IMG/VR virus record: IMGVR_UViG_3300033182_001261
Location: 1 to 64,000 of that record
Source: a virus
Direction: 5' to 3' (one strand)
Length of the DNA stretch: 64,000 nt
This document shows, piece by piece, positions 1 to 64,000 of the stretch. The position numbers and the translations under genes were made by a program. The notes under the pieces were generated by a model. That model was not told where the DNA came from and searched no databases. It was given only the letters and a program-made list of their open reading frames with translations. Each line of letters starts with the position of its first letter. Within the stretch, counting starts at the first letter, position 1.

Positions 1-464
1 AGGTAAAAGGCAATCCAAAAAAGGATATCAAAAACGGTGATGATTTAGTTCTCAGTTTAATGGATAAAGGTAAGTCAAAAGAAAAGGAAATTCTAAAATC
101 TCTGAAAAAATATTATCCTAAATCAAAAGTGGTGAAAGAAGAAACTGTATCACCTAAAATGGCAGCATACCTAAATTTTCTAAACAGAAATATACAAGAA
201 GGTAAGAAAGATTATGAAACCCATCACAATACTTTTTCTTCTGCTATTGAAGAAGTGAAGGAGTTTGCTAAGAAAAACGGATATGAATTAGATGATGATG
301 ACCTTTTTCATAAAGTTGGAAGAGGTCCTAAAAAACCCTCAACAGGTAAAACAAACAGTTATCACCTTAAATTGATAAAGGGTGGTAAAGAAGATAGGAA
401 GCAATTACATTTTCAAGTTTATGGAATGAAGACTCAATATGAATTGAATATGTACATTTCATAG
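1..464 (+). CDS. Hypothetical T4-like phage protein, 5'-truncated (C-terminal domain ending YELNMYIS)
   Basis: Frame of ORF 60..464 is open back to the window start; C-terminus resembles domains recalled from T4-like phage proteins. Confidence 0.6.
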   Translation, partial: VKGNPKKDIKNGDDLVLSLMDKGKSKEKEILKSLKKYYPKSKVVKEETVSPKMAAYLNFLNRNIQEGKKDYETHHNTFSSAIEEVKEFAKKNGYELDDDDLFHKVGRGPKKPSTGKTNSYHLKLIKGGKEDRKQLHFQVYGMKTQYELNMYIS

Positions 465-466
465 GA

Positions 467-1942
467 ATGGAAATGAACAGAATATCACAATACAAAAGAT
501 ATCTTGATGAGAAAAGTGGTATACAGGAAAAAGAAGAAGTAGTCGAAGAGTTGCCTTTAATAGAGGAAGAAGTACTGAAACCTTCCGAAATTAAGTTACT
601 AGTTCTGACTTCTGCCAAGGATAGTGAAGAACCTACTGTAAATCGTCTAGAGAAAGTTTGTGAAAAAAGGAAAATAAAACTTTACAGAATTTCTTCCGAC
701 AAAGCTTACGCATCCAAAAAAGGTGAACTGAAGGAAACTTTAATCATTTACAACTATGATGGTGAAGGAAAAAGTTTAGAAATAGGTGCGAATGAAAATG
801 TAGTTTGTATAGCAAGAAGGACTGTGGTCACAAATAGAAACGCAGGTATTCTTCATAAGATGTTAGCAGACCACGGTGTTTTTTGTATTAACTCTCCTAA
901 GAGTGTACGAACAGCAAGTAATAAGTTTAGTGCTTATATAAACTTTGTCAATAATGATATCAATACACCAAAGACTTGTTTAGTCAGTGATATTGAATAT
1001 ATCGATGATGCTATTAAAGAGGTTGGGGATAAGTTTCCAGTTATCTTGAAGTTCACAGAAGGTCACGGTGGAAAAGGTGTTATGAAACTGGAATCAAGAG
1101 AAAGTTTGATATCAGTCATACAAGCTCTCCGAAGTGATGAAGAAAATTCTATAGAACTAATACTTCAAGAGTATAAGAAAATAAAAGATGACAGAAGAAT
1201 CCTAGTATTGAATAATAAAGTTGTCGCAGCTGCCAGAAGAATTAAAATGAAAAATGATTTTCGTACAAATGTTTCCCTTGGTGCTGATGTAGAACCATAT
1301 AAACCAACTAAAGAGGAAGTGGATTTGGCAATTAAAACTGCTAAATCTGTTGATTGCTATTACTGTGGTGTTGATATTATAAAGAGTGGTGGGGAATATT
1401 TTGTTTTAGAAGTGAATCCATCTCCTGGATCCAAATCACATTACTGGGATTTGGAGAAAAAATCTAACATAACAGGAACCAAATTGGTTGCCAAAGTAGT
1501 AGATAATCTAGTTGATAAAGATAATTGGAAATATCAAACAAGAGAAGTTGGAGTCATAGAGAATATAAAGTTTTTAGAGAATGGAATCGAACCTATGACT
1601 GCTAAAATGGACACAGGTAATAGTGGTCATAATGTCGTTGGTGTTACGGATTTAAAAGTAAATGGGAAAACTGCTGAATTTTATATAAAAGATACAAACC
1701 AAAAAATTAAAAAAGAAGTTCTTCCTGAAAAGTCTGTTATAAAAAATAACGGAGATGATAGTGAAGAAAGATATGTTGTCAAATTTGATATTAAAATTGG
1801 TGAAAAAGTATATAAAGATGTTCATTTTTCTCTTTCCAATAGAGATAATATGAATCACACTGTTTTAATTTCAAGAAGGTTCATGATAGATTCTAAAATG
1901 AGTGTTAATCCTAATAAAAAGTTCGTTTTAGGAGAATTATAA
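467..1942 (+). CDS. RimK-family ATP-grasp ligase fused to a C-terminal RimK-associated (retropepsin-like) protease domain
   Basis: ATP-grasp motifs FPVILK..EGHGGKGV, LQEY, DFRTNVSLG, GVDII, LEVNPSPG; C-terminal AKMDTGNSG and R..M...VLISRRF. Confidence 0.85.
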   Translation: MEMNRISQYKRYLDEKSGIQEKEEVVEELPLIEEEVLKPSEIKLLVLTSAKDSEEPTVNRLEKVCEKRKIKLYRISSDKAYASKKGELKETLIIYNYDGEGKSLEIGANENVVCIARRTVVTNRNAGILHKMLADHGVFCINSPKSVRTASNKFSAYINFVNNDINTPKTCLVSDIEYIDDAIKEVGDKFPVILKFTEGHGGKGVMKLESRESLISVIQALRSDEENSIELILQEYKKIKDDRRILVLNNKVVAAARRIKMKNDFRTNVSLGADVEPYKPTKEEVDLAIKTAKSVDCYYCGVDIIKSGGEYFVLEVNPSPGSKSHYWDLEKKSNITGTKLVAKVVDNLVDKDNWKYQTREVGVIENIKFLENGIEPMTAKMDTGNSGHNVVGVTDLKVNGKTAEFYIKDTNQKIKKEVLPEKSVIKNNGDDSEERYVVKFDIKIGEKVYKDVHFSLSNRDNMNHTVLISRRFMIDSKMSVNPNKKFVLGEL

Positions 1943-1945
1943 ATA
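1938..1945 (+). promoter_or_regulatory. T4-type late promoter TATAAATA
   Basis: Exact TATAAATA about 30 nt upstream of ORF 1978 with AAGGAG RBS; further copies at 11975, 25945, 29813, 42351, 44340, 51136. Confidence 0.7.
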
Positions 1946-1977
1946 AGTTTATAATATTTTTCTTAAAGGAGAAAAAA

Positions 1978-2277
1978 ATGGCTTTATGGAAAAAAGAAGT
2001 GGGTGATTCCGCTGGAGAAAGACCAAACTGGTTAAGTGATGATGAGAAAGCAAGATGCTATTGTGATGATAGAGGATGGGTTTTAGTTCATCTAGATGGA
2101 ACTGAAGAAGTTTTAGTTGCTGGAAGTTCTTTGAATGAATTGACAGATTCTGCTGGAGATGATGCTGCTGAGAAGGCTTCTGCTGTTTCTGCAAAAGATG
2201 TACAGATGGAAGATAAAGATGGTGACGGTGTTAGAAATTACCAAGACATTGACGATTTAGATAGCACAAACAGTTAG
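1978..2277 (+). CDS. Hypothetical late protein
   Basis: Strong RBS, late promoter, 99 aa acidic ORF. Confidence 0.7.
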   Translation: MALWKKEVGDSAGERPNWLSDDEKARCYCDDRGWVLVHLDGTEEVLVAGSSLNELTDSAGDDAAEKASAVSAKDVQMEDKDGDGVRNYQDIDDLDSTNS

Positions 2278-2346
2278 ATATAACTTGACAAACAAATAAA
2301 TTTAGTTTAAACTATAAAAGTAGTTAATTTTTAATATGGAGGATTT

Positions 2347-2838
2347 ATGACAACTGCTAATAATACAACTATGGAAACAGAAGAAACGACAACTCCTGGA
2401 GTCGGTGGAATTGCCGATGTTACCAAACTTAAAAGAGAAAGTGTTGATGTTGTTGATTTAATGACAACTGAGAGAAATAAGTTAGTTGATGCCAATGAAA
2501 AAAACGTTGAAGTTTTTAATGATTTACAAAAAATTACTAATCAAATAGTAAGTAATTTGACTGCTTTGGATGGTGCTATAGCTGGGATTTCAGAATTTGT
2601 TGATGAAAATTCTACAGAAGATGATAAACATGTAACTCGATTAAAAGAGTTGCAAGATAAAAGAGTTAAAACTGTTGATGAATTGAAATCTGCTAATTCT
2701 AAAAGAACACTCTTAATAACTGCTATCCAAGCTACAGAAATTTCACTAAATGTTTTGAACGGTATTCTTAAATCTGCTGGATGTGATGATATTAGAAAAA
2801 GTAATTTGACAGGTCTCCAAGGAATAAATAATAAATAA
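2347..2838 (+). CDS. Hypothetical coiled-coil protein
   Basis: GGAGG RBS, upstream TTGACA promoter-like site, heptad pattern. Confidence 0.7.
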   Translation: MTTANNTTMETEETTTPGVGGIADVTKLKRESVDVVDLMTTERNKLVDANEKNVEVFNDLQKITNQIVSNLTALDGAIAGISEFVDENSTEDDKHVTRLKELQDKRVKTVDELKSANSKRTLLITAIQATEISLNVLNGILKSAGCDDIRKSNLTGLQGINNK

Positions 2839-2861
2839 AAAATTTACGGAGATCTTTATAA

Positions 2862-3248
2862 ATGATAGATTTAAATTCAGAAAATATTGAAAATTTCTCT
2901 GAAAATTCTTACAAAAATCCTCAGTGTGTTTGCGCTGAGGATTTTTATGAAGATATGCAAAGAATAAAATACGTTAAAAGATTATTTAATAAATACAGAA
3001 GAGGGGAAAAGTTAAAAACTAGATTGATTTTAAATCATATAATATGTTTTTATAATGTTTTTGATAAGTATTCTGCTACTAGGATATGGTTTTATAAAAT
3101 TGATAGAGAGTATTGGACTTATTTAAAGACTTTTCTGGAATACCTCTCTTTTATGCCAGTAGTTGTTCATAGTATCAATGGAGAAAATATAATTTCTGAG
3201 AATATAGAAATTGATGAAAATATATTAATAGATTTAGGAAAATTGTGA
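2862..3248 (+). CDS. Conserved T4-like hypothetical protein
   Basis: Y.NPQC...EDFYED..RIKY.KRL...RLILNHII..YNVF pattern typical of T4-like phages. Confidence 0.75.
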   Translation: MIDLNSENIENFSENSYKNPQCVCAEDFYEDMQRIKYVKRLFNKYRRGEKLKTRLILNHIICFYNVFDKYSATRIWFYKIDREYWTYLKTFLEYLSFMPVVVHSINGENIISENIEIDENILIDLGKL

Positions 3249-4489
3249 AATTTTTAAAAGAAAACATATTAAGTAACACTTTAAATTATATAGTTCTTTA
3301 TAAAATAATATCTAGGATGATAACAAACATAGAAGATACTCAAGCTTTTAAATTGGGTATAGTTGATAAGAAGGGTAAAATTCTAAGAAAAAGGAGAACT
3401 CTTAAGACGAGAGAAGAGAAAAATGCTCTAACTCGTTTAGATGTTTTTGTTTTCAATCTTAAAAGAATTTTAGGACCCTTAGGAAGATCAAAGTTGGCTA
3501 ATATAACAGCAGCTTTATTTTTACTTAAAGAGTGGAAAAATTTACCAGAAGATGGTGAAGAAAATAGGTTTATCCTTTTAGAGTCTGAATATAATCAATT
3601 TAAATTAACTTTAGATGAAGAAGATATGGAGATTATAGAAAAAATGTCTGAAACCTTAGAGGAAGACATTGTCAATGTCGTAGGTGATGGAGAACATATA
3701 GCAGGTATAACTGGAGACCCTCCTGTTAGAAAGAAAAAGAAAAAAGTAAAAAAGAAAGATGTTCCTGATGACACTAAAAATATTAAAAAGTCTGAAAAAA
3801 TGTACGAAGGTGCTACAAACATATCTATATCTAAAAAACAGATTAGAGGTGTCATAGGTTTAGCAAAATCAAAATTAGTTCTCAAAAATATTTCTGTTAA
3901 GAATATTGCCGATGAGATTGAAAAGGTTTTGAGAAGAAAATATGACATTGAAGTTTCTACAAAAAAATCAAGTAATGTTACCCAAGGATCTATTGTTATA
4001 AATGCTTATTATGATCCTGACAATGACCAAAAAGAAGATACTCCCATAGAAATAGAATTAGCAGTTTCGGATCCAGAAGTTGTCCTAAACTTAGACAATT
4101 CTATGTGGAACAAATTTGCTGACCAATTATCTGACGCAATTCAACATGAATATTTACATATGGTTCAGTATAGGAATAGAGATTTCACAAAACCTTCCAA
4201 GTTTAAACCGAGTAAAAATAGTACAGAGATTCCTGGATTTTTTAGAACTCAACAATACCTAGGAAATTCTGATGAAATAGAGGCTTACGCATTAAACATT
4301 TCTAACGAACTTCTAAATACATATAAGACAAGAAAAGTTGCTGTTGCTAAATTAAAAAGGTTGGATAAAAGTATTTTCAAGTCTTCACCAAACCTTATGG
4401 CATACTTTATGGCATTTCATTTTGACAGCAGACACCCAGTAATAAGAAAATTGTTAAAAAAAATCTTAATATATATTGAAAAAAAATAA
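3245..4489 (+). CDS. T4-like conserved N-terminal domain fused to a zincin-like (HExxH) domain
   Basis: N-terminal AFKLGIVDKKGK; C-terminal QHEYLHMVQY ... EIEAYA. Confidence 0.65.
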   Translation: MKFLKENILSNTLNYIVLYKIISRMITNIEDTQAFKLGIVDKKGKILRKRRTLKTREEKNALTRLDVFVFNLKRILGPLGRSKLANITAALFLLKEWKNLPEDGEENRFILLESEYNQFKLTLDEEDMEIIEKMSETLEEDIVNVVGDGEHIAGITGDPPVRKKKKKVKKKDVPDDTKNIKKSEKMYEGATNISISKKQIRGVIGLAKSKLVLKNISVKNIADEIEKVLRRKYDIEVSTKKSSNVTQGSIVINAYYDPDNDQKEDTPIEIELAVSDPEVVLNLDNSMWNKFADQLSDAIQHEYLHMVQYRNRDFTKPSKFKPSKNSTEIPGFFRTQQYLGNSDEIEAYALNISNELLNTYKTRKVAVAKLKRLDKSIFKSSPNLMAYFMAFHFDSRHPVIRKLLKKILIYIEKK

Positions 4490-4540
4490 TATTTATTGTA
4501 TAATATTAATATAGTACTACTTTATTTGATGGAGAAAGTG

Positions 4541-6430
4541 ATGAAAAAGACTATTATTGTTGTTTTGTTTGGATTGATTACAGCAGGTGTTGTAGGAATC
4601 CAGATGTTTTTAGGAAACCCTATTCACGATAAACCTTATTCTCATTTTGTTGAGAATGTTCGGTCAAAAAAGGTTGATGTTGTAACCATAAAAGAAAATC
4701 ATATACAATACAACATCGGGGATCATAAATTTCAAGTTGTTAGACCGAGAGGTGAATCTGGTTCAGTTAAAGAGTTGAAAGAGCATGGCATCTCGTTTTC
4801 AGTTGATGAAAAAAGAATTGATATTATTTCCCCTGTAACTCTTCTGCTATTCATGATATTTCTATCACTTTCCAGTTTTTTGATGTGGAGAGCGTATACT
4901 TTTATTAGAAGAGTTCTGGATAACATGAACTATATGAGGGGTGGTCCATTTGATGTTATCGCAGGTGGTTCTGGATCGAGTGGTCCAAGTTCTAAGGGTG
5001 GTCCTGGAGCACCTCCAAATTTAGAATCTGGTGCTAAATTCTTCGAACCAGAAAAGTCTGATGTGAAGTTTAAGGATATTGCTGGGAACGATGAAGCAAA
5101 AGATGAACTTCAGCAAGTAGTAGACTTCCTTCAAGATAATAAAAAATATAAGAAGATGGGTGCCAAATTACCTAAAGGTGTCATTCTCTATGGTCCATCG
5201 GGAACAGGTAAGACTATGTTTGCTAAAGCAATAGCAGGCGAATCTGGTGTTCCTTTTATGTATGTTTCTGGTTCTGAGTTTGTTGAAATGTATGTTGGTG
5301 TTGGTGCTGCTAGAGTTAGAGATATGTTCAATAAAGCAAGAGAAAATTCTCCTTGTGTGGTATTCATTGATGAGATTGATGCTGTAGGTAAGAGAAGGTC
5401 TGCTTCAGGAAGAGACTCTGAAAGAGACCAGACATTGAATCAGTTACTTGTTGAGATGGACGGTTTTGCTACTTCCGATTCTCAAGTTGTCATCATTGCT
5501 GCTACAAACAGATTGGAAACTCTTGATGAAGCATTATTGCGTCCAGGAAGATTTGATAAGCACATTTCCGTCGATTTACCTGACAAAGAAGGAAGAATTA
5601 AAATTCTAAATCTTCATATTGGCAAATTACCTTTACTAAATTCAGAAGTTGATATTGCTCGTCTTGCTAAAAAGTGTGTTGGATTTTCTGGTGCCGATTT
5701 AGCAAATGTGGTTAATGAAGCAGCACTCATAGCAGTCAAAGAAAGTTTAGAAGAAGTTGACCAAAACTGCCTTGAAATGGCAGTTGAAAAAGTTGCTTAT
5801 GGTTGCGAAATGAAATCAAGAAAGCAAGATGAAAAAGAACTTGAAAATACTGCTTGGCACGAGTCTGGTCATGCTATTCTCGGTCTTGTCTTAGATAACA
5901 ACGCAGAAATAGATAAAGTGACAATTGTTCCTAGGTCAAAAAGTTTAGGTCATGTTTCTTTCCTTTCAGAAGAAAAGCATTCGACTAAGAGTCAATTGCT
6001 AAACTCCATCTGTATATCTCTTGGAGGTAGAATCGGGGAAGAAATCAGATTCGGTGACTATACTCCTGGAGCAGTCTCAGATATCCGTAAAGCAACCAGT
6101 ATTGCTAGAAAGATGGTTACACGATGGGGAATGAGTGATTTGGGGTTATTGAACCTTGATAATATCTCTGACGGTTTTAGAACTCATGAAATGTCTGATG
6201 ATATGTTACAGAAGATTGATGCTAAAATCAAAGGAATTGTTGACGGTGAATATAAAAGGGCAAATAGTATTCTGAAAAAGAATAAAAAGTCTCTTAAACT
6301 TTTATCGGAAACTTTGTTAGATAAAGAAACTCTGACAGGTCAAGAAGTTGAATCTTTGCTTGCCGATATTTTAGTGAATATGGCAGATGAGTTAGTTATC
6401 AAAAAAGAAGATGAAAAGGTTGATGAATAA
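4541..6430 (+). CDS. ftsH: ATP-dependent zinc metalloprotease FtsH
   Basis: Two N-terminal TM segments, Walker A GPSGTGKT, pore FVEMYVGVG, Walker B VFIDEID, SRH ATNR..LDEALLRPGRFD, HESGH; start moved to ATG 4541 after GGAG. Confidence 0.95.
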   Translation: MKKTIIVVLFGLITAGVVGIQMFLGNPIHDKPYSHFVENVRSKKVDVVTIKENHIQYNIGDHKFQVVRPRGESGSVKELKEHGISFSVDEKRIDIISPVTLLLFMIFLSLSSFLMWRAYTFIRRVLDNMNYMRGGPFDVIAGGSGSSGPSSKGGPGAPPNLESGAKFFEPEKSDVKFKDIAGNDEAKDELQQVVDFLQDNKKYKKMGAKLPKGVILYGPSGTGKTMFAKAIAGESGVPFMYVSGSEFVEMYVGVGAARVRDMFNKARENSPCVVFIDEIDAVGKRRSASGRDSERDQTLNQLLVEMDGFATSDSQVVIIAATNRLETLDEALLRPGRFDKHISVDLPDKEGRIKILNLHIGKLPLLNSEVDIARLAKKCVGFSGADLANVVNEAALIAVKESLEEVDQNCLEMAVEKVAYGCEMKSRKQDEKELENTAWHESGHAILGLVLDNNAEIDKVTIVPRSKSLGHVSFLSEEKHSTKSQLLNSICISLGGRIGEEIRFGDYTPGAVSDIRKATSIARKMVTRWGMSDLGLLNLDNISDGFRTHEMSDDMLQKIDAKIKGIVDGEYKRANSILKKNKKSLKLLSETLLDKETLTGQEVESLLADILVNMADELVIKKEDEKVDE

Positions 6431-7002
6431 TGTTTAAAGGATTGTTAGGACTCTTCGGGGGTTGGATAGGTAAACTTCCGAAGATAGATAGATTTTTAGG
6501 TTTGTTTGGTCTCAAAAACCTTTTATTGATAAGTGGTGTTGTAGGAACTTTTGCTGTTGCCTATTTCAGTGTTCAGAATTTTATAGATGTTATCTATAAG
6601 GAACATAGAAGAGTTTATGAGAAAATAACAACTCTTGAGAATGAAATTCTTGAGAAAGACATTCAGAATCAAAGTTTGAGTAAAAGGATAAACTCTTTGA
6701 GAACTCAAATGATGGTTCTCAATATGGGTTTCGAACAAGTTGCAGAAGCGTTGAACGAAATAATAAAAAATGAAAGAGAATCAAGAGAAAGTATTAAAAA
6801 ATTAGAGGACAGACTTTACCGAGAAAAAGAAGGTAAAAAGTCATTAGAAGAATTAGCAGAGAAAAAACCTAAAATGGTAGAGAAAATTTTTAATGATGAA
6901 ATGAAGCGGTTGAAAAGGTGTATTGAACTTTTCACTGGTTCAAAAAGAGGTGAAGATGAAAAGATTAATTGTACTGACATTTTTGGCAAGTCTGCTAATT
7001 AG
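6430..7002 (+). CDS. Probable inner-membrane spanin (Rz-like)
   Basis: N-terminal TM helix, long coiled coil, C-terminal Cys residues, overlaps the following lipoprotein gene. Confidence 0.65.
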   Translation: MFKGLLGLFGGWIGKLPKIDRFLGLFGLKNLLLISGVVGTFAVAYFSVQNFIDVIYKEHRRVYEKITTLENEILEKDIQNQSLSKRINSLRTQMMVLNMGFEQVAEALNEIIKNERESRESIKKLEDRLYREKEGKKSLEELAEKKPKMVEKIFNDEMKRLKRCIELFTGSKRGEDEKINCTDIFGKSAN

Positions 7003-7351
7003 TTTAACAGGATGTAAAAAACGACGAGAGATAATCAAAAAACTACCACCAGAAGTTGGTGAATTAGTTGAACAAGGTAAACTCAAACCTGCTCTTAAAA
7101 TTCCTGAAAAGGATCCTGTAAAACTCCATGATGTGAATTTTATAGTGGTGACTGAAGAGAATATTGAAGAGGTGTTTTCAAAACTCAAAGAGGATGAGAA
7201 AGTTCCTGTTTTATTTTCTCTTGATGGGAAAGATTACAAACTAATTTCTCTGAATGTTAGACTTCTATTGGATTACATCAAGTATCAAAAAGTTGTTATA
7301 GGTTTATATAAAGATTACTACGAAAAAGACAAAAGTGTTGACAAAAAGTAA
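6956..7351 (+). CDS. Probable outer-membrane lipoprotein spanin (Rz1-like)
   Basis: MKRLIVLTFLASLLISLTGC signal peptide with lipobox, Pro-rich linker, overlap with upstream TM/coiled-coil gene. Confidence 0.7.
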   Translation: MKRLIVLTFLASLLISLTGCKKRREIIKKLPPEVGELVEQGKLKPALKIPEKDPVKLHDVNFIVVTEENIEEVFSKLKEDEKVPVLFSLDGKDYKLISLNVRLLLDYIKYQKVVIGLYKDYYEKDKSVDKK

Positions 7352-7366
7352 TTTTTATTCTATAAT
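7338..7366 (+). promoter_or_regulatory. Sigma70-type promoter of primase (probably leaderless)
   Basis: TTGACA-N17-TATAAT, 6 nt before the ATG at 7373. Confidence 0.75.
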
Positions 7367-7372
7367 AAACTT

Positions 7373-8389
7373 ATGAGCATTTGGATTGAACAGAAGTATA
7401 TTGGATTACTATCCCCTAAGTTAGAAAAATTTCACAGAGTCAGAGAAAACCTTTGGACATTTAGGTGTCCTTATTGTGGAGACTCTGAGAAGTCTGAATC
7501 TAAGACAAGGGGGTATTTCCATTTAAGTACGGATCAAAGTTATTACATTTACAAGTGTCATAACTGTGGTTATTACACTTCTTTTACAAAGTTTTTACAA
7601 ACTCATGATTCTTTTCTATATCAAGAATACAAACTTGAGAATCTAAAAGAAACAAACCAGTTGAATAGGACTGAACCTGTTTATAAAAGCAAACCTGTAG
7701 AGTTTAACAATAAACTGAAAAGAAAAGTCAAAGAACTTCCTATGGTGAAGATGGATAATTTAGATGAGGAACATAAAGCAGTTCAATATCTGAACTCAAG
7801 GATGATAAATGATAAATATAGATGTAGATTCAGTTACACTGAAGACTTCAAAAGACTGATAGAACTAATCAGTCCAGATAAATCGAAAAGATTGAAGAGT
7901 GAGGAGAGAATTGTTATTCCCTTCTTCAATCGAAACAAAAAAATAACCCATATTCAAGGTCGTGCCCTTAATGATGATACTCTTAGGTATATTACTGTGA
8001 GTTTATCACAAGGTAGCAAGGTTTATGGACTCGACAGAATTGATAATACAAAACCAGTTTATGTTGTAGAAGGTATTTTTGATTCTTTGTTTTTAGAGAA
8101 CTGTGTTGCTATGACAGGTTCAGATTTGAATACAGAAGATTTACAAGATTGTGAATTGATATTTTTATTCGATAATGAACCGAGAAATAAGCAGATAGTT
8201 CAGAAAGTTGAAAAAATAATAGATATGGGTCATTCCATAGTATTGTTTAATGACACCTTCAGAGGTAAAGATATTAACGATATGATACAAAGTGGTCATA
8301 CCGTTGAACAGGTAAAAGAGTATATTGAAAATAACACTTTCAAGGGGCTCAAGGCGAAAATGAAATTTACAGAATGGAGAAAAATATGA
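7373..8389 (+). CDS. T4-type DNA primase (gp61-like)
   Basis: Zn ribbon CPYCGDS...CHNCG, IVIPF...QGRAL, Toprim VVEGIFDSLF, FDNE, KDIND. Confidence 0.95.
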   Translation: MSIWIEQKYIGLLSPKLEKFHRVRENLWTFRCPYCGDSEKSESKTRGYFHLSTDQSYYIYKCHNCGYYTSFTKFLQTHDSFLYQEYKLENLKETNQLNRTEPVYKSKPVEFNNKLKRKVKELPMVKMDNLDEEHKAVQYLNSRMINDKYRCRFSYTEDFKRLIELISPDKSKRLKSEERIVIPFFNRNKKITHIQGRALNDDTLRYITVSLSQGSKVYGLDRIDNTKPVYVVEGIFDSLFLENCVAMTGSDLNTEDLQDCELIFLFDNEPRNKQIVQKVEKIIDMGHSIVLFNDTFRGKDINDMIQSGHTVEQVKEYIENNTFKGLKAKMKFTEWRKI

Positions 8390-8562
8390 ACAAAGAGCAG
8401 GAAACAGACCTTAAAGAATCACTCGTCAGAACAAGAGATTTTCTAAATTTTTTAACAAATTATGAAGATTTACCTGCTTTTGTTAAATTGGATGCCAAAA
8501 GTTTGCTTAAACAGTTCCCAACAGATTACAATATCACAAGATTGTTTAACAAGTGAGTTCAT

Positions 8563-9579
8563 ATGTTTATGCAAGCCTACACTTACGATGATATCCTTCT
8601 TGTCCCTAGTAAATCTCTATATTCTAGAAATGACCCAAGTTTAGAAACAAAACTTTCTAGAAATATATTCATAGATATTCCAATCACATCTGCTAATATG
8701 GATACTATTACGGGTTATGATTTGGCAAAAACCTTGAGTGAAATGGGTGGAGTTGGATTTCTACACAGAAATATGACGATTCAAGAAAACTGCGACTTAG
8801 TTAAGAAGTGTCTAAAAGAATGGCAAATCTATTGGAGTCCAGTGATTCCGACAATAGGAGTTTCTGGTAGTGAAAAGGAAAGAGCAGAACAACTTCTTGA
8901 ATTAGGAATTTCTGGTATTTGTATTGATATCGCAAATGCTTATTCTGACAGAGTTTCTGAAATGATTAAGTTTATAAGAAGTAAAAATCGACATGTTGAT
9001 ATTATAGCAGGAAATGTTGCCAGTGGTCCTGCTGCTCTCTTTCTGGCAAGTCATGGTGTTGATGCTATTAAAGTCGGAATTGGTCCTGGAAGTGTTTGTA
9101 CAACTAGAAGAATGACTGGTTTTGGAGTTCCTCAACTGACTGCTGTTAGAATGGTAAAATCGGCATTAGTTCAGAGTAAGTATTCTGATATTCCAGTTAT
9201 TGCTGATGGTGGTATCAAAAGTTCTGGTGACATTGTAAAGGCTTTATGGGCAGGTGCTAGTACTATTATGACAGGTAAATTGTTTGCGGGATGTAAAGAG
9301 GCAAATGACCCGAACTCATACAGAGGTATGGCATCCAATTCTGCGAGACAAGTTCTACTGAATGATGGTGATGTTAATACTGTTGCTGAGGAGGGTATTG
9401 CTATTGAAGTTGAAGATGCAGGAAGTGCTAAGGATGTGATAAACGAACTTTGTAATGGGATTCGTTCTGGTATGTCTTACGCAGGATGTAAATATATCAG
9501 TGAATTAACATTATCAGATGATGTTGTTGCTGTGGTACAGACGCAAAATGGTATTGTTGAAAGTGGGACGAGAAAATAA
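8563..9579 (+). CDS. IMP dehydrogenase / GMP reductase family (no CBS domains)
   Basis: [32 protein letters not shown] with catalytic Cys, IADGGI, YRGMAS. Confidence 0.92.
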
Positions 9580-9602
9580 AAGGAAGAATAGGAGAAAAAA
9601 AG

Positions 9603-11972
9603 ATGTTATTACCATCACTTTATCAAGAATTTATCCACCTATCCAGATATTCTAGGTGGTTGGAAAATAAGGGAAGAAGAGAAACTTGGGAAGAAACCGT
9701 CGATAGATATATGAGTTTCTTTGACTCACACTTAATGGAAAAATATTCGTACAAGATTCCAGAGGAGACGTATAAAAAAGTTAGAAAATATATCTTAGAA
9801 CTCAAAGTGATGCCTTCAATGAGAGCATTGATGACTGCAGGTCCTGCTCTGAAAAGAGATAATGTTGCTGGATATAACTGCGCTTACACTGCTGTTGATA
9901 AACTACGTGCGTTTGATGAAATCCTTTATATTCTAATGTGCGGAACAGGTGTTGGATTCAGTGTTGAAAAATATCATACAAAGAAATTACCAACAGTCGC
10001 AGAAACATTTGAAGATTCTGACACCACAATTGTTGTAGGAGATTCCAAAAAAGGGTGGGCAAAAGCATATCGTGAACTTATTTCTCTTTTGATTTCTGGT
10101 CAGGTTCCAAAGATTGATTACTCAAAAGTAAGACCTGCTGGAGCAAGATTGAAAGTTTTTGGTGGTCGAGCCTCTGGTCCAGAACCATTAAGACAATTGA
10201 TGGAGTTTACAATCAGCACGTTTAGAAATGCTGCTGGAAGAAAGTTGTATCCAATTGAGTGTCATGATATCGTATGTAAGATTGCTGAGATTGTAGTTGT
10301 AGGTGGAGTAAGACGTTCTGCTCTTATTTCTCTATCTGACTTGAATGATGATAGAATGAGAAGTGCCAAATCAGGTCAATGGTGGGTTATTGATCCACAT
10401 AGAGCGTTAGCAAACAACTCTGTATGTTATCGTGAAAGACCTGATATTGGAACCTTCATGGAAGAGTGGTTATCATTATATCGTTCAAAGTCTGGAGAAC
10501 GAGGTATCTTCAATCGACAAGCATCAAAGAAAACAGTTGAAAAGTTAGATGGTAGAAGAGAAATGGAACATGACTTTGGAACTAACCCTTGCTCCGAAAT
10601 CATATTGAGGTCAAAAGAGTTCTGTAATTTATCAGAAGCAGTTGTTTCTAAAGATGATACACTTGAAACTCTGATGGAAAAGGTTGAAGTTGCTGCTATC
10701 ATAGGGACTTGGCAATCAACATTAACACACTTTCCATATTTGTCAAAGCAATGGAAAGAAAACTGTGAAGAGGAAAGACTTTTAGGAGTATCTCTCACAG
10801 GTATTATGGATAATGAATTGACTAACGGTAGGGGATTGAGACCTCTTAAAGAATTCTTACCTAAGTTGAGAGATAAAGCATTGAAGATGAATGAAAAGGT
10901 ATCTGAAGATATCGGAGTGAACCCTTCTGCTGCAATCACTTGTGTAAAACCTTCTGGATGTAATGATTTAGATAATACTGTAAAAACTAAAGATGGTATC
11001 AGAAGTTTCAGAGAAATATTTGAAGATAATGGTATTGATTTAGAATCCATGAAAGAAGATGAATGGTTTGATTTGAAGAAACCTGTTCAAGTTTATGATA
11101 TGAATAATGATCTTCAAAATGTTTCTAAACTTTATTGCAATGGAGTAAAAGAAGTTTATGAAATACAAATGGAAGATGGTGAAGTTTATAAATTCACAGG
11201 AAATCATAAACTTTTACTTTCAACTGGTGAATGGAAAAGAGTTGATGAGTTAGAAGAAGGTGATGATATAAAATCTTTCATGTCAGGAAGAGTTTTCAAC
11301 CTAATTGCTAAAATCAAAAAAATAGAACAAAAAGTTATGACTGTTGATATGGAAGTTGAAAACACTAATTCATATCAAATGGAAAATGGTATGGTTGCTC
11401 ATAACACAGTATCACAATTAGTAAATGCTGCTAGTGGTATTCACGCAAGACATTCTGAATATTATATCAGAACTGTTAGAGGTGACAAGAAAGACCCATT
11501 AGCGCAATTTATGGTTGAGATGGGTTTCCCGCATGAGGATTGTGTAATGAAACCAGAGCATCAATGGGTGTTCAGTTTTCCAGTCAAGTCACCTGAGAAT
11601 GCTGTATTCAGAAATGATATGTCTGCTATTGAACAGTTGGAATTGTGGTTAGACTATCAAAGATATTGGTGTGAACACAAACCTTCTGTGACAGTTTCTG
11701 TAAAAGAACATGAATGGTTTGAGGTTGGTTCTTGGGTATGGAAACATTTTGATGAAGTTTCCGGTGTATCCTTTCTACCAAGTTCCGACCATACATACAA
11801 ACAAGCACCTTATCAAGAATGCGGAGTTGAAGAGTATGAAGAACTTTTAGCAAAGATTCCTCAAGATGTTGATTGGTCTGGTTTAGAAAAATTTGAGAAG
11901 GAAGACAACACCAAAGGTGCGCAAACTTATAGTTGTACTGCTGGTAGTTGTGAGATAGTTGACCTTACGTAA
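9603..11972 (+). CDS. nrdJ: Class II (B12-dependent) ribonucleotide reductase, intein-containing
   Basis: MPSMRA, YNCAY, GGVRRSALI, TNPCSEI, TCVKPSG|TVSQL, C-terminal CTAGSCE. Confidence 0.93.
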   Translation: MLLPSLYQEFIHLSRYSRWLENKGRRETWEETVDRYMSFFDSHLMEKYSYKIPEETYKKVRKYILELKVMPSMRALMTAGPALKRDNVAGYNCAYTAVDKLRAFDEILYILMCGTGVGFSVEKYHTKKLPTVAETFEDSDTTIVVGDSKKGWAKAYRELISLLISGQVPKIDYSKVRPAGARLKVFGGRASGPEPLRQLMEFTISTFRNAAGRKLYPIECHDIVCKIAEIVVVGGVRRSALISLSDLNDDRMRSAKSGQWWVIDPHRALANNSVCYRERPDIGTFMEEWLSLYRSKSGERGIFNRQASKKTVEKLDGRREMEHDFGTNPCSEIILRSKEFCNLSEAVVSKDDTLETLMEKVEVAAIIGTWQSTLTHFPYLSKQWKENCEEERLLGVSLTGIMDNELTNGRGLRPLKEFLPKLRDKALKMNEKVSEDIGVNPSAAITCVKPSGCNDLDNTVKTKDGIRSFREIFEDNGIDLESMKEDEWFDLKKPVQVYDMNNDLQNVSKLYCNGVKEVYEIQMEDGEVYKFTGNHKLLLSTGEWKRVDELEEGDDIKSFMSGRVFNLIAKIKKIEQKVMTVDMEVENTNSYQMENGMVAHNTVSQLVNAASGIHARHSEYYIRTVRGDKKDPLAQFMVEMGFPHEDCVMKPEHQWVFSFPVKSPENAVFRNDMSAIEQLELWLDYQRYWCEHKPSVTVSVKEHEWFEVGSWVWKHFDEVSGVSFLPSSDHTYKQAPYQECGVEEYEELLAKIPQDVDWSGLEKFEKEDNTKGAQTYSCTAGSCEIVDLT
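10959..11405 (+). mobile_element. Mini-intein (149 aa, no homing endonuclease) in the RNR
   Basis: Starts at Cys after KPSG, block B FTGNH, ends ENGMVAHN followed by Thr; removal restores KPSGTVSQL. Confidence 0.92.
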
Positions 11973-12007
11973 ATTATAAATAACTCTATAGTCTTTAGGA
12001 GAATAAT

Positions 12008-12697
12008 ATGGATGAATATACAAAAGCTGCTGTCGCAAGACATGAAAGAGCAATAAAACAACTAAAAAAGAAAATTGCTACCGCTCAAGCACTTCACAAG
12101 TCAATGCCTGGAAAAACGGTGAAGCAAAGAAAAGAAAGAGACAATGTAAAATATAAAATGGAATCGGAATTACAGGATAAAGCATATTCCTTGAAACTTT
12201 CTCCGATGAATTGGTATATAATGAAAGCATATGCGGAATCAGGTCTTCCAAAGATTGCTGATGTAGCTAAAGAGTATATAGAAAATAATGACGAACCGAT
12301 TGATAAATCAAAAAAGAAAACTGCTAAAAAGGCAGCAACTCCAAAAAAGAAAACTGCTAAAAAGAAAACTGTAAAAAAAGGTGATCCTCCTAAATTCGCA
12401 GCATTGGAAAAGAAAGCACGTACATTTGCTTCAAATGAGAAAAAGTTGGAATACTATATGAAAAAGAAGGCAGTGGAATATTCCAAACTTGGAAACAAAT
12501 CTGCTGAAGAACAAAAACGAAGAAAGAAAGAATTCATAGAAGACAACGGTCCGAAAAGTGCAGGATGGCAAAAAAGACTTACAAAGTTGGGAGTCCTTGA
12601 AGCTAAATTGAAAAAACTGCGAAAGCTTTATGTTGCTTTTTACAAACTGGGTTTTGATGAAAAATATTTACTAAGTCTATTTAGAATAACAGATTAG
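12008..12697 (+). CDS. Lys-rich hypothetical late protein
   Basis: TATAAATA at 11975, AGGAG RBS, KKKTAKK repeats. Confidence 0.7.
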   Translation: MDEYTKAAVARHERAIKQLKKKIATAQALHKSMPGKTVKQRKERDNVKYKMESELQDKAYSLKLSPMNWYIMKAYAESGLPKIADVAKEYIENNDEPIDKSKKKTAKKAATPKKKTAKKKTVKKGDPPKFAALEKKARTFASNEKKLEYYMKKKAVEYSKLGNKSAEEQKRRKKEFIEDNGPKSAGWQKRLTKLGVLEAKLKKLRKLYVAFYKLGFDEKYLLSLFRITD

Positions 12698-12706
12698 GAG
12701 AGAATT

Positions 12707-13015
12707 GTGGATAACAAAGTTATAAATGAAATTTCGGAAATATTACAAGATATTCGTGAAGAAAAAGAATTAGATAAACTTATTGAATCTATCGAAAAGA
12801 TTGAAACTCTGAGTGAGGAACTTGATATAGAAGCTTACAGAAAACTGAAAAAATCCTTCTACAAAACGTTAAAAGATGTAGAAAATTTATACGACAAACA
12901 TTTTTTTAATTGGGATAAAGAGATGGCAGATTTTTTACACAGAAAAGATGGAGCTCAAGATTTGCCAAAAAGTTGGAAGATGGACGTTGAGTATAGTCTA
13001 ACAAAAATAGTATAG
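12707..13015 (+). CDS. Hypothetical protein with family-B N-terminal helix
   Basis: AGGAG RBS; N-terminus similar to ORFs 34362 and 34785. Confidence 0.65.
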   Translation: MDNKVINEISEILQDIREEKELDKLIESIEKIETLSEELDIEAYRKLKKSFYKTLKDVENLYDKHFFNWDKEMADFLHRKDGAQDLPKSWKMDVEYSLTKIV

Positions 13016-13036
13016 GAAAAACTTTTCTAAAAACTC

Positions 13037-13087
13037 TTGACACACACTCCTTTTTTTGTTATAATAGTAATATAAGGTAAAAAGGAG
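13037..13087 (+). promoter_or_regulatory. Early promoter cassette
   Basis: TTGACA-N17-TATAAT followed by conserved AGTAATATAAGGTAAAAAGGAG leader. Confidence 0.8.
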
Positions 13088-13560
13088 TTGATATGTCAAA
13101 TTTTACATTAGTAGTCATAAATGGTGAGAACCTAAATATATACAAACTAGATACCTTTAATGAATCTATCCAAAAAATAGTTGAATTGAGAGATTCTTAT
13201 AAAAACTTTGACACAAAAGAAATAAAATGGATTCTCTATAAAGGCAACGATATACTTGCCAGTAAGGATATAGAATGAATAGAATGACTAAACGTGAAAA
13301 AATTTTGGTAATATGGATGGTTATTATGACTTGGGGTCATATCGTCTATAACAGATTCTTGATTGAATCTAACACACTTTTCTTACAAGACTTATTCAGA
13401 GCATTTAGAAATTTGGCTAACTCTTTCACATGATAAATCCAATAACTATTGAACATCCTATTTTTGTAATCAAACCTCATTCCGAAAGAAGAAAAGTTGA
13501 AGAGGTTGCTAAACCTAACAAAGATAGAAAGAACCTAAAAAATCCTAATTTTAGGTATGA

Positions 13561-14109
13561 ATGGATAGCGTGATAATAGCAGGAATAGATTACAGCATGA
13601 GTTGTCCGTCACTCTGCATTTTCGATACAGAGAAAACTTTCTCATTCCAAAACTGCGATTTTTACTATCTAATAGATAAGAAAACAAAAATCATAGAAGA
13701 AGGGAATATACATGGTGAATATTATAAAAAAGATTTTGAAGATGTTAAAAGATTCGACTATCTATCAGACTGGACAATCAATATTCTTAAAAACAAAAAG
13801 GTCAATCACGTATATTTGGAAGGCTATTCCATGGGTTCTAGGGGTAGAGTCTTCCACATTGCAGAAAACACAGGTGTCCTCAAACAAAAAATCTACAAAG
13901 CAGGAATTACTTTCCAAGTTGTCCCGCCTTCAACGTGGAAAAAAGAAGTAGTTGGCAAAGGGAATGCTGACAAACAATATGTTTATGAATCTTTAGGTAT
14001 AGACTTGAAGACAATATTCAATTCCAAATCAATAACGAGTCCTATAAACGATATTGCTGATTCATATTTTATATGTGAATATGGGCTATTGACAAATCTT
14101 CCAAAATAG
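13561..14109 (+). CDS. RuvC-like Holliday junction resolvase
   Basis: AGIDYS, VYLEGYS, IAENTG, PSTWKK..GKGNADK, DIADSY. Confidence 0.85.
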   Translation: MDSVIIAGIDYSMSCPSLCIFDTEKTFSFQNCDFYYLIDKKTKIIEEGNIHGEYYKKDFEDVKRFDYLSDWTINILKNKKVNHVYLEGYSMGSRGRVFHIAENTGVLKQKIYKAGITFQVVPPSTWKKEVVGKGNADKQYVYESLGIDLKTIFNSKSITSPINDIADSYFICEYGLLTNLPK

Positions 14110-14148
14110 TTTATAATAGTTAATAAAGTATAAAAGAGGAGTTTTATC

Positions 14149-14976
14149 GTGCAACAAAGAATGGTAGATGCCGAAGGAACATATGTTTTTGGTACAAAAC
14201 CTGTATGGTCAGATGAAGAAGTCCATATAGAAGATAGTAGAGTATATAAAGCAATCAACTGGTATTCCTACAAGTATGATAAGTCTAATGTTAAAGATAT
14301 TTTAATAGAATATTTTCTAGAAGTGGAGCAGTCTGAATACTATGCCAAGCAGATAAAATCTTACGACGAATCTAGAATCAAATCAAGTATTGCGTGGATT
14401 TGTGATATGATTCTAAACGGTCTTATTTTAATTGACCCAGACTCAAAGTTTCTTGATAAAATAGAAGAACTTAAAAATAATCCTAAAAAGTTCTCAAAGA
14501 TTCAAGAAGAGGTTGTAGAGAAAGAAGAGAAACCTAAGAAAACATCTCCTATGATGAGAGTTAAGATGTTTTCTTGGAAGATAATATCCGAGATTGATAA
14601 AGAAATTGATGATTTTGTGATGAACAAATGTCAAACCGATTTCAATATTAAGAAATATTCCAAAACAATCAAACCTATTTACGGTAAAATGATATCAGAA
14701 AACTATAAAAGTTTATTAACAGAACTTGAGATTGCTGTGAATCGTGAAGATAAAGATGTTGAAGAAGCTTATTCCTTTATGAAGAGGTCTGAACTAAAAA
14801 AATACTTAAAGTTTGTTAAAGAGATAGTTGTTGTGTTCGGAACACTGAAAATGAAAAGAAAAAAGAGAAAGAAGAGTAAAACTAAAAAGACGGAATATAA
14901 AGCGAAAAATCTAAGAAAACCAAAAAAACAAGCAGCTAAACAAATAAAAGCAGTTTCAATAACAGATTTTATGTGA
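14149..14976 (+). CDS. Conserved T4-like hypothetical protein
   Basis: AINWYSY...D..EAYS pattern; upstream TTGACA/TATAAT. Confidence 0.7.
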   Translation: MQQRMVDAEGTYVFGTKPVWSDEEVHIEDSRVYKAINWYSYKYDKSNVKDILIEYFLEVEQSEYYAKQIKSYDESRIKSSIAWICDMILNGLILIDPDSKFLDKIEELKNNPKKFSKIQEEVVEKEEKPKKTSPMMRVKMFSWKIISEIDKEIDDFVMNKCQTDFNIKKYSKTIKPIYGKMISENYKSLLTELEIAVNREDKDVEEAYSFMKRSELKKYLKFVKEIVVVFGTLKMKRKKRKKSKTKKTEYKAKNLRKPKKQAAKQIKAVSITDFM

Positions 14977-14994
14977 CCCATAGGAGTATTTATA

Positions 14995-15858
14995 ATGATT
15001 CTAGTAGACTTCAATCAAGTGATGATGAGTAATATGATTGTTATGATAAAGAGGAATGATTACACACCAGAGTTTTTTAGACACTGGGTGTTAAACACTA
15101 TAAGGAGTTTCAACGTTAAATTTAAGAACACTTACGGTGAAATGATTATATGTTGTGATTCAAGGTCTTGGAGAAAGGAGTACTTTTCCTATTATAAGAT
15201 GGGCAGAAAACTTAAAAGACAGGAAGATGATATTGATTGGGATGCTGTATTCGGTGACTTCCATTCATTGGTTGAAGATTTGAATAAGTTCTTCCCATAT
15301 AAAGTGGTCAAAACTGATGGAGCAGAAGCAGATGATATCATAGCAACACTCACTAAACTTAACAGAAGTAATGAAAAAACTGTCATAGTTTCTAGTGATA
15401 AAGATTTTATTCAATTACACTCTGATAATATTAGACAATATTGCCCAAGAAAGAAAGAGATGTTTGCTAAACAGGAAATAAGTGATATTGGAAACTATCT
15501 TCTAGAGCATATAATAAAAGGTGATACGTCTGATGGTGTTCCGAATGTTCTTTCTGATGATGATGTTTTTGTAAATCAAGATAAGAAGCAATCGAGAATG
15601 ACCAAAAAGAGATTAGAAGAGATAAAAAATTCTATTATCCTAAATCAATCAACAAAGTATGATTCAAGGATAAGTAGAAATAAGAAACTGATTGATTTGA
15701 ATGAAATACCTTCTAATGTGATAGAAAATATTATGTCCTCATATAATGAAAGACGAGTTGGAAATATACAAAAAGCTTTCACTTATTTGGTGAAATACGA
15801 TTTAAAAGAGCTTATAAATAAAATCGAAGACTTTAAACCCCAAAGAAGTGAGGAATAA
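14995..15858 (+). CDS. rnh: T4-type RNase H / 5'-3' exonuclease
   Basis: MILVDFNQ, SWRK..F..YK, EADDIIA, SSDKDFIQL, GDTSDGVPN. Confidence 0.92.
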   Translation: MILVDFNQVMMSNMIVMIKRNDYTPEFFRHWVLNTIRSFNVKFKNTYGEMIICCDSRSWRKEYFSYYKMGRKLKRQEDDIDWDAVFGDFHSLVEDLNKFFPYKVVKTDGAEADDIIATLTKLNRSNEKTVIVSSDKDFIQLHSDNIRQYCPRKKEMFAKQEISDIGNYLLEHIIKGDTSDGVPNVLSDDDVFVNQDKKQSRMTKKRLEEIKNSIILNQSTKYDSRISRNKKLIDLNEIPSNVIENIMSSYNERRVGNIQKAFTYLVKYDLKELINKIEDFKPQRSEE

Positions 15859-15861
15859 TAT

Positions 15862-16332
15862 ATGATGAAGACTAAGAGTATACCCGAAATTTTAAAAGAA
15901 TGTGAAGCATTAAAAACTTCCAAAGAGAGAGTTGCTTTTCTAAAAAGCAACGATACTGCTACTTTGAGACAGATTATTTATTCTGCTTTCCACCCTGATG
16001 TTGATTTTATTTTTCCTAAAACGAGACCTGATTACACTGTGAATCCTGGACCAGTAGGTGTCTGTGAAACTCATTTATATAGGGAAGCGAGAAAGTTGAA
16101 ATATTTTATAACTAAATTTATTTCCCCTCAAGCAAAAACTTATAAGTTAGAAAATACTTTCATTGAAATGTTAGAATCTGTGCATGAAACCGAAGCAGAA
16201 CTACTCTTACAAATATGTGTGGATAGAAAATTAAAAACTAAAATTAAGTATAAAGAAGTTCAACAAGCTTTCCCAGAAATGTTACCAGAAGTTAAACCAA
16301 AACCGAGAAAATCTAAAAAGAAATCGTCTTGA
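15862..16332 (+). CDS. Conserved T4-like hypothetical protein
   Basis: L..EARKL.YF...E..FI.MLE..H..EAELL pattern, typical neighbour of rnh. Confidence 0.7.
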   Translation: MMKTKSIPEILKECEALKTSKERVAFLKSNDTATLRQIIYSAFHPDVDFIFPKTRPDYTVNPGPVGVCETHLYREARKLKYFITKFISPQAKTYKLENTFIEMLESVHETEAELLLQICVDRKLKTKIKYKEVQQAFPEMLPEVKPKPRKSKKKSS

Positions 16333-16662
16333 AATGTGTTTTTTTATAAATATATAGGAGTTTATATTATGTTTTTTGAAATCTCTACAATAGTATTATA
16401 TCTAATAAGTTCCGGAATATTCCTCATCTGTGTTTTATTTTACATGGAATCTACGTCTTACCAAAAAGGTTTTAATGATGGGAGAGAAGGTGGATATTCT
16501 TTGGGAAACTCCATGGGATATGCCACTTGCCTTGATGAACTCAAAAATAAGGGTGTTATTAAAATTGACGACAATGGAAAAATTACTGGAATCAGTAAAA
16601 ATAATAAGAAAAAATGATTAAAAACGAAAAAATCTTTTCAGTAATTTTTGGGGGAAATTATT

Positions 16663-17874
16663 ATGAAAATGTTTTTGGTATATTCTCTTTTCTTCTTTTT
16701 AGCAGTTTCACATTCCTTTAGTGATAATGCTGTTTTTGAAAAAATAAAAAATGGAACTGTTGTAATTAAGATGATGTTAGGATCTGAGAGTCGACACACT
16801 TTTAAGAATGTTGGTTCTGGGTTTATAGTTGACTCTAAAAAAGGCTATGTTATGACTTGTGCTCATGTTCTTGCTGGATGGCACGAAAGAGACAAAGATG
16901 ACAGAACATTAGCAGTTGGTTTGTTTGATGGGAGAACTGTCAAAGCAAAAACTGTATTGATGTATTACAATAGAGATGTTGCAATAGTCAAGATGATACC
17001 TAACCAGTATGTAAAACTTCCTCTTCCAGATGATTATCAAGTCTCTTTTAGAAATTCTCACGACTTAGGAATGGGTGAAAAAGTTTTTGTTCTTGGTAAT
17101 CCTATGGGTATGCAGAGAATAATGACATCTGGTATTGTCTCAAGCTTAGGTAAAAGAGTTCAAATGCCTAATCCTACACTTTACGAAAATATGATTCAAA
17201 CTGACGCAACTATCACTGGTGGTAATTCTGGTGGAGCTCTTTTTGATGGTTCAGGAAATGTTATTGGATGTGTTGTAATATCACTCAAAGATATGTATGC
17301 TTTTGCAATTCCAAGTGGTCTTTTGATACAAGTCTGGGATACATTTCTAAGTAGAAAAGTTATAGAAGCACCAATGATAGGGTTTTCTGCTCGTGATTCA
17401 AACCCAAAAGATGATAAGAGAATAAACTATCAAAGTCATATGGGTGTCATTGTCAATAAAGTTCTAAAAGGTTCTCCTGCAGCAAAAGTTCTTAAAGCAG
17501 GTGATTATATTGTAAGTCTGGACGGTGATAGAACATATGCTTCATCAATTCTAAGAGCACTATTACATGATAAGTTTGTTGGGTCCAGTTTTCAAATAAC
17601 TTATTTCAGAGATGGTAAGATGGAAACATCAAAAATCAAAACAGTAAATTCTTATTTTGATTTGAGGCAGGAAGATATTGTTATCACCAAAGAAGATAAG
17701 AAAATCACTGAGAAGAAAATAAAAAGAAAAAACCTTCATATTGAAATATTTAAAAACTTATACGGTGTCCCAAAGATTAAGAGAAGTATAACAAGAAAAG
17801 ATAAGAAGAATAAGGTAACTCCTTATCAGAAAAAATATCGTGAAACTGTTATGAAGATGGGAAATTATATTTGA
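16663..17874 (+). CDS. HtrA/DegP-like trypsin serine protease with signal peptide and PDZ domain
   Basis: GSGFIVD, TCAHV, DVAIVK, IQTDA..GGNSGGAL, PDZ GSPAA..LKAGDYI. Confidence 0.9.
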   Translation: MKMFLVYSLFFFLAVSHSFSDNAVFEKIKNGTVVIKMMLGSESRHTFKNVGSGFIVDSKKGYVMTCAHVLAGWHERDKDDRTLAVGLFDGRTVKAKTVLMYYNRDVAIVKMIPNQYVKLPLPDDYQVSFRNSHDLGMGEKVFVLGNPMGMQRIMTSGIVSSLGKRVQMPNPTLYENMIQTDATITGGNSGGALFDGSGNVIGCVVISLKDMYAFAIPSGLLIQVWDTFLSRKVIEAPMIGFSARDSNPKDDKRINYQSHMGVIVNKVLKGSPAAKVLKAGDYIVSLDGDRTYASSILRALLHDKFVGSSFQITYFRDGKMETSKIKTVNSYFDLRQEDIVITKEDKKITEKKIKRKNLHIEIFKNLYGVPKIKRSITRKDKKNKVTPYQKKYRETVMKMGNYI

Positions 17875-17919
17875 CATTCTTTCCCTCATAGACTATAATA
17901 ATATTATAGGGAGGAAAAA

Positions 17920-18480
17920 ATGAATATATTTGTTTTAGATCAAGATCCAGTTATTGCTGCTCAATTACAGTGTGATAAACATGCAGCAGGGAAAATGGCA
18001 TTGGAAAGTGCCCAGATGTTATGTACTGCTCACAGAATGTTAGATGGTGTGAGGGTGAGAAAACCTTCCAAGTCGGGTAAAACAACAGTCAATCACTACA
18101 TTCTACCAAATCATCCTTACGAGGATATACTATACAAAGCAGTTCATTTCAATCATCCATGCACAGTCTGGACAAGGGAGAGTTTAGAAAACTATGAATG
18201 GCACTACCGTCATTTTATAGCTCTATGCGACGAATACAGGTTTCGTTATGGTAAAATACATCTAAGTGACAAACTACTCAGGAATGCTCTTAAAACACCT
18301 CCTAAGAACATACCAAAGAAAGGTCTGACTCAATTCCCTCTTGCTATGAAGTCTAACCCAGAATGTATGTTTCCGCAAGACCCTGTAAAGTCATACAGAA
18401 TGTTCTATCAGACTAAGCAAGATAGGTTTTCTATGGTCTGGACCAAAAGAAATGTTCCCCTTTGGTTTAAAAAAAGGTAA
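17920..18480 (+). CDS. Pyrimidine-dimer DNA glycosylase / endonuclease V-like family
   Basis: MNIF.LD.DP..AA...CDKH..KM..ESAQML.TAH, NHPCTVW, DPV.SYR.FY. Confidence 0.8.
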   Translation: MNIFVLDQDPVIAAQLQCDKHAAGKMALESAQMLCTAHRMLDGVRVRKPSKSGKTTVNHYILPNHPYEDILYKAVHFNHPCTVWTRESLENYEWHYRHFIALCDEYRFRYGKIHLSDKLLRNALKTPPKNIPKKGLTQFPLAMKSNPECMFPQDPVKSYRMFYQTKQDRFSMVWTKRNVPLWFKKR

Positions 18481-18551
18481 TTATTTTTTTAATTTCTGCA
18501 ATTTTCAACTAAATATAATATGAAATATTTAAGATTTATGGTATATTAATT

Positions 18552-19316
18552 ATGGTGAGTTCGAAAGATAAAAGCATGACACCATTAAACGAAGAAGGAA
18601 TTTTAGTTCCTTACAGAGAAGGTTTTGTTAACTTATTGTTAGTTGAAAATAAGGAACAATGTAAATTAAATTTTATAGCAAAGTTTCGACAAATGAACTT
18701 TGAGGTTGAAACTTTTATCAACTGCTCAGAAGCTCAGAAAAGACTTGATGAGCAAGATGCCCCAAAAATAGATTTTTTAGTTATTGATGCTGATGTTATT
18801 AATGGGATAGATGGAATATCTTTTGCGAGAAGGTATAGAAACAAGTATCCTATTTTACTGATATCTTCTAAAGCAGAATCCTTAGATGAAGTGAAAGAGG
18901 AAGGTTTCGTAACTTTACATAAACCAGATGAGGATCACTTACTAGCAAACAAAATAAATAGAGCTAAGCATGAATTTGATGAAGCGCAAACTATAAAAGA
19001 AACAAAAGATGGTCTTGACAATTTGAAAGATGTGGTATATAATATACAAGACAATCTAAATGATATGTCTAATACTTTTGATAAAAATCTCTGTGAATTA
19101 AAAGAGATGGTTTGTGAATTGAAAGATTCTGGTGGAAACAACACTTTCTCAAAGATATTTCAATTTTCTAATGCAAAGGATATTTTATCAACAGTTAGAA
19201 GTTTTTTATCTGTGACAAAAACGTTTATATTTTTAATATTGATTATAATTTTTATTATGTTCTCTAATAGAATAGATTACGGACAAATTCTTAATTTTTT
19301 TAAGACTCTGTTTTAA
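18552..19316 (+). CDS. Receiver (REC)-like domain protein with coiled coil and C-terminal TM helix
   Basis: LLLVEN, DFLVID, DGISFA, PILLISS, LHKP; hydrophobic C-terminus. Confidence 0.7.
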   Translation: MVSSKDKSMTPLNEEGILVPYREGFVNLLLVENKEQCKLNFIAKFRQMNFEVETFINCSEAQKRLDEQDAPKIDFLVIDADVINGIDGISFARRYRNKYPILLISSKAESLDEVKEEGFVTLHKPDEDHLLANKINRAKHEFDEAQTIKETKDGLDNLKDVVYNIQDNLNDMSNTFDKNLCELKEMVCELKDSGGNNTFSKIFQFSNAKDILSTVRSFLSVTKTFIFLILIIIFIMFSNRIDYGQILNFFKTLF

Positions 19317-19326
19317 TTTATAAAGA

Positions 19327-19689
19327 GTGAAAAGGTGTATTATGGCGACAGATGAGTTTAAGCAAGAATATGTAGAAGTCTATTACAAAAATGATTTGAT
19401 TTATAGAGGGTTTCTGATAGGAATAGATGATAATCCTGAACTTGGAGAACAGAATTTTATAATATGTGGTATTCATGGTGAAGGTATAGTTATTCCTGTA
19501 GATGAACCTAATTGGGAAATAGTTGCTATATCCGACGAAAGTGAAATTACACCTTGGAAACTGATAAAAAAAGAGTTAGGAGTTATCTGTACAGAAAAGA
19601 CCGCCTATGAAATGTTGAGTATGGGTTTTTTTGCTGGATTTTCTATTGGTTTTTTGATGTTATTTGTCTGCTGTCTCCTGTTTTTCTAA
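19327..19689 (+). CDS. Hypothetical membrane protein
   Basis: ORF with C-terminal hydrophobic segment. Confidence 0.55.
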   Translation: MKRCIMATDEFKQEYVEVYYKNDLIYRGFLIGIDDNPELGEQNFIICGIHGEGIVIPVDEPNWEIVAISDESEITPWKLIKKELGVICTEKTAYEMLSMGFFAGFSIGFLMLFVCCLLFF

Positions 19690-19703
19690 CATAAATAATA
19701 GTA

Positions 19704-20099
19704 ATGAAAAATTTTTACATTCATAAAGAAAAATTTAGAGAAGAACCTATATATTTTTGTGTAGACAGTCATTGTGACAGTTACTTCTGGGAAACAGAAT
19801 CTTTGGATTGCCCATTCACTTTTTGTGTCAATTTTAACACCAAAGAGTATATCTCTTCTATATCTAAATGGAAAGATGACATTGGTAAGAAAATATTTGT
19901 TTCGGATGAAGATAAATCTTGGGAAATGAGAAAATCTTTCCAAAAGTTTGACGAGAAAGAAATGTTAAGTTTCGTGAGTGATTCTTTTGATTCATTTCAT
20001 TCATATTATATGACCAAGATGAAAGAATATGTTGATAGAATATTTTCTAGTATTGGGAAAGATATTCAAGATTCTAATAATCCCCTAGATATGTTTTAA
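19704..20099 (+). CDS. Hypothetical protein
   Basis: ATAAATA immediately upstream; 131 aa. Confidence 0.55.
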   Translation: MKNFYIHKEKFREEPIYFCVDSHCDSYFWETESLDCPFTFCVNFNTKEYISSISKWKDDIGKKIFVSDEDKSWEMRKSFQKFDEKEMLSFVSDSFDSFHSYYMTKMKEYVDRIFSSIGKDIQDSNNPLDMF

Positions 20100-20269
20100 G
20101 GAGAAGTTTATGAAAATTTCTAGTTTGATGAGAGTTCTAGCTTTCATGGTTGGTGGTCAATTTTTATTGTCTGCTCTCGGTGTTTATAACCCATCTCTAT
20201 GGTTTCTAGCTGGATGGATTTTATGTATGATTGACCATTCTTTGGAAAACAACTCATTGAGGTGGTAAA

Positions 20270-20716
20270 TTGAGATTTGAAATTCATTATAGAAATGACC
20301 AAGTAAAAGAGTATTACAAAAATTCTGGAATACAAACAGTCGGTTCTGCTGGATTTGATTTAGTTTGTGTTGAAGATTTAGTTTTTGATAAATTTGGTGA
20401 ACTACAAATGATTGATTTGGGTATCATTATAAAACCACCTAGAGGACATCATTCTTTGGTTATGCCTAGAAGTTCTACTTTTAAAAAGTATGGGTTAATG
20501 CAATCTAATTCTGTTGGTTTGATTGATGAGGATTACTGCGGACCAGAAGATTATTGGATGTTTCCTGTTTTATATCTAAGACATGGAACCACATCTATAC
20601 CTGCTGGAACTAGATTAGCACAATTTATTTTTCAGAAGACTAATAAGATTACTAAGATTTATGAGTTTAATCCTGATGGTGATTCAAGAGGAGGGTTTGG
20701 AAGCACAGGAAACTAA
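20270..20716 (+). CDS. dut: Trimeric dUTPase
   Basis: GSAGFDL, PRSS, GLIDEDYCG, RLAQ, RGGFGSTG. Confidence 0.95.
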   Translation: MRFEIHYRNDQVKEYYKNSGIQTVGSAGFDLVCVEDLVFDKFGELQMIDLGIIIKPPRGHHSLVMPRSSTFKKYGLMQSNSVGLIDEDYCGPEDYWMFPVLYLRHGTTSIPAGTRLAQFIFQKTNKITKIYEFNPDGDSRGGFGSTGN

Positions 20717-20723
20717 ATAATAT

Positions 20724-21251
20724 TTGATGGGTAACAATTTAAAAAATACAAATGTTGGTAAACTGAGGATTGAGTATGAAGGTGAAGTTCATGAGTTCAA
20801 TTCCTTCAATTCACCGTTTGTTTGTGAAAATTGTGAAAATGACCCCAACTGTAAAATTGTTATAGATGGTTTCAGTGAAGAACCTATTGATTTGCAGACT
20901 ATTAAGAAGCATCAAAGGGAGTTTAAGTACGAATCTGTTTATTTTTACGGAGAAGCTTACACTATGGATATTTTGGTTTTTGAGATAAGAATAGTGAATT
21001 CTTATGCTTTTACTATTCTATTATCAAGAGAGTCTCCTTTTTCAGAAATTCATATGGATTTTCATGAAATAACATCCCCGACAGTTATGACCCCTAAATT
21101 CATACATCAAAAAATATTAGAAAGTATTGTCTGTTCTGCTAGAGAAGTTGAAATTTTCCAAAAGGTTTTAAAATTAAAAAGACCTGATAAAGATAAAAAT
21201 AAAGGTTTACATCTAAATTTTCAAGATTCTATAAAGGATTTTATGATATGA
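20724..21251 (+). CDS. Hypothetical protein (N-terminus shared with ORF 25551)
   Basis: KLRIEYEGEVHEF versus ILKIQYEGEVYKF. Confidence 0.6.
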   Translation: MMGNNLKNTNVGKLRIEYEGEVHEFNSFNSPFVCENCENDPNCKIVIDGFSEEPIDLQTIKKHQREFKYESVYFYGEAYTMDILVFEIRIVNSYAFTILLSRESPFSEIHMDFHEITSPTVMTPKFIHQKILESIVCSAREVEIFQKVLKLKRPDKDKNKGLHLNFQDSIKDFMI

Positions 21252-21257
21252 GGTTTT

Positions 21258-21971
21258 GTGAAAAATTATATAGTATGTTTAAAATGGGGAAATAAGTACG
21301 GACCAGAGTATGTAAATAGACTTTACAATATGGTCAGTCGTAATTGTACAATCCCTTTTGAATTTGTATGTTTTACTGAAAATGGTGAAGGTATATCGAA
21401 AGATGTTCGAGTTTTACCTCTACAGACAAAATCTGGAGTACAAGGATGGTGGTATAAACCGATGTTTTTCTCTTCAGAATTACCTTTAAATGGAAATATA
21501 CTTTTTATGGATTTAGATGTTATTGTTTTTAGGAATATAGATAAACTCTTCACTTACAATCCTGAAAAATTTTGTATCATTAAAGATTTCCCTATTCCTG
21601 GAAAAAATAGAACTTTCAGTAAAATGAATTCAAGTGTTTTTAGACTGCAGACAGGTCAGAATTCTTTTATATATGATGAATTTATTAGTGACCTTTCTAT
21701 AACAAAAAAATTTCACGGAGACCAAGATTGGATTTATCATAAACTCCAAGATAAGGAATATGAATTTTGGCCTGAATCTTGGATAAAAAGTTATAAATGG
21801 GGAATGCTAAATACTGTTAGAGTTAATCCCTATAAAAATTTAAAAGGTGAAATTGTTTATAAATCTGACATAAAACCAAAAATAGAAGAAGATACTTGTA
21901 TATCAGTTTTTCATGGCCAACCTAGTCCGCACAATTGTATAGATGAATGGGTTAAGGAGAATTGGATTTAA
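21258..21971 (+). CDS. GT-A fold glycosyltransferase (GT8-like)
   Basis: CLKWG.KY..EYVNRL, FMDLD (DxD), NSSV, GDQDWI, FHG.P.PH. Confidence 0.85.
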   Translation: MKNYIVCLKWGNKYGPEYVNRLYNMVSRNCTIPFEFVCFTENGEGISKDVRVLPLQTKSGVQGWWYKPMFFSSELPLNGNILFMDLDVIVFRNIDKLFTYNPEKFCIIKDFPIPGKNRTFSKMNSSVFRLQTGQNSFIYDEFISDLSITKKFHGDQDWIYHKLQDKEYEFWPESWIKSYKWGMLNTVRVNPYKNLKGEIVYKSDIKPKIEEDTCISVFHGQPSPHNCIDEWVKENWI

Positions 21972-21972
21972 T

Positions 21973-22863
21973 ATGAAAAATAAAATTTTAAGTTTCCCTA
22001 AAGAATATTTGAATATTAGATATGCTAAAACTCATTTTGATTTTTTTATCAGTTATGCTAAATTGGCAGGTTATAAAATTGAATTTTCTGAGAATAGTCC
22101 AAGTAAAACTTTCGGTGAGGGTATAGTTTACACCGAAGATAACTGGGGGTTTGCTTGTTGTATAAACGGTAAACAGTTTTTTGTGAATATATCGGACCAA
22201 TATGATTTACCTATTCAATCAGAATATTTGAAAAATTTTTCAAATATAAAGTTTTTTAAATATCAGAAATCAGAAAGATTAAACGATAATTCAATCCCTT
22301 TAGGTCCTCCAATCTGTTTTAATACTTTTAGACCTCCAAACTTAAAGGATTTCAATAATATTGAAGAGTATTTTAAATTGAGAGAATCTTTTGTTTTTTC
22401 TCCAGGAGATAAAATTCTATGCAAACAAAGACCCTACGGTGATGCTACTAGAAGAAGACTCATTGTTAAATCAATGATTATGGAAAATTTCGAAAATCAT
22501 GATTTAAATTACTCCGTAATGAATCAAGTTAATTTTTGGAACATATCTCAAAATTGTTTAACATCGGTTTGTGTTCCAGGGCACAGAAATAATATGGTTG
22601 ATAGAGGGCATATGGAACTTATAGGTTTAGGGGTTTGTACTATATCCCCTAATGTCGATACCATTTTTTGTTATGATAAGGTTTTGGAACCAGATGTTCA
22701 TTATATTAGATGCAAAGACGATTATTCTGATTTGACTGAAAAAATTAAAATGCTTCAGAAAGATAAAAAGTTATCTAAACAGATAGGTGATAATGCAAGA
22801 GATTTTTTTGACACTTATTATAAACCAGAAAAATATTTCGAGTGGATTGAGATGTGTTTATGA
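21973..22863 (+). CDS. Putative GT-B glycosyltransferase (GT90/CgeB-like C-terminus)
   Basis: LEPDVHYI..KDDYSDL.EKI...IG.NAR; context in GT cluster. Confidence 0.6.
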   Translation: MKNKILSFPKEYLNIRYAKTHFDFFISYAKLAGYKIEFSENSPSKTFGEGIVYTEDNWGFACCINGKQFFVNISDQYDLPIQSEYLKNFSNIKFFKYQKSERLNDNSIPLGPPICFNTFRPPNLKDFNNIEEYFKLRESFVFSPGDKILCKQRPYGDATRRRLIVKSMIMENFENHDLNYSVMNQVNFWNISQNCLTSVCVPGHRNNMVDRGHMELIGLGVCTISPNVDTIFCYDKVLEPDVHYIRCKDDYSDLTEKIKMLQKDKKLSKQIGDNARDFFDTYYKPEKYFEWIEMCL

Positions 22864-23558
22864 ATGATGTTATCGATAAAATATATTGTATAAATTTACC
22901 TCAAAGTCAAGATAGGTGGAAAAAAGTATCTGCAAGTTTCGAGAATCTAGGTTTGGGAAATAAATTAAATAGAATAGAAGCAGTTAAACCTCCACAAAAT
23001 TTCTTTCTCCCCAATCAAGTTAGAAACACTCAGTTAGGGTGCACTTTAAGTCATCTAAAAACTTTGGGAACATCTCTTAAAGAATCTGAAGGTAATATAT
23101 TGGTTGTTGAAGATGACATTTCCCCTTCAGATGAATGTAATAAAATTGTTAGTGATGTTATTAAAAATCTTCCTAAAACTTGGTCAATTTGTTACTTTGG
23201 GGGACAACCCAGAAAACCTTTAAACTTATATAAAAAATCTGAAAATATTAATATATATCGAGCAAAAGGAATTATCGGAGCTTATGCGTATGCTGTAAAT
23301 TTTAATTATATAAAAAGTTTATTTTCCTATACTATAAGTTCATTGTCCACAAATTCTTACAGAAATTCTGAAGGTTATTTAAATTATTCTGGAGTTTATG
23401 ATTATATTTTATTGGAATTTGCTGCAGGAACAGAATCTTTTATAACTTACCCTTTAGTTTTCAAACCTTTCCCTGCTGTAAGTACTATAACAGGGCAGGA
23501 CTACTCTCAAAAAGATTTGGACAATTTAATTGAAAATAGATGGAAATGGGTTAAATAA
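22860..23558 (+). CDS. Glycosyltransferase family 25
   Basis: YCINL....DR, GCTLSH, LVVEDD, W.I.YFG, AYAV. Confidence 0.85.
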   Translation: MNDVIDKIYCINLPQSQDRWKKVSASFENLGLGNKLNRIEAVKPPQNFFLPNQVRNTQLGCTLSHLKTLGTSLKESEGNILVVEDDISPSDECNKIVSDVIKNLPKTWSICYFGGQPRKPLNLYKKSENINIYRAKGIIGAYAYAVNFNYIKSLFSYTISSLSTNSYRNSEGYLNYSGVYDYILLEFAAGTESFITYPLVFKPFPAVSTITGQDYSQKDLDNLIENRWKWVK

Positions 23559-23573
23559 TGATAGGATGTAATT

Positions 23574-24317
23574 ATGATAGAAATGAAGAATTTAGAAAAA
23601 AATAATAAAAAATTGGCTATTTGTATGACTGCGTATAATACTGAAGATTATATTTTAGAAGCAATAGATTCTTTAAATAATCAAAAACTTCCAGATTCTT
23701 GGGAAATAAGATTTTATATAGGTGTAGATTCGTGTAAAAATACTGCTGGAATTTTAGATAAAAATAGAATCTCTTATTATTGGTCATCCGAAAATGTTGG
23801 TACATATATTTTAACAAATTCTCTTTTACAGAAATCTGCTGAAGATGGTTGCGACGCTTTCTTGAGATTTGATTCTGATGATATAGCTTTTGAAAATTTT
23901 ATATATAATGGAATTTATCACATAGAAAAGTCTGGGTATGTTAGAGGTTTTTATGAAGGTTTTAGTGGAAAAAATTTCCCCAAAAACCCTCGATTTTTAA
24001 GAAGACATCATGGTGCAGTCTTTTTTAATAAAAATGTATTAAATCTTCTTGGAGGATATCATGAGTATAGGGTTAGTTGCGATGCTTGGTTTAATTTTAG
24101 AGCTGAGAAATCCGGATTTAAATCCAATGTCACTTATAATAAGCCTTGTTTTTTTTATAGATTACATCAAAAATCCTTAACGAAAAATCCTCAGACTTCC
24201 ATGAAATCCGATTTTAGAAGAGAGGTGGAAATAAAATTAAAAAAATCTTTGAGTGAGGGGGAAATAAAAATTGAAAACCCTGTCACGGCGGATTTAGAAT
24301 ATAGGAATATGAAATGA
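23574..24317 (+). CDS. Glycosyltransferase family 2
   Basis: MTAYN.EDYI.EAI.SL, NVG, FDSDD, LGGY. Confidence 0.85.
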   Translation: MIEMKNLEKNNKKLAICMTAYNTEDYILEAIDSLNNQKLPDSWEIRFYIGVDSCKNTAGILDKNRISYYWSSENVGTYILTNSLLQKSAEDGCDAFLRFDSDDIAFENFIYNGIYHIEKSGYVRGFYEGFSGKNFPKNPRFLRRHHGAVFFNKNVLNLLGGYHEYRVSCDAWFNFRAEKSGFKSNVTYNKPCFFYRLHQKSLTKNPQTSMKSDFRREVEIKLKKSLSEGEIKIENPVTADLEYRNMK

Positions 24318-24958
24318 GATATAAATTTGTAGATATAGGATGTGGACATCAAAGTGTCTCGACGGATATTTTCGGAACAGATGTCTATGGTGTGTTAGTT
24401 GAACCTATAAAAGAATATTTGGAAGTTCTTCCTTCTGGTAAAAATATAATAAAAGTTAATGCTGCTATATCGGAAAAAAATGGTGAAATAGATTTTAATG
24501 CGTTTATAGCAAAAAACCCCAAATATTATTCTAATCAAGAAATTACCAAAATTAAAAATAACCCTAAATTGTTAAGGGAGTATGTTAAAAATTTTTCGCA
24601 TTCGGGTCAAAGTTCTATAAAAAATATTGAAAAGTTGTTGAAAGTTACCACTAAAATAAAAGTGAAATCGTATGATCTTAAAACATTTTTTGAGAAATAT
24701 GATATTACAGAAATAGACTATTTAAAAATAGATGTTGAAGGATATGAAGAAGAAATTTTACAACAATTATTGATAATGCTGGAAAAGGGAAGTATTAAAA
24801 TTAACAATCAGATAAAGTATGAATTTAACCATCTTTCTGATGAAAAAAATCTTAATAAGATAACTGAAAGAATAAAACAATTTGGTTTTGATGGGTGTAT
24901 AGTTTCCTCACCTCCTTGGAATACAGATATGGTTTTAAATAGAAAAATGAATTCATGA
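24314..24958 (+). CDS. FkbM-family SAM methyltransferase
   Basis: VDIG, LVEP, NAAIS, IDYLKIDVEGYE. Confidence 0.88.
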   Translation: MRYKFVDIGCGHQSVSTDIFGTDVYGVLVEPIKEYLEVLPSGKNIIKVNAAISEKNGEIDFNAFIAKNPKYYSNQEITKIKNNPKLLREYVKNFSHSGQSSIKNIEKLLKVTTKIKVKSYDLKTFFEKYDITEIDYLKIDVEGYEEEILQQLLIMLEKGSIKINNQIKYEFNHLSDEKNLNKITERIKQFGFDGCIVSSPPWNTDMVLNRKMNS

Positions 24959-24974
24959 TTCCATTTGTAATACT

Positions 24975-25325
24975 ATGAATATAGGAAATAGAATATTAGT
25001 TGAATATCAATACGCAAAGTATGAATTTGAAATATTCCCTTCACATCTAAGTCACGATTTTTTATTATACAGGTCAACCTCTTCCCACTATTATATTAAA
25101 GAGGTTAGGAAATATTACTATATGATTTTCTGTATAAATACTGATAAGAAATGTTTTTATTTTGGAATAACCCCAGAAGACGCCGTCATAACAGACCAGA
25201 ATTTTTATGTATTAAACATTTCACATGAGGATGTAGAATCTAAACATGGAACCGAATATCAATTTTTACAATTTGTCACATATCAATTTGGAAGTCTTTC
25301 TGAGTATTTAAATTACAGTATATGA
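24975..25325 (+). CDS. Hypothetical protein
   Basis: In-operon ORF; weak similarity to ORFs 19704/20724/25551. Confidence 0.5.
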   Translation: MNIGNRILVEYQYAKYEFEIFPSHLSHDFLLYRSTSSHYYIKEVRKYYYMIFCINTDKKCFYFGITPEDAVITDQNFYVLNISHEDVESKHGTEYQFLQFVTYQFGSLSEYLNYSI

Positions 25326-25549
25326 AAAGGACTCCTAAAGATATCACGATACAATATTGTAAAGAGTCTGGATGTCCAGTACAGAAATCTATTGATAATC
25401 ATAGGGCACAAGATGGTTCTGAAGATGAAATTAAAATGATAAAGTATGCATACTGTGTTAGATGTGATGTTTATAAAATGCGAAAGTGGATGGAAAGTAA
25501 AGGTATAACATTAAATGATGAAGATGACCTGCCTATAAATTTTTTGTAA
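25322..25549 (+). CDS. Small Cys-containing hypothetical protein
   Basis: ATGA overlap with upstream gene; C-x3-C...CxxC. Confidence 0.55.
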   Translation: MKRTPKDITIQYCKESGCPVQKSIDNHRAQDGSEDEIKMIKYAYCVRCDVYKMRKWMESKGITLNDEDDLPINFL

Positions 25550-25550
25550 A

Positions 25551-25949
25551 GTGAATATTTTAAAGATACAATATGAAGGTGAAGTTTACAAGTTCAAAAG
25601 ATTAACCTCTTTTGAAGTTTATTACATTTTAGAAACCCCTATTAACGATAAAAAAATATTCTTCTCCTATAATTTGATTTTCGAAATAAATAAACTTTCA
25701 ATGATGATGGAAAATCAATATGAATTTAAATCAGGATATCTGATTTCTGGTATAACATATGATGATTATCCCACTAGTAAAATCAAAAAAGTTCTATGTA
25801 AATCTAATTTCCCTGCTAAATCGGACTTTGATATATGTAATGTAACTCAAAAAAAATTTATAGATTTTTGTCAGAGAAACTTTTATTTAATGCTTTCAGT
25901 TGTCAATAAAGTTAATACTTCTAATTCGCATATCAACCAAAAACTATAA
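25551..25949 (+). CDS. Hypothetical protein
   Basis: N-terminus similar to ORF 20724. Confidence 0.55.
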   Translation: MNILKIQYEGEVYKFKRLTSFEVYYILETPINDKKIFFSYNLIFEINKLSMMMENQYEFKSGYLISGITYDDYPTSKIKKVLCKSNFPAKSDFDICNVTQKKFIDFCQRNFYLMLSVVNKVNTSNSHINQKL

Positions 25950-25957
25950 ATATAGGT

Positions 25958-26185
25958 ATGGAAGAAGAAACTCCAAAACCAGATTCAAAAAGCAGATGGC
26001 AAAATAGGAGAAGGATGGCTTGGATTGCCCTCACTTCTATCTTAGTCGTTACAGTTTTGGCATTCTTCGTTGTTGCTGAGTCCCGATTGAAACTATTAGG
26101 AGATGTTATCAACATGTTCTACTTATCAATGGCATCAATCGTTGGAGCATATGTTGGATTCGCAACTCTTGACAAAAAGATATAA
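25958..26185 (+). CDS. Small two-TM membrane protein (holin-like topology)
   Basis: RRRMAW + two hydrophobic helices, late promoter at 25945. Confidence 0.65.
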   Translation: MEEETPKPDSKSRWQNRRRMAWIALTSILVVTVLAFFVVAESRLKLLGDVINMFYLSMASIVGAYVGFATLDKKI

Positions 26186-26195
26186 GAGGTTTATT

Positions 26196-26375
26196 ATGAT
26201 AATAGTGCCAAAAGGAAAAGTTAAAGTATGGTGCGAGTCTTGTAATGGAAGAGGGTCTTTTGTATCCTCTTTAACAGAAATATTGAATATCTGTGAAGAT
26301 TGTGATGGTCAAGGATATATTGAAAAACAAATATCAGATTTTTTTGAGGTGGATAAAACAAAAATTGAAGGTTAA
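26196..26375 (+). CDS. Small DnaJ-type CxxCxGxG zinc-finger protein
   Basis: CESCNGRG and CEDCDGQG; GAGG RBS before ATG 26196. Confidence 0.65.
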   Translation: MIIVPKGKVKVWCESCNGRGSFVSSLTEILNICEDCDGQGYIEKQISDFFEVDKTKIEG

Positions 26376-26377
26376 CT

Positions 26378-26914
26378 ATGAAAAATTATAGTGTTTTAGA
26401 TTTTCTAGAAGAGAAAAAAGAAGAAGCAAAGAAAGATACAGTCCAAGATAAGGATATCAAAGATAGAAAAGGTTCTCAACCTAAGAAGTACTACAAAGGT
26501 CTTGCTAAATCAACAAAAGAGAAACGTGCTGCTCATTTTAAAAAGGGTGCAGCAATGAGTGATGATGACCCAAGAGCATATAAGAAAGCTCCTGGAGACG
26601 CAAGAGCGAAAACAAAAGAATCAGAATACACCAAAAAGTATAAAGAGAAGTATGGAGAAGAAGTTGAAAATGATTCTGATATACTACTAGAGAATCCTGA
26701 TAAATCTCTCAAGAAGAAAGCAGAGAAGTCTGGGATTGCGTTCTCAATACTGAAGCAAGTATATAAGAGAGGTGTTGCTGCGTGGAGAACAGGACATCGT
26801 CCTGGAACTACTCCTGAGCAGTGGGCGATGGCTCGCACTAACTCGTTTATTGTTGGAGGTAAGACGAGAACAACTGCTGATGCTGACTTATGGAAGAAAC
26901 ATAAGGGGAAATAA
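26378..26914 (+). CDS. Basic conserved phage protein (VY.RG.AAW..GHRPG.T..QWA.AR.NSF family)
   Basis: Motif recalled from T4-like and large DNA viruses; family-A N-terminal leader. Confidence 0.75.
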   Translation: MKNYSVLDFLEEKKEEAKKDTVQDKDIKDRKGSQPKKYYKGLAKSTKEKRAAHFKKGAAMSDDDPRAYKKAPGDARAKTKESEYTKKYKEKYGEEVENDSDILLENPDKSLKKKAEKSGIAFSILKQVYKRGVAAWRTGHRPGTTPEQWAMARTNSFIVGGKTRTTADADLWKKHKGK

Positions 26915-26915
26915 A

Positions 26916-28538
26916 ATGAAAAAGAGAAGATACTTTTTAGAAGATTACATTACAGAGGCGTCATTATCAGCTAAAGAGGTTGCTAAAAGGGGTAATCTTA
27001 AAATATTTTTAAGAAAATGGGTAGAAGGTGAACCTTTCGAAAAAACGGATGGTTCTCAAATCACTCTTGTTAAACCTTCCATACCTGATTTTAAAAATGA
27101 ATATTGGCAGTTTCGGAAAGATGAAACGAAAAATGATTTAAATCCAGAGAGACAACTCTATGCGCATATAACAGGGCAACTTAAAGGAGGTGTTGATATA
27201 CCGACTACTGATGGAGGCACTGTTAGATTGAGTAAGTTATTAAAAACATCCGAATTTGGAGGAGCAGGTGGTTCCAAAGGACCTTCTGGAGAAGATTGGG
27301 AAGCAATGATTGCTGTTGGTTTAGCAGTCATCGATGGGAAATCAGGGAAAACTCTCCCTGATGAGTGGAAAAGAGTTGAAAAATATTGGGGAAATGATGA
27401 ATTGAGAGAACAGGCAATGAATTTAGCAAATTCTTTTAAGAGTTCTGGATACTCTCCAATGAAACAAACTGGAAGTGGTAAGGGTGGTTCGGCAGTTTCT
27501 TCTATTTGGAAGAAATTATATGAAAAACACGGCGGTGGAGGAAAAATGAACAGTACTCCAAAAACAGATGTTATTGGTGGAGGTGTCAAAATATCTCTCA
27601 AAAAAGTTGGAGGTTCTCAGGCTATGAGTTCTAAAAACCAAGAAGCTTTTGCAACTTTTGAAGCAGCAATGTTATTATATGGAGAAAAATATCCAGGAGA
27701 AGTGAATAAAATATTAACATCCTTAAAAAACGATGTTTTAGATTTTGAGAGAAGTGGATATAAAGGAACTATAGGACAACTCAAAAAAGACCTTAAAGCA
27801 GCAGAGAGTGATCCAAGTAAATTTACTAAGAGTGAGTTGACTAAACTTAAATCTTATAAAGATGATATGGATGCTTCCTACAAAAACGCAGATAAATTAA
27901 CGAAACTAGTCAACGATATATTCCAAAAAAGTCCTAGGATGAAACAATTGTTTTTATTTGAAGCTTCTTCTGGGTCTGTTAAATTTGGAGATAAATCCAA
28001 CTCAAGAGCAGATAGATTAGTTGAGTTTGACCCAGAAAAAGGTAAAATAACTGCTGATTGGGATATTAAAACTCCAGATTCAATTGCATCGATTATGAGT
28101 AAATATAAAATTTACTTTGCTTTTAAAACTAGTGGAGATTCACCTTATATTTCACTAAGAGGGAGTATGTTGGCGTCATTGGGTGAAAGTGCTGAATATA
28201 CAGAAGATTGTCCAACTTTTTCATCAATTATTAAAGAGGCATTTAATGAAAATGAATTTGGAAGAACCTTATTATCAGAAGAATATAGTCAATTGGATGA
28301 GTTTCAATTGTTCCAAAAGATTAAATCAAAAGTTTCGGATATTAAATCAAAAGTTTTAAATAGTAAAGTGGTACAAAAGTTTTTACAAATATGGGAACGG
28401 ATAAAACAGAAAATGTCAAAGGCTTTTGATTGGATTATAAAACAAGGAAAAATGGCATTAAGTTATTTGTTGAAGTTTTTTGGAATGAAACCTTCAAGAG
28501 TTAGAGTGAATGGACCAATAGAGTTATTTACGGAGTAA
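26916..28538 (+). CDS. Large hypothetical protein with putative PD-(D/E)xK-like nuclease core
   Basis: LKTSEFGG, TPKTD...KISLKK; start at ATG 26916 after AAGGGG RBS. Confidence 0.6.
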   Translation: MKKRRYFLEDYITEASLSAKEVAKRGNLKIFLRKWVEGEPFEKTDGSQITLVKPSIPDFKNEYWQFRKDETKNDLNPERQLYAHITGQLKGGVDIPTTDGGTVRLSKLLKTSEFGGAGGSKGPSGEDWEAMIAVGLAVIDGKSGKTLPDEWKRVEKYWGNDELREQAMNLANSFKSSGYSPMKQTGSGKGGSAVSSIWKKLYEKHGGGGKMNSTPKTDVIGGGVKISLKKVGGSQAMSSKNQEAFATFEAAMLLYGEKYPGEVNKILTSLKNDVLDFERSGYKGTIGQLKKDLKAAESDPSKFTKSELTKLKSYKDDMDASYKNADKLTKLVNDIFQKSPRMKQLFLFEASSGSVKFGDKSNSRADRLVEFDPEKGKITADWDIKTPDSIASIMSKYKIYFAFKTSGDSPYISLRGSMLASLGESAEYTEDCPTFSSIIKEAFNENEFGRTLLSEEYSQLDEFQLFQKIKSKVSDIKSKVLNSKVVQKFLQIWERIKQKMSKAFDWIIKQGKMALSYLLKFFGMKPSRVRVNGPIELFTE

Positions 28539-28542
28539 TGAA

Positions 28543-29736
28543 TTATTTGTTAGGTTTTATATTACCTTCATTATCACAAATATGAGTTATTTTCCGACCA
28601 CCCTTAGAAAATATTGAAAATCTCATTCCCCTGATGCCGAAATCGGATCGAACTCCTTTTGCATTGGGGTTTAATATTTTTTCAGAAGAGCCCTTTTTCA
28701 TAGCCATTAAGTAAGGTTCGTAATCACCTGTAAGAGGAGTTCCGTTCAATTTCATAGGACCACTTGATTTCAATAAATATACATCACCTTGTTTTTTTAG
28801 TTTTGGGTCTCCTTGTAATATTGCATGGACATTATTTTCACCTTTAATTGAATTGTAATTTGGTCCGTAGGTAGCTCTACAAGAAAGTAAATTATTTTCA
28901 ATTTTTTTAGCTATTGTGAACCCTGTTTGCATATGCCATTTAGGATTATCTGTGGTATATTTTTTAACTTTTTCTATGAAATAGAGAACTTCTGGATCAT
29001 TTGATATAATTTTACCTGCTTTTGAACTCATTCCACTCCATTGACCAAAATCTTTTGCGTGACTGCCTTTTTTATGTGATATGTGCACTTCATTAACCAA
29101 TTTTCCATTTTTATATGAAACCAAAGTTAGGTCGGATTTAGGGGTTCCTGAGACTTTATTAACACCGACGATATTTTTAAATATATCTTGACCAATTTTA
29201 ATATCTATTCCATATGTTAATTTATTTTCTTTTTTTACGATATCGCATATCATTTTATTAAAATCATTAATAAAATCCTTCTCACCAGACTCACTAGCAG
29301 TAGGGTTATTTAAAATGTATGATGATAGTTTTTGCTCCTCTTTTATCAAAGATATTTGTCCCCATTCTATGTTACCTTTTTTCGTTGAAGATTTTGAATC
29401 TATTCCCCCAAATTCAGAAGTTTTTAAGATATTTCCTGTGGATATTTTCACCGAATCTTTACAGACCCACATTTTAGCCGATTTTGTTTCTGGTGGTAGT
29501 ACACTTTCAAATTTTGTTTTGAATTTTTCAAAACTCATGGTTTTTTTAATTTCTATAACAGTCTCTTTTCCTTTCCCCACTTTAATTATCATTTTATTAA
29601 ATACAAATTTTAATGATTTCCCAACGGAGATTGGTTTTATTAAATCTACAGGTATTTCTTTTGTTGCTTTTTCATGAATCACTTTCAAATTATTATTATA
29701 TCTTTTATTGAAGTGACTCCAAGTTAATCCTGCCAT
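28543..29736 (-). CDS. Hypothetical protein with putative PD-(D/E)xK-like nuclease core
   Basis: LKTSEFGG, TPKSD...HISHKKG....FGQWSG; AGGAG RBS and AATAAATA upstream. Confidence 0.6.
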   Translation of the reverse strand: MAGLTWSHFNKRYNNNLKVIHEKATKEIPVDLIKPISVGKSLKFVFNKMIIKVGKGKETVIEIKKTMSFEKFKTKFESVLPPETKSAKMWVCKDSVKISTGNILKTSEFGGIDSKSSTKKGNIEWGQISLIKEEQKLSSYILNNPTASESGEKDFINDFNKMICDIVKKENKLTYGIDIKIGQDIFKNIVGVNKVSGTPKSDLTLVSYKNGKLVNEVHISHKKGSHAKDFGQWSGMSSKAGKIISNDPEVLYFIEKVKKYTTDNPKWHMQTGFTIAKKIENNLLSCRATYGPNYNSIKGENNVHAILQGDPKLKKQGDVYLLKSSGPMKLNGTPLTGDYEPYLMAMKKGSSEKILNPNAKGVRSDFGIRGMRFSIFSKGGRKITHICDNEGNIKPNK

Positions 29737-29844
29737 ATAAACTCCTATTTTTATTTATTAGAAGTATAACATAAGTAAAAATACTTGACAATACCTTTCA
29801 AATAGTATATTATATAAATATATTCATAACAGAGGGTGAATGTA

Positions 29845-30255
29845 ATGTCCATTAAAAGAATATATAGTGTAAGAGACTTTCTGAATGAGGATTCTGAAAA
29901 AGTTGATGAGTTCTTTATTCGTAGTATGAAGAAAAGACCAAAACCTAAATATAACGATGAGGATCGTTTTGTTCCCGATGATAAAGATATTGATTATGAT
30001 AAGTTGATAAGTTTTGACAGAAACAGAGTTAATAAGATATCGAGTGTCATTTCCGCTTACCTACACAGATATTCTTCAAACTCGAAAAAGAAAGAAGATA
30101 CCATATACTTACATTTTCAACCCACTATTCGTTCATCTTTTGAGGATGTCAAGAAGCAACTCTCAAAACTAAAAAATGTTCTGAAAATAAAAAGTATAAG
30201 AGTGATGAATAGTTTAATCATGGTCACTCTTAAAAACCAACACAAATATGCGTAA
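29845..30255 (+). CDS. Hypothetical late protein with family-A leader
   Basis: TATAAATA at 29813; N-terminus YSVRDFLNE. Confidence 0.65.
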   Translation: MSIKRIYSVRDFLNEDSEKVDEFFIRSMKKRPKPKYNDEDRFVPDDKDIDYDKLISFDRNRVNKISSVISAYLHRYSSNSKKKEDTIYLHFQPTIRSSFEDVKKQLSKLKNVLKIKSIRVMNSLIMVTLKNQHKYA

Positions 30256-30968
30256 TGAATAAGAAAATTCTGAAAGAAGTGAATGAAGTTGCATGTGAAA
30301 TTATTCGTGGAGATTGTGATATAAATAAAACTAGCAAGGTTTATAAAAAGTTGATAAAAGAGATAGACAGGTTAGAGAAAAAGAAGAAAAAGACTAAGCA
30401 TACTATTGATTTGATAACTTCCGCAAAAAAGTTAGCAGAAACTATGAAAGTTTATATAGATGTGAGTGGAATTATAAAATGAAAAGAGAATGAAATGAAG
30501 CATGGTAGAAGGGCGCAACAACAAAGAAGAAAACTACGTAATAAGATTGTAGAACAATCTAATAATTCACATACCAAAGAGAGTTTAATAGGAAATTCTG
30601 TTGAAGAGTTGAAAGAAATACTCGAAAGATTTTCACTCACAAAAGAAGAATCCTCAGATATTTCTTCAATCATACCAGAACAGGAAATAGACAAAGAATA
30701 AATGGAATCAGGTAAGTTAAATATGGATTTAAAAGGCAACCCTTATCAATGGGTTAAAACAAACAACCCTAATATTTATAAGTTAGAAACAAACTTATCT
30801 ACTCAGAATTGTAAAATTCGAAGAGATATTGAATCGAATGATATAGAGATGATTGAACTGAATCAAGGTCCAAAATTCACCAACAGAATGTTGATAGACA
30901 ATAAAAGAATTGATAGGTTTGTATTAAATCTCGGAGAAATCACGGCAGAGTGTAAGAATTTGATATAA
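30255..30968 (+). CDS. Three tandem small hypothetical ORFs (30255-30482, 30495-30701, 30702-30968)
   Basis: Tightly packed, same strand. Confidence 0.55.
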
Positions 30969-31088
30969 CACACAAAAAAGTCTAAATTAGATATTTTTTT
31001 GTAAAAAATATATATTTAAATATACCAATAAATATATGTTTGGGGTATCGCGAGCAGTTCGGCATTCCGAAAAAAACCAGAGGTTTAT

Positions 31089-31700
31089 ATGAAAATGTAT
31101 AAAATACAAGACTATTTGACTGAACAGGAAAACGGTTTTCTAATATACTGCGATATGGACGGAGTACTCACAAATTATGACGGTCATTTCATTGAATATT
31201 ATCATAATCAGTTCCGAGAAACTGAACTATATCTAAAAGACTCTGATAGTTATCCTGAGTTTCCAAATGCTAAAACTGCAAATGATATCACAGGCAATCT
31301 ACACAAGAAAAAGAAGTATGAGGTTGCTAAAAAAGCGTCGAAAGAATTCTGGAGTGATATGCCTTGGCATCCGGATGGTAAAGCATTATGGAAAGCAATC
31401 AAACCACTCAACCCTATAATTCTATCAACTCCTGCTGCGAGCAAAAATAGTGAAGATGGAAAAAGGGAATGGGTCAAAACTCAACTCAAAATATCAACAG
31501 TAATTTTGAGTTCTAACAAATATGAATATGTGAAAGATAATCTATTCGTCCCAAAAGGAAAAGAAAACTATAAAAGAATTCTGATTGACGATACACCAAA
31601 GAAGATATCAGGATGGAATTCCGCAGGAGGAATAGGCATTCTACATAAATCCTCAAGAGACACAATATCAAAACTTAAAAAACTAGGAGCAATCAAATGA
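31089..31700 (+). CDS. HAD-family 5'(3')-deoxyribonucleotidase-like phosphatase
   Basis: YCDMDGVL, FW..MPW..DGK.LW, ILSTP, GK..W, ILIDD...W..AGGIGILH. Confidence 0.88.
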   Translation: MKMYKIQDYLTEQENGFLIYCDMDGVLTNYDGHFIEYYHNQFRETELYLKDSDSYPEFPNAKTANDITGNLHKKKKYEVAKKASKEFWSDMPWHPDGKALWKAIKPLNPIILSTPAASKNSEDGKREWVKTQLKISTVILSSNKYEYVKDNLFVPKGKENYKRILIDDTPKKISGWNSAGGIGILHKSSRDTISKLKKLGAIK

Positions 31701-31860
31701 TTTCATCTATATGTACACTATCAATTATTATATTAGTATCAGTTATCCTTACAAATGTTCAAATGAAAGCAAACAGAAGGATGAAGCAATTAGAGAATTC
31801 AAGAATTGTGAAAGAGGTGATAGATGAGATAAATAATAAATAAGAGATGAAAGGAATATC

Positions 31861-32100
31861 ATGGAAGAAGATGGTCATAACCCAATTTGGACACAGATTC
31901 CCAATTTAAGTGGTTGGGAATATGACGCAGCTGCCGAAAGGAAGCATACATATTCTGATAGCCCCGGAACTATAACTGGTGGAGTTAGACAATATACCAC
32001 CGCATCAGGAAATGTTTGCGAAACTTATATTAGATGTAGACAGATAGAACATCCTACAAGAATCTTAGGGGAAGTTAGTAAAACGTATTACGATAAATAA
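31861..32100 (+). CDS. Hypothetical late protein
   Basis: AATAAATA and AAGGA upstream. Confidence 0.6.
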   Translation: MEEDGHNPIWTQIPNLSGWEYDAAAERKHTYSDSPGTITGGVRQYTTASGNVCETYIRCRQIEHPTRILGEVSKTYYDK

Positions 32101-32292
32101 TAGTATGATAACATTCTTACTATGCTTTATAATAATTATTCTACTCACCAATACCATCATAACTCATATTGAAATAAAAAGAATGCTTAAGTTGTTGAAT
32201 GATGAAAATCCAGATGAGTTCAAAGAGAAAATCAAAGAGTTCAAAAACGAATACAGAACATTCATTAAACGATGGGGAAAGTTCTAACATAT

Positions 32293-32345
32293 TATAAATA
32301 TACTTGACAAGACCTACTTTATATACTATAATAATTATATAAGGT
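32293..32345 (+). promoter_or_regulatory. Adjacent late (TATAAATA) and early (TTGACA-N17-TATAAT) promoters
   Basis: TATAAATA at 32293, TTGACA at 32304, TATAAT at 32327, then TATAAGG leader. Confidence 0.7.
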
Positions 32346-32363
32346 TGAGTAAAAGGTGAGAAC

Positions 32364-32678
32364 ATGAAAAGACAATACAGACTCGAAGACTTCCTCATAG
32401 AGATGTCTGCCTCAGAAGCAGAACAAATTCTTGGACTCTCTGGTAGCTACTCAGCAGCACAAGTTAAAAGTTCCTATAAAAAGATGTCTCTGAAACATCA
32501 TCCTGATAAAGGTGGATCAACAGAGATGATGAAAAAAGTCAATGCTGCATACTTCGAAAATAGATTATATAGTGATAGTGTAAGATGGAAAGAAATGGAA
32601 TTCATAAAAGTTGATCCAAAAGAACTAATTCCTGAAGATTCCATAAAAACTTTCTACCTTTGGTATAAAAATAGATAG
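32364..32678 (+). CDS. J-domain (DnaJ-like) protein
   Basis: ILGL...VKSSYKKMSLKHHPDKGGS.EMMKKVNAAY with HPD motif. Confidence 0.88.
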   Translation: MKRQYRLEDFLIEMSASEAEQILGLSGSYSAAQVKSSYKKMSLKHHPDKGGSTEMMKKVNAAYFENRLYSDSVRWKEMEFIKVDPKELIPEDSIKTFYLWYKNR

Positions 32679-32692
32679 GAGAATTTTTTATT

Positions 32693-33115
32693 ATGAAGAT
32701 GAAAACTGTGATGGAGATAGGACAAATATTTCATAAATTACCAACAATTGAAAGAAATCATACGGATTGGAATGAAGTGGTGTTTGCAGCAATCAAGCTT
32801 GATATTAAAAAATTACTTCCTAAAACTTATAGGAAGTGGTCACTAGTCGAATGTGATGAAAATTATGGAATTTCCAGAAATCAGAATTCAATTGAAATAT
32901 TATATGTTAATACTGTTCATAGTTGCGAGATGAGATTTGAAATTTCTTCAACAATGGGAAGAACCACAAAAGATGGATACGCATACTTCGAATCGCAATG
33001 GACATATGGTAATAAAGACGAAGGAATAAGACAAAATTGGGTTATTTTTCGAGATGCTTCAGTGGCAACAATCAAAAAAGATTTAGACGCTGGTCAAAAA
33101 CTAATTAAGAAGTGA
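32693..33115 (+). CDS. Hypothetical protein, paralog of ORF 34785
   Basis: KKLLPKTYRKWSL...NSIEILY versus KKQVPKRYKNWNL...NAIEIDY. Confidence 0.7.
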   Translation: MKMKTVMEIGQIFHKLPTIERNHTDWNEVVFAAIKLDIKKLLPKTYRKWSLVECDENYGISRNQNSIEILYVNTVHSCEMRFEISSTMGRTTKDGYAYFESQWTYGNKDEGIRQNWVIFRDASVATIKKDLDAGQKLIKK

Positions 33116-33566
33116 TTTATATGAAAACTAAAATCAGTAATGAACTCCTACAAGAGATACTCACCACAACAGAAGAAATAAGACAACTTCAGAGACAAAT
33201 AAAGACGAATGCGGAAGGTCTAGCAACCAAACTGAATAAAGAGATAAACGAATTGGAACTCATTCAAAACCCTTCCGAAACCCTTCAGAAGTATATCATG
33301 TCATCTAGAAACCTACTAAGGGAGATACAGAGAATCCCAAAATCTATTTAATTCATAAATAAATGTATGCCAGATTTTAGAGACCAAGTAAAGCATACAA
33401 TCAGATCCGTCCAAAGGCAGTTAGAGTTCCTTATACTTGAAATAGAAAATGTTCCCACTCTGAAAAAGGAAACAGAAGAACTCAAAGAATTCAAAAGAAA
33501 ACTGACAAAACTCCAGATTAAAGGTCTCCCCAGAACAATAATAAGAAAATAATTTTCCAAAACCCC

Positions 33567-33620
33567 TTGACAAGACCTCCCCTTCCTGTTATAATATTAA
33601 TATAAGGTAAGAAAAGGAGA
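33567..33620 (+). promoter_or_regulatory. Early promoter cassette
   Basis: AAAACCCC-TTGACA-N17-TATAAT-ATTAATATAAGGTAAGAAAAGGAG. Confidence 0.85.
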
Positions 33621-33625
33621 TACAA

Positions 33626-33970
33626 ATGGAAAAACCTTTAGACTTTTATGAAAGCACAGTAATGAATCTGCTTTCAATCAGTGAGGAAATACTTGACACA
33701 AAAAAGACTGATGAAGGAACAAACCTTAAAAACTTCAAAAGTCTCCTCAAAGAAGAATTCAAGTTCGACAAAATGAAACCACTCAATGATATCCTCAAAG
33801 AGTTAGAAAAAGAAAACTTAATAGTAATAATGAGAGGAACAAGAATCAGAACCTCAAAAGATGGAATGTTTCATACTGAAGAAAGATACAGTGAAGTTTA
33901 TTCAAGAGAAAGAATTGATAGGATAGCAGAATCCAAAAACACAATTATAGTAACAGGAAGAAGAAAGTGA
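33626..33970 (+). CDS. Hypothetical early protein, possibly winged-helix
   Basis: Directly after promoter cassette; L..L.KENLI pattern. Confidence 0.6.
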   Translation: MEKPLDFYESTVMNLLSISEEILDTKKTDEGTNLKNFKSLLKEEFKFDKMKPLNDILKELEKENLIVIMRGTRIRTSKDGMFHTEERYSEVYSRERIDRIAESKNTIIVTGRRK

Positions 33971-34361
33971 GAGACAAAAGTAGATTGGAATATAGAGTAT
34001 ATGACGAGGAGGATATCCTTATAGGCAAAGTCTTAAGGGATAATGATGGAATGTATCAATTCATAGTCAATGATAAAGAAAGAATATGTAAAGGTCTCCT
34101 AGTTCCAAATCTTAGGTCAGTTCGAATAGGTATTGAATTGATGTATGGTATTAAGAAAGTCAGGATAGAGGAGTATTACGGATGAAAAACAATAAGAAAG
34201 GAAAAGAGAAAAAAAGAAGAGGAAGAGTTCAAGTTAACTTCAATACAGGACAAAGAGTCCATAAGTCCAAAAAAGACTATAAAAGAAACAATAAAGTGGA
34301 TATCCCAAATAACAAAGAAGAATAAATAAATAGGTATACAAACAAACAAGGATATAATATT

Positions 34362-34757
34362 ATGGAAAAGAAAACATTAATCGATTTAGCAGACTTATTG
34401 AATGAAATAAGAAACCCTCAAACAGAAATAGCAGAAGAGCATCGAGAAGAACTCGAAGAAGCTCGACAAATATCTCAAGGCGCTATAGCACCAAGTGATA
34501 TAGCACCAAGTGATATGGCAAGAATCAAAACACTTGAAAAGCTTTTCACAGCATCTTTCGAAGAATTTCATGCAAGTATTCACGGTTCTATAGTGGATCT
34601 AAACTTCAAAGGACCGAAAAGTGCTGGTGGCAATTTACTCATGGCAGAAGAATGGTTATGGATCTCAAAACAAATAAAGAAGTTGAAGATTCGATGGATT
34701 CAAATCTATAGGACTAGAGTAAGTGTAGGATTAGAATCAATAAACGAATACGATTAA
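34362..34757 (+). CDS. Hypothetical late protein with family-B leader
   Basis: ATAAATA upstream; MEKKTLIDLADLLNEIR; in-frame 15-bp tandem duplication (IAPSD x2). Confidence 0.65.
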   Translation: MEKKTLIDLADLLNEIRNPQTEIAEEHREELEEARQISQGAIAPSDIAPSDMARIKTLEKLFTASFEEFHASIHGSIVDLNFKGPKSAGGNLLMAEEWLWISKQIKKLKIRWIQIYRTRVSVGLESINEYD

Positions 34758-34784
34758 ACGAATACGACTATTAGGAAAAAGACA

Positions 34785-35210
34785 ATGGAAAAGAAAACTA
34801 TCAACGATATAGCAGAAATCCTACAAGAGATAAGAACGCTCCAAGAAAACGAGAATCCAGAATTTGAAAAAGAATTCACTACACTCAAAAACAATCTAAA
34901 GAAACAAGTCCCAAAGAGATATAAGAATTGGAATTTAGATAGTGTGAATGAAAAATTCGGAGAGAGAAAAGGAAGAAACGCAATAGAAATAGACTATTCA
35001 CATAAGAGCAGTGAAGAAATAATGGTAACATTTATACTTTCAACAAAGACTGCACTCATAGGTAAATTCAGAGATGGCCATATATGGTTACATGTAGAAT
35101 ATATGAATGGTGAAGATGGAGAATACTTAGCAGAGGAATGGATAAAACCAAAAGATGCTAATATAAAAACTATTCAGAAATATTTAGATATAGCAGAGAA
35201 AAAAGGGTGA
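34785..35210 (+). CDS. Hypothetical protein with family-B leader, paralog of ORF 32693
   Basis: MEKKTINDIAEILQEIR; shared body motifs with 32693. Confidence 0.7.
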   Translation: MEKKTINDIAEILQEIRTLQENENPEFEKEFTTLKNNLKKQVPKRYKNWNLDSVNEKFGERKGRNAIEIDYSHKSSEEIMVTFILSTKTALIGKFRDGHIWLHVEYMNGEDGEYLAEEWIKPKDANIKTIQKYLDIAEKKG

Positions 35211-35239
35211 TCCTTAAGTGAGTGATTGATGAAATCCTA

Positions 35240-35673
35240 TGCTTTGCTACTAGTCGTCCATATGAGTACTAATAATAAACAATAAAAGGACATTATAATG
35301 AAAGAAGAACTCGGTAAATCAACATCTAAACAAGTCCTCAACAAATACAAAAGCAAGATAGAAGGTATGGACGTAAGAGTAAGTAAACTATAAAAACCTA
35401 TTGACAATCATATCCTTTTATGTTACACTAATAATAACATAAGAGAAGGAGATATAACATAATGACAACAGAAAGAGTAAAAGAGTTAGTAGAGTTCTAT
35501 GAAGACAAAGTTAAAAGAGAGAAAGACGAAGAACAAAGAAAAGTTTGGCAAAGAATACTAAATGCTTGGACAGTTGAGTTATGGCAGAGAGAACATAATT
35601 ATTGCTTTGCTACTAGTCGTCCATATGAGTACTAATAATAAACAATAGAAAGATATTATAATGAAAGAAGAAC
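35240..35673 (+). repeat. 71-bp direct repeat, copies at 35240-35310 and 35603-35673
   Basis: 68/71 identical by eye; each copy ends in ATG AAA GAA GAA C, the start of an ORF. Confidence 0.9.
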
Positions 35674-36005
35674 ATGTAATACTTTTCGGAGATTATAAAA
35701 CTTTACAAGAAGATGGGATAGGTAATGGAGAATCTTCTGGTTGTGGGTATAATGGGATAGGTATAGGAAAAGGTAGGTCTATAGGTGGTAATGGTTCTAT
35801 GCTACAATCCCCATTAGATGAAGGTCACTATTATGATGTAGACTTTGATATCTTTAATCCAGAATATAAAGAAAAGTATAAGATGTCTTTAGGTTTAGGT
35901 GTAGGACTAGCTATAGGGTCAGGGTTAAGTAATCAACAATTGTTTCGTGAAAAATATGAAAGATTCATAGGTGATGGTGCCAGAAGAATAAAAGAAAACA
36001 GATAA
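35661..36005 (+). CDS. Gly-motif (GxGxGxxxGxG) small protein
   Basis: GIGNGESSGCG, GIGKGRSIG, GLGVGLAIGSG. Confidence 0.7.
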   Translation: MKEEHVILFGDYKTLQEDGIGNGESSGCGYNGIGIGKGRSIGGNGSMLQSPLDEGHYYDVDFDIFNPEYKEKYKMSLGLGVGLAIGSGLSNQQLFREKYERFIGDGARRIKENR

Positions 36006-36112
36006 TGCTATTCTGAATATATGAAATGCTTTTTTATATAGGAGGAGTCGAGTTTAGTCTGTATGTATCGCAAGGCTCGCACGCGTGCGCACGAAAAATT
36101 TTCTCTAATATG

Positions 36113-36217
36113 GCTTGACAAATGCTCCAAAGTGTGATTGGAAAAATAATTCAAAATAATGCTTGACAAATGCTCCAAAGTGTGATTCCGAATTATTTTC
36201 CGAAAGCACTTGACAAA
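36113..36217 (+). repeat. Tandem 27-bp repeat GCTTGACAAATGCTCCAAAGTGTGATT (36113, 36161) plus partial third copy (36209)
   Basis: Two perfect copies 48 bp apart; third CTTGACAAA 47 bp further. Confidence 0.9.
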
Positions 36218-36299
36218 GACCACACATTATGATATGCCACAAGCACTCCCAAATGTCAAGAAAAAAATACGGTGAATACGCATCATTTTTCGAAAAGAG

Positions 36300-36348
36300 A
36301 AAAAACGACGAGTATGGGATATAGATCCTCTCTTCGATTGACTCGCCG
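36300..36348 (-). terminator. Probable intrinsic terminator of leftward transcription
   Basis: Minus-strand stem CGGCGAGT/ACTCGTCG (one G.U) with inner GGAT/ATCC hairpin, followed by U6. Confidence 0.5.
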
Positions 36349-36473
36349 TAAAACGTTTCCTTTTCAGCAACAATCTGGGTCCGTATAAGGAAAGTGTCTT
36401 ATGTTACACTATCATTCCCCTTCATACTGCCTATTTCGGCAAACGTTTCTCAATATTGTTTATAAAATATCTC

Positions 36474-36899
36474 TCATACTACTCTCCTTTTCAAAAAAGA
36501 CTGAATCAAAAGTTTAGCATCATCCATAGTTGGAGTAATGAAGGTCATTTCAGAAACCTTCACCTCATACTTGTCTGCATGGATTGGTGTGATGGAAGCA
36601 ACCAGTTCAAGACTATTGACATCGTGAAAAGTTTCCACCCTATTTGGGATTACACCGTGAACACCGTGAAGTTCGAAACCTTTTATAATATTTTCCATCT
36701 TACTCTCCTACCTTACTTCTACTTTCCCACCCATATAACCTAACACATAAGTTGGAGAAGTATCCCCAATCTTTTCCTTCAATTTAAATATTCTCTGCTT
36801 AATAGCATACGACTTTCTCTCATCCCCACAGAACGTTAATAAGTACTTCTGGGACTTCTCTATCTGTTCCTTAATCTTTTGAATTTCTTTTTTATCCAT
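36474..36899 (-). CDS. Two small early ORFs (36708-36899 and 36474-36698)
   Basis: Downstream of promoter at 36942-36970; AAGGAG RBS before ATG 36899. Confidence 0.6.
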
Positions 36900-37044
36900 T
36901 TTGTTCTCCTTTAGTAACCCTTTTCTTAACCTTATATTAATATTATAACAGGAAATAGTACTTTTGTCAAGGGGTTTTCGAAAAAAAGTCCAACTATTTC
37001 CAAAATGGAAACAGTTCGATCCAAATATTTCCGCGCGTAGGAAA

Positions 37045-37088
37045 AGGACTCCTAAACATATCCACCGCAGATATATCCTAGGAGTCCT
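37045..37088 (-). terminator. Hairpin, probable terminator
   Basis: Perfect 10-bp stem AGGACTCCTA/TAGGAGTCCT, inner ATATC/GATAT, short U-run on the minus strand. Confidence 0.55.
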
Positions 37089-37131
37089 AATAAGGTTAAA
37101 AAGGCACCATAAAAGGAGATTATGGAGTGTG

Positions 37132-37314
37132 TTATATAATGATGATAGGTTCTCGATCCTCTGCCATTTTCGGATAATGATCACTGTGAGTTATGTCACG
37201 TGACTTATCGAAGTATATCCGTTGGCGTATCGTACCATCATTATAAAATCTGACAATCTTATCTAAGGATCCGTCATCGTCTTAGACTTTTACTTCTTTT
37301 GGATCTATTCTCAT
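37132..37314 (-). pseudogene. MORN/YwqK-like small gene interrupted by an in-frame TAA at 37282-37284
   Basis: MRIDPKEVKV*DDDGSLDKIVRFYNDGTIRQRIYFDKS...; ATGA overlap with upstream stop. Confidence 0.55.
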
Positions 37315-37875
37315 ATATCATTTTCCTTTTGAACTTCATAAAACATAGCATTGAGAAACTCAATTGCATGTTTTCCTACAACCCAAGTATCTTTATCCTC
37401 AAAGAACATATTACCAACAGTTCTCATATCATAACCTTCTTCTGCTTCAATGAAGAAGGCAAGAGTATAACAGGTATCGCTATTCCACTTAACAAGTTCA
37501 TATTTTTTGTTTATTTTATCAAAACGGAACTCTACATCACGTAGTCTCATATTAGTCTCTATCCCTAAACCACATCTCACGTGGCATATCACCTGTCTGG
37601 TAACCGAGTCGATCAGTGTCATATTTATAGTTGTATGTCTTAGGGGATACTTTTCGATTAGCTACGATCCCCTTACGAGCTCGTTCTTCTTTCTGTGCTT
37701 TACAATGAGCAGCCCATTTGTCAATTTCTTTTATAGCCTTTTCTCTATACTCAGCATTTCTTTTTTCTCGGGCTATCTTTAATTGCTTCTGCCACTCGAG
37801 ATTTTCTAATCTATCTTTTTCTTTTTGTTCTGGTGTTCTTGTATCTTGTTTTCTTATTATCCATTGCATACTCAT
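37311..37875 (-). CDS. Two early hypothetical ORFs (37552-37875 and 37311-37550)
   Basis: Promoter at 37931, AAGGAG RBS; second ORF probably starts at ATG 37550. Confidence 0.6.
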
Positions 37876-38147
37876 AATGATCTCCTTTTCTTTAACCTTA
37901 TATTAATAGTATAACATATATGCGAGGGGTTGTCAATAGGTTTTGAGAAAATAATTCGAATTATTTTCTAGAGGGTACATCCAAAGGTAACCCTTTACTT
38001 ATTCTTTTTTCTATATAAATTTTCCAATTGGAAAAATTAGTATCCTTTACAACACTCTTATTTGTTTCACTCTTTTTCATTTCGATCTCCTTTTCTTTAT
38101 CTTATATTAATATTATACTATATTTCTCAACAAAAGTCAAGGGGTTT

Positions 38148-38396
38148 TTAGGAATAAACTACAGAAATTTCTTCCTCACCCTCCCTAGTCAATCCTAGAC
38201 CATGAGGATTATCGAAAGCTCTTTCATAAGCCATCCAAGCAAACTTTCTAAACCTAGACACATATGTTTCCTCAAAGGAATCACCCTTGAAGTATCCAAC
38301 ATACCAAGTGACTTTACCACAGTCGTTGACCTTCTTCATTCCGAATTCCTTCTCACCTTTAACAAAACCACTCTTGAAATTTGTTTCACTTTTCAT
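38148..38396 (-). CDS. Early hypothetical protein
   Basis: Own promoter cassette and GAGG RBS. Confidence 0.65.
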   Translation of the reverse strand: MKSETNFKSGFVKGEKEFGMKKVNDCGKVTWYVGYFKGDSFEETYVSRFRKFAWMAYERAFDNPHGLGLTREGEEEISVVYS

Positions 38397-39616
38397 AATA
38401 ACCTCTTTTCTAACCTTATATTAATAGTATAACACATATATGAGACATTGTCAAGGGTTTTCAAGAATTATTTTGAATTGCCCTGATTAATTGTCCATAT
38501 AAGTGGTCAAGTATTTTTAAGTTAATATCGAACTCCACCTTAGAGGAAACGGAGTTGTTCAATCTCTCACCATACTCCCGCACACGCACTCTTAATTCAT
38601 CTGTTGTTAGATATTCTGGTTTTTCCATATTCACTCCTTTTTTAATCTTATATAACTATTATAACAGGAAATAGTACTCTTGTCAAGGGGTTTTTACAAA
38701 TTAATTAAACTTTTTCACACTCTGTTGCTAATGTAGTACCACAAGAACAGATCCTTAATTCTAAATCGTAAGTTCTGTATTTCCCTGTCTTAAATGTGGA
38801 AAGGTACTTTGTCATCTGCTCATAGTCATTCCTTGTGGGAAACTTCCTAGAACAAGCAGTACACGCCTTATATACAACATCAACTAGTTCCTTATTCATG
38901 ATTCCATCCTTTTCAATACCATATATTCACGCATACTCTTGTAGAACACTTCCTTTCTATTAATAATTTTCTTCGGATTAGCATAAAAAGCATCTCTCAT
39001 ATTCTTTTCATATAACTTAATTAAGTTTTTCATCTCTCTCCTTAAGTAACCTTTTTCTTTATCTTATATTATTATAACAGGATATAGGGGTCTTGTCAAG
39101 GGGTTTTGTGAAAAAAGATGAAATATTTTTAATTATTTTTCCAATCATACTTTGTTGGACTTGTCAAGTGCTTTTAGGACTTTTTTTTGATTTTTCGTGT
39201 TTTTTGGTGTTCGTTCGCACCTGTTCATTTTGAAACACTTCCGAACTGTTCGCAGTGTTCGCAAATGACTGTCTATCTGCTTTGGGTACTTGCTATATGG
39301 GGCTTAAGAACGTACCTGTCTTCCTCTCACTCTCAAAAACCTTTCTCCCATATACAAAATATTCTACAATGCACGCGCAGGAGAAAGGAGAAAACAGAAG
39401 TTTTATATATACATTTGGAAATGTTTTATGAGTACTGTGAAAAAATTTAAATTTTTGCAAAAAATCCTAGCATATAGGCTGCCGCATCGCACTCTGAAAC
39501 ATTTCGAAAATAAGACTGTCATGTGGCACCCACCCCAGTACCCCAATTTGGAAAAAATTTTAGCAAAAAATTCTCGCATGCGTGAGAGACTCTAAAACTC
39601 TCGGAACGATAAATAC

Positions 39617-39807
39617 TAAACCCTCTCAAATAACGAAAGAGAACCGAATCTAGTGCACAAAGGAAACATAACAAAAAACAACACTAGACCCGATTCTCGG
39701 AAATGGTTTAAAGGACTTCGGGACAAAAGGGTAAGATATCAACTGGTCGGAGATAAGAGAGGAGATAAACCAGTATAATAAGAGATAGAAGAGAGTTCCC
39801 GAAGCCC
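39617..39807 (-). ncRNA. Candidate structured non-coding RNA / 3' UTR with two long hairpins
   Basis: 17-bp helix 39639-55/39682-98, 11-bp helix 39713-23/39797-807, inner 7-bp helix 39742-48/39768-74; all five plus-strand mismatches are A-C, i.e. G.U on the minus strand. Confidence 0.55.
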
Positions 39808-39813
39808 AGTATA

Positions 39814-39987
39814 TCAAAATATTTCTAACATTCTCTTTTTTATCTCCATAGAACGAGTCAACTCGTCTAATCTTTCCTCTGTCATAACGTCTGCGGAACA
39901 TTCTAGAGGGGTTTCTACAATCTCAACACCAAGAACCTTTTCCATATATTCATCATCTACTACGTGTTCAAAAAATCTATCATTCAT
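39814..39987 (-). CDS. 57-aa acidic early protein (below ORF-track cutoff)
   Basis: MNDRFFEHVV...RMLEIF; GGAG RBS; promoter TTGACA(40033)-N17-TATAAT. Confidence 0.65.
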   Translation of the reverse strand: MNDRFFEHVVDDEYMEKVLGVEIVETPLECSADVMTEERLDELTRSMEIKKRMLEIF

Positions 39988-40075
39988 TTCTCCACCTTTC
40001 TATAATATTATTATACTATATTCTGGAACTTTTGTCAACAGGTTTTGTGAATTTATTTCTTTCTTTCGTAGGATT

Positions 40076-40594
40076 TTAAAATTCTTGTTCAGACATCATA
40101 TACCAAAAGCTCGAACCAACGACACGATTCAGATTGTAAAACCAAACAGGAACGACAACGTTCCCATTCTCTGAATAAGATAGAACACTGTTAGGAACCC
40201 AAAACTCATCAGCAAACTGTGTGGCCATTGCAGTTTCATGGGATACGTGTTCTTTGGTAGACTTCAACATTATATGCATCTGCATTCCTTTGGAAGTCTC
40301 TTTCAGAAATGTTACTGGAATCTTAACACCACCAGCTTTTCGACAAGCAGATTTTGAAAATACGAAAGCCGCACCTTTCGTTGAAGTGCTTGTGAATATG
40401 TTCTCATCAGTGAATATAGCATGATTCACCATCTTTTTCATTTCTGACCAAGGTTCTTCTTCACAATTCGGGAACTCTTCGTTATATATCTTTCCCCCTA
40501 ATCTCGTCAACGTTGACAAAGCAATCCCATCTACATTTCTTTCTTCAATAATTTTCCGATACATTTCCACCATAAAGATTAATCTAGAACTCAT
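40076..40594 (-). CDS. Hypothetical protein, C-terminus related to ORF 60265-60585
   Basis: DEFWVPNSVLSY...VPVW versus DDVWIPKSLLTY...LPFW. Confidence 0.65.
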   Translation of the reverse strand: MSSRLIFMVEMYRKIIEERNVDGIALSTLTRLGGKIYNEEFPNCEEEPWSEMKKMVNHAIFTDENIFTSTSTKGAAFVFSKSACRKAGGVKIPVTFLKETSKGMQMHIMLKSTKEHVSHETAMATQFADEFWVPNSVLSYSENGNVVVPVWFYNLNRVVGSSFWYMMSEQEF

Positions 40595-40630
40595 TCACAA
40601 ACCTTTCACATTTACAACGTTTTTACAATA

Positions 40631-41794
40631 TTAGTTTTCGAACCATGCTTTGGTGTCACCAGATTGGACAACCAATGATTCATCTTCTTCTTCAACTTCT
40701 TCTGTAACTTCTGAAATCTTTCCGTACAGGTCTACAAAACTGTCTCTTGTGATATCATCAAAACGATTCACAGTAAGTTTGATAGATTCTTCAACATCCC
40801 CAAAGATTTTATACGTTTGTAAGATAGAGATTAAACGACGAGTTGTTATCAAATCATTTATCGCACCACTTTCGAAACTATCTCTTGTGATTGTCGCCCA
40901 CTCTACAAGATTTTCGGTGATGACTTCCGCCTCTTCATCGAGAACACCAATTTGATTCTTCCAAAACTTTCTCAATATCTTATTCTCAATTGATTTACTT
41001 GGATAGGATTGTACAACTGTTATCGGGAATCTTTCAAGGAACGACTCATTCAGGAACCCAGTCCCATAAAACTTTCCAAGTTCGTCACCCTGACCCTTTG
41101 TATTAGCAGTAGCAAAGATTGTAAATCCTTCAGCAGGTTTCACCCAACGATTTACTTTCTTTAAGAAAACTCCCTTACCTTCAAGAACTGACTGGATACA
41201 CATTATTTTGTTAGATGCCAAATCAATCTCGTCAAGCAGGAGCACCCCACCCCTTTGCATTGCTTTTACAATTGGTCCATCGAACCATATAGTTTCACCA
41301 TTCACCAGTCGGAACCCACCTAGTAAATCATCTTCATCAGTTTCAATAGTAATGTTGACTCTATACAACTCTCTAGAAAGATTCGCACAAGACTGCTCTA
41401 CCATCATTGTCTTACCATTACCAGAGAGACCAGTAATAAACAATGGGTGAAATACTCTAGACTCAATAATCTTCTCAATAGTCTTGTAGTGTCCCCATGA
41501 GATATAGTTCTCATCTACTTCTGGAGTGAATGCAAGACTTTCGGGAGTTGATTTCAGTTCTTCGGTGTTCTTTGCCTTTTCAGAATTCTTAGAGGGGGAT
41601 TTCGAAGATTTTGGAAATATATATAATCCCCTTTTGGTTGATTTGTCACATAGAGTGATAACCTTTCTCAAAAGTTTGTCAATACTTTCAGAGTCGATAC
41701 CAATCTCTTCCGAAAAACTTCTCAAGTCTTTCCTTGTGACTTCCTTGCCAGAGAATTCCTCTGAGAGCATACCAAAGAACTTTTCAAATTTCAT
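40631..41794 (-). CDS. CobS/MoxR-like AAA+ ATPase, copy 1
   Basis: FITGLSGNGKT, RVNIT.ETDEDDLLGGFRL, LLLDEID, TANTKGQG, NESFLERF. Confidence 0.9.
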   Translation of the reverse strand: MKFEKFFGMLSEEFSGKEVTRKDLRSFSEEIGIDSESIDKLLRKVITLCDKSTKRGLYIFPKSSKSPSKNSEKAKNTEELKSTPESLAFTPEVDENYISWGHYKTIEKIIESRVFHPLFITGLSGNGKTMMVEQSCANLSRELYRVNITIETDEDDLLGGFRLVNGETIWFDGPIVKAMQRGGVLLLDEIDLASNKIMCIQSVLEGKGVFLKKVNRWVKPAEGFTIFATANTKGQGDELGKFYGTGFLNESFLERFPITVVQSYPSKSIENKILRKFWKNQIGVLDEEAEVITENLVEWATITRDSFESGAINDLITTRRLISILQTYKIFGDVEESIKLTVNRFDDITRDSFVDLYGKISEVTEEVEEEDESLVVQSGDTKAWFEN

Positions 41795-42129
41795 ACTTTA
41801 CCTTTTCACTTATACTAATATTAACATATTAGGGATTGTTTGTCAATGAGTTTTTATATTATTTCTAAATATACTTATATGGCTTTGTAAGTTCTGTTTT
41901 CAGCATTTACCTGCGAATAGTAGGTGGGACGAAACCCACTGGTGACTATGACTTTTGTACCAAGGTGTTCCAGATTCTTTTTCTACCTTTTCTATCCTGT
42001 CGTTTCCAATTCTTCCACCACATATCATCTGGTCTACGATTATAAACCTCTTTGTATACGTCACTAACATCCATATCATCAAAAGGGAATTCATTCAAAA
42101 GCATAGTAAAGTCCTTTTCAAGTTTATAG

Positions 42130-42336
42130 TTAATTTATAACACGTTCTTTTGATTTGTCGTCTTCATCTTCTTCTATTTCATCGGGTATCTCTTCAACGT
42201 TATTGATAGCTTTAAGAACTATCTCTTCTATTATATCATCCGAAACTGATATATGGTTAGAATTAAAGAAGTCACTCCACTCTTTCTTTAAGGACTCCTC
42301 TAATTTTTTTTCAGATTTGGAATTATTTTTTCTCAT
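42130..42336 (-). CDS. Acidic hypothetical late protein
   Basis: Start ATG 42336 downstream of minus-strand TATAAATA. Confidence 0.55.
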   Translation of the reverse strand: MRKNNSKSEKKLEESLKKEWSDFFNSNHISVSDDIIEEIVLKAINNVEEIPDEIEEDEDDKSKERVIN

Positions 42337-42350
42337 AGTCTCTTTTTTTG

Positions 42351-42366
42351 TATAAATATATTTATA
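42351..42366. promoter_or_regulatory. Palindromic bidirectional late promoter TATAAATATATTTATA
   Basis: TATAAATA on both strands between divergent ORFs. Confidence 0.65.
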
Positions 42367-42388
42367 TTCTTTAGTGTAGGGGTTTAAA

Positions 42389-43120
42389 GTGAGATATAAC
42401 ACTAATTTTTCAAGGTTTATAGAAACCATAGGATTCAATCAGTATCCTGATTATTATTGCAAATACAATCAACTAGCTGTTGGTCAAGGGTTCATCATAC
42501 CAAGTTACCAAAACCAAACAGCGGATTTCAAAACTAAAACAGGAGAAGATTTTTGTTTAAGTAGAAAATTCATTGATTTGAAATGTAACATTTTCGTCAA
42601 AACACAGGACGGATTCACACGTTCACATAACGTTGGTAGAAATGTAGGTTTAATGTTAAACTCTTTCAGTTACACTTCCACTAACAACCACTACAAGAAG
42701 TTTAGTAGAAAAGAAATAGATGAGAACCTCCTACTGTTTCCAATCAAGTATGCTTACAATATGAATAAGACTGATATTCATTCCATAAGAATAGGTGATG
42801 TTATAGTTGCTAATTCCTTTTGGGAAGATATCGATAAAAAATATTCAGAGTATTATAATGATTGCCCAGAACAAATAAACCCACACTTCATATGCGGTGA
42901 AGTTGTAGAAATACATAAAAGTAAACTGACACAAACTTGCACATATAAAGTTCAGACCTCCAAAACCGAGAAGAAGTTTTTTGATGTTAAGGTAACACTT
43001 TCGGACATATTTAACTTCAACTCAGCAAACTATACTAGTGTTTACAGATTAGATAAAACTATTAGAAGAGGGCATGTAAAAGTTAAACTCTTCTTGAATA
43101 TGAATTACTGTATGGAATGA
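42389..43120 (+). CDS. Hypothetical late protein
   Basis: 243 aa ORF after late promoter. Confidence 0.6.
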   Translation: MRYNTNFSRFIETIGFNQYPDYYCKYNQLAVGQGFIIPSYQNQTADFKTKTGEDFCLSRKFIDLKCNIFVKTQDGFTRSHNVGRNVGLMLNSFSYTSTNNHYKKFSRKEIDENLLLFPIKYAYNMNKTDIHSIRIGDVIVANSFWEDIDKKYSEYYNDCPEQINPHFICGEVVEIHKSKLTQTCTYKVQTSKTEKKFFDVKVTLSDIFNFNSANYTSVYRLDKTIRRGHVKVKLFLNMNYCME

Positions 43121-43668
43121 TAATAGGATTTAAAGTTACTGTATGATCTATACTCTTCTTTTGGAATTTGATCTGAAGGTATGTGCGCATAAAACGTGAC
43201 GTTTTCATATTTCGAGATAACCTCTTTCCATCTAGGAACCCAGTAGGAATTTAAATTTCTTTTTCTAGTTCTAGGGACCAGATTGTCCATCTGACTGTGA
43301 AAGTTGTCTTCATATAAAGAGTTGATTCCCCATAAGTGAATTTCTTTTAAATCACTATAAGTTTGACAAACATAGTCAACTGCTATGAGACCAGAGTTGT
43401 ACCAAGACTTTCTTTTATAAACACCTTCCCATTTTCCATGGAGTTTTTTTGATTGACTAACTTTGTAAGTGTCTGGTGGACACCAAATCCTTTTAAGGTT
43501 TATTTTCTTATCACCTATTATCCTAGCAGGTTGAGGATCTATTATAGAAACTATGTCCCACTCAAATCCATGTTGAGGTATATTACAACAGATAACCAAA
43601 TCATAATTTTCATCATTTCTAGAATAAAGATTATTTGATGATCCATTACCTATCAAGCATATTTTCAT
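43105..43668 (-). CDS. Rossmann-like sugar-transferase-type protein (IGNG.S family)
   Basis: ICLIGNGSS, CCN, NSG..A, EIHLWG. Confidence 0.55.
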   Translation of the reverse strand: MKICLIGNGSSNNLYSRNDENYDLVICCNIPQHGFEWDIVSIIDPQPARIIGDKKINLKRIWCPPDTYKVSQSKKLHGKWEGVYKRKSWYNSGLIAVDYVCQTYSDLKEIHLWGINSLYEDNFHSQMDNLVPRTRKRNLNSYWVPRWKEVISKYENVTFYAHIPSDQIPKEEYRSYSNFKSYYHSIQ

Positions 43669-43679
43669 AATAAAGATAT

Positions 43680-43967
43680 TTATACTAAACTTAACTTTCT
43701 GATAGCCAGTTCTTTAGAATATCTATCTTTATCATTTATCGACTTGAACAATTTTTTATTTTCTTTGATTCTAAATTTCACACTTGGATTCAAAGACTTA
43801 ATCTTTTCTAAGAAAGTTCTAGCATCGAAATCCAAATCTAGAAAAACTTTAGGTCCTTCAATTCTAGATTGAGATGAGATTTCATCTTGAATATTAAATT
43901 TGAAAACATCCTTTAATTTAACTTCTAACCAAGAGTGACCCATTTCATAAAAAATATTAAATTCCAT
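43680..43967 (-). CDS. Conserved phage hypothetical protein (GH.WL.V family)
   Basis: GHSWLEV...IS..S....VFLD.D.DA; own early promoter at 44020. Confidence 0.6.
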   Translation of the reverse strand: MEFNIFYEMGHSWLEVKLKDVFKFNIQDEISSQSRIEGPKVFLDLDFDARTFLEKIKSLNPSVKFRIKENKKLFKSINDKDRYSKELAIRKLSLV

Positions 43968-44041
43968 ATTTGTCTCCTTTTTATCCTTATATAATAAGTA
44001 TAACAAATGTGAACTACTATGTCAATACCTTTTACAAAAAA

Positions 44042-44323
44042 TTAATCTATTCTTAAATTGCTCCATTTCTTCAACTTCTCTCTTTTAGATTTGGAATTCT
44101 TTATCAATTCATTTTTGTTTATTAGTCCATATTCTTGTAAAAGGTCAATCATACAAAGCAAGTCTCCGATTTCTCTTGAAAGACTTCCAACCTCTTCATC
44201 ATTTCTTCCGAATCTAATAATCTTAGAAGCTTCTACAGTAGCTTCTGCGCACTCCTCCATAAAGATAACTAACAGTTCTTCTTTCTCATCAATCGAAATA
44301 TTTTCAGTAGCATACTTTTTCAT
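44042..44323 (-). CDS. MazG-like NTP pyrophosphohydrolase
   Basis: MEECAEA...SKIIRFG...EIGDLLCMI. Confidence 0.75.
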   Translation of the reverse strand: MKKYATENISIDEKEELLVIFMEECAEATVEASKIIRFGRNDEEVGSLSREIGDLLCMIDLLQEYGLINKNELIKNSKSKREKLKKWSNLRID

Positions 44324-44351
44324 ATGAACTCCTTTTGATTATAAATATTAA

Positions 44352-44762
44352 ATGATTATGATTAAACTTCTACTCGCTTTGCTTATAAAACACGCTATAT
44401 GTGATTTGTATTTACAAAACAAGAGAAACCCTACGGATAAATCAAAATACATAGGTGAATGTCACACTCACTATCTTGACCATTTTTTACTAACCCTTTT
44501 AGTTTGTTACATCTTCTTGATTCCACTTGAAATCTGTTTTGTATTATCTTCAATTGATTACATTGCTCACTGGCACATAGATTACACAAAAACTAAAATA
44601 ATAAGATTTTTTAGAATTAACTTGAACAGTATAGTTTTTTGGTTATTACAAACCATCGATCAAATATTACATTACTCAACTTATTTCCTAATAGTGTATA
44701 TAGTTCAGAACAACTTATCATTTCATCACATCTTCAAAAAATTTATTTCTCCTCTTTTCTAA
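44352..44762 (+). CDS. DUF3307-like membrane protein
   Basis: KH.I.D..LQ, H...H, HWHIDYTK, DQILH; late promoter at 44340. Confidence 0.75.
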   Translation: MIMIKLLLALLIKHAICDLYLQNKRNPTDKSKYIGECHTHYLDHFLLTLLVCYIFLIPLEICFVLSSIDYIAHWHIDYTKTKIIRFFRINLNSIVFWLLQTIDQILHYSTYFLIVYIVQNNLSFHHIFKKFISPLF

Positions 44763-45098
44763 AATTTCAAATTCTTTACTTTTAGGAAAAATCACCTTTA
44801 AGAATCTGTATCTATCATCTTCAATTTTAGTAAACTTCATTCCTTTGAAATTTGTTAAAAATATAGTCACATGAGTTCTTTTATAATAAACACTCAACTT
44901 AAAATAATTAACCATCTCAATCAATCTCTGTAAATCAAAAGTTTTCGGTATGATTATAAACTTTTCTGATTTTTCACAAGCTTCTGAAATTTTCTTAAGA
45001 ACTGTCAAATTGTGTTTGTCAAAAATTAGAGATTTCTGCTCTTCTTCCATTTCATCTATTTTACTGGAAAGTTTCTTAAAAAAATTCTTAGGTAACAT
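44718..45098 (-). CDS. Hypothetical protein
   Basis: Directly downstream of ligase. Confidence 0.5.
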   Translation of the reverse strand: MLPKNFFKKLSSKIDEMEEEQKSLIFDKHNLTVLKKISEACEKSEKFIIIPKTFDLQRLIEMVNYFKLSVYYKRTHVTIFLTNFKGMKFTKIEDDRYRFLKVIFPKSKEFEILEKRRNKFFEDVMK

Positions 45099-45106
45099 AA
45101 ACGTAT

Positions 45107-46417
45107 TTATAATTTTTCACCATCATCAAAACCTCTAAAAGTTTTAAATCTAGGGAACCTAAGAGAGTATGTTCCGTCTTGATTTTGTGATATTGAATCA
45201 GCTCGAACTTCAACAACCTTTCCGATAAGAGTTTCTCTAGCATTCCAGAAGTCTTCTCTATCTTTATCGGTTAACCCACTTCCGACATTGACTTTTATTT
45301 TCTTACCATCATCAACTCCATGACATATTAATGCTCCGAGTCTACCCTTATTCTTTCCTGTACCTTCTTCGAGACCCACAACATCTAAAGAAACTTCAAT
45401 AAAAGGTTTCATTTTCAACCAAGAACTGGATCTATCACATTCATACGGTCCCATAGTATCTTTTATCATAACTCCTTCATAACCACCATCAACTGCTTGT
45501 TTATTGATTTCAGAAAACCTATTCTGACCTTCATCGGTATCTAAGTCAACTTCTTCCCAATCTAAAGCAGTTACATGTTCTAAAACGTCTTCATTTTCTT
45601 CGATCCAATCTTTTAGTATATTACTCCTAACCTTCTGTGGAATCCCCCAATATCCCTTCTTAAAATGTTTCAGAGGAAGAGTATCAAATAGATGTAGTAC
45701 GGCATCTTCCAAATTAACATTAGATTTTCTGTGAACTTGTTTCATCAGGTCTTGGAAATTAGAACTCATCACTTCACCGTCCAAAACAAAAGGTTCTTGG
45801 TCAGGTTTCTTGTCAAAACATTTTTGTATTTCCGAAGCAATAGTTTTGAAGTTATGAAACTCCTTACCATTTCTACTAAGCATTTTAACACCAGATTTTT
45901 CAACAATGACTATAACCCTAACTCCGTCCAGTTTAACTTCTACTTGTTTTTTTCCTTTCATTTTGTTTTGGTGGTTTGATGAGTCTTTCGCTAACTGACA
46001 TCTAAAAACAGGAACAGTATACTGAGGATACTTCTTAGCAACCTTATTGACAGTCTTTTCACTTACACCGCACTTCAAATCTTTGGTTAAAATTCTTCTG
46101 TAAAAATAATTCCATTCATCCATTTTACATTTTTCTGACAAAGATTTTACAGCGTCTCTTGCATCATTACCTGTCAACTCTCTTAAAGAAAGTTTATTTG
46201 CCAATTCAACAAATTCATTCCAAGTGATACCTTCACCGTCAGAAGTGGATTTAGGAACCTGTTTGATTCCATAAGTGACCATAGGATCCAATGCTAGTCG
46301 AACTCCTTGAAAGAATTCGTCCAAGCCCTGACTCATATAGTTTTCAAGGATACTTTCTTTTTCGTTTCTACTATTTGTTCCTTCTAACTCTTTTACAATT
46401 TCTGAATAGTTTTTCAT
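45107..46417 (-). CDS. ATP-dependent DNA ligase
   Basis: KLDGVR, SRNGK, LDGEV, EGVMIK, WLKMK, SLRFPRF. Confidence 0.95.
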   Translation of the reverse strand: MKNYSEIVKELEGTNSRNEKESILENYMSQGLDEFFQGVRLALDPMVTYGIKQVPKSTSDGEGITWNEFVELANKLSLRELTGNDARDAVKSLSEKCKMDEWNYFYRRILTKDLKCGVSEKTVNKVAKKYPQYTVPVFRCQLAKDSSNHQNKMKGKKQVEVKLDGVRVIVIVEKSGVKMLSRNGKEFHNFKTIASEIQKCFDKKPDQEPFVLDGEVMSSNFQDLMKQVHRKSNVNLEDAVLHLFDTLPLKHFKKGYWGIPQKVRSNILKDWIEENEDVLEHVTALDWEEVDLDTDEGQNRFSEINKQAVDGGYEGVMIKDTMGPYECDRSSSWLKMKPFIEVSLDVVGLEEGTGKNKGRLGALICHGVDDGKKIKVNVGSGLTDKDREDFWNARETLIGKVVEVRADSISQNQDGTYSLRFPRFKTFRGFDDGEKL

Positions 46418-46471
46418 ATTATCTCCTAACCTATTATAAGGATAACAAATATAGAGGTGTTTGTCAATAGA

Positions 46472-47659
46472 TTAAGACAAAAAAGTTACCAACTCTGAAA
46501 GAATTTTTTTTGATAGTTTCATGGAAACATGATTGTTAGTGAATTTGTTTTTAATCTGGTTTAGACTCTTTTTAGATTTTTCTGGAATCATTATCTCATT
46601 CTCATAATTTTCCATCTCGAAATTGGCAACAGAAAAATAAGCATCATATCCTCTATAATCATATTTTGTCTGGTCATTCGAGCAACCATTTATAAAAAAA
46701 CATATAGTGTTTCCACCAACACATTTTTTATAGAACTTTAAGATTGATTCTGTATCTAAAACCTTTGTTCTGAAATATTGACCAGAAAGAGGATCATAGG
46801 AATTTATATTGATAAGTCTTTCAGAATTTCCCCTCCAAAGGTCATAACTAGCACCACCAGAACTTTTATTGCTTCTAGGGTCACTTAGTGATGACCTATT
46901 AGATTCTCCGTCGGTTAAAACTACTGTGTTTAGAACTTCTATTTTAAAATCCTCTTTGAACTTTAATGATATCTGTCTAAGGACAAGTAAACTATCGTTT
47001 AGGGGTGTTGTTGATGTTGGTATATCACCTTGATGGGCCAACTTAGAAGAACTCTTATCATATGACCCAGCACTTATATATCCAGTTTTCTTAGAGAAAT
47101 CAACACCATCTTTACCAGAAGATACTGCTAGCAGATATGTACACATCATCTCATGGTCATTTTTATTCATTTCAGAGTTTAGCCATTCTCTCATATTGAA
47201 ATATCTTCCGAATTTCAAGCAACTCTTTTTATTTAAATATTTCAAATCACTAGTAGTGTCTATATATCTTTCACTCATTGAATTAGAATCATTGAATCCT
47301 AAGACCTTGTATTTAATTCCAACTTTTCTACAAAATTCTGTTAATAAGATTGACTGTTTAATGGAATCTGAATACTTCTTTCCTCCCATTGAAGATGAAC
47401 AGTCCACCAACATTATAACTCCGTGATTTTTGCCATCTTTGTTTATTTCAGATTTTCGAAATATGTTTTCACTCCATTTAAACTTATGAAGTGACTGAGT
47501 GTTTATAACCCCTGTTTTATTAAACTGAGTTTTTCTAAATTGTTCTGCTTTCTTTCTTCTCTCAAATTCAAGAGCCATGTGGTTAAGTATGGAAGAGTTT
47601 TTTGATTTGAAGTTTGCCCAATCTTTCCTAGTCTCAATCAACCACTGATTCTTTTTCAT
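46472..47659 (-). CDS. vWA (MIDAS) domain protein, CobT-like C-terminal half, copy 1
   Basis: FERRKKA...TGVIN, GKNHG.IMLVDCSSSM, TPLND, LTDGES. Confidence 0.85.
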   Translation of the reverse strand: MKKNQWLIETRKDWANFKSKNSSILNHMALEFERRKKAEQFRKTQFNKTGVINTQSLHKFKWSENIFRKSEINKDGKNHGVIMLVDCSSSMGGKKYSDSIKQSILLTEFCRKVGIKYKVLGFNDSNSMSERYIDTTSDLKYLNKKSCLKFGRYFNMREWLNSEMNKNDHEMMCTYLLAVSSGKDGVDFSKKTGYISAGSYDKSSSKLAHQGDIPTSTTPLNDSLLVLRQISLKFKEDFKIEVLNTVVLTDGESNRSSLSDPRSNKSSGGASYDLWRGNSERLININSYDPLSGQYFRTKVLDTESILKFYKKCVGGNTICFFINGCSNDQTKYDYRGYDAYFSVANFEMENYENEIMIPEKSKKSLNQIKNKFTNNHVSMKLSKKILSELVTFLS

Positions 47660-47661
47660 AT

Positions 47662-48693
47662 CTATTTCTTTCTAAAGTTGTCGGAACGCAATTCCCTAAG
47701 GTCAACTTTCGAACCCCTTTTCATTATCTTGTAAACTTGTTTTAGAACTTCTTTTGAGTCTGTGTATACATACCCTTCCATATCAATTACAGGAACCTCA
47801 GAACTGAAATGAATTTTACTAGTAGCATTTTCTTCATTAACTAACTTACCTTCATTATCTCTGAAATTTTTATCAGTTATAGACTCTGGTAAATTTTGTG
47901 ATTCTTCACCTGCCTTATTCGTGGAACTAGACTTTTGATTTTGTTCCTTATCGGATTTTTCTGAGGAGGGGTCATCTTCACCTCCATCAGAATCATTTCC
48001 TTCTCCTTGAGAGTCTTCCGATTCCTGTTCAGATTTTTGACTTGAACCGCTTTCATCCTCGGAACCATCTTTCGATTTCCCTTGACTCTTTATAGTATCA
48101 TCACTTTCCTGTTTCTTATCTAACTCATCTTTACAATATTCAAAAAGTTCTTTTGCCAACTTGACAACATCATCCCAAGTTTTTAACTTGTTCAATTTTT
48201 CTTCGAAGTGTCTCTCTTCGTTTTTTATATTTACATTTGATGCTAGTTTACCTAACTTTGCTCTAACATTCAATCTATCTATCAAGAGCATGTTATCAAG
48301 TTCTTCTTGGGAGTATTCTTTAATACCGAACATGTCCTCATCAAAAAGTTTTTTATATCCTGTTATATAAGACTTTTTGAGTCCTGGAAATTTTCTCTGA
48401 ATCATTTTCTCGATTCTGGCATCCTCAACAATATTCAAAAACCCTTTGAACTTTTCATCCTGCTCTTCGTCTGTTGCTGAATGATACCCTTCAACAGGAG
48501 TGTTTAGTGCGTGTGAAACTTCATGTGATATTAAGAGGTCATAAACATCCTCACCTAAATCTACATAGTCTGGGAGATAGAGGATTCTATTTTCAATATC
48601 AAATGCTGCAGTTCTATAATCTCCATGGACTATATCAACATTTTCAGTTGCCATTAGTTTAGCAAGAGTTTCTTTATAATCTAATTTTTTCAT
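47662..48693 (-). CDS. HExxH metallopeptidase-like protein, CobT-like N-terminal half, copy 1
   Basis: LAKLMATEN, TAAFD..NRIL.LP, HEVSHAL.TP, NIVEDARIE, acidic linker. Confidence 0.85.
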   Translation of the reverse strand: MKKLDYKETLAKLMATENVDIVHGDYRTAAFDIENRILYLPDYVDLGEDVYDLLISHEVSHALNTPVEGYHSATDEEQDEKFKGFLNIVEDARIEKMIQRKFPGLKKSYITGYKKLFDEDMFGIKEYSQEELDNMLLIDRLNVRAKLGKLASNVNIKNEERHFEEKLNKLKTWDDVVKLAKELFEYCKDELDKKQESDDTIKSQGKSKDGSEDESGSSQKSEQESEDSQGEGNDSDGGEDDPSSEKSDKEQNQKSSSTNKAGEESQNLPESITDKNFRDNEGKLVNEENATSKIHFSSEVPVIDMEGYVYTDSKEVLKQVYKIMKRGSKVDLRELRSDNFRKK

Positions 48694-48844
48694 TATTAAT
48701 ATTTATGTTTTGTTCACCAATACCATTCCGAGTTCATTCCCATCTCCTTTTAATTATTTCCCATAAGTCTTCTATAAACAATGTTCCAATTGTCCAAAAG
48801 TCTTGTAAAGTGTCCAGTATCAAATCCAGAATCTCACGGAACAC

Positions 48845-49420
48845 TTACATACCCATCTTTCCTAACACCTTGTTAATACTTCTGGTCATTTTTAATAAAG
48901 ACTTATTCTCGAAAAACAAACCTCTTATAAAAAACATTTCAGTTAAACTTCGGTAATACCATTGCTGTTCTTTTTTTCCAGCATTGAATACGAGAAATAC
49001 TGAATCTCCAACTTTCAACCACTGTTCGAACGTTTCTGTAATATTGTGTAACTTATCTGCAGACGCTACTGCGATGGATTCTTCTGGTGCGTCTGTTAGG
49101 TTTTTAATATATCTAACTTTTCTCTCTGTCCAAGAAAGTTCTGGTGACATATCCGCAGTCACATACTTTACTATTTTTTCAACCTCTTCTCCGAATCCAA
49201 TTCTTATATCATTCAATGTTACATCAGTATCTTCAACTGTATCATGAAGCAGTCCTGCCACAATACAATCTTCTGAATATCCATTTTTATGGAGTATTCT
49301 TGCTACTTCCATACAATGACTGACATAAGGTTTTTTTGTTCCCTTCCTAACTTGCCCATCATGAGCTAGTTTTGCAAATCTCAAAGCTGATTGTTGTATT
49401 CGTGTTTCCAAAAATTTCAT
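48845..49420 (-). CDS. HD-domain RelA/SpoT-hydrolase-like protein (small alarmone hydrolase/Mesh1-like)
   Basis: AH.GQ.RK...PY..H..EVA, GLLHDTVEDT, ADKLHN. Confidence 0.88.
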   Translation of the reverse strand: MKFLETRIQQSALRFAKLAHDGQVRKGTKKPYVSHCMEVARILHKNGYSEDCIVAGLLHDTVEDTDVTLNDIRIGFGEEVEKIVKYVTADMSPELSWTERKVRYIKNLTDAPEESIAVASADKLHNITETFEQWLKVGDSVFLVFNAGKKEQQWYYRSLTEMFFIRGLFFENKSLLKMTRSINKVLGKMGM

Positions 49421-49427
49421 ATCAATC

Positions 49428-49824
49428 CTAGAAGTAATAGTTTCTGACCATTTCTAACTTTTTGGATAAGTTGGTTCTATTGATTAACCTGATATTACTA
49501 GGAGTCACCTTTACAATATCATTGTCTTTTAGAGACTTAATAACTGCCAAAACATCATTATATCGATATCCTGTATAGTTTGGAACAACGTAACCATTTT
49601 TTTCTAAATCATCAACCAATCTTTTTAGAATTTCTAATTTCACACTTTTCATAATCTCTCTCCTAATAATTCTTAATGACAAATTCATCCATATCAATGT
49701 TTGGGTAAAATACGTATTCTATACTTTTTCTTTCCCCATCATCTCCATAAGTTATAATAGTTTTTAATACACCTCCATCTTTTTCAATTGACTGTTCTAA
49801 AATAGTATTTGGAATGTTTTTCAT
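49428..49824 (-). CDS. Two small early ORFs (49663-49824 and 49428-49652)
   Basis: Promoter cassette with -35 at 49878; GGAG RBS before each. Confidence 0.55.
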
Positions 49825-49921
49825 TTTCTCTCCCTTTCTTAACCTTATATTAATATTATAACAGGAAAGAAAGGTGTTGTCAAGGGGTTTCGAAAAAATA
49901 TTTCTACTCCCCCTCAACTTT

Positions 49922-50452
49922 TTAATAGTATGCTTCAGACTTTTTAAGTCTTATGGAATTCGAGTTACGATTAACTCTACCGAATCTCAGTGTATCAGAT
50001 TCCTTTTCAGATAGTTTATTACTAGACTTCTGCAAAAGATTACTGAATTCACGTTTCTCAGCATTCACCCGATTCTGAACTTGCTGCTCAGTTAAAACTC
50101 TCGGACGAGATTTACTGAACAAACTTCCTAAACGGATATCCAATTCACCTTCATATACAGTCCGTATGGAAGCAATAAATGAATCAAAATCAAATCCAAC
50201 ATCAGGAGTCACCGATACAACAGATACACGATTCTTATCCCAATATTTCAACATCTCCTTCTTAGCAGACTTATAAGACCTACCAGAAGAGGAAGCTTCC
50301 TTATCAAGAACATCATACATAGAATCCCACACATAAGGACTTGCAGTAATACCAATCACAATACAAGCACCTTTACTAGTCACACTGAAACGAATTTCAG
50401 GATATCTAACACTCAACAAATCCTTCACACAATTTACATTTTTAATACTCAT
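49922..50452 (-). CDS. Hypothetical early protein (N-terminus resembles polyvalent-protein LPD29-type domain)
   Basis: L..RYPEIRFSV.S....I.I; TAGGAG RBS. Confidence 0.5.
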   Translation of the reverse strand: MSIKNVNCVKDLLSVRYPEIRFSVTSKGACIVIGITASPYVWDSMYDVLDKEASSSGRSYKSAKKEMLKYWDKNRVSVVSVTPDVGFDFDSFIASIRTVYEGELDIRLGSLFSKSRPRVLTEQQVQNRVNAEKREFSNLLQKSSNKLSEKESDTLRFGRVNRNSNSIRLKKSEAYY

Positions 50453-50461
50453 AACAATCTC

Positions 50462-50674
50462 CTATTTTTTAAAGTTCCTCATCTTAGAAATCAAACGTCT
50501 TTGACGATAAACGGCCTTATCCCTTTTAATACCAAATACCCTAACAAGAATCTCAGGGAAATCCTGATCATCTATCTGAATATCACTACTGAACAACAAT
50601 TCCATAATATCTCTCTCAATACAAGGAAGAGAATCAAGGAACACATACGCATCATTAAAACTGAAATCTCTCAT
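50462..50674 (-). CDS. Stand-alone sigma70 region-4-like HTH protein
   Basis: LDSLP.IER.I.EL.F...EI...FGI.R......R.I.KMR; promoter at 50747. Confidence 0.55.
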   Translation of the reverse strand: MRDFSFNDAYVFLDSLPCIERDIMELLFSSDIQIDDQDFPEILVRVFGIKRDKAVYRQRRLISKMRNFKK

Positions 50675-50770
50675 AACAATCTCCTATAAATTACTTGGGT
50701 CTTACCCTTAACCCTATATTAATATTATACCTTTTTTACCACCCTTTGTCAATAGGTTTTGAAAAAATAA

Positions 50771-51044
50771 TTAATATGTTGTTTTAACTATTCTTCCGTC
50801 CGGACTCAAAACCACTGTTACATCTCTCCAATCTTTATTAAGCATTCCTGGATACTTGATACTTAATATAAGATTCTTCATCAATAACACACTTAATTCC
50901 TAGAAACCCATCTTCCCCAATAGTCTGAAATCTGCTACCACAATATATTGCTGCTTCAATCATTTTTTGAGAAACATTTCTATCTGGATTCACCATTCTT
51001 TCTTTTGCGTGTATACTCATTTTTTTATCCATTAAACACATCAT
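50771..51044 (-). pseudogene. DUF4258/BrnT-like gene frameshifted by a 7-bp tandem duplication
   Basis: SIHAKERM..R.VS...I N-terminus; GATACTT x2 at 50851-50864; removing one copy adds ...VTVVLSPDGRIVKTTY. Confidence 0.65.
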
Positions 51045-51161
51045 AATCTCCTACATGGTTCTCCTCTATTACAAATGGTTTTTTTTAACCCTATATCTTT
51101 ATTATAATGAAATTTCGAAGTGTGTCAATAGGTTTTATAAATATTTTTAAAAGGAATTATT

Positions 51162-51722
51162 ATGTCTTTAAATTTTCCATCAAACCCTACAAATGGCCAA
51201 GAATATATCGATAATAATGGGAAGAAGTGGCAGTTTTCTGAATACAGTTGGAAACCTTTCATTTCTCCAGTAACACTTTTTAACGAAAGAACTGAAATCA
51301 ACACATCCAATATGGTAGTTTTGGATCCTAACAGTAATTACGATTCCGAAATGCAATCCCCTAATAAAAAACTCAACTCTCAAGAAATTCATGCAGGGTA
51401 CATTGAAGGTTATAAAAGTTACTCACTGTTAAAATTTACACCCAACCAAAGTGATTTGTGGGTAACTCTTTATACAGATTTAGAATCTATGAAATCGGAC
51501 ATTTCGAGACCCTTTACACAAGACCCTATACCTGCATCAGGGGTAATCTCGGAGTTTTCTTCGAATTCAAATCAAAGTATAATCATAACTCCGACGACAA
51601 TTGGGTTTAATGCAGATGATGTTCCAAGCAATAAAATTTATCTCAAGATTGTGAATATATCAGATTCCCAATTAACTTCTGATTATAGTTTAACTCTAAC
51701 AATACTTCAGATGGAAAAATAG
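51162..51722 (+). CDS. Probable virion-associated protein
   Basis: MSLNFPSNPTNGQ.Y....W.F...W N-terminal module recalled from T4-like structural proteins; late promoter at 51136. Confidence 0.65.
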   Translation: MSLNFPSNPTNGQEYIDNNGKKWQFSEYSWKPFISPVTLFNERTEINTSNMVVLDPNSNYDSEMQSPNKKLNSQEIHAGYIEGYKSYSLLKFTPNQSDLWVTLYTDLESMKSDISRPFTQDPIPASGVISEFSSNSNQSIIITPTTIGFNADDVPSNKIYLKIVNISDSQLTSDYSLTLTILQMEK

Positions 51723-51723
51723 C

Positions 51724-53394
51724 ATGAAGAGGGAATACATTATAACTCTAAAAAATAAATCTGACCTAAAGAAGTTTTATGAAGAAATGGAAAGTTTAGG
51801 AGGAGATCACCACATCCCTAAAAGAGAGGTTGAACTTAAAGATAGGAGACCGCTCAGTAGGAACACACATTATTTTTTAACAGATGATGAGGTTCAACTA
51901 TTAAAAAATGATGAAAGAATTTTAGATATAGAACTAACTCCAGAAGAAAGAGGATTAAAAATTGTAAGAAGAGATTCATATGTTGTATCTGGAGATTTTG
52001 ATAAGTCTCCAAATGAAGATTCAGATATTAATTGGGGAATCTTACATTGCGCAGGAACAGAAACTCAGAAAAGGAAAGGTGTTTTTGGAATAGATGGAAC
52101 AGAACAAGTTACTGATACCATCTCCGTTTTTGATGATGGATCAAACGTTGATGTTGTTATAGTAGATGATCCAGTAGCATATGACCATCAAGAATTCCTT
52201 GACCCTGATACAGGGGAAAATAGATTCGTTCAATACCAGTGGTTTAACGAACTAGACCAATATATGGTTGATTTAGATACAGTTGAATCAGATCAAAACT
52301 ATCAAAATTTTATGGATACAAATTCAACTAATATACCATACTACAACTGTTCGGAATTATATGGTGAAAATTTATATCACGGAACCCATGTCGCAGGAAC
52401 AGCAGTCGGAAAAACACAAGGATGGGCTAGAAAGTCTAATATATACTCTATAGCAGTTTTAGGTTCAGATAATATGGGGAATGATATTCCCCCTTTAAGA
52501 CTTTTTGATTACCTGAAAGCATTTCACAAAAATAAACAAATAAACAGTGAAACTGGAAAAAGAAATCCAACAGTTACAAATCATAGTTGGGGATATTCTG
52601 CTGAAGTTGCAATATCAAATCTCTCAGAAATAACCTCTGTTAACTTTAGAGGAGTTTTGCATAACAATAATGGATGGTCAAAATCCGATCTATTGAATAA
52701 TTTTGGAATATACATTACAGGTGAAGAGGGTGATTATATTTTATATATACCGGTTAAAGTGACCAGTGTTGATGTTGACGTTCAAGATGCTATTGAAGAC
52801 GGTGTTATAGTTATTACCGCAGCAGGAAATGATAACTATTTTGGAGTTCCTGTAGGTCATCAAGATTATGATAACACTTTATCAATAACAAATTTTGGAA
52901 CGTATTACTATAATAGGGGAGGGTCTCCAGGATCAACTCCTGATTCTATTAATGTCGGAAGTTTATCTGCCAACAAAGATTTCAGAAGAGCAAGATATTC
53001 AAATTACGGTCCGATAGTTAATGTATTTTCTCCTGGAACAAACATACTATCTTCATCACCTCAGGAACTAGGAAACAACTACTATAGAGTTCTATCAGGA
53101 ACTTCGATGGCTTCCCCACAAGTTGCTGGAATAATAGCATGCTTTTGTTCCAATAAGTCTGATATGAACAATTACAAATGCATTCAATACATAAACGAAT
53201 TTGGTGTTTATGATGAAATCGAAAAAGATGTTTTTGGTGGTGGATTCGTTGATGAAACCAACTTTAAAGAATCCGTAAACTTAACAGTTTTTGCTAAAGA
53301 TAGGAGACTTTCATACACCTTACTATATTTCAACGAATCTCCCAGAAAAAGTTATGGAGTGTTATACCCCAGAAAAAACAAAGGTAAAAAATAA
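51724..53394 (+). CDS. Subtilisin-like S8 serine protease with N-terminal prodomain
   Basis: VVIVDD, HGTHVAGT, NHSWG, AAGN, GTSMASPQVAG. Confidence 0.93.
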   Translation: MKREYIITLKNKSDLKKFYEEMESLGGDHHIPKREVELKDRRPLSRNTHYFLTDDEVQLLKNDERILDIELTPEERGLKIVRRDSYVVSGDFDKSPNEDSDINWGILHCAGTETQKRKGVFGIDGTEQVTDTISVFDDGSNVDVVIVDDPVAYDHQEFLDPDTGENRFVQYQWFNELDQYMVDLDTVESDQNYQNFMDTNSTNIPYYNCSELYGENLYHGTHVAGTAVGKTQGWARKSNIYSIAVLGSDNMGNDIPPLRLFDYLKAFHKNKQINSETGKRNPTVTNHSWGYSAEVAISNLSEITSVNFRGVLHNNNGWSKSDLLNNFGIYITGEEGDYILYIPVKVTSVDVDVQDAIEDGVIVITAAGNDNYFGVPVGHQDYDNTLSITNFGTYYYNRGGSPGSTPDSINVGSLSANKDFRRARYSNYGPIVNVFSPGTNILSSSPQELGNNYYRVLSGTSMASPQVAGIIACFCSNKSDMNNYKCIQYINEFGVYDEIEKDVFGGGFVDETNFKESVNLTVFAKDRRLSYTLLYFNESPRKSYGVLYPRKNKGKK

Positions 53395-53997
53395 CACTCC
53401 ATTAAAATTATTTTATTAATTTTCTAATTCTTTTCCTAGCAGCTTTTGACCTAGTTCTGCGATTACTTGAAAGAATTTCCTTTTTCAGTTTTCTTAATAC
53501 TCTTTCTTTTCTATCCAAAGTCTTAATCAGACTTTCTAATTTTTTAATTTTATCTGAAAGTTTCAACATAATATTCCTATTTACAATTATATCCAGAGTT
53601 TGGATAGAAATTAAAATAACTATCTACCATATTCATTATTCACCTCTATGGATTAATACGTGTGGACTTCTAAACTCTATAACTGGATACTTTCCACCAT
53701 TACATTGTTCTGCTATCAAATCAAAAGAAACCTTCTGCACATTTTCACAATAGTATACACCATCTTCTGCGTGTATGACATATCTTTCCCCTTGGTCCGG
53801 ATCGATCCTACCTATAATCATAAGATAGGTGATATAAAGAAATGAAATCACCAGAACCCATAAAAAATTTTTAGTTAACTTCTTGAAGTCCATATTCCGG
53901 ATCCTCCTGTTCCATTTCATACATGCAATCCAATTCATGTTCAGTGTATCCGTAAGTTTCGCGATACCTAACATAACCCTCAAATGTTTCGAAATCA

Positions 53998-54426
53998 TTA
54001 ATAGAGACCATTATTATCCTCCTCATTGTCGTAAGTGTATTCGAATTCTTTTAAGAAATTTCCTTGACTATCAAAAAGTTGTTTACTCTTATATCTTCCA
54101 TCAGGATGAAGTTTGTAAACACTTGTAAAATATTTCCCTACAATAGCTTCCGTTCTATACTTTCTCTTTTTTCTTCTCTCCACATCCCCTCCTTAATAGT
54201 TTGACCACTTGTCATTATCTCTAATCCAATACCTAATCCTGACTCCATCTTGATAATAGTCCGTTCGCAAAACTTCACCTTTCTCATCTAGGAATCTAAC
54301 TTCGCAAAGTTCTCCATCAACATAGAATAGTTTCATATTATCTTTCTCAACCATTTCAATAGTTGGTTCATACACCTCTTCCTCTGAAAGATTTTCTTTC
54401 ACTTTCATATGATCTCCTAGTTCCAA
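53998..54426 (-). CDS. Two small MORN/YwqK-like beta-hairpin proteins (54193-54426, 53998-54183)
   Basis: FYVDGEL...DEKGEV...YYQDG; LHPDG...FDSQGN. Confidence 0.5.
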
Positions 54427-54737
54427 ACCCCATCAATGTAAAAGGGTTTTATTTTTTTATATCCATTTTGAGATGCCCTTTGTCCACTCTGATAAGGTTT
54501 TCCTCCATTTTGAACTTTGGAAGTTATGTGAAGAACTTTCCCACTCGGTTGGTTCTTATAATCTTTCCATTGAACGACCCAACAAGCAACTTGGTCATCA
54601 GAATATTTCCCGATAACTTTCACTCTTGCATTGTCTCCAGATTTAACTCCAGAAGGTTTGACCGAAGAGTCCCCATAATACCAAGTCATGTGGGAACCAT
54701 CTGGAAAAAATACTGCTGAATAATTCACTTTTTTCAT
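54417..54737 (-). CDS. 2H phosphoesterase-like protein
   Basis: Two HxT motifs (SHMTW, LHITS) and GKP..SG; early promoter at 54791. Confidence 0.65.
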   Translation of the reverse strand: MKKVNYSAVFFPDGSHMTWYYGDSSVKPSGVKSGDNARVKVIGKYSDDQVACWVVQWKDYKNQPSGKVLHITSKVQNGGKPYQSGQRASQNGYKKIKPFYIDGVWN

Positions 54738-55042
54738 TTCGGTCTCCTTTCTCAACCTTATATAACAATTATAACAGGAAATAAAGAGAGAGTCAATAGG
54801 TTTTGGAAATTAATTTAGAAATTTTTTAGTATAGCACTGAGGATTACACTGAATACACCTAAAATAAAAACCCATTCGAAGAAACCAACACCTAAGTATT
54901 TCAAATCTTCTAAAGATTCTTCATTAAAGGATAATCTATCTTTTTTATCTTTTATTTTCATTTGCTATTTTGGGAGACTTGACCAGAGAAACAAAAACCA
55001 AGATTTTTCATTTTCATTCATAATATTTTCCATAAAAATAAA

Positions 55043-55116
55043 CGGACGTGACGAGACTCGAACTCGCGACCCCCTGCGTGACAGGCAGGTACTCTAACCA
55101 ACTGAGCTACACATCC
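55043..55116 (-). tRNA. tRNA-Asp (GTC)
   Basis: GGATGTGTAGCTCAGTTGGTTAGAGTACCTGCCTGTCACGCAGGGGGTCGCGAGTTCGAGTCTCGTCACGTCCG folds as a cloverleaf; no encoded CCA. Confidence 0.95.
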
Positions 55117-55182
55117 TTTTTAATATTTATATTTCAGACTATAATCAAAATACAGAATTGTAAAAAAATTGTAAAAATGCAT

Positions 55183-55380
55183 CTACCATGCTTCGTAATA
55201 AAGGATACCGCAAAGGTCTGTTTCTGAAATTCGACCTTCCTTTTTAAGCTCTTCCAAAGCATTTTCAATATCCTTTATTTCGTAATCGTCCGAGAATTTT
55301 ATCATAATATCATCAAAGTTTGGATTAATTTGTTCGTCTCCTAATTTTTTAATCCAACTATATATAGTTTCTTTTAGCAT
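55183..55380 (-). CDS. Small winged-helix-like protein
   Basis: IENALEELKKEGRI pattern. Confidence 0.5.
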   Translation of the reverse strand: MLKETIYSWIKKLGDEQINPNFDDIMIKFSDDYEIKDIENALEELKKEGRISETDLCGILYYEAW

Positions 55381-55558
55381 ATTTTTATTTATTCTTTATC
55401 TTTTCTTTTTGGGCAGTTCCTGCAAGGGTTGTCAAAATAGTAATCTTGAGCCTCATCACACCACTTCATTTGCCTAACAACTCCATTAGTAACATCAATA
55501 CAATTTGAATCCAATAGTATAGCACCGCATGGTCTTATAATTCTTTCATTTCCCGACA

Positions 55559-55753
55559 TTATATCTCCTTTTTATAATCAATATCTTGTAATAAGACTCC
55601 ATCCTCATCATAAGATTCCCATTTATCAATTTTCAGAATTCTAACTTTTCCAGTCTCTTTCAATTGACCATTTGAGTGATATGTTTTCCATATAAACTCA
55701 TCTTCAGTTGAACCTTTTTGTAAGGAACCTATTTGCTTATACCATTTTTCCAT
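55559..55753 (-). CDS. MORN/YwqK-like small protein
   Basis: WKTYHSNGQLKETG...W.SYDEDG. Confidence 0.7.
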   Translation of the reverse strand: MEKWYKQIGSLQKGSTEDEFIWKTYHSNGQLKETGKVRILKIDKWESYDEDGVLLQDIDYKKEI

Positions 55754-55791
55754 ACATAAATTCTTTTGCTATTTCTTTTATCTTATCTTTT

Positions 55792-56160
55792 TTAGTTTTC
55801 TTCTTCCCACCATCCATATTCTGGTAAAGGATCAGCAAAATAACAATTATCATAATCTTCTGGAATCCAAAAACCATATCCGTATCCCTTTCCTAATGCT
55901 ACTCCATTACCCTCACCGCAGTGATTCGGATTGTCTAGGTCTCTATGATCCCCCTCATAAGATAGAGTTAGTTCCCCATACCATTCCCCAGTATTATAGT
56001 CTTGTCTAGTTATAATCCACTGGATTAATTCAAAACCGTCACCAGTCCTTCCATATGATGCTTCTCCCCAACCAAACCCTCCAATTTCCCCAGTTTCAGG
56101 ATAATAATTCCGTAGTGTTGAAATTGTTTCAAAAGTGCATTTATTTTTCTTTGTACTCAT
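55792..56160 (-). CDS. Gly-motif small protein 4
   Basis: GEGNGVALGKG; C-terminal CYFADP. Confidence 0.7.
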   Translation of the reverse strand: MSTKKNKCTFETISTLRNYYPETGEIGGFGWGEASYGRTGDGFELIQWIITRQDYNTGEWYGELTLSYEGDHRDLDNPNHCGEGNGVALGKGYGYGFWIPEDYDNCYFADPLPEYGWWEEEN

Positions 56161-56392
56161 AGTTCCATCCATATCCTTGACAGACTCCTGTTCCTGACCC
56201 TGTTCCTTGATTATGCCTACCTATATATCCCGACCCATTAGCGTTTCCTGTTGCATAATCTTCTCCTGCATCCGTGTATCCTGATTTACATCCCCCTCTT
56301 CCGTCAGAGTTACCAGAACCTCTTCCACTTTCATTGGGCCATCCTCTTCCTTCAGAGTATCCCATTCCATATTGAGGTTTATTAATCGTCAT
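56141..56392 (-). CDS. Gly-motif small protein 3
   Basis: GMGYSEGRG, GRGSGNSDGRG, GSGTGVCQGYG. Confidence 0.7.
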   Translation of the reverse strand: MTINKPQYGMGYSEGRGWPNESGRGSGNSDGRGGCKSGYTDAGEDYATGNANGSGYIGRHNQGTGSGTGVCQGYGWNYEYKEK

Positions 56393-56594
56393 AATAATCT
56401 ATACCAGAACCTTTTGCTATTCCGGCACCACATCCATCTTTTTCCCATTCGTCACCATAGAAAAAAGTTTCACACCTTGGAACAGAATCGTACCCTTCTG
56501 GACAACCTGTTCCGTATCCTACTGATTGCCCATCACCCCATCCGATGAATTCAATATTATCATCGTTATCACATATGGGATCAAATATATTCAT
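56382..56594 (-). CDS. Gly-motif small protein 2
   Basis: GWGDGQSVGYG, GCGAGIAKGSG. Confidence 0.7.
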   Translation of the reverse strand: MNIFDPICDNDDNIEFIGWGDGQSVGYGTGCPEGYDSVPRCETFFYGDEWEKDGCGAGIAKGSGIDYYDD

Positions 56595-56604
56595 ACATCA
56601 TTCC

Positions 56605-56886
56605 TTACGAGACTTTTCCAAAAAATTCATACTCTTCTGAATATAACTTGGGAGGGTCTGCCAAACAGATTATACCATGCCTATCATGCTCATATCCGGA
56701 ACCAGTGGACATACCTCTGCCATATCCAGTATCAACCCATTCTTCATACTGCGATTTCATCTCAATACCTTCACCATCAGAGCACCCCTTTCCACATCCA
56801 TTAGAGAACATGCCAGAACCTCTAGCAGAACCCCCTCCGAATGTTGAAAAAATCCCATCATAATAACTATGATTGCGAAACTTCAT
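56605..56886 (-). CDS. Gly-motif small protein 1
   Basis: GCGKGCSDGEG, GYGRGMSTGSG; C-terminal CLADP; GAGG RBS. Confidence 0.7.
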   Translation of the reverse strand: MKFRNHSYYDGIFSTFGGGSARGSGMFSNGCGKGCSDGEGIEMKSQYEEWVDTGYGRGMSTGSGYEHDRHGIICLADPPKLYSEEYEFFGKVS

Positions 56887-57226
56887 GGGAATATTCCTCA
56901 CAAGAGTAAATAATATCCCTAGCATATTCAGTAAGAGGTCCGAGTTCCTCCCATCCGTTCAGCACTTTATACTCCTCTGGAAGCATAACAGTGCTTTCAG
57001 AAGGATTTGACATCCCATTTACGGACAAGTCAGAACAATCAACTGCTCCAACCCATCTTCGGATCCGTCTGGAATTCTCAAGGACAAGAATATTTCCCTG
57101 AGCTCCGATTTGTGATAGTTTTCCAACGAAAACTCCTGCCATATTAGAACGAACTAATATGTACTTTCCGATAAAACTTTTTACCCATCCATTTTCAATT
57201 TCATTTATTTGCATCATAATCCTCAT
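56867..57226 (-). CDS. DUF6948-like small beta-barrel protein
   Basis: IGKYILVR...AGVF.G.L......L.NSRRI..W.GA...S.L...G, recalled family pattern. Confidence 0.7.
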   Translation of the reverse strand: MRIMMQINEIENGWVKSFIGKYILVRSNMAGVFVGKLSQIGAQGNILVLENSRRIRRWVGAVDCSDLSVNGMSNPSESTVMLPEEYKVLNGWEELGPLTEYARDIIYSCEEYSHEVSQS

Positions 57227-57382
57227 TAATATTCATAAAGTCTAGAAACGCCAACCCAAAACATAGAAGGCATAAAATAAAACAGTTCATACTCACAATC
57301 AATAAAAATACATTCATTATAATTTCCTTTTATCTAAACTAATATTAGTATATTATAAAAGAGGGATAATGTCAATAAGTTT

Positions 57383-58732
57383 TTAAAAAAAACTTTCCAA
57401 ACTAAAAGTTTTTTCAACTTCGAAAAATTTAGACCACATATCTTCCCCATTTTGGACAAATTTAGGATCGGCAAAAGCAGGAATGCTGTGTTCTATCCCA
57501 CAAGGAATTCCTAATGCTAAATCAATATAGTCTTGTGCTATTTTCTTTCTATCAAACTGCTTAATCATTTCAAAGTTATTGTTTGCTATTCTCTCATACT
57601 CTTCTTTTGTGATTGTCAAAAAATCGTTAATAGCATCTGCGTATTGTTTTGGAGTATAGTCATACTTCAACATCAAATAATTTTCGTCAGGAGTAAATAA
57701 AGACCCTACCCCATCCTCATTACACGATATACCAAGATTGACAGCAATAGGAACTGTTCCCATTCTCATTGCTTCAACCAAAGTTCTGTTGAAATGTTCT
57801 CCGTAAGTTTTAGACCAAGTTGAATCAATAAAGAACATTGACTCTCTCAATATTGAATCTCTTCTATTTTCTGATATGAATCCGATATATTCCATACCGT
57901 AGGTCAAAGCATTGTCCCATATCTTATTCCCTAGAAGTTCTTGCGAAGCATCTGGGTCTCTTTGTAAGGAGCAGTAATACTCTTCCTTACATTTGTCTTT
58001 GGACGTCATATATGCCCTCTCAATACCGTCCCCACCAACAATAACATCACAATAATTCAGATGAGGGACACAAGAAACTAAATCATCAACCCTTTTCATT
58101 TTCTTAAAAGTCTGGAGTGAAAAAATTTGTCTCTTACGATTCCCAAAATTTATATCTGGATTCACATCACTAATATCTTGAGGATTCAGAATCATTGACC
58201 TAGGAATATCCATAAACTCTGCCGACTTATAAGCAGAATCGTGGACACAAGCAACACCAGAAAGACTATTCTTGAATTTATAAACCCAAGGGTACAATTT
58301 CTGTAAGTTGCCATCATGGACTATCATAACCTGTTTTGATTTCACACTTTCAATCATTGGCAACCAAGTTGTATTCTTTTTGGAACTCTTATTCTTGAAT
58401 CCGAATATACTTTCCCATATTACAATATCATGCTGATTAGCCATTCGAACAAAATCATCCACACTATCTTGATTGAGAAAGGAATAATAGTTTGTCATCC
58501 ACCCTTTACCTTGATGGACAGGAATTCCTGTTCCTGGACCGATTTCATATTCGTTCTGTAAAAGTTCATCAACATTTTGAATATTCACAGTTTTAGGTTT
58601 CTGTGTTGATGGTTTTAGGAAAGCGAAAGTGACTTCATGCCCCAAATCTTTTAATCCTGCTATTAACTGCTCTGTGTGATTTATAATGCCACCATAGTTG
58701 TAAAATTGGTGGACTGGAACTAATATTTTCAT
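57383..58732 (-). CDS. GT-B fold glycosyltransferase, probable DNA base glycosyltransferase
   Basis: GGI..H.EQL..GL..LGH.V, HD, KRVDDLV, EHFNRTLVEAM; ATGA-type overlap with the dioxygenase gene. Confidence 0.8.
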   Translation of the reverse strand: MKILVPVHQFYNYGGIINHTEQLIAGLKDLGHEVTFAFLKPSTQKPKTVNIQNVDELLQNEYEIGPGTGIPVHQGKGWMTNYYSFLNQDSVDDFVRMANQHDIVIWESIFGFKNKSSKKNTTWLPMIESVKSKQVMIVHDGNLQKLYPWVYKFKNSLSGVACVHDSAYKSAEFMDIPRSMILNPQDISDVNPDINFGNRKRQIFSLQTFKKMKRVDDLVSCVPHLNYCDVIVGGDGIERAYMTSKDKCKEEYYCSLQRDPDASQELLGNKIWDNALTYGMEYIGFISENRRDSILRESMFFIDSTWSKTYGEHFNRTLVEAMRMGTVPIAVNLGISCNEDGVGSLFTPDENYLMLKYDYTPKQYADAINDFLTITKEEYERIANNNFEMIKQFDRKKIAQDYIDLALGIPCGIEHSIPAFADPKFVQNGEDMWSKFFEVEKTFSLESFF

Positions 58733-60189
58733 AAACCAAGAAATCCTTCAAGTGTTGGTGATTCTTCTTTTAGCGCTTCGGGATGATACTTCTCTAATAT
58801 ATCACTTCCCATCTTTTCTGTCAAGTAGTCATACCATTCTTGCTCATACCACATATTAGGAGATACTCCATTCCAACTTTCTCTCCATAAAGGATGATTT
58901 TGATTCATTCTTCTATCATCCACAAATTGTCTTCTTGTCTTTTCATATTCCCATGAACCTAACACCTTCATATCTTCACGGAAATAAAAGACCAAGGACA
59001 TTCTCAAAAAATCTTCCTCACCAGAATCAGGTGCTTCTATTGGAGTATTAGCATGTATAATCCTCATATTGTCTATTAGGAGTAAATCTCCTGGACGAAC
59101 ATTGATGGCAGCACGAACTTCTGGAGTGACAAGATATCCACCTTTCCAGTTTTTACCTTCTTTTGTCACAACCGTCAGATTGGAAAAACCATCATTCAAA
59201 GAACCTGCATCACGATGACATGCCATTCTAGCATTTCTATCAGCAGAAGTAGTATTCACTGTTATAGTTGTAAATACTGTATCCTCACCTATTAGAAACT
59301 TTTTATCTAGTTCATTAGTATATCCATTCTGGACACCCCATCGAACAGGCATTAATCTCTTAAATTCGGAGTTCAATTTTCTAGCAAATGGGAAAGACTT
59401 TGCGAACTTTTCCATATTCCTTTCTGTGTAAGCAACGGCTCTGCCATATGGTATTCTAGGATACCTGCCATAATACCCTGCGATACCAGACCATATTGGA
59501 TTCGCATAAACAGTTATGGAAATATATTTCTTCTTAAACTCTTCAATATACTTCTTTGCTTCTTGCACATCCATACTTTTCAACAAAGGGATAAGTTTAT
59601 TATCAAAGAATCCAACATACCTATTTCTCATAAGTCTGTCTTTATTGTCAGGATCACCAAAATCACGTGCAACCCTATAACCAATCCAAGTCATATACCT
59701 TGCTTTTGAGGAATCAATATCACCAGATTCATGCTTTTTCCTGATAGATTCTAGGACATCCGAACCATCCAAAGATTTCGGTTGACCATCCTCAAAATAT
59801 TTTATAACTTCTGCTTCATATGGAGAAACATAATCTCTCAGACTGTTTTCGTGACCATTCCCTGCAGCATATCCCCGATTATCAGAAACTACCGCAGCAT
59901 CATAAAGTCCTTCATAAGCACCTTTCTGCTCTTCTTCTGTAAAGACATTTTTTCTAAACTTAAATGCTACCCTATCTTCTGTCAAAGAATCTTTATCCCA
60001 AATATCATTTGATGGTAAATAAAAATCAGCGTCAGAATCTATCAGAATATCATAAAAAGATTCATCAGGAAAATTACCGAGAACAGTTTCATCCTTTTTT
60101 ATGAATTCTGCCACATAAACATCTTGACCCTCATCACCTTTGAATTTTTTCCAGACGTTTCCGTTAATTTCAATTGTTTCTATTTTCAT
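58729..60189 (-). CDS. TET/JBP-family 2OG-Fe(II) dioxygenase
   Basis: SGIAGYY.RYPRIP, FTTITVN, HRD (HxD), GGYLV.PE, PGDLLL.D...IHANTPI, R.SLV.Y.RE. Confidence 0.85.
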   Translation of the reverse strand: MKIETIEINGNVWKKFKGDEGQDVYVAEFIKKDETVLGNFPDESFYDILIDSDADFYLPSNDIWDKDSLTEDRVAFKFRKNVFTEEEQKGAYEGLYDAAVVSDNRGYAAGNGHENSLRDYVSPYEAEVIKYFEDGQPKSLDGSDVLESIRKKHESGDIDSSKARYMTWIGYRVARDFGDPDNKDRLMRNRYVGFFDNKLIPLLKSMDVQEAKKYIEEFKKKYISITVYANPIWSGIAGYYGRYPRIPYGRAVAYTERNMEKFAKSFPFARKLNSEFKRLMPVRWGVQNGYTNELDKKFLIGEDTVFTTITVNTTSADRNARMACHRDAGSLNDGFSNLTVVTKEGKNWKGGYLVTPEVRAAINVRPGDLLLIDNMRIIHANTPIEAPDSGEEDFLRMSLVFYFREDMKVLGSWEYEKTRRQFVDDRRMNQNHPLWRESWNGVSPNMWYEQEWYDYLTEKMGSDILEKYHPEALKEESPTLEGFLGL

Positions 60190-60195
60190 ATCAAT

Positions 60196-60224
60196 ATTAT
60201 ACACCATAAGTTAAATCATGTCAA
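60196..60224 (-). promoter_or_regulatory. Sigma70-type promoter of the dioxygenase-GT operon (probably leaderless)
   Basis: TTGACA-N17-TATAAT, 6 nt before ATG 60189. Confidence 0.75.
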
Positions 60225-60229
60225 TAGGG

Positions 60230-60257
60230 AAATAAGGGGGAGACTTTCGTCTCCCCC
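60230..60257 (-). terminator. Rho-independent terminator
   Basis: 9-bp stem GGGGGAGAC/GTCTCCCCC, GAAA tetraloop on the minus strand, TTATTT tail. Confidence 0.85.
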
Positions 60258-60264
60258 GCAAAGG

Positions 60265-60585
60265 TCATTCAGTGGTATCTGTCAGGTTTCTAAGTTGGGT
60301 AGGAGTGAGAGGAGAGAGAACTCTGGAGTTGTTACCACTTAGACCTTTAGTATTTTCTTTTGTTTTCTTAATCCACCAGAAAGGTAGAGATAATAAATTC
60401 ATTTTTTCTGTATACGTTAACAAACTTTTAGGAATCCAAACATCATCAAAGAGGAAAGCTCTTGGAGTTTCTCTCATAGATTTTTCTTGTAAAACCTCTT
60501 TTGTTACAGGTAAAACAACATATTGTTCCGACTTCTTTGATGCTCTTCTCTTTTTTTCAATAACATAATAATCTACTACATTCAT
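60265..60585 (-). CDS. Hypothetical protein related to ORF 40076
   Basis: ETPRAFLFDDVWIPKS...LPFW; same GAAAGGTTTG leader as 40594. Confidence 0.65.
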   Translation of the reverse strand: MNVVDYYVIEKKRRASKKSEQYVVLPVTKEVLQEKSMRETPRAFLFDDVWIPKSLLTYTEKMNLLSLPFWWIKKTKENTKGLSGNNSRVLSPLTPTQLRNLTDTTE

Positions 60586-60604
60586 AATAGTCAAACCTTT
60601 CAAA

Positions 60605-61819
60605 TTATTCCGAATCCTCGGACTCTTCTGTATCATCGGTTTCTGCAAACTCAATAGCAGAAACCTTTTTGAATAAATCAATAAAACTCATTTTAGTTAC
60701 ATCATCAAATCTGTTTAGATTCAACTCAATAGACTTTTGAACATTACCAAATATACTATATGCTTTCATTATGAAAACCAACCTTCTAGTAGTAATAAGG
60801 TCATTTAAGACCGATTCATTGTAAGAGGATCTAGTTATATTTGCCCAAGCAACCAAATGTTCAATCAAAGTATTGACTTCCTCAGAAGACTCTACTCCTA
60901 GACTATCCCAAAACTTAGATAGGATTTTAGTCTCCACTCCCTTTTTGGGATATGATTGTTCAACAGTCACAGGAAATCTTTCTAGAAATGCTTCATTCAA
61001 GAATCCTGTTCCAACAAACTTCCCATGCTCATCACCCTGACCCTTAGTGTTAGCAGTTGCGAACACTTGAAAACCGTGAGCAGGTTGGACGAACTGGTTT
61101 ATTTTCTTCAAGAAAACTCCCTTACCTTCAAGGATTGGTTGAAGACACATAATGTCATCAGATGCTAAGTCAATCTCATCAAGAAGAAGCACAGCACCTG
61201 TTTTCATTGCCTTTACGACTGGGCCGTCAAACCAAACAGTTTGACCATCTACTAAACGAAATCCCCCTAGCAAATCGTCCTCATCAGTTCTGCAGGTGAT
61301 ATTAACACGATACATATCACGACCATTCTTGGCACATGCTTGCTCAACCATCATTGTCTTGCCATTACCAGAAAGACCAGTGATGAAGATTGGGTAAAAC
61401 ATTTTAGACTTGATGACAGCATCAACAGTCTTATATTCCCCCCATCGAACATAGTTTTTATCGACATTAGGAACATAACTGATTTCAGATGTTTCTGCGT
61501 TTGGAGTCACAACTTCTTTGACAGGAGTTTTGGAAACTTTTTTAGAAACTTTTGGTTTCGAAGCAGATTTGCCATTACTCAGGAAGTTATCAAAAACTGA
61601 CACTTCTGGGATTTGATATTCTCCTCTACCCACTTTATTTGCCCCTTCCACTCCCCAAAGAGTAGCAATCATATCATTGATTTGAGGTTCAGTTAACGTG
61701 CCATCAGACCTTCTAGCAATATCTTTAAGATATGCTGACTTATAGGTATCTCCAGCAGAAACCTCATTGAATAATTCATTTACAAAGTTTTTACAATAAT
61801 TTAGTTTTTTCTCTCTCAT
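60605..61819 (-). CDS. CobS/MoxR-like AAA+ ATPase, copy 2
   Basis: Same motifs as copy 1; start ATG 61819 after AGGAG; own promoter at 61885. Confidence 0.9.
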   Translation of the reverse strand: MREKKLNYCKNFVNELFNEVSAGDTYKSAYLKDIARRSDGTLTEPQINDMIATLWGVEGANKVGRGEYQIPEVSVFDNFLSNGKSASKPKVSKKVSKTPVKEVVTPNAETSEISYVPNVDKNYVRWGEYKTVDAVIKSKMFYPIFITGLSGNGKTMMVEQACAKNGRDMYRVNITCRTDEDDLLGGFRLVDGQTVWFDGPVVKAMKTGAVLLLDEIDLASDDIMCLQPILEGKGVFLKKINQFVQPAHGFQVFATANTKGQGDEHGKFVGTGFLNEAFLERFPVTVEQSYPKKGVETKILSKFWDSLGVESSEEVNTLIEHLVAWANITRSSYNESVLNDLITTRRLVFIMKAYSIFGNVQKSIELNLNRFDDVTKMSFIDLFKKVSAIEFAETDDTEESEDSE

Positions 61820-61895
61820 GATAATCTCCTGTATGTTTGTTTTTTCTACCCTTATATTATTAGTATAACAGATACTGAACCCTATGTCAACCCTT

Positions 61896-62978
61896 TTATG
61901 AAATAATATCAATAAATTTCGAAAGAAGCACTTTTTGATTATTTTTGTTAATATTATTAGTGTTAAACTTTTTCTGCAACTCTTCTACAGAATCAATATG
62001 TCCATCAAATTTAGTCTTTTTACTTGAACCATAAACATTGTCATAACTAAAAGTGTAATAATTATCATAACCTAGATAGTTTTCTTTTATATGAATAGGT
62101 TCTTCTTCATACCAGTAATTCACTATGTTAAAACTGATTACATTTCCACCGACAACTTTTTTATAGAAATTCAACAAACCTTCAAGACTGTTGGCATTGG
62201 AAGTCCTATAAACAGATTTTGTTAAAGGGTCAAATGAAGATAGTTTAGTATAGGAACCTTGGCCATTTGAAGAAACGAATCGTGTAGGATTCGAATCTCC
62301 GTCAGTTAGAGTGATAGTGTTTAATATATCAATATTTTCATCTTTTTTGAATTTCAAAGCCACTTGTCTCAAAAGAAGAATGCTGTCAAGAAGTGGAGTA
62401 GATGAGTTTGGACCATCGTGCTGATTAATTGACCTATGCTTTTTTGTTTTGAATAACATATAAGTGGACATAAAGTCATGCTGACTCAGTGATTGTTCAT
62501 GACTAAACCACTCTCTTAATACTGGGAGATAGTTAAGTTCTAGATGTTTTTTAGAACCACAATTTTTATATTCAATCTCTCCACCTCTTGCTGAATATCT
62601 ACCATCACTAAACCCCATAACTTTATATTTGATTCCTGCTTTTCTACAAAACTCAACCAACATAAGAGTTTGCTTAATAGTATTCTCAAACTTCTTCAAT
62701 TGTTGCATAGAACCTGAACAATCAACAAGCATAATCATTCCGTGATTTTTACCCTCAGGAACTATTTTTCTGGTCTTGAACAGTTTTTCATTCCACTTGT
62801 AAGTGTGAAGAATTCTCTCGTTGATAACACCTGTATCTTTTTTTCTTATTCTTTTTGATATACTGGCAGACTTTTTTCTTTCGAAATCTAAAACCATCTT
62901 AGTTATGGATTGTTTATTTTCTTTTTGGAATTTTTTCCATTTCTTATTCCACTTGATATACTCTTGTTGATTTCTCAT
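61896..62978 (-). CDS. vWA (MIDAS) domain protein, CobT-like C-terminal half, copy 2
   Basis: FERKKSA...TGVIN, GKNHGMIMLVDCSGSM, TPLLD, LTDGDS; own promoter at 63034. Confidence 0.85.
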   Translation of the reverse strand: MRNQQEYIKWNKKWKKFQKENKQSITKMVLDFERKKSASISKRIRKKDTGVINERILHTYKWNEKLFKTRKIVPEGKNHGMIMLVDCSGSMQQLKKFENTIKQTLMLVEFCRKAGIKYKVMGFSDGRYSARGGEIEYKNCGSKKHLELNYLPVLREWFSHEQSLSQHDFMSTYMLFKTKKHRSINQHDGPNSSTPLLDSILLLRQVALKFKKDENIDILNTITLTDGDSNPTRFVSSNGQGSYTKLSSFDPLTKSVYRTSNANSLEGLLNFYKKVVGGNVISFNIVNYWYEEEPIHIKENYLGYDNYYTFSYDNVYGSSKKTKFDGHIDSVEELQKKFNTNNINKNNQKVLLSKFIDIIS

Positions 62979-63045
62979 TTTTAGTCTCCTTTTTCTACCC
63001 TTATATTAATAGTATAACCTATATCCGAAACTTTGTCAAGAGTTT

Positions 63046-64000
63046 TTACCAATTATATTCTTCTGCTTTTTTCATCCAACCCCTAACCTCCTTTTCTATT
63101 TTTCTCCAATCATCATAGAAATACTTTTCCTCAACCACTGGCAAATCTAATGAAGTGCTTTGTTGCCAAGACCTTACAGATTCTTCCCTATTATAAAGTT
63201 CATCCTCTTTATCTCTAAAATTTTTATCAGTTTCTGAAAAAGGTAGGTCATTATCAAAGTCATTTTTATTTGGACCACTGTTCTCTTCATTTAATGATTG
63301 AGGTTCACCACTTTCCTGTTTTTCCTCTGTTTTTTCATTTTGTTCATCTTCACCAGAGTCACTGAATTTAATATTCTGAGATTTATCTGTTGAGGATTTT
63401 GGTTCACCTTCTCCATTTTCCTGCTTCTGCTTTTCTTCATCCTTTCTCTTCTTTTCTTCTTTACAGTATTCGAAGAGTTTTTCTGCCAGAGATACAACAT
63501 CTTCCCAAGTTTTGAGATTTGACATTTCTTTAATATATTCTCTTTCCTCTTGTGTAAATTCAACTCCGCAGTTGAGTTCTCCTAATTTCGAATGTAGGTT
63601 GAGTCTATCAATCAACAACATTCCTTGAAGTTCATCCTGACTCATATTCCGAACTCCGAAGAAATCATTATCAAAAAGTTCTTTGTAACCTATCTTGAAT
63701 GAACTTCTCAGTCCAGGAAACTTATCTTGTATCATCCTTTCAATTCTAGCATCTTCAACAACATTCAGAAAACTTTTGAAGTTTGCTCCTTTTTCGTCTA
63801 TTGCTGTGTGCCATCCCTCTTTCGGTGTATTGAGAGCATGTGAAACTTCATGCCCTATTAAAAGGTCATAAACATTTTCAGAAAGGTTTGCGAATTCTGG
63901 AAGAAACAGAGTTCTGGACTCCAAATCAAATGCGGCTGTTGGGTAATGTTGTCTATGAACAACAGAAATATTTTCCTGAGACATTAACTTACCGACGATA
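63046..64000 (-). CDS. HExxH metallopeptidase-like protein, CobT-like N-terminal half, copy 2 (start just outside window)
   Basis: TAAFD..SR.L.LP, HEVSHAL.TP, NVVEDARIE; frame open to window end. Confidence 0.85.
   Translation of the reverse strand, partial: IVGKLMSQENISVVHRQHYPTAAFDLESRTLFLPEFANLSENVYDLLIGHEVSHALNTPKEGWHTAIDEKGANFKSFLNVVEDARIERMIQDKFPGLRSSFKIGYKELFDNDFFGVRNMSQDELQGMLLIDRLNLHSKLGELNCGVEFTQEEREYIKEMSNLKTWEDVVSLAEKLFEYCKEEKKRKDEEKQKQENGEGEPKSSTDKSQNIKFSDSGEDEQNEKTEEKQESGEPQSLNEENSGPNKNDFDNDLPFSETDKNFRDKEDELYNREESVRSWQQSTSLDLPVVEEKYFYDDWRKIEKEVRGWMKKAEEYNW

Follow-up and report, generated by a model that had tools for sequence, protein, structure and literature searches.

The closest described counterparts of the system considered here are found in T-even phages, whose internal proteins have only a conserved targeting sequence in common, a principle that is textbook knowledge (PMC3012670). 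In T4, the leader of IPII and IPIII reads MKTYQEFIAE before the cut and A after it (read from NC_000866); there, targeting depends on residues 4 and 7 and processing on residues 8 and 10, and proteins carried into the head by this sequence, foreign ones among them, pass into the host on ejection (PMC9026906). The giant phages phiKZ, 201phi2-1, and SPN3US load head-internal proteins, including virion RNA polymerase subunits, via N-terminal propeptides that are cut after Glu by a gp21-related protease (PMC5694885, PMC9026906). A further relevant protein is Rki of the T4-related phage RB43, which has no leader, is expressed early, and is not packaged; it binds DnaK and acts early in infection, and homologues of it have been named in KP15 and Aeromonas phage 65 (PMC3486835).

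Five plus-strand genes (A to E) located at 26.4-32.7 kb of the window, i.e., the whole 64,000-nt stretch of DNA analysed here, encode proteins starting with a common peptide of the form Y-x-[LVI]-x-D-[FY]-[LI]-x-E (Table 1). The source phage is an uncultured marine T4-like phage. All five peptides were found where the initial annotation had located them, and the N-terminal placement and basic start that it described were both confirmed, with the motif beginning at residue 4-7 in 5/5 ORFs and K or R standing before the motif Tyr in every leader. The pattern scan that it proposed, run in six frames over the whole 77,326-bp contig, returned five matches, all N-terminal, and zero matches outside these five N-termini were found in six frames of either the window or the contig. 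Chance would yield 0.04 matches by block shuffling of the DNA (100 shuffles) and 0.004 by shuffling within proteins (500 shuffles). Since the strict pattern was built from the same five peptides that it counts, replication in orthologues is a better test than these shuffles. In independent metagenome contigs, orthologues of B, C, D, and E retain the leader and two more proteins carry it as well; for gene A this check covers the sister lineage, in which the orthologue begins MCKYSVKKYLEE. Loose forms of the motif also match ordinary N-terminal helices, such as MKNYSEIVKE in DNA ligase, so only the strict form is diagnostic.

Table 1. Leader-bearing genes, their leader peptides, and upstream promoter-like elements
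Feature	Position	Strand	Description
Candidate A/B operon promoters	25945..26197	+	TATAAATA 25945-25952; sigma-70-like 26169-26197 (11/12)
Gene A	26378..26914	+	178 aa; leader MKNYSVLDFLEE (26378-26413), lysine-rich basic region, DUF5824 domain
Leader peptide A	26387-26413	+	YSVLDFLEE; motif starts at residue 4 of ORF from 26378
Gene B	26916..28538	+	540 aa; leader MKKRRYFLEDYITE (26916-26957), N-terminal domain, restriction-endonuclease-like core, helical tail
Leader peptide B	26931-26957	+	YFLEDYITE; motif starts at residue 6 of ORF from 26916
TATAAATA (T4 late-promoter type)	29813..29820	+	25 nt upstream of C; kept before four orthologues
Gene C	29845..30255	+	136 aa; leader MSIKRIYSVRDFLNE (29845-29889); small alpha/beta domain, residues 55-135
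Leader peptide C	29863-29889	+	YSVRDFLNE; motif starts at residue 7 of ORF from 29845
AATAAATA in TTTAAATATA-NN-AATAAATATAT block	31027..31034	+	55 nt upstream of D
Gene D	31089..31700	+	203 aa; leader MKMYKIQDYLTE (31089-31124), then NT5C/HAD-type 5'(3')-deoxyribonucleotidase
Leader peptide D	31098-31124	+	YKIQDYLTE; motif starts at residue 4 of ORF from 31089
Promoter-like region before E	32293..32332	+	TATAAATA 32293-32300, then perfect TTGACA-N17-TATAAT 32304-32332
Gene E	32364..32678	+	104 aa; leader MKRQYRLEDFLIE (32364-32402), then J domain with HPD
Leader peptide E	32376-32402	+	YRLEDFLIE; motif starts at residue 5 of ORF from 32364

The bodies behind the leaders are as unrelated as had been claimed, comprising a DUF5824 protein, a restriction-endonuclease-like fold, a protein without an assigned family (C), an NT5C/HAD protein, and a J-domain protein. 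Motif codons vary synonymously among the leaders (TAT/TAC, GAT/GAC, CTA/ATT/CTG/TTG/CTC, and GAA/GAG), indicating that constraint acts on the peptide rather than on the DNA, and the upstream regions of the five genes are unrelated. The leader is a portable add-on of 12-15 residues at the extreme N-terminus of unrelated proteins.

The leader aligns to that of T4 IPII/IPIII once two residues are inserted after Tyr, and its conserved positions (Tyr, [FY], [LI], and Glu) then line up with those used in T4 for targeting and gp21 cleavage. In addition, 5/5 leaders finish in [LI]-x-E, i.e., the aliphatic-x-Glu cleavage motif of gp21, and the similarity between homologue bodies starts directly after the leader Glu. 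The Tyr-to-aromatic spacing is 5 here versus 3 in T4, with aromatic residues at both positions (Tyr, Phe/Tyr), and functional equivalence of this spacing variant with the T4 leader is therefore an assumption.

Related phages carry comparable leaders. In a sister lineage, K, N, or Q replaces Asp in six leader-tagged proteins, five of which keep the same spacing; the leader thus changes in step between lineages. Other marine T4-like phages have near-canonical T4-type leaders on these same families, and among 80 related marine T4-like loci a T4-type 10-mer (e.g., MKSFRRYIAE or MKQFKQFIAE) is present at the first ATG of an ORF at 11 times expectation, in 7 protein families. A gp21-type prohead protease (PF03420) is encoded in 5/5 relatives of 135-170 kb that carry the B family (E 1e-28 to 1e-38). 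In one of them (G001), the protease gene has at its side, in the gp68 position, a gene whose product begins MKKFKELVKE, a leader of the cargo type, which links the leader to the protease and core. HTVC008M has no clear-cut leaders, which counts against the targeting reading. No protease, scaffold, or capsid genes were found in the 77-kb contig (about 35% of a genome), and the five leader genes lie among accessory genes, far from any head module. A literature search found no reports of virion proteomics or leader cleavage for this phage or close relatives.

Collectively, the match to T4, the add-on character of the module, its concerted change between lineages, and the protease of relatives make a T4-type capsid-targeting leader ending in a prohead-protease site, as proposed in the initial annotation, the best-supported reading. 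The shared N-terminal peptide likely represents the T4 capsid targeting sequence in a lineage-specific form, and because five unrelated proteins start with this common T4-like peptide, they probably enter the virion and undergo trimming inside it. The idea itself is less novel than the initial annotation suggested, the principle of a shared targeting sequence being established already (PMC3012670).

Protein A is very basic and matches Pfam DUF5824 (E 1.6e-22) and, in its C-terminal part, phrog_3041 (E 1.3e-23). Gene B starts 2 nt downstream of the gene A stop codon, and its product has zero Pfam or PHROG matches and no detectable sequence similarity to solved structures. In its AF2 model (pLDDT 74; residues 1-25 below 50), a restriction-endonuclease-like core at residues about 121-419 aligns in VIA-align with MspI (Z 8.4, rmsd 4.0, 185 residues aligned), HinP1I (Z 7.8), and HhaI (Z 6.1), followed by matches of Z 5.2 or less; the Foldseek match is weak (E 0.08). 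Residues E129, D218, S227, and K229 do not vary across 22 sequences, and this E...D...S-x-K constellation would fit PD-(D/E)xK variants. Protein B is a predicted MspI/HinP1I-fold nuclease-like protein. No methyltransferase partner for it was identified. Homologues of B with 84-95% identity bear different leaders, joined exactly at Glu, and one orthologue has retained the leader with its entire N-domain gone.

The leader is present in 76/78 homologues of protein C, with R5, Y7, F12, and E15 invariant, and it persists while the bodies diverge to 58% identity. The model of C (residues 1-8 with pLDDT below 50) gives generic fold matches only (Z below 8). Protein D contains HAD motif I as CDMDGVL and matches phrog_2643 (E 3.2e-23); its Pfam NT5C score of 19.3 bits is under the cut-off of 24.8, so the family assignment is based on the PHROG profile together with the motif. 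Leaderless homologues of D (153-156 aa) begin 3-5 residues ahead of YCDMDGV, just past the leader end point, a sequence comparison that shows the leader to be an apparent add-on module. The D leader is identical across seven homologue clusters of 79-92% identity, and in other lineages D homologues have 12-25 added residues ending in [LIVF]-x-E. Injection of a nucleotidase would be odd, which we count against the targeting reading.

Protein E harbors the HHPDKGG sequence and matches Pfam DnaJ (E 6.4e-9, above the cut-off) and phrog_13942 (E 1.3e-17). Aligned with its 226-aa orthologues, it represents a version shortened by an in-frame deletion, with the C-terminal domain largely gone. It shares its phrog family with a 344-aa J-domain paralogue of relatives, which matches phrog_13942 over its full length and has homologues in 202 records of cultured phages; the records that were inspected are T4-type. 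By analogy, protein E is a putative Rki-like J-domain protein. That Rki, the characterized protein of this kind, is early, leaderless, and not packaged counts against the targeting reading (PMC3486835).

The initial annotation had all five genes lying downstream of WATAAATA elements. Such an element is indeed near C, D (55 nt), and E (64 nt), but before A (426 nt) and B (964 nt) it stands at the head of their operon, and no promoter-like site was found directly upstream of A or of B. WATAAATA is hardly enriched in the AT-rich window (33 found versus 22.9 +/- 4.5 expected), and its conservation before orthologues provides stronger evidence. The copy before C and the -10 hexamer of a sigma-70-like site (29785-29813) overlap. 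The block before D is kept before D orthologues and also precedes gene A in a sister-lineage locus (L228), and the region before E in two relatives (L223, L224) retains TATAAATA without the sigma-70-like part. Of the sigma-70-like promoters in the region, the best three lie ahead of A/B, C, and E and suggest that expression is both early and late. Occurrence of the motif in early proteins had been named as an observation that would speak against capsid targeting, and these promoters partly bear it out. However, an early-type promoter-like sequence is also found ahead of T4 ipI, and early promoters are therefore not taken as a refutation.

If the capsid-targeting reading holds, the leader would bind the scaffolding core of the assembling prohead, so that the forming shell would close around the tagged protein. 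Cleavage by a gp21-type prohead protease behind the Glu of [LI]-x-E would follow; the leader peptide would exit and the mature protein would remain with the packaged DNA. The cargo set would comprise the basic DUF5824 protein, the MspI-like nuclease-fold protein, the NT5C nucleotidase, the Rki-like J-domain protein, and protein C. Less certainly, this cargo may accompany the DNA out of the head in the next infection and act ahead of phage gene expression, with the J-domain protein E engaging host DnaK in an Rki-like manner.

The leader could also target the prohead core and be cleaved there on proteins that serve head assembly or DNA condensation, or that are passengers, rather than injected effectors. 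The T4 core proteins gp67, gp68, and gp22 likewise undergo gp21 processing without being effectors (PMC5694885), and the gp68-position protein of G001 has a leader of the cargo type. Moreover, the strongly basic protein A resembles a DNA-binding filler, and DnaK recruited via the J domain could aid assembly. We nevertheless consider this explanation unlikely, as T4 proteins loaded through the targeting sequence, even foreign ones, reach the host (PMC9026906), the cargo (nuclease-like protein, nucleotidase, and Rki-like J protein) resembles host-directed functions, and the genes are located amid accessory genes rather than near a head module.

A lower probability still is assigned to docking of the leader onto a non-capsid partner, such as the sliding clamp, a chaperone, an enzyme that recognizes and modifies a shared N-terminal tag, or a protease (the phage FtsH or another) for which the leader would act as a degron. 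The sigma-70-like promoters before A/B, C, and E would suit such early proteins, FtsH and a DegP-like protease are encoded on the contig, and LDFL in leader A resembles the clamp-binding peptides of T4 proteins. However, T4-type clamp-binding peptides are C-terminal, with an (S/T)LDFL-like consensus, and lack a terminal x-E. The leaders do not fit this description, 5/5 being N-terminal and LDFL occurring in A only. A radical-SAM gene, which could encode a tag-modifying enzyme, is absent from the 77-kb contig, although this is weak evidence because the contig is a fragment. The T4 leader is also nearer in position, length, residues, and ending than any docking alternative, and related genomes have the same leader type on a gene within the head module. 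A functionless leader, either what remains of a single 5' gene end that recombination spread among neighboring genes or a chance resemblance, might be suspected from the clustering of the genes in 6.3 kb and from the shuffling of gene ends in T4-like hyperplastic regions, but it is very improbable, being contradicted by the synonymous differences between leader DNAs with unrelated upstream regions, by the shuffle counts, and by the clear constraint on the peptide in the diverged C family.

Compared with known systems, the capsid-targeting leader proposed here is closest to those of T4 IPI, IPII, IPIII, and the Alt propeptide, which are likewise N-terminal leaders of 10-19 residues on otherwise unrelated proteins. 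The leaders of the T4 internal proteins have the same Met-Lys start, followed by an aromatic residue and an acidic-aromatic-aliphatic-x-Glu end; they are kept while the bodies diverge, as here (PMC3012670, PMC9026906), and their genes also have T4-type late promoter motifs upstream. The leaders here differ in two extra residues between Tyr and the acidic-aromatic pair and in having Asp where T4 has Glu before the aromatic residue. Furthermore, T4 cargo consists of small basic anti-restriction proteins, whereas enzymes and a co-chaperone domain are tagged here, and the T4 leader is removed by the prohead protease gp21, whereas the contig here has no protease or scaffold gene. The propeptides of phiKZ, 201phi2-1, and SPN3US are mostly longer than 100 residues and do not form one short common motif, and the replication and head genes of these phages are not T4-like. 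Among the cargo proteins, the predicted core of B superposes on all three of the monomeric type IIP restriction endonucleases MspI, HinP1I, and HhaI, beyond which B has a large helical insertion and additional N- and C-terminal parts. RB43 Rki has the J domain in common with E and its relatives, where HPD is present, but Rki begins directly with this domain and is made after infection from an early promoter, whereas E has a targeting-type leader ahead of its J domain.

The strict leader motif, Y-x-[LVI]-x-D-[FY]-[LI]-x-E, has exactly five matches in the six frames of the 77-kb contig, all on the plus strand and starting at residue 4-7 of the ORFs of the five leader genes A-E (Table); the chance expectation is 0.04 matches when the DNA is shuffled and 0.004 when the called proteins are. 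Because the motif was derived from these same five peptides, replication provides a better test than the shuffle statistics. Metagenome contigs harboring D genes 82-96% identical to D of this phage carry the same leaders on the orthologues; with this replication in independent contigs, and with all five matches N-terminal and none elsewhere, the shared leader that the initial annotation reported on five proteins proved real. The five leaders use different synonymous codons and follow unrelated upstream DNA, indicating that conservation acts on the peptide. In addition, the leader is kept in 76 of the 78 C homologues (58-97% identity), a family in which R5, Y7, F12, and E15 of the leader are invariant.

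Exact-peptide searches of IMG/VR with B and D recovered no close relatives, and a scan of genome contigs yielded nothing but a distant homologue of D from a Saprospira MAG. C and D have close homologues on contigs of 139-179 kb (P0074/P0230, P0249, P0256). A degenerate DNA pattern of the leader run over IMG/VR gave mostly single, out-of-frame chance matches and was discarded as evidence. The strict motif is absent from the cultured relative HTVC008M, where a loose regex also matches the N-termini of UvsX and a gp5-like protein, so no clear leaders are claimed there. A generic N-terminal regex applied to the window matched a DNA ligase (MKNYSEIVKE), CobS-like proteins, and one other protein, which were judged to be ordinary N-terminal helices. 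Two of the three paralogous small genes downstream of E (those at 34362 and 34785) start with MEKKT(L/I).D(L/I)A(D/E)(L/I)L.E, which is leader-like but without aromatics; their sister-lineage versions end in ..ED, and they were not counted.

Table. Leader genes, neighboring features, and leaders of relatives (leader a, contigs with D 82-96% identical; leader b, sister lineage)
Feature	Coordinates	Strand	Leader a	Leader b	TATAAATA or AATAAATA upstream
A	26378-26914	plus		MCKYSVKKYLEE	head of A/B operon
B	26916-28538	plus	MQKRRYFLEDYITE	MRSRRSVNQYMLTE (related form, one extra residue before Glu)	head of A/B operon
C	29845-30255	plus	MSIKRRYSVRDFLNE	MNRRYKIKNFMNE	25 nt
D	31089-31700	plus	MKMYKIQDYLTE	MYSIKNFLKE	55 nt
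E	32364-32678	plus	MKRQYRLDDFLIE		64 nt
Second J-domain protein			MKKRYSIDNFLIE		
J-domain protein, sister lineage				MSRRYNIDNYLTE	
118-aa protein, sister lineage				MKKYSIDKFLTE	
DnaJ-type zinc-finger protein, 90 aa	26103-26375				
Convergent gene facing B, 397 aa, phrog_13937	28543-29736	minus			AATAAATA, 15 nt
Three paralogous small genes downstream of E	32693-33115, 34362-34757, 34785-35210				
FtsH and DegP/HtrA-like protease genes	4496-6430 and 16648-17874				
Tet/JBP-type dioxygenase adjoining GT1 glycosyltransferase	57383-60207	minus			

Comparison of homologues shows the leader to be an add-on module. Numerous homologues of D (153-156 aa) start 3-5 residues before YCDMDGV, and others have 12-25 extra residues of varied sequence ending in [LIVF]-x-E. 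Nearly all B homologues begin with a basic-aromatic-aliphatic-x-Glu leader (MKKSVKQYMLTE before A, MKTLNQFLQE before Q, MQTFYEHLQE before D), with similarity of the bodies beginning directly after the leader Glu; homologues 84-95% identical to B differ in the leader, one of them having a new leader set before the remnant EDYITE, and one orthologue has lost the whole N-terminal domain and retained the leader. In the sister lineage (loci L227 and L228, D 65% identical), K, N, or Q replaces Asp in six leader-tagged proteins, with the same spacing in five of them.

Leaders also occur in the wider group of marine T4-like phages, here represented by 80 IMG/VR loci retrieved with the B-family alignment. 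ORFs in these loci often start with near-canonical T4-type 10-mers (MKSFRRYIAE, MKQFKQFIAE, MKTFKQHIAE, MKSFNEYLTE), and 52% of the six-frame 10-mer matches, which are spread over seven protein families, coincide with the first ATG of an ORF that is 60 aa or longer, a kind of site that makes up only 4.6% of Met positions. The nearest isolate with such leaders is the cultured relative Melnitz, whose starts are of the MKKFSEIIE and MKNFKNHIAE types. It has a like cluster, with MQGFKTFLSE on its B homologue, MKKFSEIIE on its A homologue, and MKSIVEVTSINE on its D homologue. No head, tail, or prohead-protease genes were found on the 77-kb contig, which covers about 35% of the genome, and the PF03420 prohead protease is encoded by all five relatives of 135-170 kb. 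One of these relatives was read over its full 146 kb; there, the gp68-position gene, which lies between the portal and protease genes, starts with MKKFKELVKE, the same type as the cargo leaders of that genome, which links the leader type to the head core. Neither targeting leaders or virion proteomes of pelagimyophage-like phages nor the spread of leaders through marine T4-like phages were found treated in the literature, for which an incomplete library was searched.

The bodies behind the leaders differ. A is a basic protein with DUF5824, and A-like regions form the C-terminal end of an annotated 'cytidyltransferase' in HTVC008M and lie inside a larger hypothetical protein in Melnitz. B matches no family and no PDB sequence; the predicted structure (pLDDT 74, with a disordered leader) superposes on MspI (Z 8.4), HinP1I (Z 7.8), and HhaI (Z 6.1) against a background of about 5, and E129, D218, S227, and K229 are invariant, so that the earlier label of nuclease-like appears reasonable, if unproven. 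In many relatives (P0019, P0031, and P0039, among others, and locus L187), a PAP2 phosphatase domain (PF01569) is joined in front of the B-family core, giving proteins of 735-842 aa that start with a T4-type leader such as MQTFYEHLQE. The convergent gene facing B carries no leader and was rejected as a paralogue of B, since the two have only an LKTSEFGG patch in common (BLASTP E 0.06); its place is taken in relatives by a different, plus-strand gene of 400 aa (phrog_1462). C has a generic small alpha/beta domain, and neither the protein atlas nor the fold search returned a function for it; D belongs to the NT5C/HAD nucleotidases.

E carries a J domain with HPD and, compared with a 226-aa orthologue (L221:1660-2340, L224:11013-11693), is shortened by an internal in-frame deletion: the leader and J domain (residues 1-62) are kept, as are the last ~42 residues, and ~120 residues between them are missing. 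The family phrog_13942 covers both E and a 344-aa J-domain paralogue of relatives. Homologues of the latter occur in 202 records of cultured phages; those inspected are T4-type. Several of these homologues start with a short leader of the same kind (MKSTKQFLME in Vibrio phage VmeM-32, MSKMFNELFE in Aeromonas phage CC2); that of Citrobacter phage Margaery has none. The characterized phage J-domain protein, Rki of RB43, is leaderless, early, and binds DnaK (PMC3486835). Directly upstream of A lies a 90-aa protein with a DnaJ-type CxxCxGxG zinc finger (Pfam DnaJ_CXXCXGXG, E 7.8e-5, below cut-off), so that zinc finger and J domain are separate genes in this region.

The 77,326-bp contig, the first 64 kb of which form the window, is about 35% complete according to CheckV. 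It has a G+C of 29-37% in the window and encodes genes of T4-type replication and accessory functions (gp61-type primase, ribonucleotide reductase, RNase H-type exonuclease, ATP-dependent ligase, duplicated CobS/CobT-like pairs), but no radical-SAM gene. Among cultured phages, similarity at the DNA level is confined to Pelagibacter phage HTVC008M and Methylophilales phage Melnitz; segments of the region reappear in marine and seawater metagenomes of 11 studies, with no RNA data set among the public runs listed. NCBI lists the C homologue P0256 as part of a 'Rickettsiales bacterium' MAG; its 138.5-kb contig is probably a phage contig binned with a SAR11-like genome, which hints weakly at the host. 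The phage also encodes a full FtsH (AAA and peptidase M41, E 7.5e-55) and a DegP/HtrA-like protease (Trypsin_2 and PDZ). E. coli FtsH degrades sigma-32 delivered by DnaK/DnaJ, making a link between the phage FtsH and the J-domain proteins conceivable. Furthermore, the pairing of a Tet/JBP dioxygenase (PF12851, E 3.7e-13) with a GT1 glycosyltransferase (PF00534, E 8.5e-9) suggests that bases of the phage DNA are hydroxylated and glycosylated, which becomes relevant if a nuclease is packaged beside the genome.

The initial annotation placed all five genes downstream of a (T/A)ATAAATA element. This holds for C, D, and E, where the element is near and conserved before the orthologues, as it is before the second J-domain gene; however, A and B have it only at the operon head (before both genes in the sister lineage), and its enrichment in the window is slight (33 versus 22.9 +/- 4.5 expected). 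The three best sigma-70-like sites of the region precede E (12/12), C (11/12), and A/B (11/12), that before E being missing in two relatives. T4 ipI has upstream GTTTACA...TACTAT, which we take to be an early-type promoter. The simplest reading of these upstream sequences is that the leader genes may be expressed both early and late. A conserved block, TTTAAATATA-NN-AATAAATATAT followed by GGGGTAT, occurs before D (31027-31060) and before A in L228 (~2120-2160); it looks like a regulatory cassette moving between leader genes and composed of a late-promoter variant and a downstream element.

Taken together, the leader is probably a lineage-specific 12-mer version of a T4-type capsid targeting leader. 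That the cargo is delivered into the host is less certain; rivals held less likely are targeting to the head with no delivery and docking to some other partner, in which case A-E would be early proteins with a common docking peptide, which would itself be new. A functionless relic is contradicted by the synonymous codon variation, the low chance expectation, and the retention of the leader in C homologues. A tag linked to a radical-SAM enzyme finds no support either, since the 77-kb contig encodes no such enzyme. If the leader does target the capsid, head-loading of the T4 kind is not restricted to T-even phages of enterobacteria and would represent a general, evolvable feature of abundant marine T4-like phages; virion cargo would become predictable from sequence alone, also for unculturable phages, and the particle is predicted to contain a nuclease resembling restriction enzymes, a nucleotidase, and a co-chaperone domain for DnaK. 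The 10-mer, Asp 12-mer, and Asn/Lys 12-mer would constitute a natural experiment on tag-receptor change, and leader variants could serve as orthogonal tags where phage capsids are engineered to deliver proteins.

A more speculative and rather doubtful scenario is that a host-takeover kit is packed into the capsids of this lineage in advance, for injection along with the DNA, and that the leader and a receptor in the prohead core co-evolve as a lineage-specific compatibility code. The MspI-like endonuclease would spare the phage's own DNA, which would be hypermodified, in keeping with the Tet/JBP dioxygenase and glycosyltransferase encoded on the contig; the Rki-like J-domain proteins would seize host DnaK at time zero, and the dNMP nucleotidase would be a third active component. 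Such co-evolution would account for the joint change of all cargo leaders (T4-type 10-mer, Asp-type 12-mer, Asn/Lys-type 12-mer) and for the swapping of leaders exactly at the cleavage Glu among close homologues.

This kind of system is already known from T4, whose internal proteins IPII and IPIII start, in the T4 record, with MKTYQEFIAE and IPI with MKTFKEF...ITE, each cut before A. T-even internal proteins are diverse and have only the targeting sequence in common (PMC3012670); in IPIII, the segment sufficient for packaging is formed by the first 10 residues, with 4 and 7 important for targeting and 8 and 10 for processing (PMC9026906). The leaders of A (MKNYSVLDFLEE) and D (MKMYKIQDYLTE) align with the T4 leader given a two-residue insertion after Tyr-x, such that Met-Lys, Tyr, the acidic, aromatic, and aliphatic residues, and the final Glu coincide, and the conserved leader positions thus correspond to the functionally important T4 positions, whereas the two targeting residues are further apart than in T4. 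New relative to T4 are this altered spacing, the cargo types, the evidence of leaders changing together within a lineage, and the spread of such leaders through marine T4-like phages.

Follow-up and report, generated by a model that had tools for sequence, protein, structure and literature searches.

The data presented here identify a structured RNA of about 180 nt that forms the 3' part of the early mRNA for a 57-aa phage protein. The element is absent from Rfam and constitutes a new RNA family, supported by covariation, in a lineage of T4-like marine phages. It lies in what we call the window, the whole stretch of DNA analysed, which is 64,000 nucleotides long and comprises the first 64 kb of a 77-kb IMG/VR record with an estimated completeness of about 35%. 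That the stretch is a real structured RNA of the minus strand is a conclusion we hold with high confidence.

We read the source phage as a distant T4-like marine myovirus, because its gp61-type primase has 41% identity to the primases of T4-like cyanomyoviruses and because TATAAATA boxes are enriched in the window (19 compared with 8.3 expected), most of them standing upstream of ORFs. The element sits within a minus-strand block of micro-genes, each of which is preceded by a near-perfect TTGACA-N17-TATAAT promoter. The promoter upstream of the 57-aa gene is one of a family of repeated promoter cassettes, an identical TTGACA-N17-TATAAT stands upstream at the clade-2 locus L029, and the transcript that carries the element presumably starts at this promoter (40038-40010). 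Past the stop codon of the 57-aa gene there is no credible ORF for approximately 640 nt, until the next promoters near 39175 and 39099; about 440 nt of ORF-free sequence separate the element itself from these promoters. The 57-aa ORF is intact, with exactly 57 codons, at 9/9 of the loci described below, and its amino-acid divergence between clades is about 50%. Neither this protein nor its 172-aa neighbour matched a Pfam or PHROG family. The features of the locus are listed here in the order in which the minus strand is read, followed by two adjoining features.

40010 to 40038, minus strand: early promoter of the sigma-70 type, TTGACA-N17-TATAAT, 12/12 match (promoter scan)
39814 to 39987, minus strand: gene for the 57-aa acidic early protein, its stop codon abutting the element (ORF list)
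39630 to 39816, minus strand: whole structured RNA element, 187 nt, matched by covariance model R1 at 164 bits (R1 search)
39797 to 39807, minus strand: 5' arm of P1 (GGGCUUCGGGA), pairs with 39713-39723, 11 bp
39775 to 39796, minus strand: J1/2, C/U-rich single strand whose length varies from 13 to 22 nt
39768 to 39774, minus strand: 5' arm of P2 (ACUGGUU), pairs with 39742-39748, 7 bp, nested in P1
39749 to 39767, minus strand: L2, 19-nt loop UAUCUCCUCUCUUAUCUCC with UCUCC twice; UCUCUCUCCUCUAUCUCCU in clade 2
39742 to 39748, minus strand: 3' arm of P2 (GACCAGU)
39724 to 39741, minus strand: J2/1, single strand with invariant UCUUACC
39713 to 39723, minus strand: 3' arm of P1 (UCCCGAAGUCC)
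39699 to 39712, minus strand: linker UUUAAACCAUUUCC, A-rich immediately 5' of P3
39681 to 39698, minus strand: 5' arm of P3, 18 nt, pairs with 39639-39656, 18 bp
39657 to 39680, minus strand: L3, U-rich 24-nt loop with invariant GUUUCCUUUG; in clade 1 also UUGUUAUGU
39639 to 39656, minus strand: 3' arm of P3
39625 to 39638, minus strand: U-rich tract right after P3 (UUUCGUUAUUUGAG; UUUUUCUUUUUU in clade 2), possible point of intrinsic termination
39609 to 39616, plus strand: ATAAATAC, resembling the core of a T4-type late promoter, which would be directed antisense through the element (assigned from the motif)
39400 to 39620, no strand assigned: adjacent ORF-free conserved block (sequence conservation)

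The stop codon of the gene at 39987..39814 marks where the element starts, and the element thus lies directly 3' of this early gene, as a sequence-only reading of the window had placed it. A promoter of the element's own was considered at TGATATACT, an extended -10-like sequence before P1, and was rejected by inspection: the sequence is AATACT in clade 2, no -35 is present, and transcription beginning at this site would leave out part of the conserved P1.

Folding of the minus strand at 39617-39807 gave a minimum free energy (MFE) of -58.4 kcal/mol, compared with -36.1 +/- 3.7 for 200 dinucleotide shuffles (z of -6.09, with 0 shuffles as good); the plus strand gave -37.3 and a z of -2.13. The sequence-only reading had named this comparison as a check, and it came out in favour of the minus strand. 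The clade-2 homologue adopts the same fold, with a z of -7.13 against -3.45 on the opposite strand. That reading had also described nested helices of 17, 11, 7 and 6 bp. The helices of 11 and 7 bp were recovered as P1 and P2, the 17-bp helix proved to be the 18-bp P3, and the outer 6-bp helix was dropped, being present only in the window's own MFE structure and not kept in relatives. The three helices persist, and the loops stay open, when the 640-nt region or the entire mRNA is folded. As a whole-window control, fixed-frame windows of 190 nt were folded on both strands across all 64 kb and corrected for composition. The corrected z of the element was about -2.7, which places it in the top tail but not alone there. 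Folding energy by itself thus does not single out the element, and conservation and covariation are therefore the decisive evidence. As a separate observation, the stretch 36986-37288 folds with a z of -5.84, carries a UCUCCU hairpin loop and a canonical terminator, and ranks first among sense-strand stretches of the window in its number of anti-SD-like tetramers.

Relatives of the locus were found by alignment of the homologues of the 172-aa neighbour (95-60% identity). Eight marine metagenome contigs were obtained, which with the window make nine loci in two clades that are about 70% alike; two close relatives share 93% and 88% nucleotide identity with the window, and the six others approximately 70%. 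BLAST similarity spans the 172-aa gene, the 57-aa gene and the ORF-free stretch, ending at about 39400. RNAalifold recovered P1, P2 and P3, after which the covariance model R1 was built and the nine loci were realigned to it; R1 matches all nine with E values from 1e-27 to 1e-48. The family occurs in marine metagenomes of 11 or more studies, and roughly 20 SRA runs contain the locus, with no RNA run listed among them. No further match to R1 was found in the window, in its own 77-kb record or in related records. A blastn search of 39000-40600 against GenBank phages gave no match, and no relative was found in IMG/VR with the neighbouring proteins, the alignment of 172-aa homologues or the P3 pattern. 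The CobS-type neighbour protein matches only distant phages, all of them without the element. Five GTDB species genomes that matched the P3 pattern were dismissed as chance, none fitting R1, and so were five IMG/VR contigs that matched a 16-mer from the 39620-39400 block, these matches lying in coding DNA. The sequence-only reading had recognised no known family, and Rfam 15 agrees: nothing overlaps 39617-39807 in searches at E up to 10 over 39000-40400 or at gathering thresholds over the whole window, where the tRNA-Asp at 55043-55116 is the only match.

All nine loci in the R1 alignment keep the three helices. Standard pairs occupy 99.3% of the 270 pair cells, compared with only 26-55% in a control in which the 3' partners were slid by 1-3 columns. 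Eight pairs are altered on both sides and none is broken, the outcome of the covariation check that had been called for. Between clades, 5/11 pairs of P1 are changed on both sides, and in P3 three pairs are changed on both sides and six on one; paired cells are 100% standard in both helices. In seven further pairs in all, a change on a single side converts between G.U and G-C or A-U. The P2 helix is invariant and hence uninformative for covariation. Note that all the double changes separate the same two clades, so that they represent one split rather than many events and offer little resolution. By a simple reckoning, the chance that all eight pairs, taken as independent, would have stayed canonical is roughly 0.375^8, or about 4e-4. 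These compensating changes show selection on pairing.

The same alignment determines the strand. The window sequence has exactly five G.U pairs (one in P1 and four in P3) where the plus strand would have A-C, an asymmetry that the sequence-only reading had already taken as favouring a minus-strand RNA. Across the aligned loci the tally is 29 G.U cells and 0 A.C cells, demonstrating that it is the minus-strand fold that is under selection; the RNA is read in the same direction as the early genes. This strand asymmetry is the signature of an RNA rather than of DNA. An element acting at the DNA level, such as a replication origin or a set of protein-binding inverted repeats, is accordingly very improbable here: repeats in DNA would not tolerate strand-specific G.T/T.G pairs (29 versus 0), nor would they be expected to enclose conserved loops of 20-25 nt. 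What speaks for a DNA element is the neighbouring sequence at 39620-39400, which is conserved, AT-rich and contains the palindromes TTTTTGCAAAAA, ACATTTCCAAATGT and CGCATGCG without covariation, but these palindromes fall outside the element.

The neighbouring block may be a separate DNA-level element. Its identity between clades reaches 83-87%, compared with about 65% in the flanking genes, and it is non-coding, with indels that are not multiples of 3 (lengths of 31, 32, 31 and 33 nt). RNAalifold gave a covariation term of +0.7 for the block, leaving an RNA structure there without support. It is the part of the locus most widely present in marine DNA runs. In one lagoon metagenome the block was found at high depth and the element had no cover at 80% likeness. 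Cover was compared in four runs, all of them DNA contigs, and the gaps in cover seen in three of these are uninformative.

Protein-coding potential offers another way to account for conservation. An 83-aa ORF is open on the minus strand of the window at 39901..39650, and the sequence-only reading had named its conservation as a protein as a finding that would count against an RNA. The frame was rejected as a gene. It is shortened to 58 aa in L028, a locus 93% identical to the window, and is missing in clade 2; indels of 1, 5, 7 and 8 nt fall inside it; it has no SD, overlaps the conserved 57-aa gene out of frame, and matches no Pfam family. We therefore regard the chance that it codes for protein as negligible. 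Plus-strand ORFs across the element are likewise not conserved among the relatives.

The plus strand was examined as a possible source of a functional transcript in its own right. The box that had been pointed out at 39609 is present as ATAAATAC at 39609-39616, and if it acted as a late promoter the element could belong to a sense/antisense pair, or the plus-strand RNA could itself be the functional product. Such a purine-rich transcript might switch off the early RNA late in infection, or act as a GGA-rich sponge of the CsrA type. Several observations are consistent with a transcript of this kind: ATAAATAC is invariant in 8/8 relatives and its flanks vary, the enriched TATAAATA boxes precede plus-strand ORFs even inside the minus-strand block (at 42351 and 44340), the lack of a conserved plus-strand ORF past 39616 means that a transcript from there would be non-coding, and the plus strand still beats shuffles somewhat (z of -2.1 and -3.45 for the two clades). 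However, the first base of the octamer is G or C rather than T, ATAAATAC occurs at chance frequency in the window (5 compared with 5.0 expected), and the 29 pair cells that turn into A.C on the plus strand point to selection on the minus-strand fold. We consequently rate an antisense pair or a functional plus-strand RNA as improbable. Seven plus-strand GGA motifs had been claimed but only 6 were counted, about 3 of them in hairpin loops; with the 29 A.C mismatches and the plus-strand z of -2.1, the CsrA-sponge reading finds no support.

The most distinctive property of the element is the composition of its single-stranded parts. These amount to approximately 90 nt, are 75-80% pyrimidine and contain only 4-7 G. 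Of all 187-nt stretches on the transcribed strands of the 64 kb, which are otherwise purine-rich, the element has the highest pyrimidine content. As had been described from the window sequence, the loops are pyrimidine-rich, with two copies of UUAUCUCC in the P2 loop and GUUUCCUUUG in the P3 loop. UCUCC (2-3 copies), UCUUACC and GUUUCCUUUG are kept between clades, and nearby unconstrained sequence at 39400-39190 has decayed to 30-50% identity. UCUCC and the two copies of CCUUU are unpaired in all folds, and L2 as a whole is unpaired in the MFE structures of the element, the 640-nt region and the whole mRNA. Comparison of the P2 loop between clades reveals 6 pyrimidine-to-pyrimidine changes and 3 between pyrimidine and purine.

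We tentatively favor a riboregulator residing in the 3'UTR, whose loops would pair with ribosome-binding sites of the AGGAGA(U) type, although this model has rather less than an even chance of being correct. The rigid helices P1, P2 and P3 would display pyrimidine loops that resemble the anti-Shine-Dalgarno tail of 16S rRNA; the loops could act while still part of the mRNA, or in a small RNA released from its 3'UTR. They would pair with purine-rich AGGAGA(U)-type sites on phage or host messages, and pairing would lower translation of the bound messages early in infection. The transcript would probably end at the U-rich tract after P3. The occlusion of SD sequences had been put forward from the window sequence, and one observation is compatible with this proposal: loop UCUCCU is the complement of AGGAGA, the commonest SD of the phage (25/113 genes). 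The specificity that it implies found no clear support. The mean energy of predicted duplexes was -11.2 kcal/mol for the 113 start regions and -10.05 for internal coding 45-mers, and start regions hardly beat internal segments because the sense strands of the phage are purine-rich throughout. Sequences complementary to the invariant GUUUCCUUUG show no enrichment across the window (9 compared with 8.2 expected), and tallies of RBS flanks in both clades revealed no change coupled to the loops. The anti-SD model is thus compatible with the data, without specific support, the complementarity of the loops not being specific to start sites.

A more far-reaching version of this model can be proposed, and we consider it unlikely. 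The element would then be a phage-made, multi-copy mimic of the 16S anti-SD, made within minutes of the onset of infection at the 3' end of an early mRNA and silenced late by antisense transcription from the ATAAATAC box. By soaking up AGGAGA-type sites or S1, the mimic would change the set of messages on which host ribosomes initiate.

Comparison with known small RNAs lends the riboregulator a mechanistic precedent. RsaE/RoxS of the Bacillota are base-pairing sRNAs with UCC- or C-rich seeds exposed in loops or between hairpins. Other sRNAs with UCCU or C-rich seeds include Yfr1/Yfr10 (PMC2190773, PMC6778093), and the cyanobacterial Yfr1 works through an exposed UCCU-containing motif (PMC2190773, PMC6778093). 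Yfr1 is 54-69 nt in length and has two hairpins flanking 12-20 unpaired nt with ACUCCUCACAC (PMC2190773). The element resembles Yfr1/Yfr10 and RsaE/RoxS in that stable helices hold UCCU and CUCCUC single-stranded, complementary to purine-rich start regions, and in having a 3' hairpin followed by a U tail. It differs in that the undecamer ACUCCUCACAC is absent: CUCCUC, located in the P2 loop, is all that is in common, and none of the nine loci has the ACAC part. The element is also three times longer than Yfr1, phage-encoded, and located in the 3'UTR of a protein gene, whereas Yfr1 has its own promoter. No similarity in sequence or model to any of these RNAs was detected, nor any Rfam match at E up to 10, and the likeness to Yfr1 is one of mechanism only, not of homology. 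A second precedent concerns the location. CpxQ, DapZ and SroC are enterobacterial 3'UTR-derived sRNAs that share the terminator of the parent mRNA. Like them, the element begins at or just past a stop codon, ends in a hairpin plus U-tract, and has conserved single-stranded putative seeds upstream of the terminal hairpin; unlike theirs, its terminal hairpin is an 18-bp stem with a 24-nt loop. Among phages, T4 makes the small stable RNAs RNA C and RNA D, whose role is unknown (PMC3014915). These are likewise non-coding RNAs of T4-type phages without known function (PMC3014915), but they derive from the tRNA cluster and not from a 3'UTR, and no similarity to the element was detected.

Alternatively, the element may act in cis as a module that shapes the 3' end of its own transcript and sets the boundary of an immediate-early unit. 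We consider this possible but doubtful. In such a module domain 1 would be a Rho-loading (rut) platform, exposed once the ribosome leaves at the stop codon, and P3 and its U-tract would serve as a terminator, as an exonuclease-blocking hairpin that stabilizes the 57-aa mRNA, or as both. Rho-dependent termination is used by T4-type phages, and lambda tR1 (rutA-boxB-rutB) is a Rho-dependent terminator whose rut segments are separated by a hairpin. On the minus strand, domain 1 at 39796-39719 has the make-up of a rut site, being C-rich, G-poor, YC-rich, largely unpaired and past the stop codon. Its 78 nt include 24 C, 7 G and 20 YC dimers, and it ranks second (+3.7 sd) among all C>G bubbles on sense strands of the window. 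The bubble starts 9 nt past the stop codon of the 57-aa gene and is retained in all relatives, with a C-G difference of 18-20. The likeness to lambda tR1 extends to the C-rich, G-poor, YC-rich strands, the interrupting hairpin and the location behind a stop codon in an early transcript. Against this, the element has long compensated helices and invariant loop decamers, neither of which a rut site requires.

P3 is directly followed by a U-rich sequence, which is UUUCGUUAUUU in clade 1 (8/12 U in the 12 nt after the helix) and, in clade 2, UUUUUCUUUUUU (10/12 U). The linker of clade 2 contains GAAAA upstream of P3, able to pair with the U-tract, and the approximately 440 nt that follow are ORF-free up to the next promoters. 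Because the U-rich tract follows at once and a complementary A-tract precedes in clade 2, P3 may be an unusual intrinsic terminator. Its loop of 24-25 nt is, however, atypical for such a terminator, and the terminator scan made no call for it; the scan flagged a small terminator-like hairpin at 39641-39621, in the window sequence only. Elsewhere, such as near 37050-37090, the phage has canonical terminators that are short and GC-rich, and the downstream micro-genes each own a promoter, so that polarity control seems unnecessary.

The loops could instead be recognized by protein. As a decoy or scaffold the element would bind S1, Hfq or, through its P3 loop, a RegA-type repressor, and would either titrate the protein or be regulated by it. 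In favor of a decoy are the approximately 90 nt of unpaired sequence, 75-80% pyrimidine, held open by stable helices, and the tendency of the P2 loop to exchange pyrimidine for pyrimidine, as if composition counts like sequence. The T4-like affiliation of the phage, judged from its primase, is consistent with a RegA-type repressor. In T4 the RegA operator is A+U-rich and unstructured, contains AUG and a 5' poly(A) tract, and is located at a start site (PMC3014915). The P3 loop is likewise an unstructured A+U-rich stretch with AUG in a T4-like phage (PMC3014915). In clade 1 it has UUGUUAUGU, the core of the T4 RegA SELEX consensus aaAAUUGUUAUGUAA (PMC3014915), and the clade-2 loop contains UUAUGUA, which also occurs in the rIIB operator AAAAUUAUGUAC (PMC3014915). 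Here, however, the stretch is found in the loop of a 3'UTR hairpin and not at a start site, poly(U) stands before it in place of the poly(A) of RegA sites, and clade 2 retains it only in part. As a match the shared hexamer is weak, lying in a U-rich loop, and an ungapped alignment places it 3 nt apart in the two clades. Searches of the 77-kb fragment for the RegA (PF01818), RegB and psbA families gave no match, a result that is uninformative in a record about 35% complete. On balance we judge a protein decoy unlikely.

We accordingly rank the riboregulator in the 3'UTR first, followed in order by the termination or Rho module, the protein decoy and the antisense pair. Sequence-specific recognition, by RNA or by protein, was placed at the head of this order because a rut site or terminator explains neither the compensated helices nor the invariant words of the loops.

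Non-coding RNAs are almost unknown in uncultured marine phages. The present study provides an RNA family with defined borders and a covariance model, in the context of its promoter and 57-aa gene. If the loops act on ribosome-binding sites or S1, the element would offer a phage a simple, transferable means of biasing translation. As a Rho or terminator module, it would help to explain, at the level of sequence, how T4-like phages delimit their immediate-early units.

The U-rich loop that closes the P3 helix of the structured RNA (24 nt, 39657-39680) retains an AUG both in the window and in the relatives L030-L034. In clade 1 this AUG starts a frame of 17 codons; in clade 2 it is followed immediately by UAG, so forming a start-stop pair. 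No Shine-Dalgarno (SD) sequence was found upstream of the AUG.

The early block contains a second structured 3' region, and three further strong C>G bubbles were located on transcribed strands:

36986-37288, minus strand, second structured 3' region of the early block (fold z -5.84)
33511-33588, plus strand, strong C>G bubble
36409-36486, plus strand, strong C>G bubble at the junction of the converging plus- and minus-strand gene blocks
60257-60334, minus strand, strong C>G bubble

The second region was not matched by R1, the covariance model built from the alignment of the structured RNA. It contains the hairpin CCAUAA-UCUCCUU-UUAUGG, the loop of which is anti-SD-like, together with a GUUUCC hairpin and a terminator of the canonical GC-rich type; when all sense strands of the window are compared, the count of anti-SD-like tetramers peaks here. 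The three bubbles are candidate Rho-loading sites.

Among the other phage genes, an FtsH-like AAA protease is encoded at 4496-6430 (48% identity to bacterial FtsH over 415 aa). A CobS-like AAA_5 ATPase is present in two copies (40631-41794 and 60605-61912), each close to paired PHROG-459 'peptidase'/CobT-like genes (46472-48693 and 61896-63984). The 172-aa neighbour gene (40076-40594, minus strand) is truncated in the window by a stop codon immediately ahead of the next promoter. Its homologues in all relatives (P0001-P0004) are 192-193 aa in length, their 20 additional residues being encoded across the -35 box of that promoter (VDKS = GTTGACAAAAGT).

Additional sequence elements lie within and near an ORF-free block (39400-39620) that immediately follows the structured RNA:

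39144-39174, minus strand, TTGACA-N12-TATGAT directly ahead of the next sigma-70 promoter
39449/39555, direct repeat of 25 nt, copies 106 nt apart
within 39400-39620, plus strand, TTGCAA-N12-TATAGG
within 39400-39620, palindromes TTTTTGCAAAAA, ACATTTCCAAATGT and CGCATGCG

The TTGACA-N12-TATGAT element is 94% conserved in L030 and also found in L035, and three similar copies occur at 36114-36233. Its 12-bp spacing resembles that of activator-dependent (T4 middle-type) promoters, unlike that of sigma-70 promoters. Identity of the ORF-free block between clades reaches 83-87%, higher than that of the flanking genes, with indels whose lengths are not multiples of three; a search for covariation within the block revealed none. 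One lagoon metagenome covers the block at high depth and leaves the structured RNA itself uncovered at 80% likeness. The block may act as an origin, as a cluster of operators or as a promoter of an unusual kind.

Follow-up and report, generated by a model that had tools for sequence, protein, structure and literature searches.

The window analysed here, a 64 kb stretch of viral DNA, contains an operon in which a gene for a DUF6948 protein is followed by four short ORFs whose products have little in common beyond a precisely spaced glycine motif. The question raised by this locus is what a conserved protein of this family does with a set of diverged glycine-rich partners, and whether the arrangement is new or a form of something more general. 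The head gene, termed DUF6948-like in the earlier note, is readily assigned to Pfam family PF22253 (E 2.8e-11; 43.8 bits, cut-off 27; alignment to 1-81 of the 85 profile positions), and the score in the genome search for DUF6948 was 44.1 bits. All genes of the operon are on the minus strand. The first, at 57201..57317, had been overlooked; it encodes a hydrophobic peptide of 38 aa, is preceded by an AAGGAA site, overlaps the start of the DUF6948 gene and is conserved directly upstream of DUF6948 in two relatives (L001 and L003). The DUF6948 gene occupies 56867..57226, with a likely start at 57214 that gives a protein of 115 aa. It is followed, as described earlier, by four overlapping or abutting ORFs of 70-122 aa, designated P1 (56605..56886; 93 aa with three glycine islands), P2 (56382..56594; 70 aa with two glycine islands and a net charge of -13, the best conserved partner), P3 (56141..56392; 83 aa, 27% Gly, two exact islands) and P4 (55792..56160; 122 aa with a net charge of -14, a high content of Trp, Tyr and Phe, and one exact and one degenerate island). 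The ATG of P1 (56886) is positioned 7 nt behind a GAGGAA sequence, and the DUF6948 stop codon ends at 56867; the resulting 20-nt overlap couples translation of P1 to that of DUF6948. A 106-aa version of the P1 ORF, beginning at 56925, is probably over-extended. P3 and P2 overlap through ATGACGATTAA, P4 in turn overlaps P3, and the start of P4 (MSTKKNKC) is also the one chosen by gene callers in other sequences. P1 and P4 have the C-x(1-2)-ADP ending noticed previously (CLADP and CYFADP, respectively). A possible fifth member, P5 (114 aa, two exact islands), is encoded 20 kb away on the plus strand at 35661..36005.

The promoter that had been placed near 57370 is retained as a candidate: a sigma-70-like sequence, TTGACA-17 nt-TATACT, is present in front of the operon at 57347..57375 and matches the consensus at 11 of 12 positions, but this is a consensus match only and, in total, the region has no more promoter-like sites than shuffled sequences. 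In the neighbourhood of the operon are genes for a glycosyltransferase, a MORN-repeat mini-protein and a tRNA, together with small ORFs. Three short contigs from one sequencing run, guessed to be of RNA but possibly of DNA, lie over P4, DUF6948 and the 38-aa ORF.

The glycine motif is far more frequent than chance would give. A regex scan for G.G.G...G.G through the six-frame translation of the window gives nine exact matches, all inside P1-P5, against a chance expectation of 0.004 from the glycine frequency or 0.01 from 100 shuffles (maximum 1). All eight instances listed in the earlier note are present, and one in P3, GSGTGVCQGYG, had been missed. When relaxed instances from the window and its relatives are included, S, A or G fills position 7 in 51 of 54 cases, and the motif is therefore better described as six alternating small residues. 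Its spacing is conserved, as had been proposed; the sequences in the P1 alignment are 35-41% identical, and Gly or Ser fills nearly every invariant column. Strict alternation in P1-P5 never extends beyond a short island of 11 to about 15 residues. In their DNA, the genes of the operon lack long repeats and show only GGTTCTGG-type matches of 14-23 nt, and it is the protein that is conserved, which disposes of a DNA-level reading of the motif as a functional hexanucleotide satellite or as Chi-like sites. A glycine-zipper membrane helix (GxxxG) was similarly rejected; P1-P4 are strongly hydrophilic, and the sole apolar island, GLGVGLAIGSG in P5, is only 11 residues long. Beyond composition the similarity among P1-P5 is modest (pairwise z 1.1-5.6), and so the term paralogues rests mainly on shared motif and position. 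P5 (z 3.1-4.0 to P1-P3) is the weakest member, because it is encoded elsewhere in the genome and no relatives of it were found in IMG/VR or in two related records, and its membership is uncertain.

For the DUF6948 protein, AlphaFold2 (AF2) returned a model with a pLDDT of 88.7 and a pTM of 0.81, in which helices are followed by strands at residues 21-26, 31-39, 45-56, 83-89 and 91-96, as in the bent five-stranded barrel of Sm proteins, with a helix (63-69), a short strand (78-80) and a C-terminal helix (99-106) in addition to the Sm description. The top Foldseek matches (E 2e-4) are all SmAP, Lsm or Sm proteins, the archaeal SmAP/Lsm proteins being best, and the top VIA-align matches are likewise all SmAP/Lsm/Sm (Z 9.0, 74 residues aligned, rmsd 4.1). 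The predicted fold of DUF6948 is thus an Sm/LSm fold, a more specific assignment than the small beta-barrel originally suggested, and the likeliest field of action therefore shifts to RNA binding or to LSm-type peptide binding. In our reading of the alignment, the residues conserved in DUF6948 are R25, A29-G30-V31, R52-R53, W57 and E93. In a comparison by eye, with the loop 3 Asp/Asn and the loop 5 Arg-Gly-Asp/Asn of the Sm RNA-binding pocket as reference, F-x-G-x-L preserves the Gly-x-Leu of the Sm1 motif, and the other conserved residues (NARR-h-W-x-W in strand 3, I-E in the final strand) differ from those of Sm proteins. Because the conserved residues do not obviously correspond to the classical Sm uridine pocket, DUF6948 could equally well be an LSm domain that binds peptides, as those of LSM14 and EDC3 do.

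The pairing of a DUF6948 gene with a glycine-rich gene extends far beyond the window and is almost invariable. With the partner defined as an ORF that has at least 15 residues in GxGxG register and starts between -60 and +250 nt of the DUF6948 stop codon, a partner is present just downstream of DUF6948 in 67 of 80 IMG/VR loci, and closer inspection revealed a Gly-X gene in most of the 13 that seemed to lack one. Only two of 1,778 other ORFs in the same viral loci satisfy this definition, and both adjoin DUF6948. In bacterial and archaeal genomes a Gly-X ORF accompanies DUF6948 in 67 of the 70 usable loci, compared with one of 118 upstream control windows. The earlier note had mentioned such a neighbourhood in phages and staked its proposal on co-occurrence, which these two independent collections bear out. 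One pattern scan of IMG/VR confirmed 410 DUF6948 plus Gly-X loci, and the genomes carrying the pair are assigned to Acidobacteria, Planctomycetes, Proteobacteria, Firmicutes, Spirochaetes, candidate-phyla bacteria and several archaeal groups. The pair is also present in the named phages Ralstonia NK-7, Pectobacterium Taid and Chlorobiaceae CV-1-33. The NK-7 partner is annotated as a 'fibroin heavy chain-like protein', and a (Met/Leu-Ala)n ORF annotated in CV-1-33, a seeming exception, results from reading a normal Gly-X gene in the wrong frame. The canonical partner is a single hypervariable (Gly-Ser/Tyr/Asp)n repeat with a run of about 20-120 residues; it is rich in G, S, Y and D, has many [G/S]Y[G/S] triplets and lacks Cys. 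Intermediate forms exist, for example in loci L038 and L073. Genes flanking the 80 viral loci form only small lineage-specific clusters with no conserved third gene, and the unit is therefore the pair. A literature search found no paper mentioning this cassette.

That the window operon belongs to the DUF6948-(Gly-X)n cassette is, in our estimation, very probable. P1 is directly downstream of DUF6948, on the same strand, with a start that overlaps the DUF6948 stop codon, and the partners are hydrophilic, acidic and far more variable than DUF6948. Since no long uninterrupted Gly-X run is present in P1-P5, the window is a variant and not a canonical member. We infer descent of its partners from a repeat on the basis of position, composition and island pattern, and not of alignment, because a P1 profile search over 1.84 billion representative proteins retrieved no canonical (Gly-X)n proteins. 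That search gave six matches, of which five are relatives from the same lineage or fragments thereof; the sixth, a 1594-aa protein in which the island part matched in five stretches, was taken as compositional. Searches with P2 and P4 likewise gave close relatives only, and, as far as sequence searches reach, the P1 type appears to be confined to the marine phage lineage of the window. P1-P5 had no match in Pfam, PHROGs, NCBIfam or PADLOC (a weak match of P4 to KRTAP, E 0.056, reflects composition), P2 had no tblastn match among GenBank phages, and the P2 and P4 sequences are present in the ESM Atlas without a model or usable neighbours.

The head protein and its partners are under very different constraint. 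The dN/dS values are 0.02-0.08 for DUF6948, compared with 0.16-0.62 for P1, 0.06-0.44 for P2 and 0.21-0.59 for P3. Together with the coupled starts and the invariant glycine positions, these values mark P1-P3 as real genes under purifying selection that evolve about ten times faster than DUF6948. Partner copy number also varies among relatives (3 versus 4-5). P4 is absent from relatives L001-L005, and searches gave just two relatives of it (83-93% identity) and none in IMG/VR. In relatives, the P3 slot encodes a protein of 101-106 aa with four islands; in seawater runs the contigs break at 56379-56396, and the P3 slot of one of them is filled by a different Gly protein. Partner variants arise through deletion or insertion between islands. 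The idea put forward earlier, of one conserved protein with a variable and expanding set of glycine-rich partners, is supported by these data. The tightly packed glycine hairpin suggested for the partners is not, as AF2 on P2, the best conserved of them, gave a pLDDT of 37.6 and no confident fold, a result from a shallow alignment of 12 sequences that is not proof of disorder. All partners are hydrophilic (GRAVY -0.6 to -1.27), and their net charge ranges from 0 (P3) to -14 (P4). The 12 P2 sequences, 73-89% identical, keep Cys8, Cys41 and Cys55 as well as many aromatic positions (Trp, Tyr and Phe) that never vary, and the middle segment of P4 is hydrophobic, like a protein core; P2 and P4 could fold, alone or upon binding. 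Prediction of a complex between DUF6948 (51-row alignment) and P1 (6-row alignment) scored 0.02, relative to a mark of 0.32 and without controls, a result that counts neither for nor against binding.

The explanation that we favour, with a probability of roughly 0.4 for the whole, is that the operon is a lineage-specific variant of the cassette that supplies an Sm-like protein with detachable low-complexity tails. In the marine phage lineage, the partner takes the form of several non-repetitive, acidic, aromatic-rich proteins with two to four islands each. These would be largely disordered and would dock on DUF6948 through their alternating-glycine islands, possibly as an added beta-strand, and their acidic and aromatic segments would either compete with the early-infection target of the Sm-like protein, most likely RNA, or modulate its binding. 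Several different tails might confer several specificities on one conserved core. This tail mechanism is, by itself, the more tentative part of the explanation. A broader formulation is more doubtful still, namely that phages of bacteria and archaea carry a split Sm system in which a conserved core is directed to RNA or to host proteins by exchangeable, island-docked tails, with the marine lineage as its most evolved form, having four or five tails that might imitate nucleic acid and so act as decoys against RNA-based control or defence by the host.

Much of the evolutionary evidence could also be accommodated if the partners were themselves effectors, as the earlier note had it, either decoys or nucleic-acid mimics directed against host defence sensors or RNA- or DNA-binding proteins, with DUF6948 as their chaperone or adaptor and the copies as the outcome of an arms race. 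The tenfold faster evolution of the partners, their differing copy number, the seawater contigs that break exactly at gene borders, the different Gly protein in the P3 slot, the variants with deletions or insertions between islands and the early-type promoter candidate are all in keeping with this, and acidic, aromatic-containing tails mimic single-stranded nucleic acid in T7 gp2.5 and SSB. Rapid evolution and change in length are, however, also expected of any disordered, weakly constrained protein, none of the proteins has a PADLOC or PHROGs match, and the hosts of cassette phages span many bacterial and archaeal phyla, which favours a very general target over a particular defence system; we regard such an effector role as rather unlikely. 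Less likely again is that the pair forms a condensate or scaffold, in which FUS-type partners, with Tyr as stickers and Gly/Ser as spacers, would combine with a multivalent Sm-like ring in a membrane-less compartment that concentrates RNA or enzymes. Sm rings are multivalent, the canonical partners have the G, S, Y and D composition and many [G/S]Y[G/S] triplets, the window proteins keep 1-5 aromatic triplets each, P5 excepted with none, and translational coupling would suggest a fixed stoichiometry. The window partners are, however, short (70-122 aa) with few sticker triplets, and their strong net negative charge would oppose self-association unless a basic partner or RNA were present.

The conserved cysteines and invariant aromatic residues of P2, the hydrophobic middle segment of P4 and the C-terminal ending common to P1 and P4 would fit small, independently folded proteins, with glycine-faced beta-strands or hairpins stabilised by metal or disulfides, whose structural or binding function would have nothing to do with DUF6948 and which would adjoin it only by history. 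AF2 found no confident fold for P2, and the adjacency is kept in two collections and across hosts of many phyla, which makes mere history unlikely; we consider such independent folding improbable. The lowest probability, very low indeed, is given to the partners being precursors of ribosomally made modified peptides. The Gly/Ser/Cys-rich cores would then resemble microcin B17, and there are short tandem ORFs with Gly, Ser and Cys close together (GCGKGCSDGEG), but there is no leader-core architecture, the operon has no cyclodehydratase, dehydrogenase, radical SAM enzyme, protease or exporter, the sole ATP-grasp gene of the window is 55 kb away and canonical partners elsewhere have no Cys at all.

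The DUF6948 plus Gly-X cassette is among the more widespread phage gene pairs to which no function has been assigned, and the window operon is an unusual, non-repetitive version of this very common two-gene unit. Its value is in what is kept. Once repetitiveness is lost, selection retains a discrete 11-residue island of alternating small residues, two to four per protein, which is a concrete and synthesisable candidate binding element for an Sm-like protein and suggests that each canonical repeat protein is an array of these elements. Should the pair turn out to be an Sm core equipped with exchangeable tails, it would be a new viral use of the Sm fold and a compact system in which to study the tuning of Sm proteins by low-complexity tails.

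When compared with the canonical cassettes of Ralstonia phage NK-7, Pectobacterium phages Taid and Ymer, Chlorobiaceae phage CV-1-33 and Iodobacter phage PhiPLPE, the window has a head gene of the same family, above the Pfam cut-off, and a partner gene directly downstream with an overlapping start. Here as there, the partner is Gly-rich, acidic and Tyr-rich with alternating glycines, and is variable next to a strongly conserved head gene. The window partners differ in being non-repetitive, with 11-residue islands set in a unique acidic, aromatic background that includes Cys and Trp, in being encoded by four consecutive genes, with perhaps a fifth far away, instead of one, and in following a DUF6948 gene that is itself preceded by a conserved ORF for a 38-aa hydrophobic peptide. 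The low-complexity domains of FUS, EWS and TAF15 are dominated by Gly, Ser and Tyr and contain [G/S]Y[G/S] triplets. This composition and these triplets recur in the phage partners, especially the canonical ones. The phage partners differ in their strict two-residue register, in being strongly acidic and very short, and in their prokaryotic and viral context.

In eukaryotes, SmD1, SmD3, SmB and LSm4 have fused basic tails of (Arg-Gly) dipeptide repeats, and here also an Sm domain is associated with a dipeptide repeat that contains Gly. The predicted fold is shared, and the LSM14-4E-T complex (PDB 6f9w) and EDC3 are among the structural matches of DUF6948, to which Pfam adds a weak LSM14 match; such peptide-binding LSm domains (LSM14 with 4E-T, EDC3) can be docking sites for short peptides. 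The phage partners are, in contrast, acidic (Gly-Asp/Tyr/Ser) and separately encoded, and any homology appears to be confined to the fold. For the proposed tails, the closest analogy is the acidic C-terminal domain of Hfq. DUF6948 has no detectable sequence relation to Hfq, and Hfq structures match its model with Z scores of 5.2-5.7, compared with 8-9 for archaeal and eukaryotic Sm proteins. In Hfq, RNA and the disordered, acidic C-terminal domain compete for the Sm core, as exemplified by the acidic tip of the E. coli protein (PMC5606850) and by the Caulobacter protein (PMC6561178), and Acinetobacter baumannii Hfq has Gly-rich GGFGGQ repeats (PMC11617691, PMC5663733). An Sm-fold core, here a predicted one, is in both cases accompanied by an acidic and/or Gly-rich low-complexity segment, which in Hfq tunes binding by the core. 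Whereas the Hfq tail is part of the same polypeptide, the putative phage tail is the product of a separate, coupled gene that is present in several versions.

On the minus strand of the window, a near-consensus sigma-type promoter candidate (TTGACA-17-TATACT, by consensus match; 57375-57347) heads a tightly packed operon in which all gene junctions overlap or almost abut. The DUF6948 gene (56867-57226, probable start 57214), assigned by its match to the Pfam family (E 2.8e-11), is followed on the same strand by four genes, recognized as ORFs, designated P1 (93 aa; 56605-56886), P2 (70 aa; 56382-56594), P3 (83 aa; 56141-56392) and P4 (122 aa; 55792-56160). The earlier note had described these five genes but not the micro-ORF at the operon start (57201-57317, minus strand). 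This 38-aa hydrophobic ORF, MNVFLLIVSMNCFILCLLCFGLAFLDF..., is preceded by an AAGGAA site of its own and extends over the start of DUF6948; the peptide is conserved at the equivalent position in two relatives (L001 and L003) and may be a third operon member in this lineage.

The pattern G.G.G...G.G occurs nine times in the six-frame translation of the 64 kb, with all nine matches within the ORFs of P1 to P4 and of P5 (35661-36005, plus strand), located 20 kb from the operon. The expected number of matches is 0.004-0.01. The observation that Gly-motif proteins follow a DUF6948-like gene is borne out, and the instances originally reported are real; the ninth, in P3, had been overlooked. When one mismatch is permitted and proteins of the relatives are counted too, Ser, Ala or Gly occupies position 7 in 51 of 54 instances, and the motif, here termed an island, is therefore one of six alternating small residues. 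P5 shares the motif and has modest similarity to P1-P3 (z 3.1-4.0). It is only a possible member of the partner set, because it has no DUF6948 neighbour and no relatives were found in IMG/VR or in two related records.

An AlphaFold2 model of DUF6948, built from a 51-sequence alignment (pLDDT 88.7, pTM 0.81), has only Sm, LSm and archaeal SmAP structures as its top matches (Foldseek E 2e-4; VIA-align Z 9.0 over 74 residues), with Hfq structures ranked below these (Z 5.2-5.7). The small beta-barrel originally described is therefore, more exactly, an Sm fold, in which an additional helix is predicted between strands 3 and 4. By our reading, the conserved DUF6948 residues appear to differ from those of the classical uridine pocket.

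An IMG/VR search with an alignment of diverse DUF6948 proteins confirmed 410 loci. Neighbourhoods were counted at the best 80 of these 410, which form 16 clusters at 60% identity, a partner being any ORF that has 15 or more residues in GxGxG register and starts -60 to +250 nt from the DUF6948 stop. Such a Gly-X ORF is present at 67 of the 80 loci; among the other ORFs in these loci, 2 of 1778 qualify, both immediately upstream of DUF6948. In most of the nine negatives inspected (13 in total), the repeat is present and was missed at contig ends or through long overlaps or a frameshift; at one, L063, it is clearly absent. A short repeat remnant is all that is left at L030 and the identical L031. 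In a second, independent set of genomes, from bacteria and archaea, with record titles that name hosts from many phyla, the repeat lies directly downstream at 67 of 70 usable loci, against 1 of 118 upstream control windows. Both collections thus support the link: the earlier note's statement that DUF6948-like genes often neighbour Gly-rich ORFs is correct, and the condition it had named as refuting, a lack of co-occurrence across genomes, is contradicted by these counts. The pair is also seen in named phages. The flanking genes vary between loci, without conservation, and the unit is therefore the pair.

The usual partner has M-x(3-15) followed by (Gly-Ser/Tyr/Asp)n of highly variable length; among otherwise near-identical gut phages, the repeat ranges from ~45 to 100 residues. 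At some gut-phage loci (L026:2785-3402 and similarly L027-L048), the repeat is fused to a conserved C-terminal domain of ~150 residues, IKTFNGDKVYIIDD..., that matched no Pfam or NCBIfam family. In Chlorobiaceae phage CV-1-33, gene_25 (L008:3286-3531) is annotated as a (Met/Leu-Ala)n protein. An alternative frame, with a start that overlaps the DUF6948 stop, encodes MDGINYGYGDGDGSG..., a normal Gly-X partner, and the annotated frame is probably wrong. The phrog_18306 profile matches the repeat at positions 57-99 and DUF6948 at 154-236, which suggests that the two are fused in some phages, the repeat preceding the Sm domain; none of the 80 loci read has a fusion of this kind.

In contrast to these canonical repeats, the window partners are non-repetitive, with two to four islands each in unique sequence that is rich in Asp, Glu, Tyr, Trp and Phe and has a few Cys. 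Of 1.84 billion representative proteins, a P1 profile matched six: five lineage relatives or fragments of these, and a 1594-aa protein that aligned to the island part, a match we consider compositional. As P2 and P4 searches also returned close relatives only, the island type is a rare, lineage-restricted variant. Intermediate forms occur in other lineages (for example L038 and L073). We infer that the island type descended from a repeat.

DUF6948 is ~90% identical on five IMG/VR contigs, where it is followed in each case by three Gly-island genes. Nei-Gojobori dN/dS values are 0.02-0.08 for DUF6948, 0.06-0.44 for P2, 0.16-0.62 for P1 and 0.21-0.59 for P3, and nearly every invariant column of the P1 alignment (35-41% identity) holds Gly or Ser, the others being a Tyr, a Phe and a Pro. 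It is thus the protein sequences, and the islands in particular, that are under selection; judged by their sequences, the operon genes are real coding genes. The five relatives lack P4, and their P3 slot encodes a protein with four islands. An insertion created a third island, TGLGLALGSG, in some P2 relatives (P0011, P0013, L005:523-777), and an in-frame deletion in the P1 relative P0020 joined island 1 to the end of island 3, with loss of the intervening sequence. Short GGTTCTGG-type DNA matches are present between islands (56310, 56401 and 56810) and could mediate such length variation. On the evidence of contig boundaries, the partner genes behave as exchangeable cassettes in natural populations, because contigs from several seawater runs cease to match the window at gene borders (55798-55806, 56379-56396 and 57319-57330) and, in one of them, the P3 slot is taken by another Gly protein, MIDDECGYGLG....

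The parent virus record has 77,326 bases and is ~35% complete (CheckV). The window (28-37% G+C) encodes an FtsH-like protease, a RimK-type ATP-grasp enzyme, DNA ligase, a subtilase, a ribonucleotide reductase (9603-11972, plus strand) with an intein splicing domain inside (Pfam E 1.1e-09), and a TET/JBP-type dioxygenase (Pfam E 3.7e-13) beside a GT-B glycosyltransferase. This gene content, and near-identical DNA in seawater, marine and estuary runs from at least 11 studies, identify the source as a large marine phage. NCBI lists one P2 relative under a Rickettsiales MAG. The dioxygenase and glycosyltransferase genes (57383-60207, minus strand), directly upstream of the operon, constitute a DNA-modification pair that looks like an insertion or exchange, as L001-L004 have other genes at this position. 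Beyond P4, the operon continues on the minus strand (55389-55753 and 55043-55116) with genes for a 64-aa MORN-repeat mini-protein (Pfam E 4.3e-07), a 56-aa Cys-rich protein and a 65-aa protein, and then a tRNA-Asp (GTC). Asp is among the commonest residues in the partners.

The Sm-fold protein, which is strongly conserved, is accompanied by coupled downstream genes with hydrophilic, mostly acidic, fast-evolving products. Tentatively, with a probability of about 0.3, the islands would be the element recognized by the Sm-like protein. As an extended strand, with one face devoid of side chains, an island could join the edge of a beta-sheet or, alternatively, pack flat against the conserved Arg-Arg-x-Trp-x-Trp surface. 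The rest of each partner, acidic and aromatic, would then play the part that the acidic C-terminal domain plays in Hfq, and several tails could confer several behaviours on one core. That the partners are instead decoys, as the earlier note had it, or mimics, and that DUF6948 serves as their chaperone, is less probable, and a condensate scaffold formed by the pair is unlikely. AlphaFold2 gave no confident fold for P2 (pLDDT 37.6), and it is improbable that the partners are small, independently folded proteins; that they are precursors of modified peptides is very improbable.

We found no mention of DUF6948 (PF22253) in the literature searched, and searches for related descriptions returned nothing relevant. 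The window operon is best filed as a variant of the DUF6948 plus Gly-X cassette. In Hfq, the acidic C-terminal domain and RNA compete for the Sm core (PMC5606850, PMC6561178), and Acinetobacter Hfq has Gly-rich repeats (PMC11617691, PMC5663733). In the proposed docking of islands on the Sm-like core, the acidic and aromatic remainder of the phage partners would correspond to this domain, and the cassette itself resembles an Sm protein split from its low-complexity tail.
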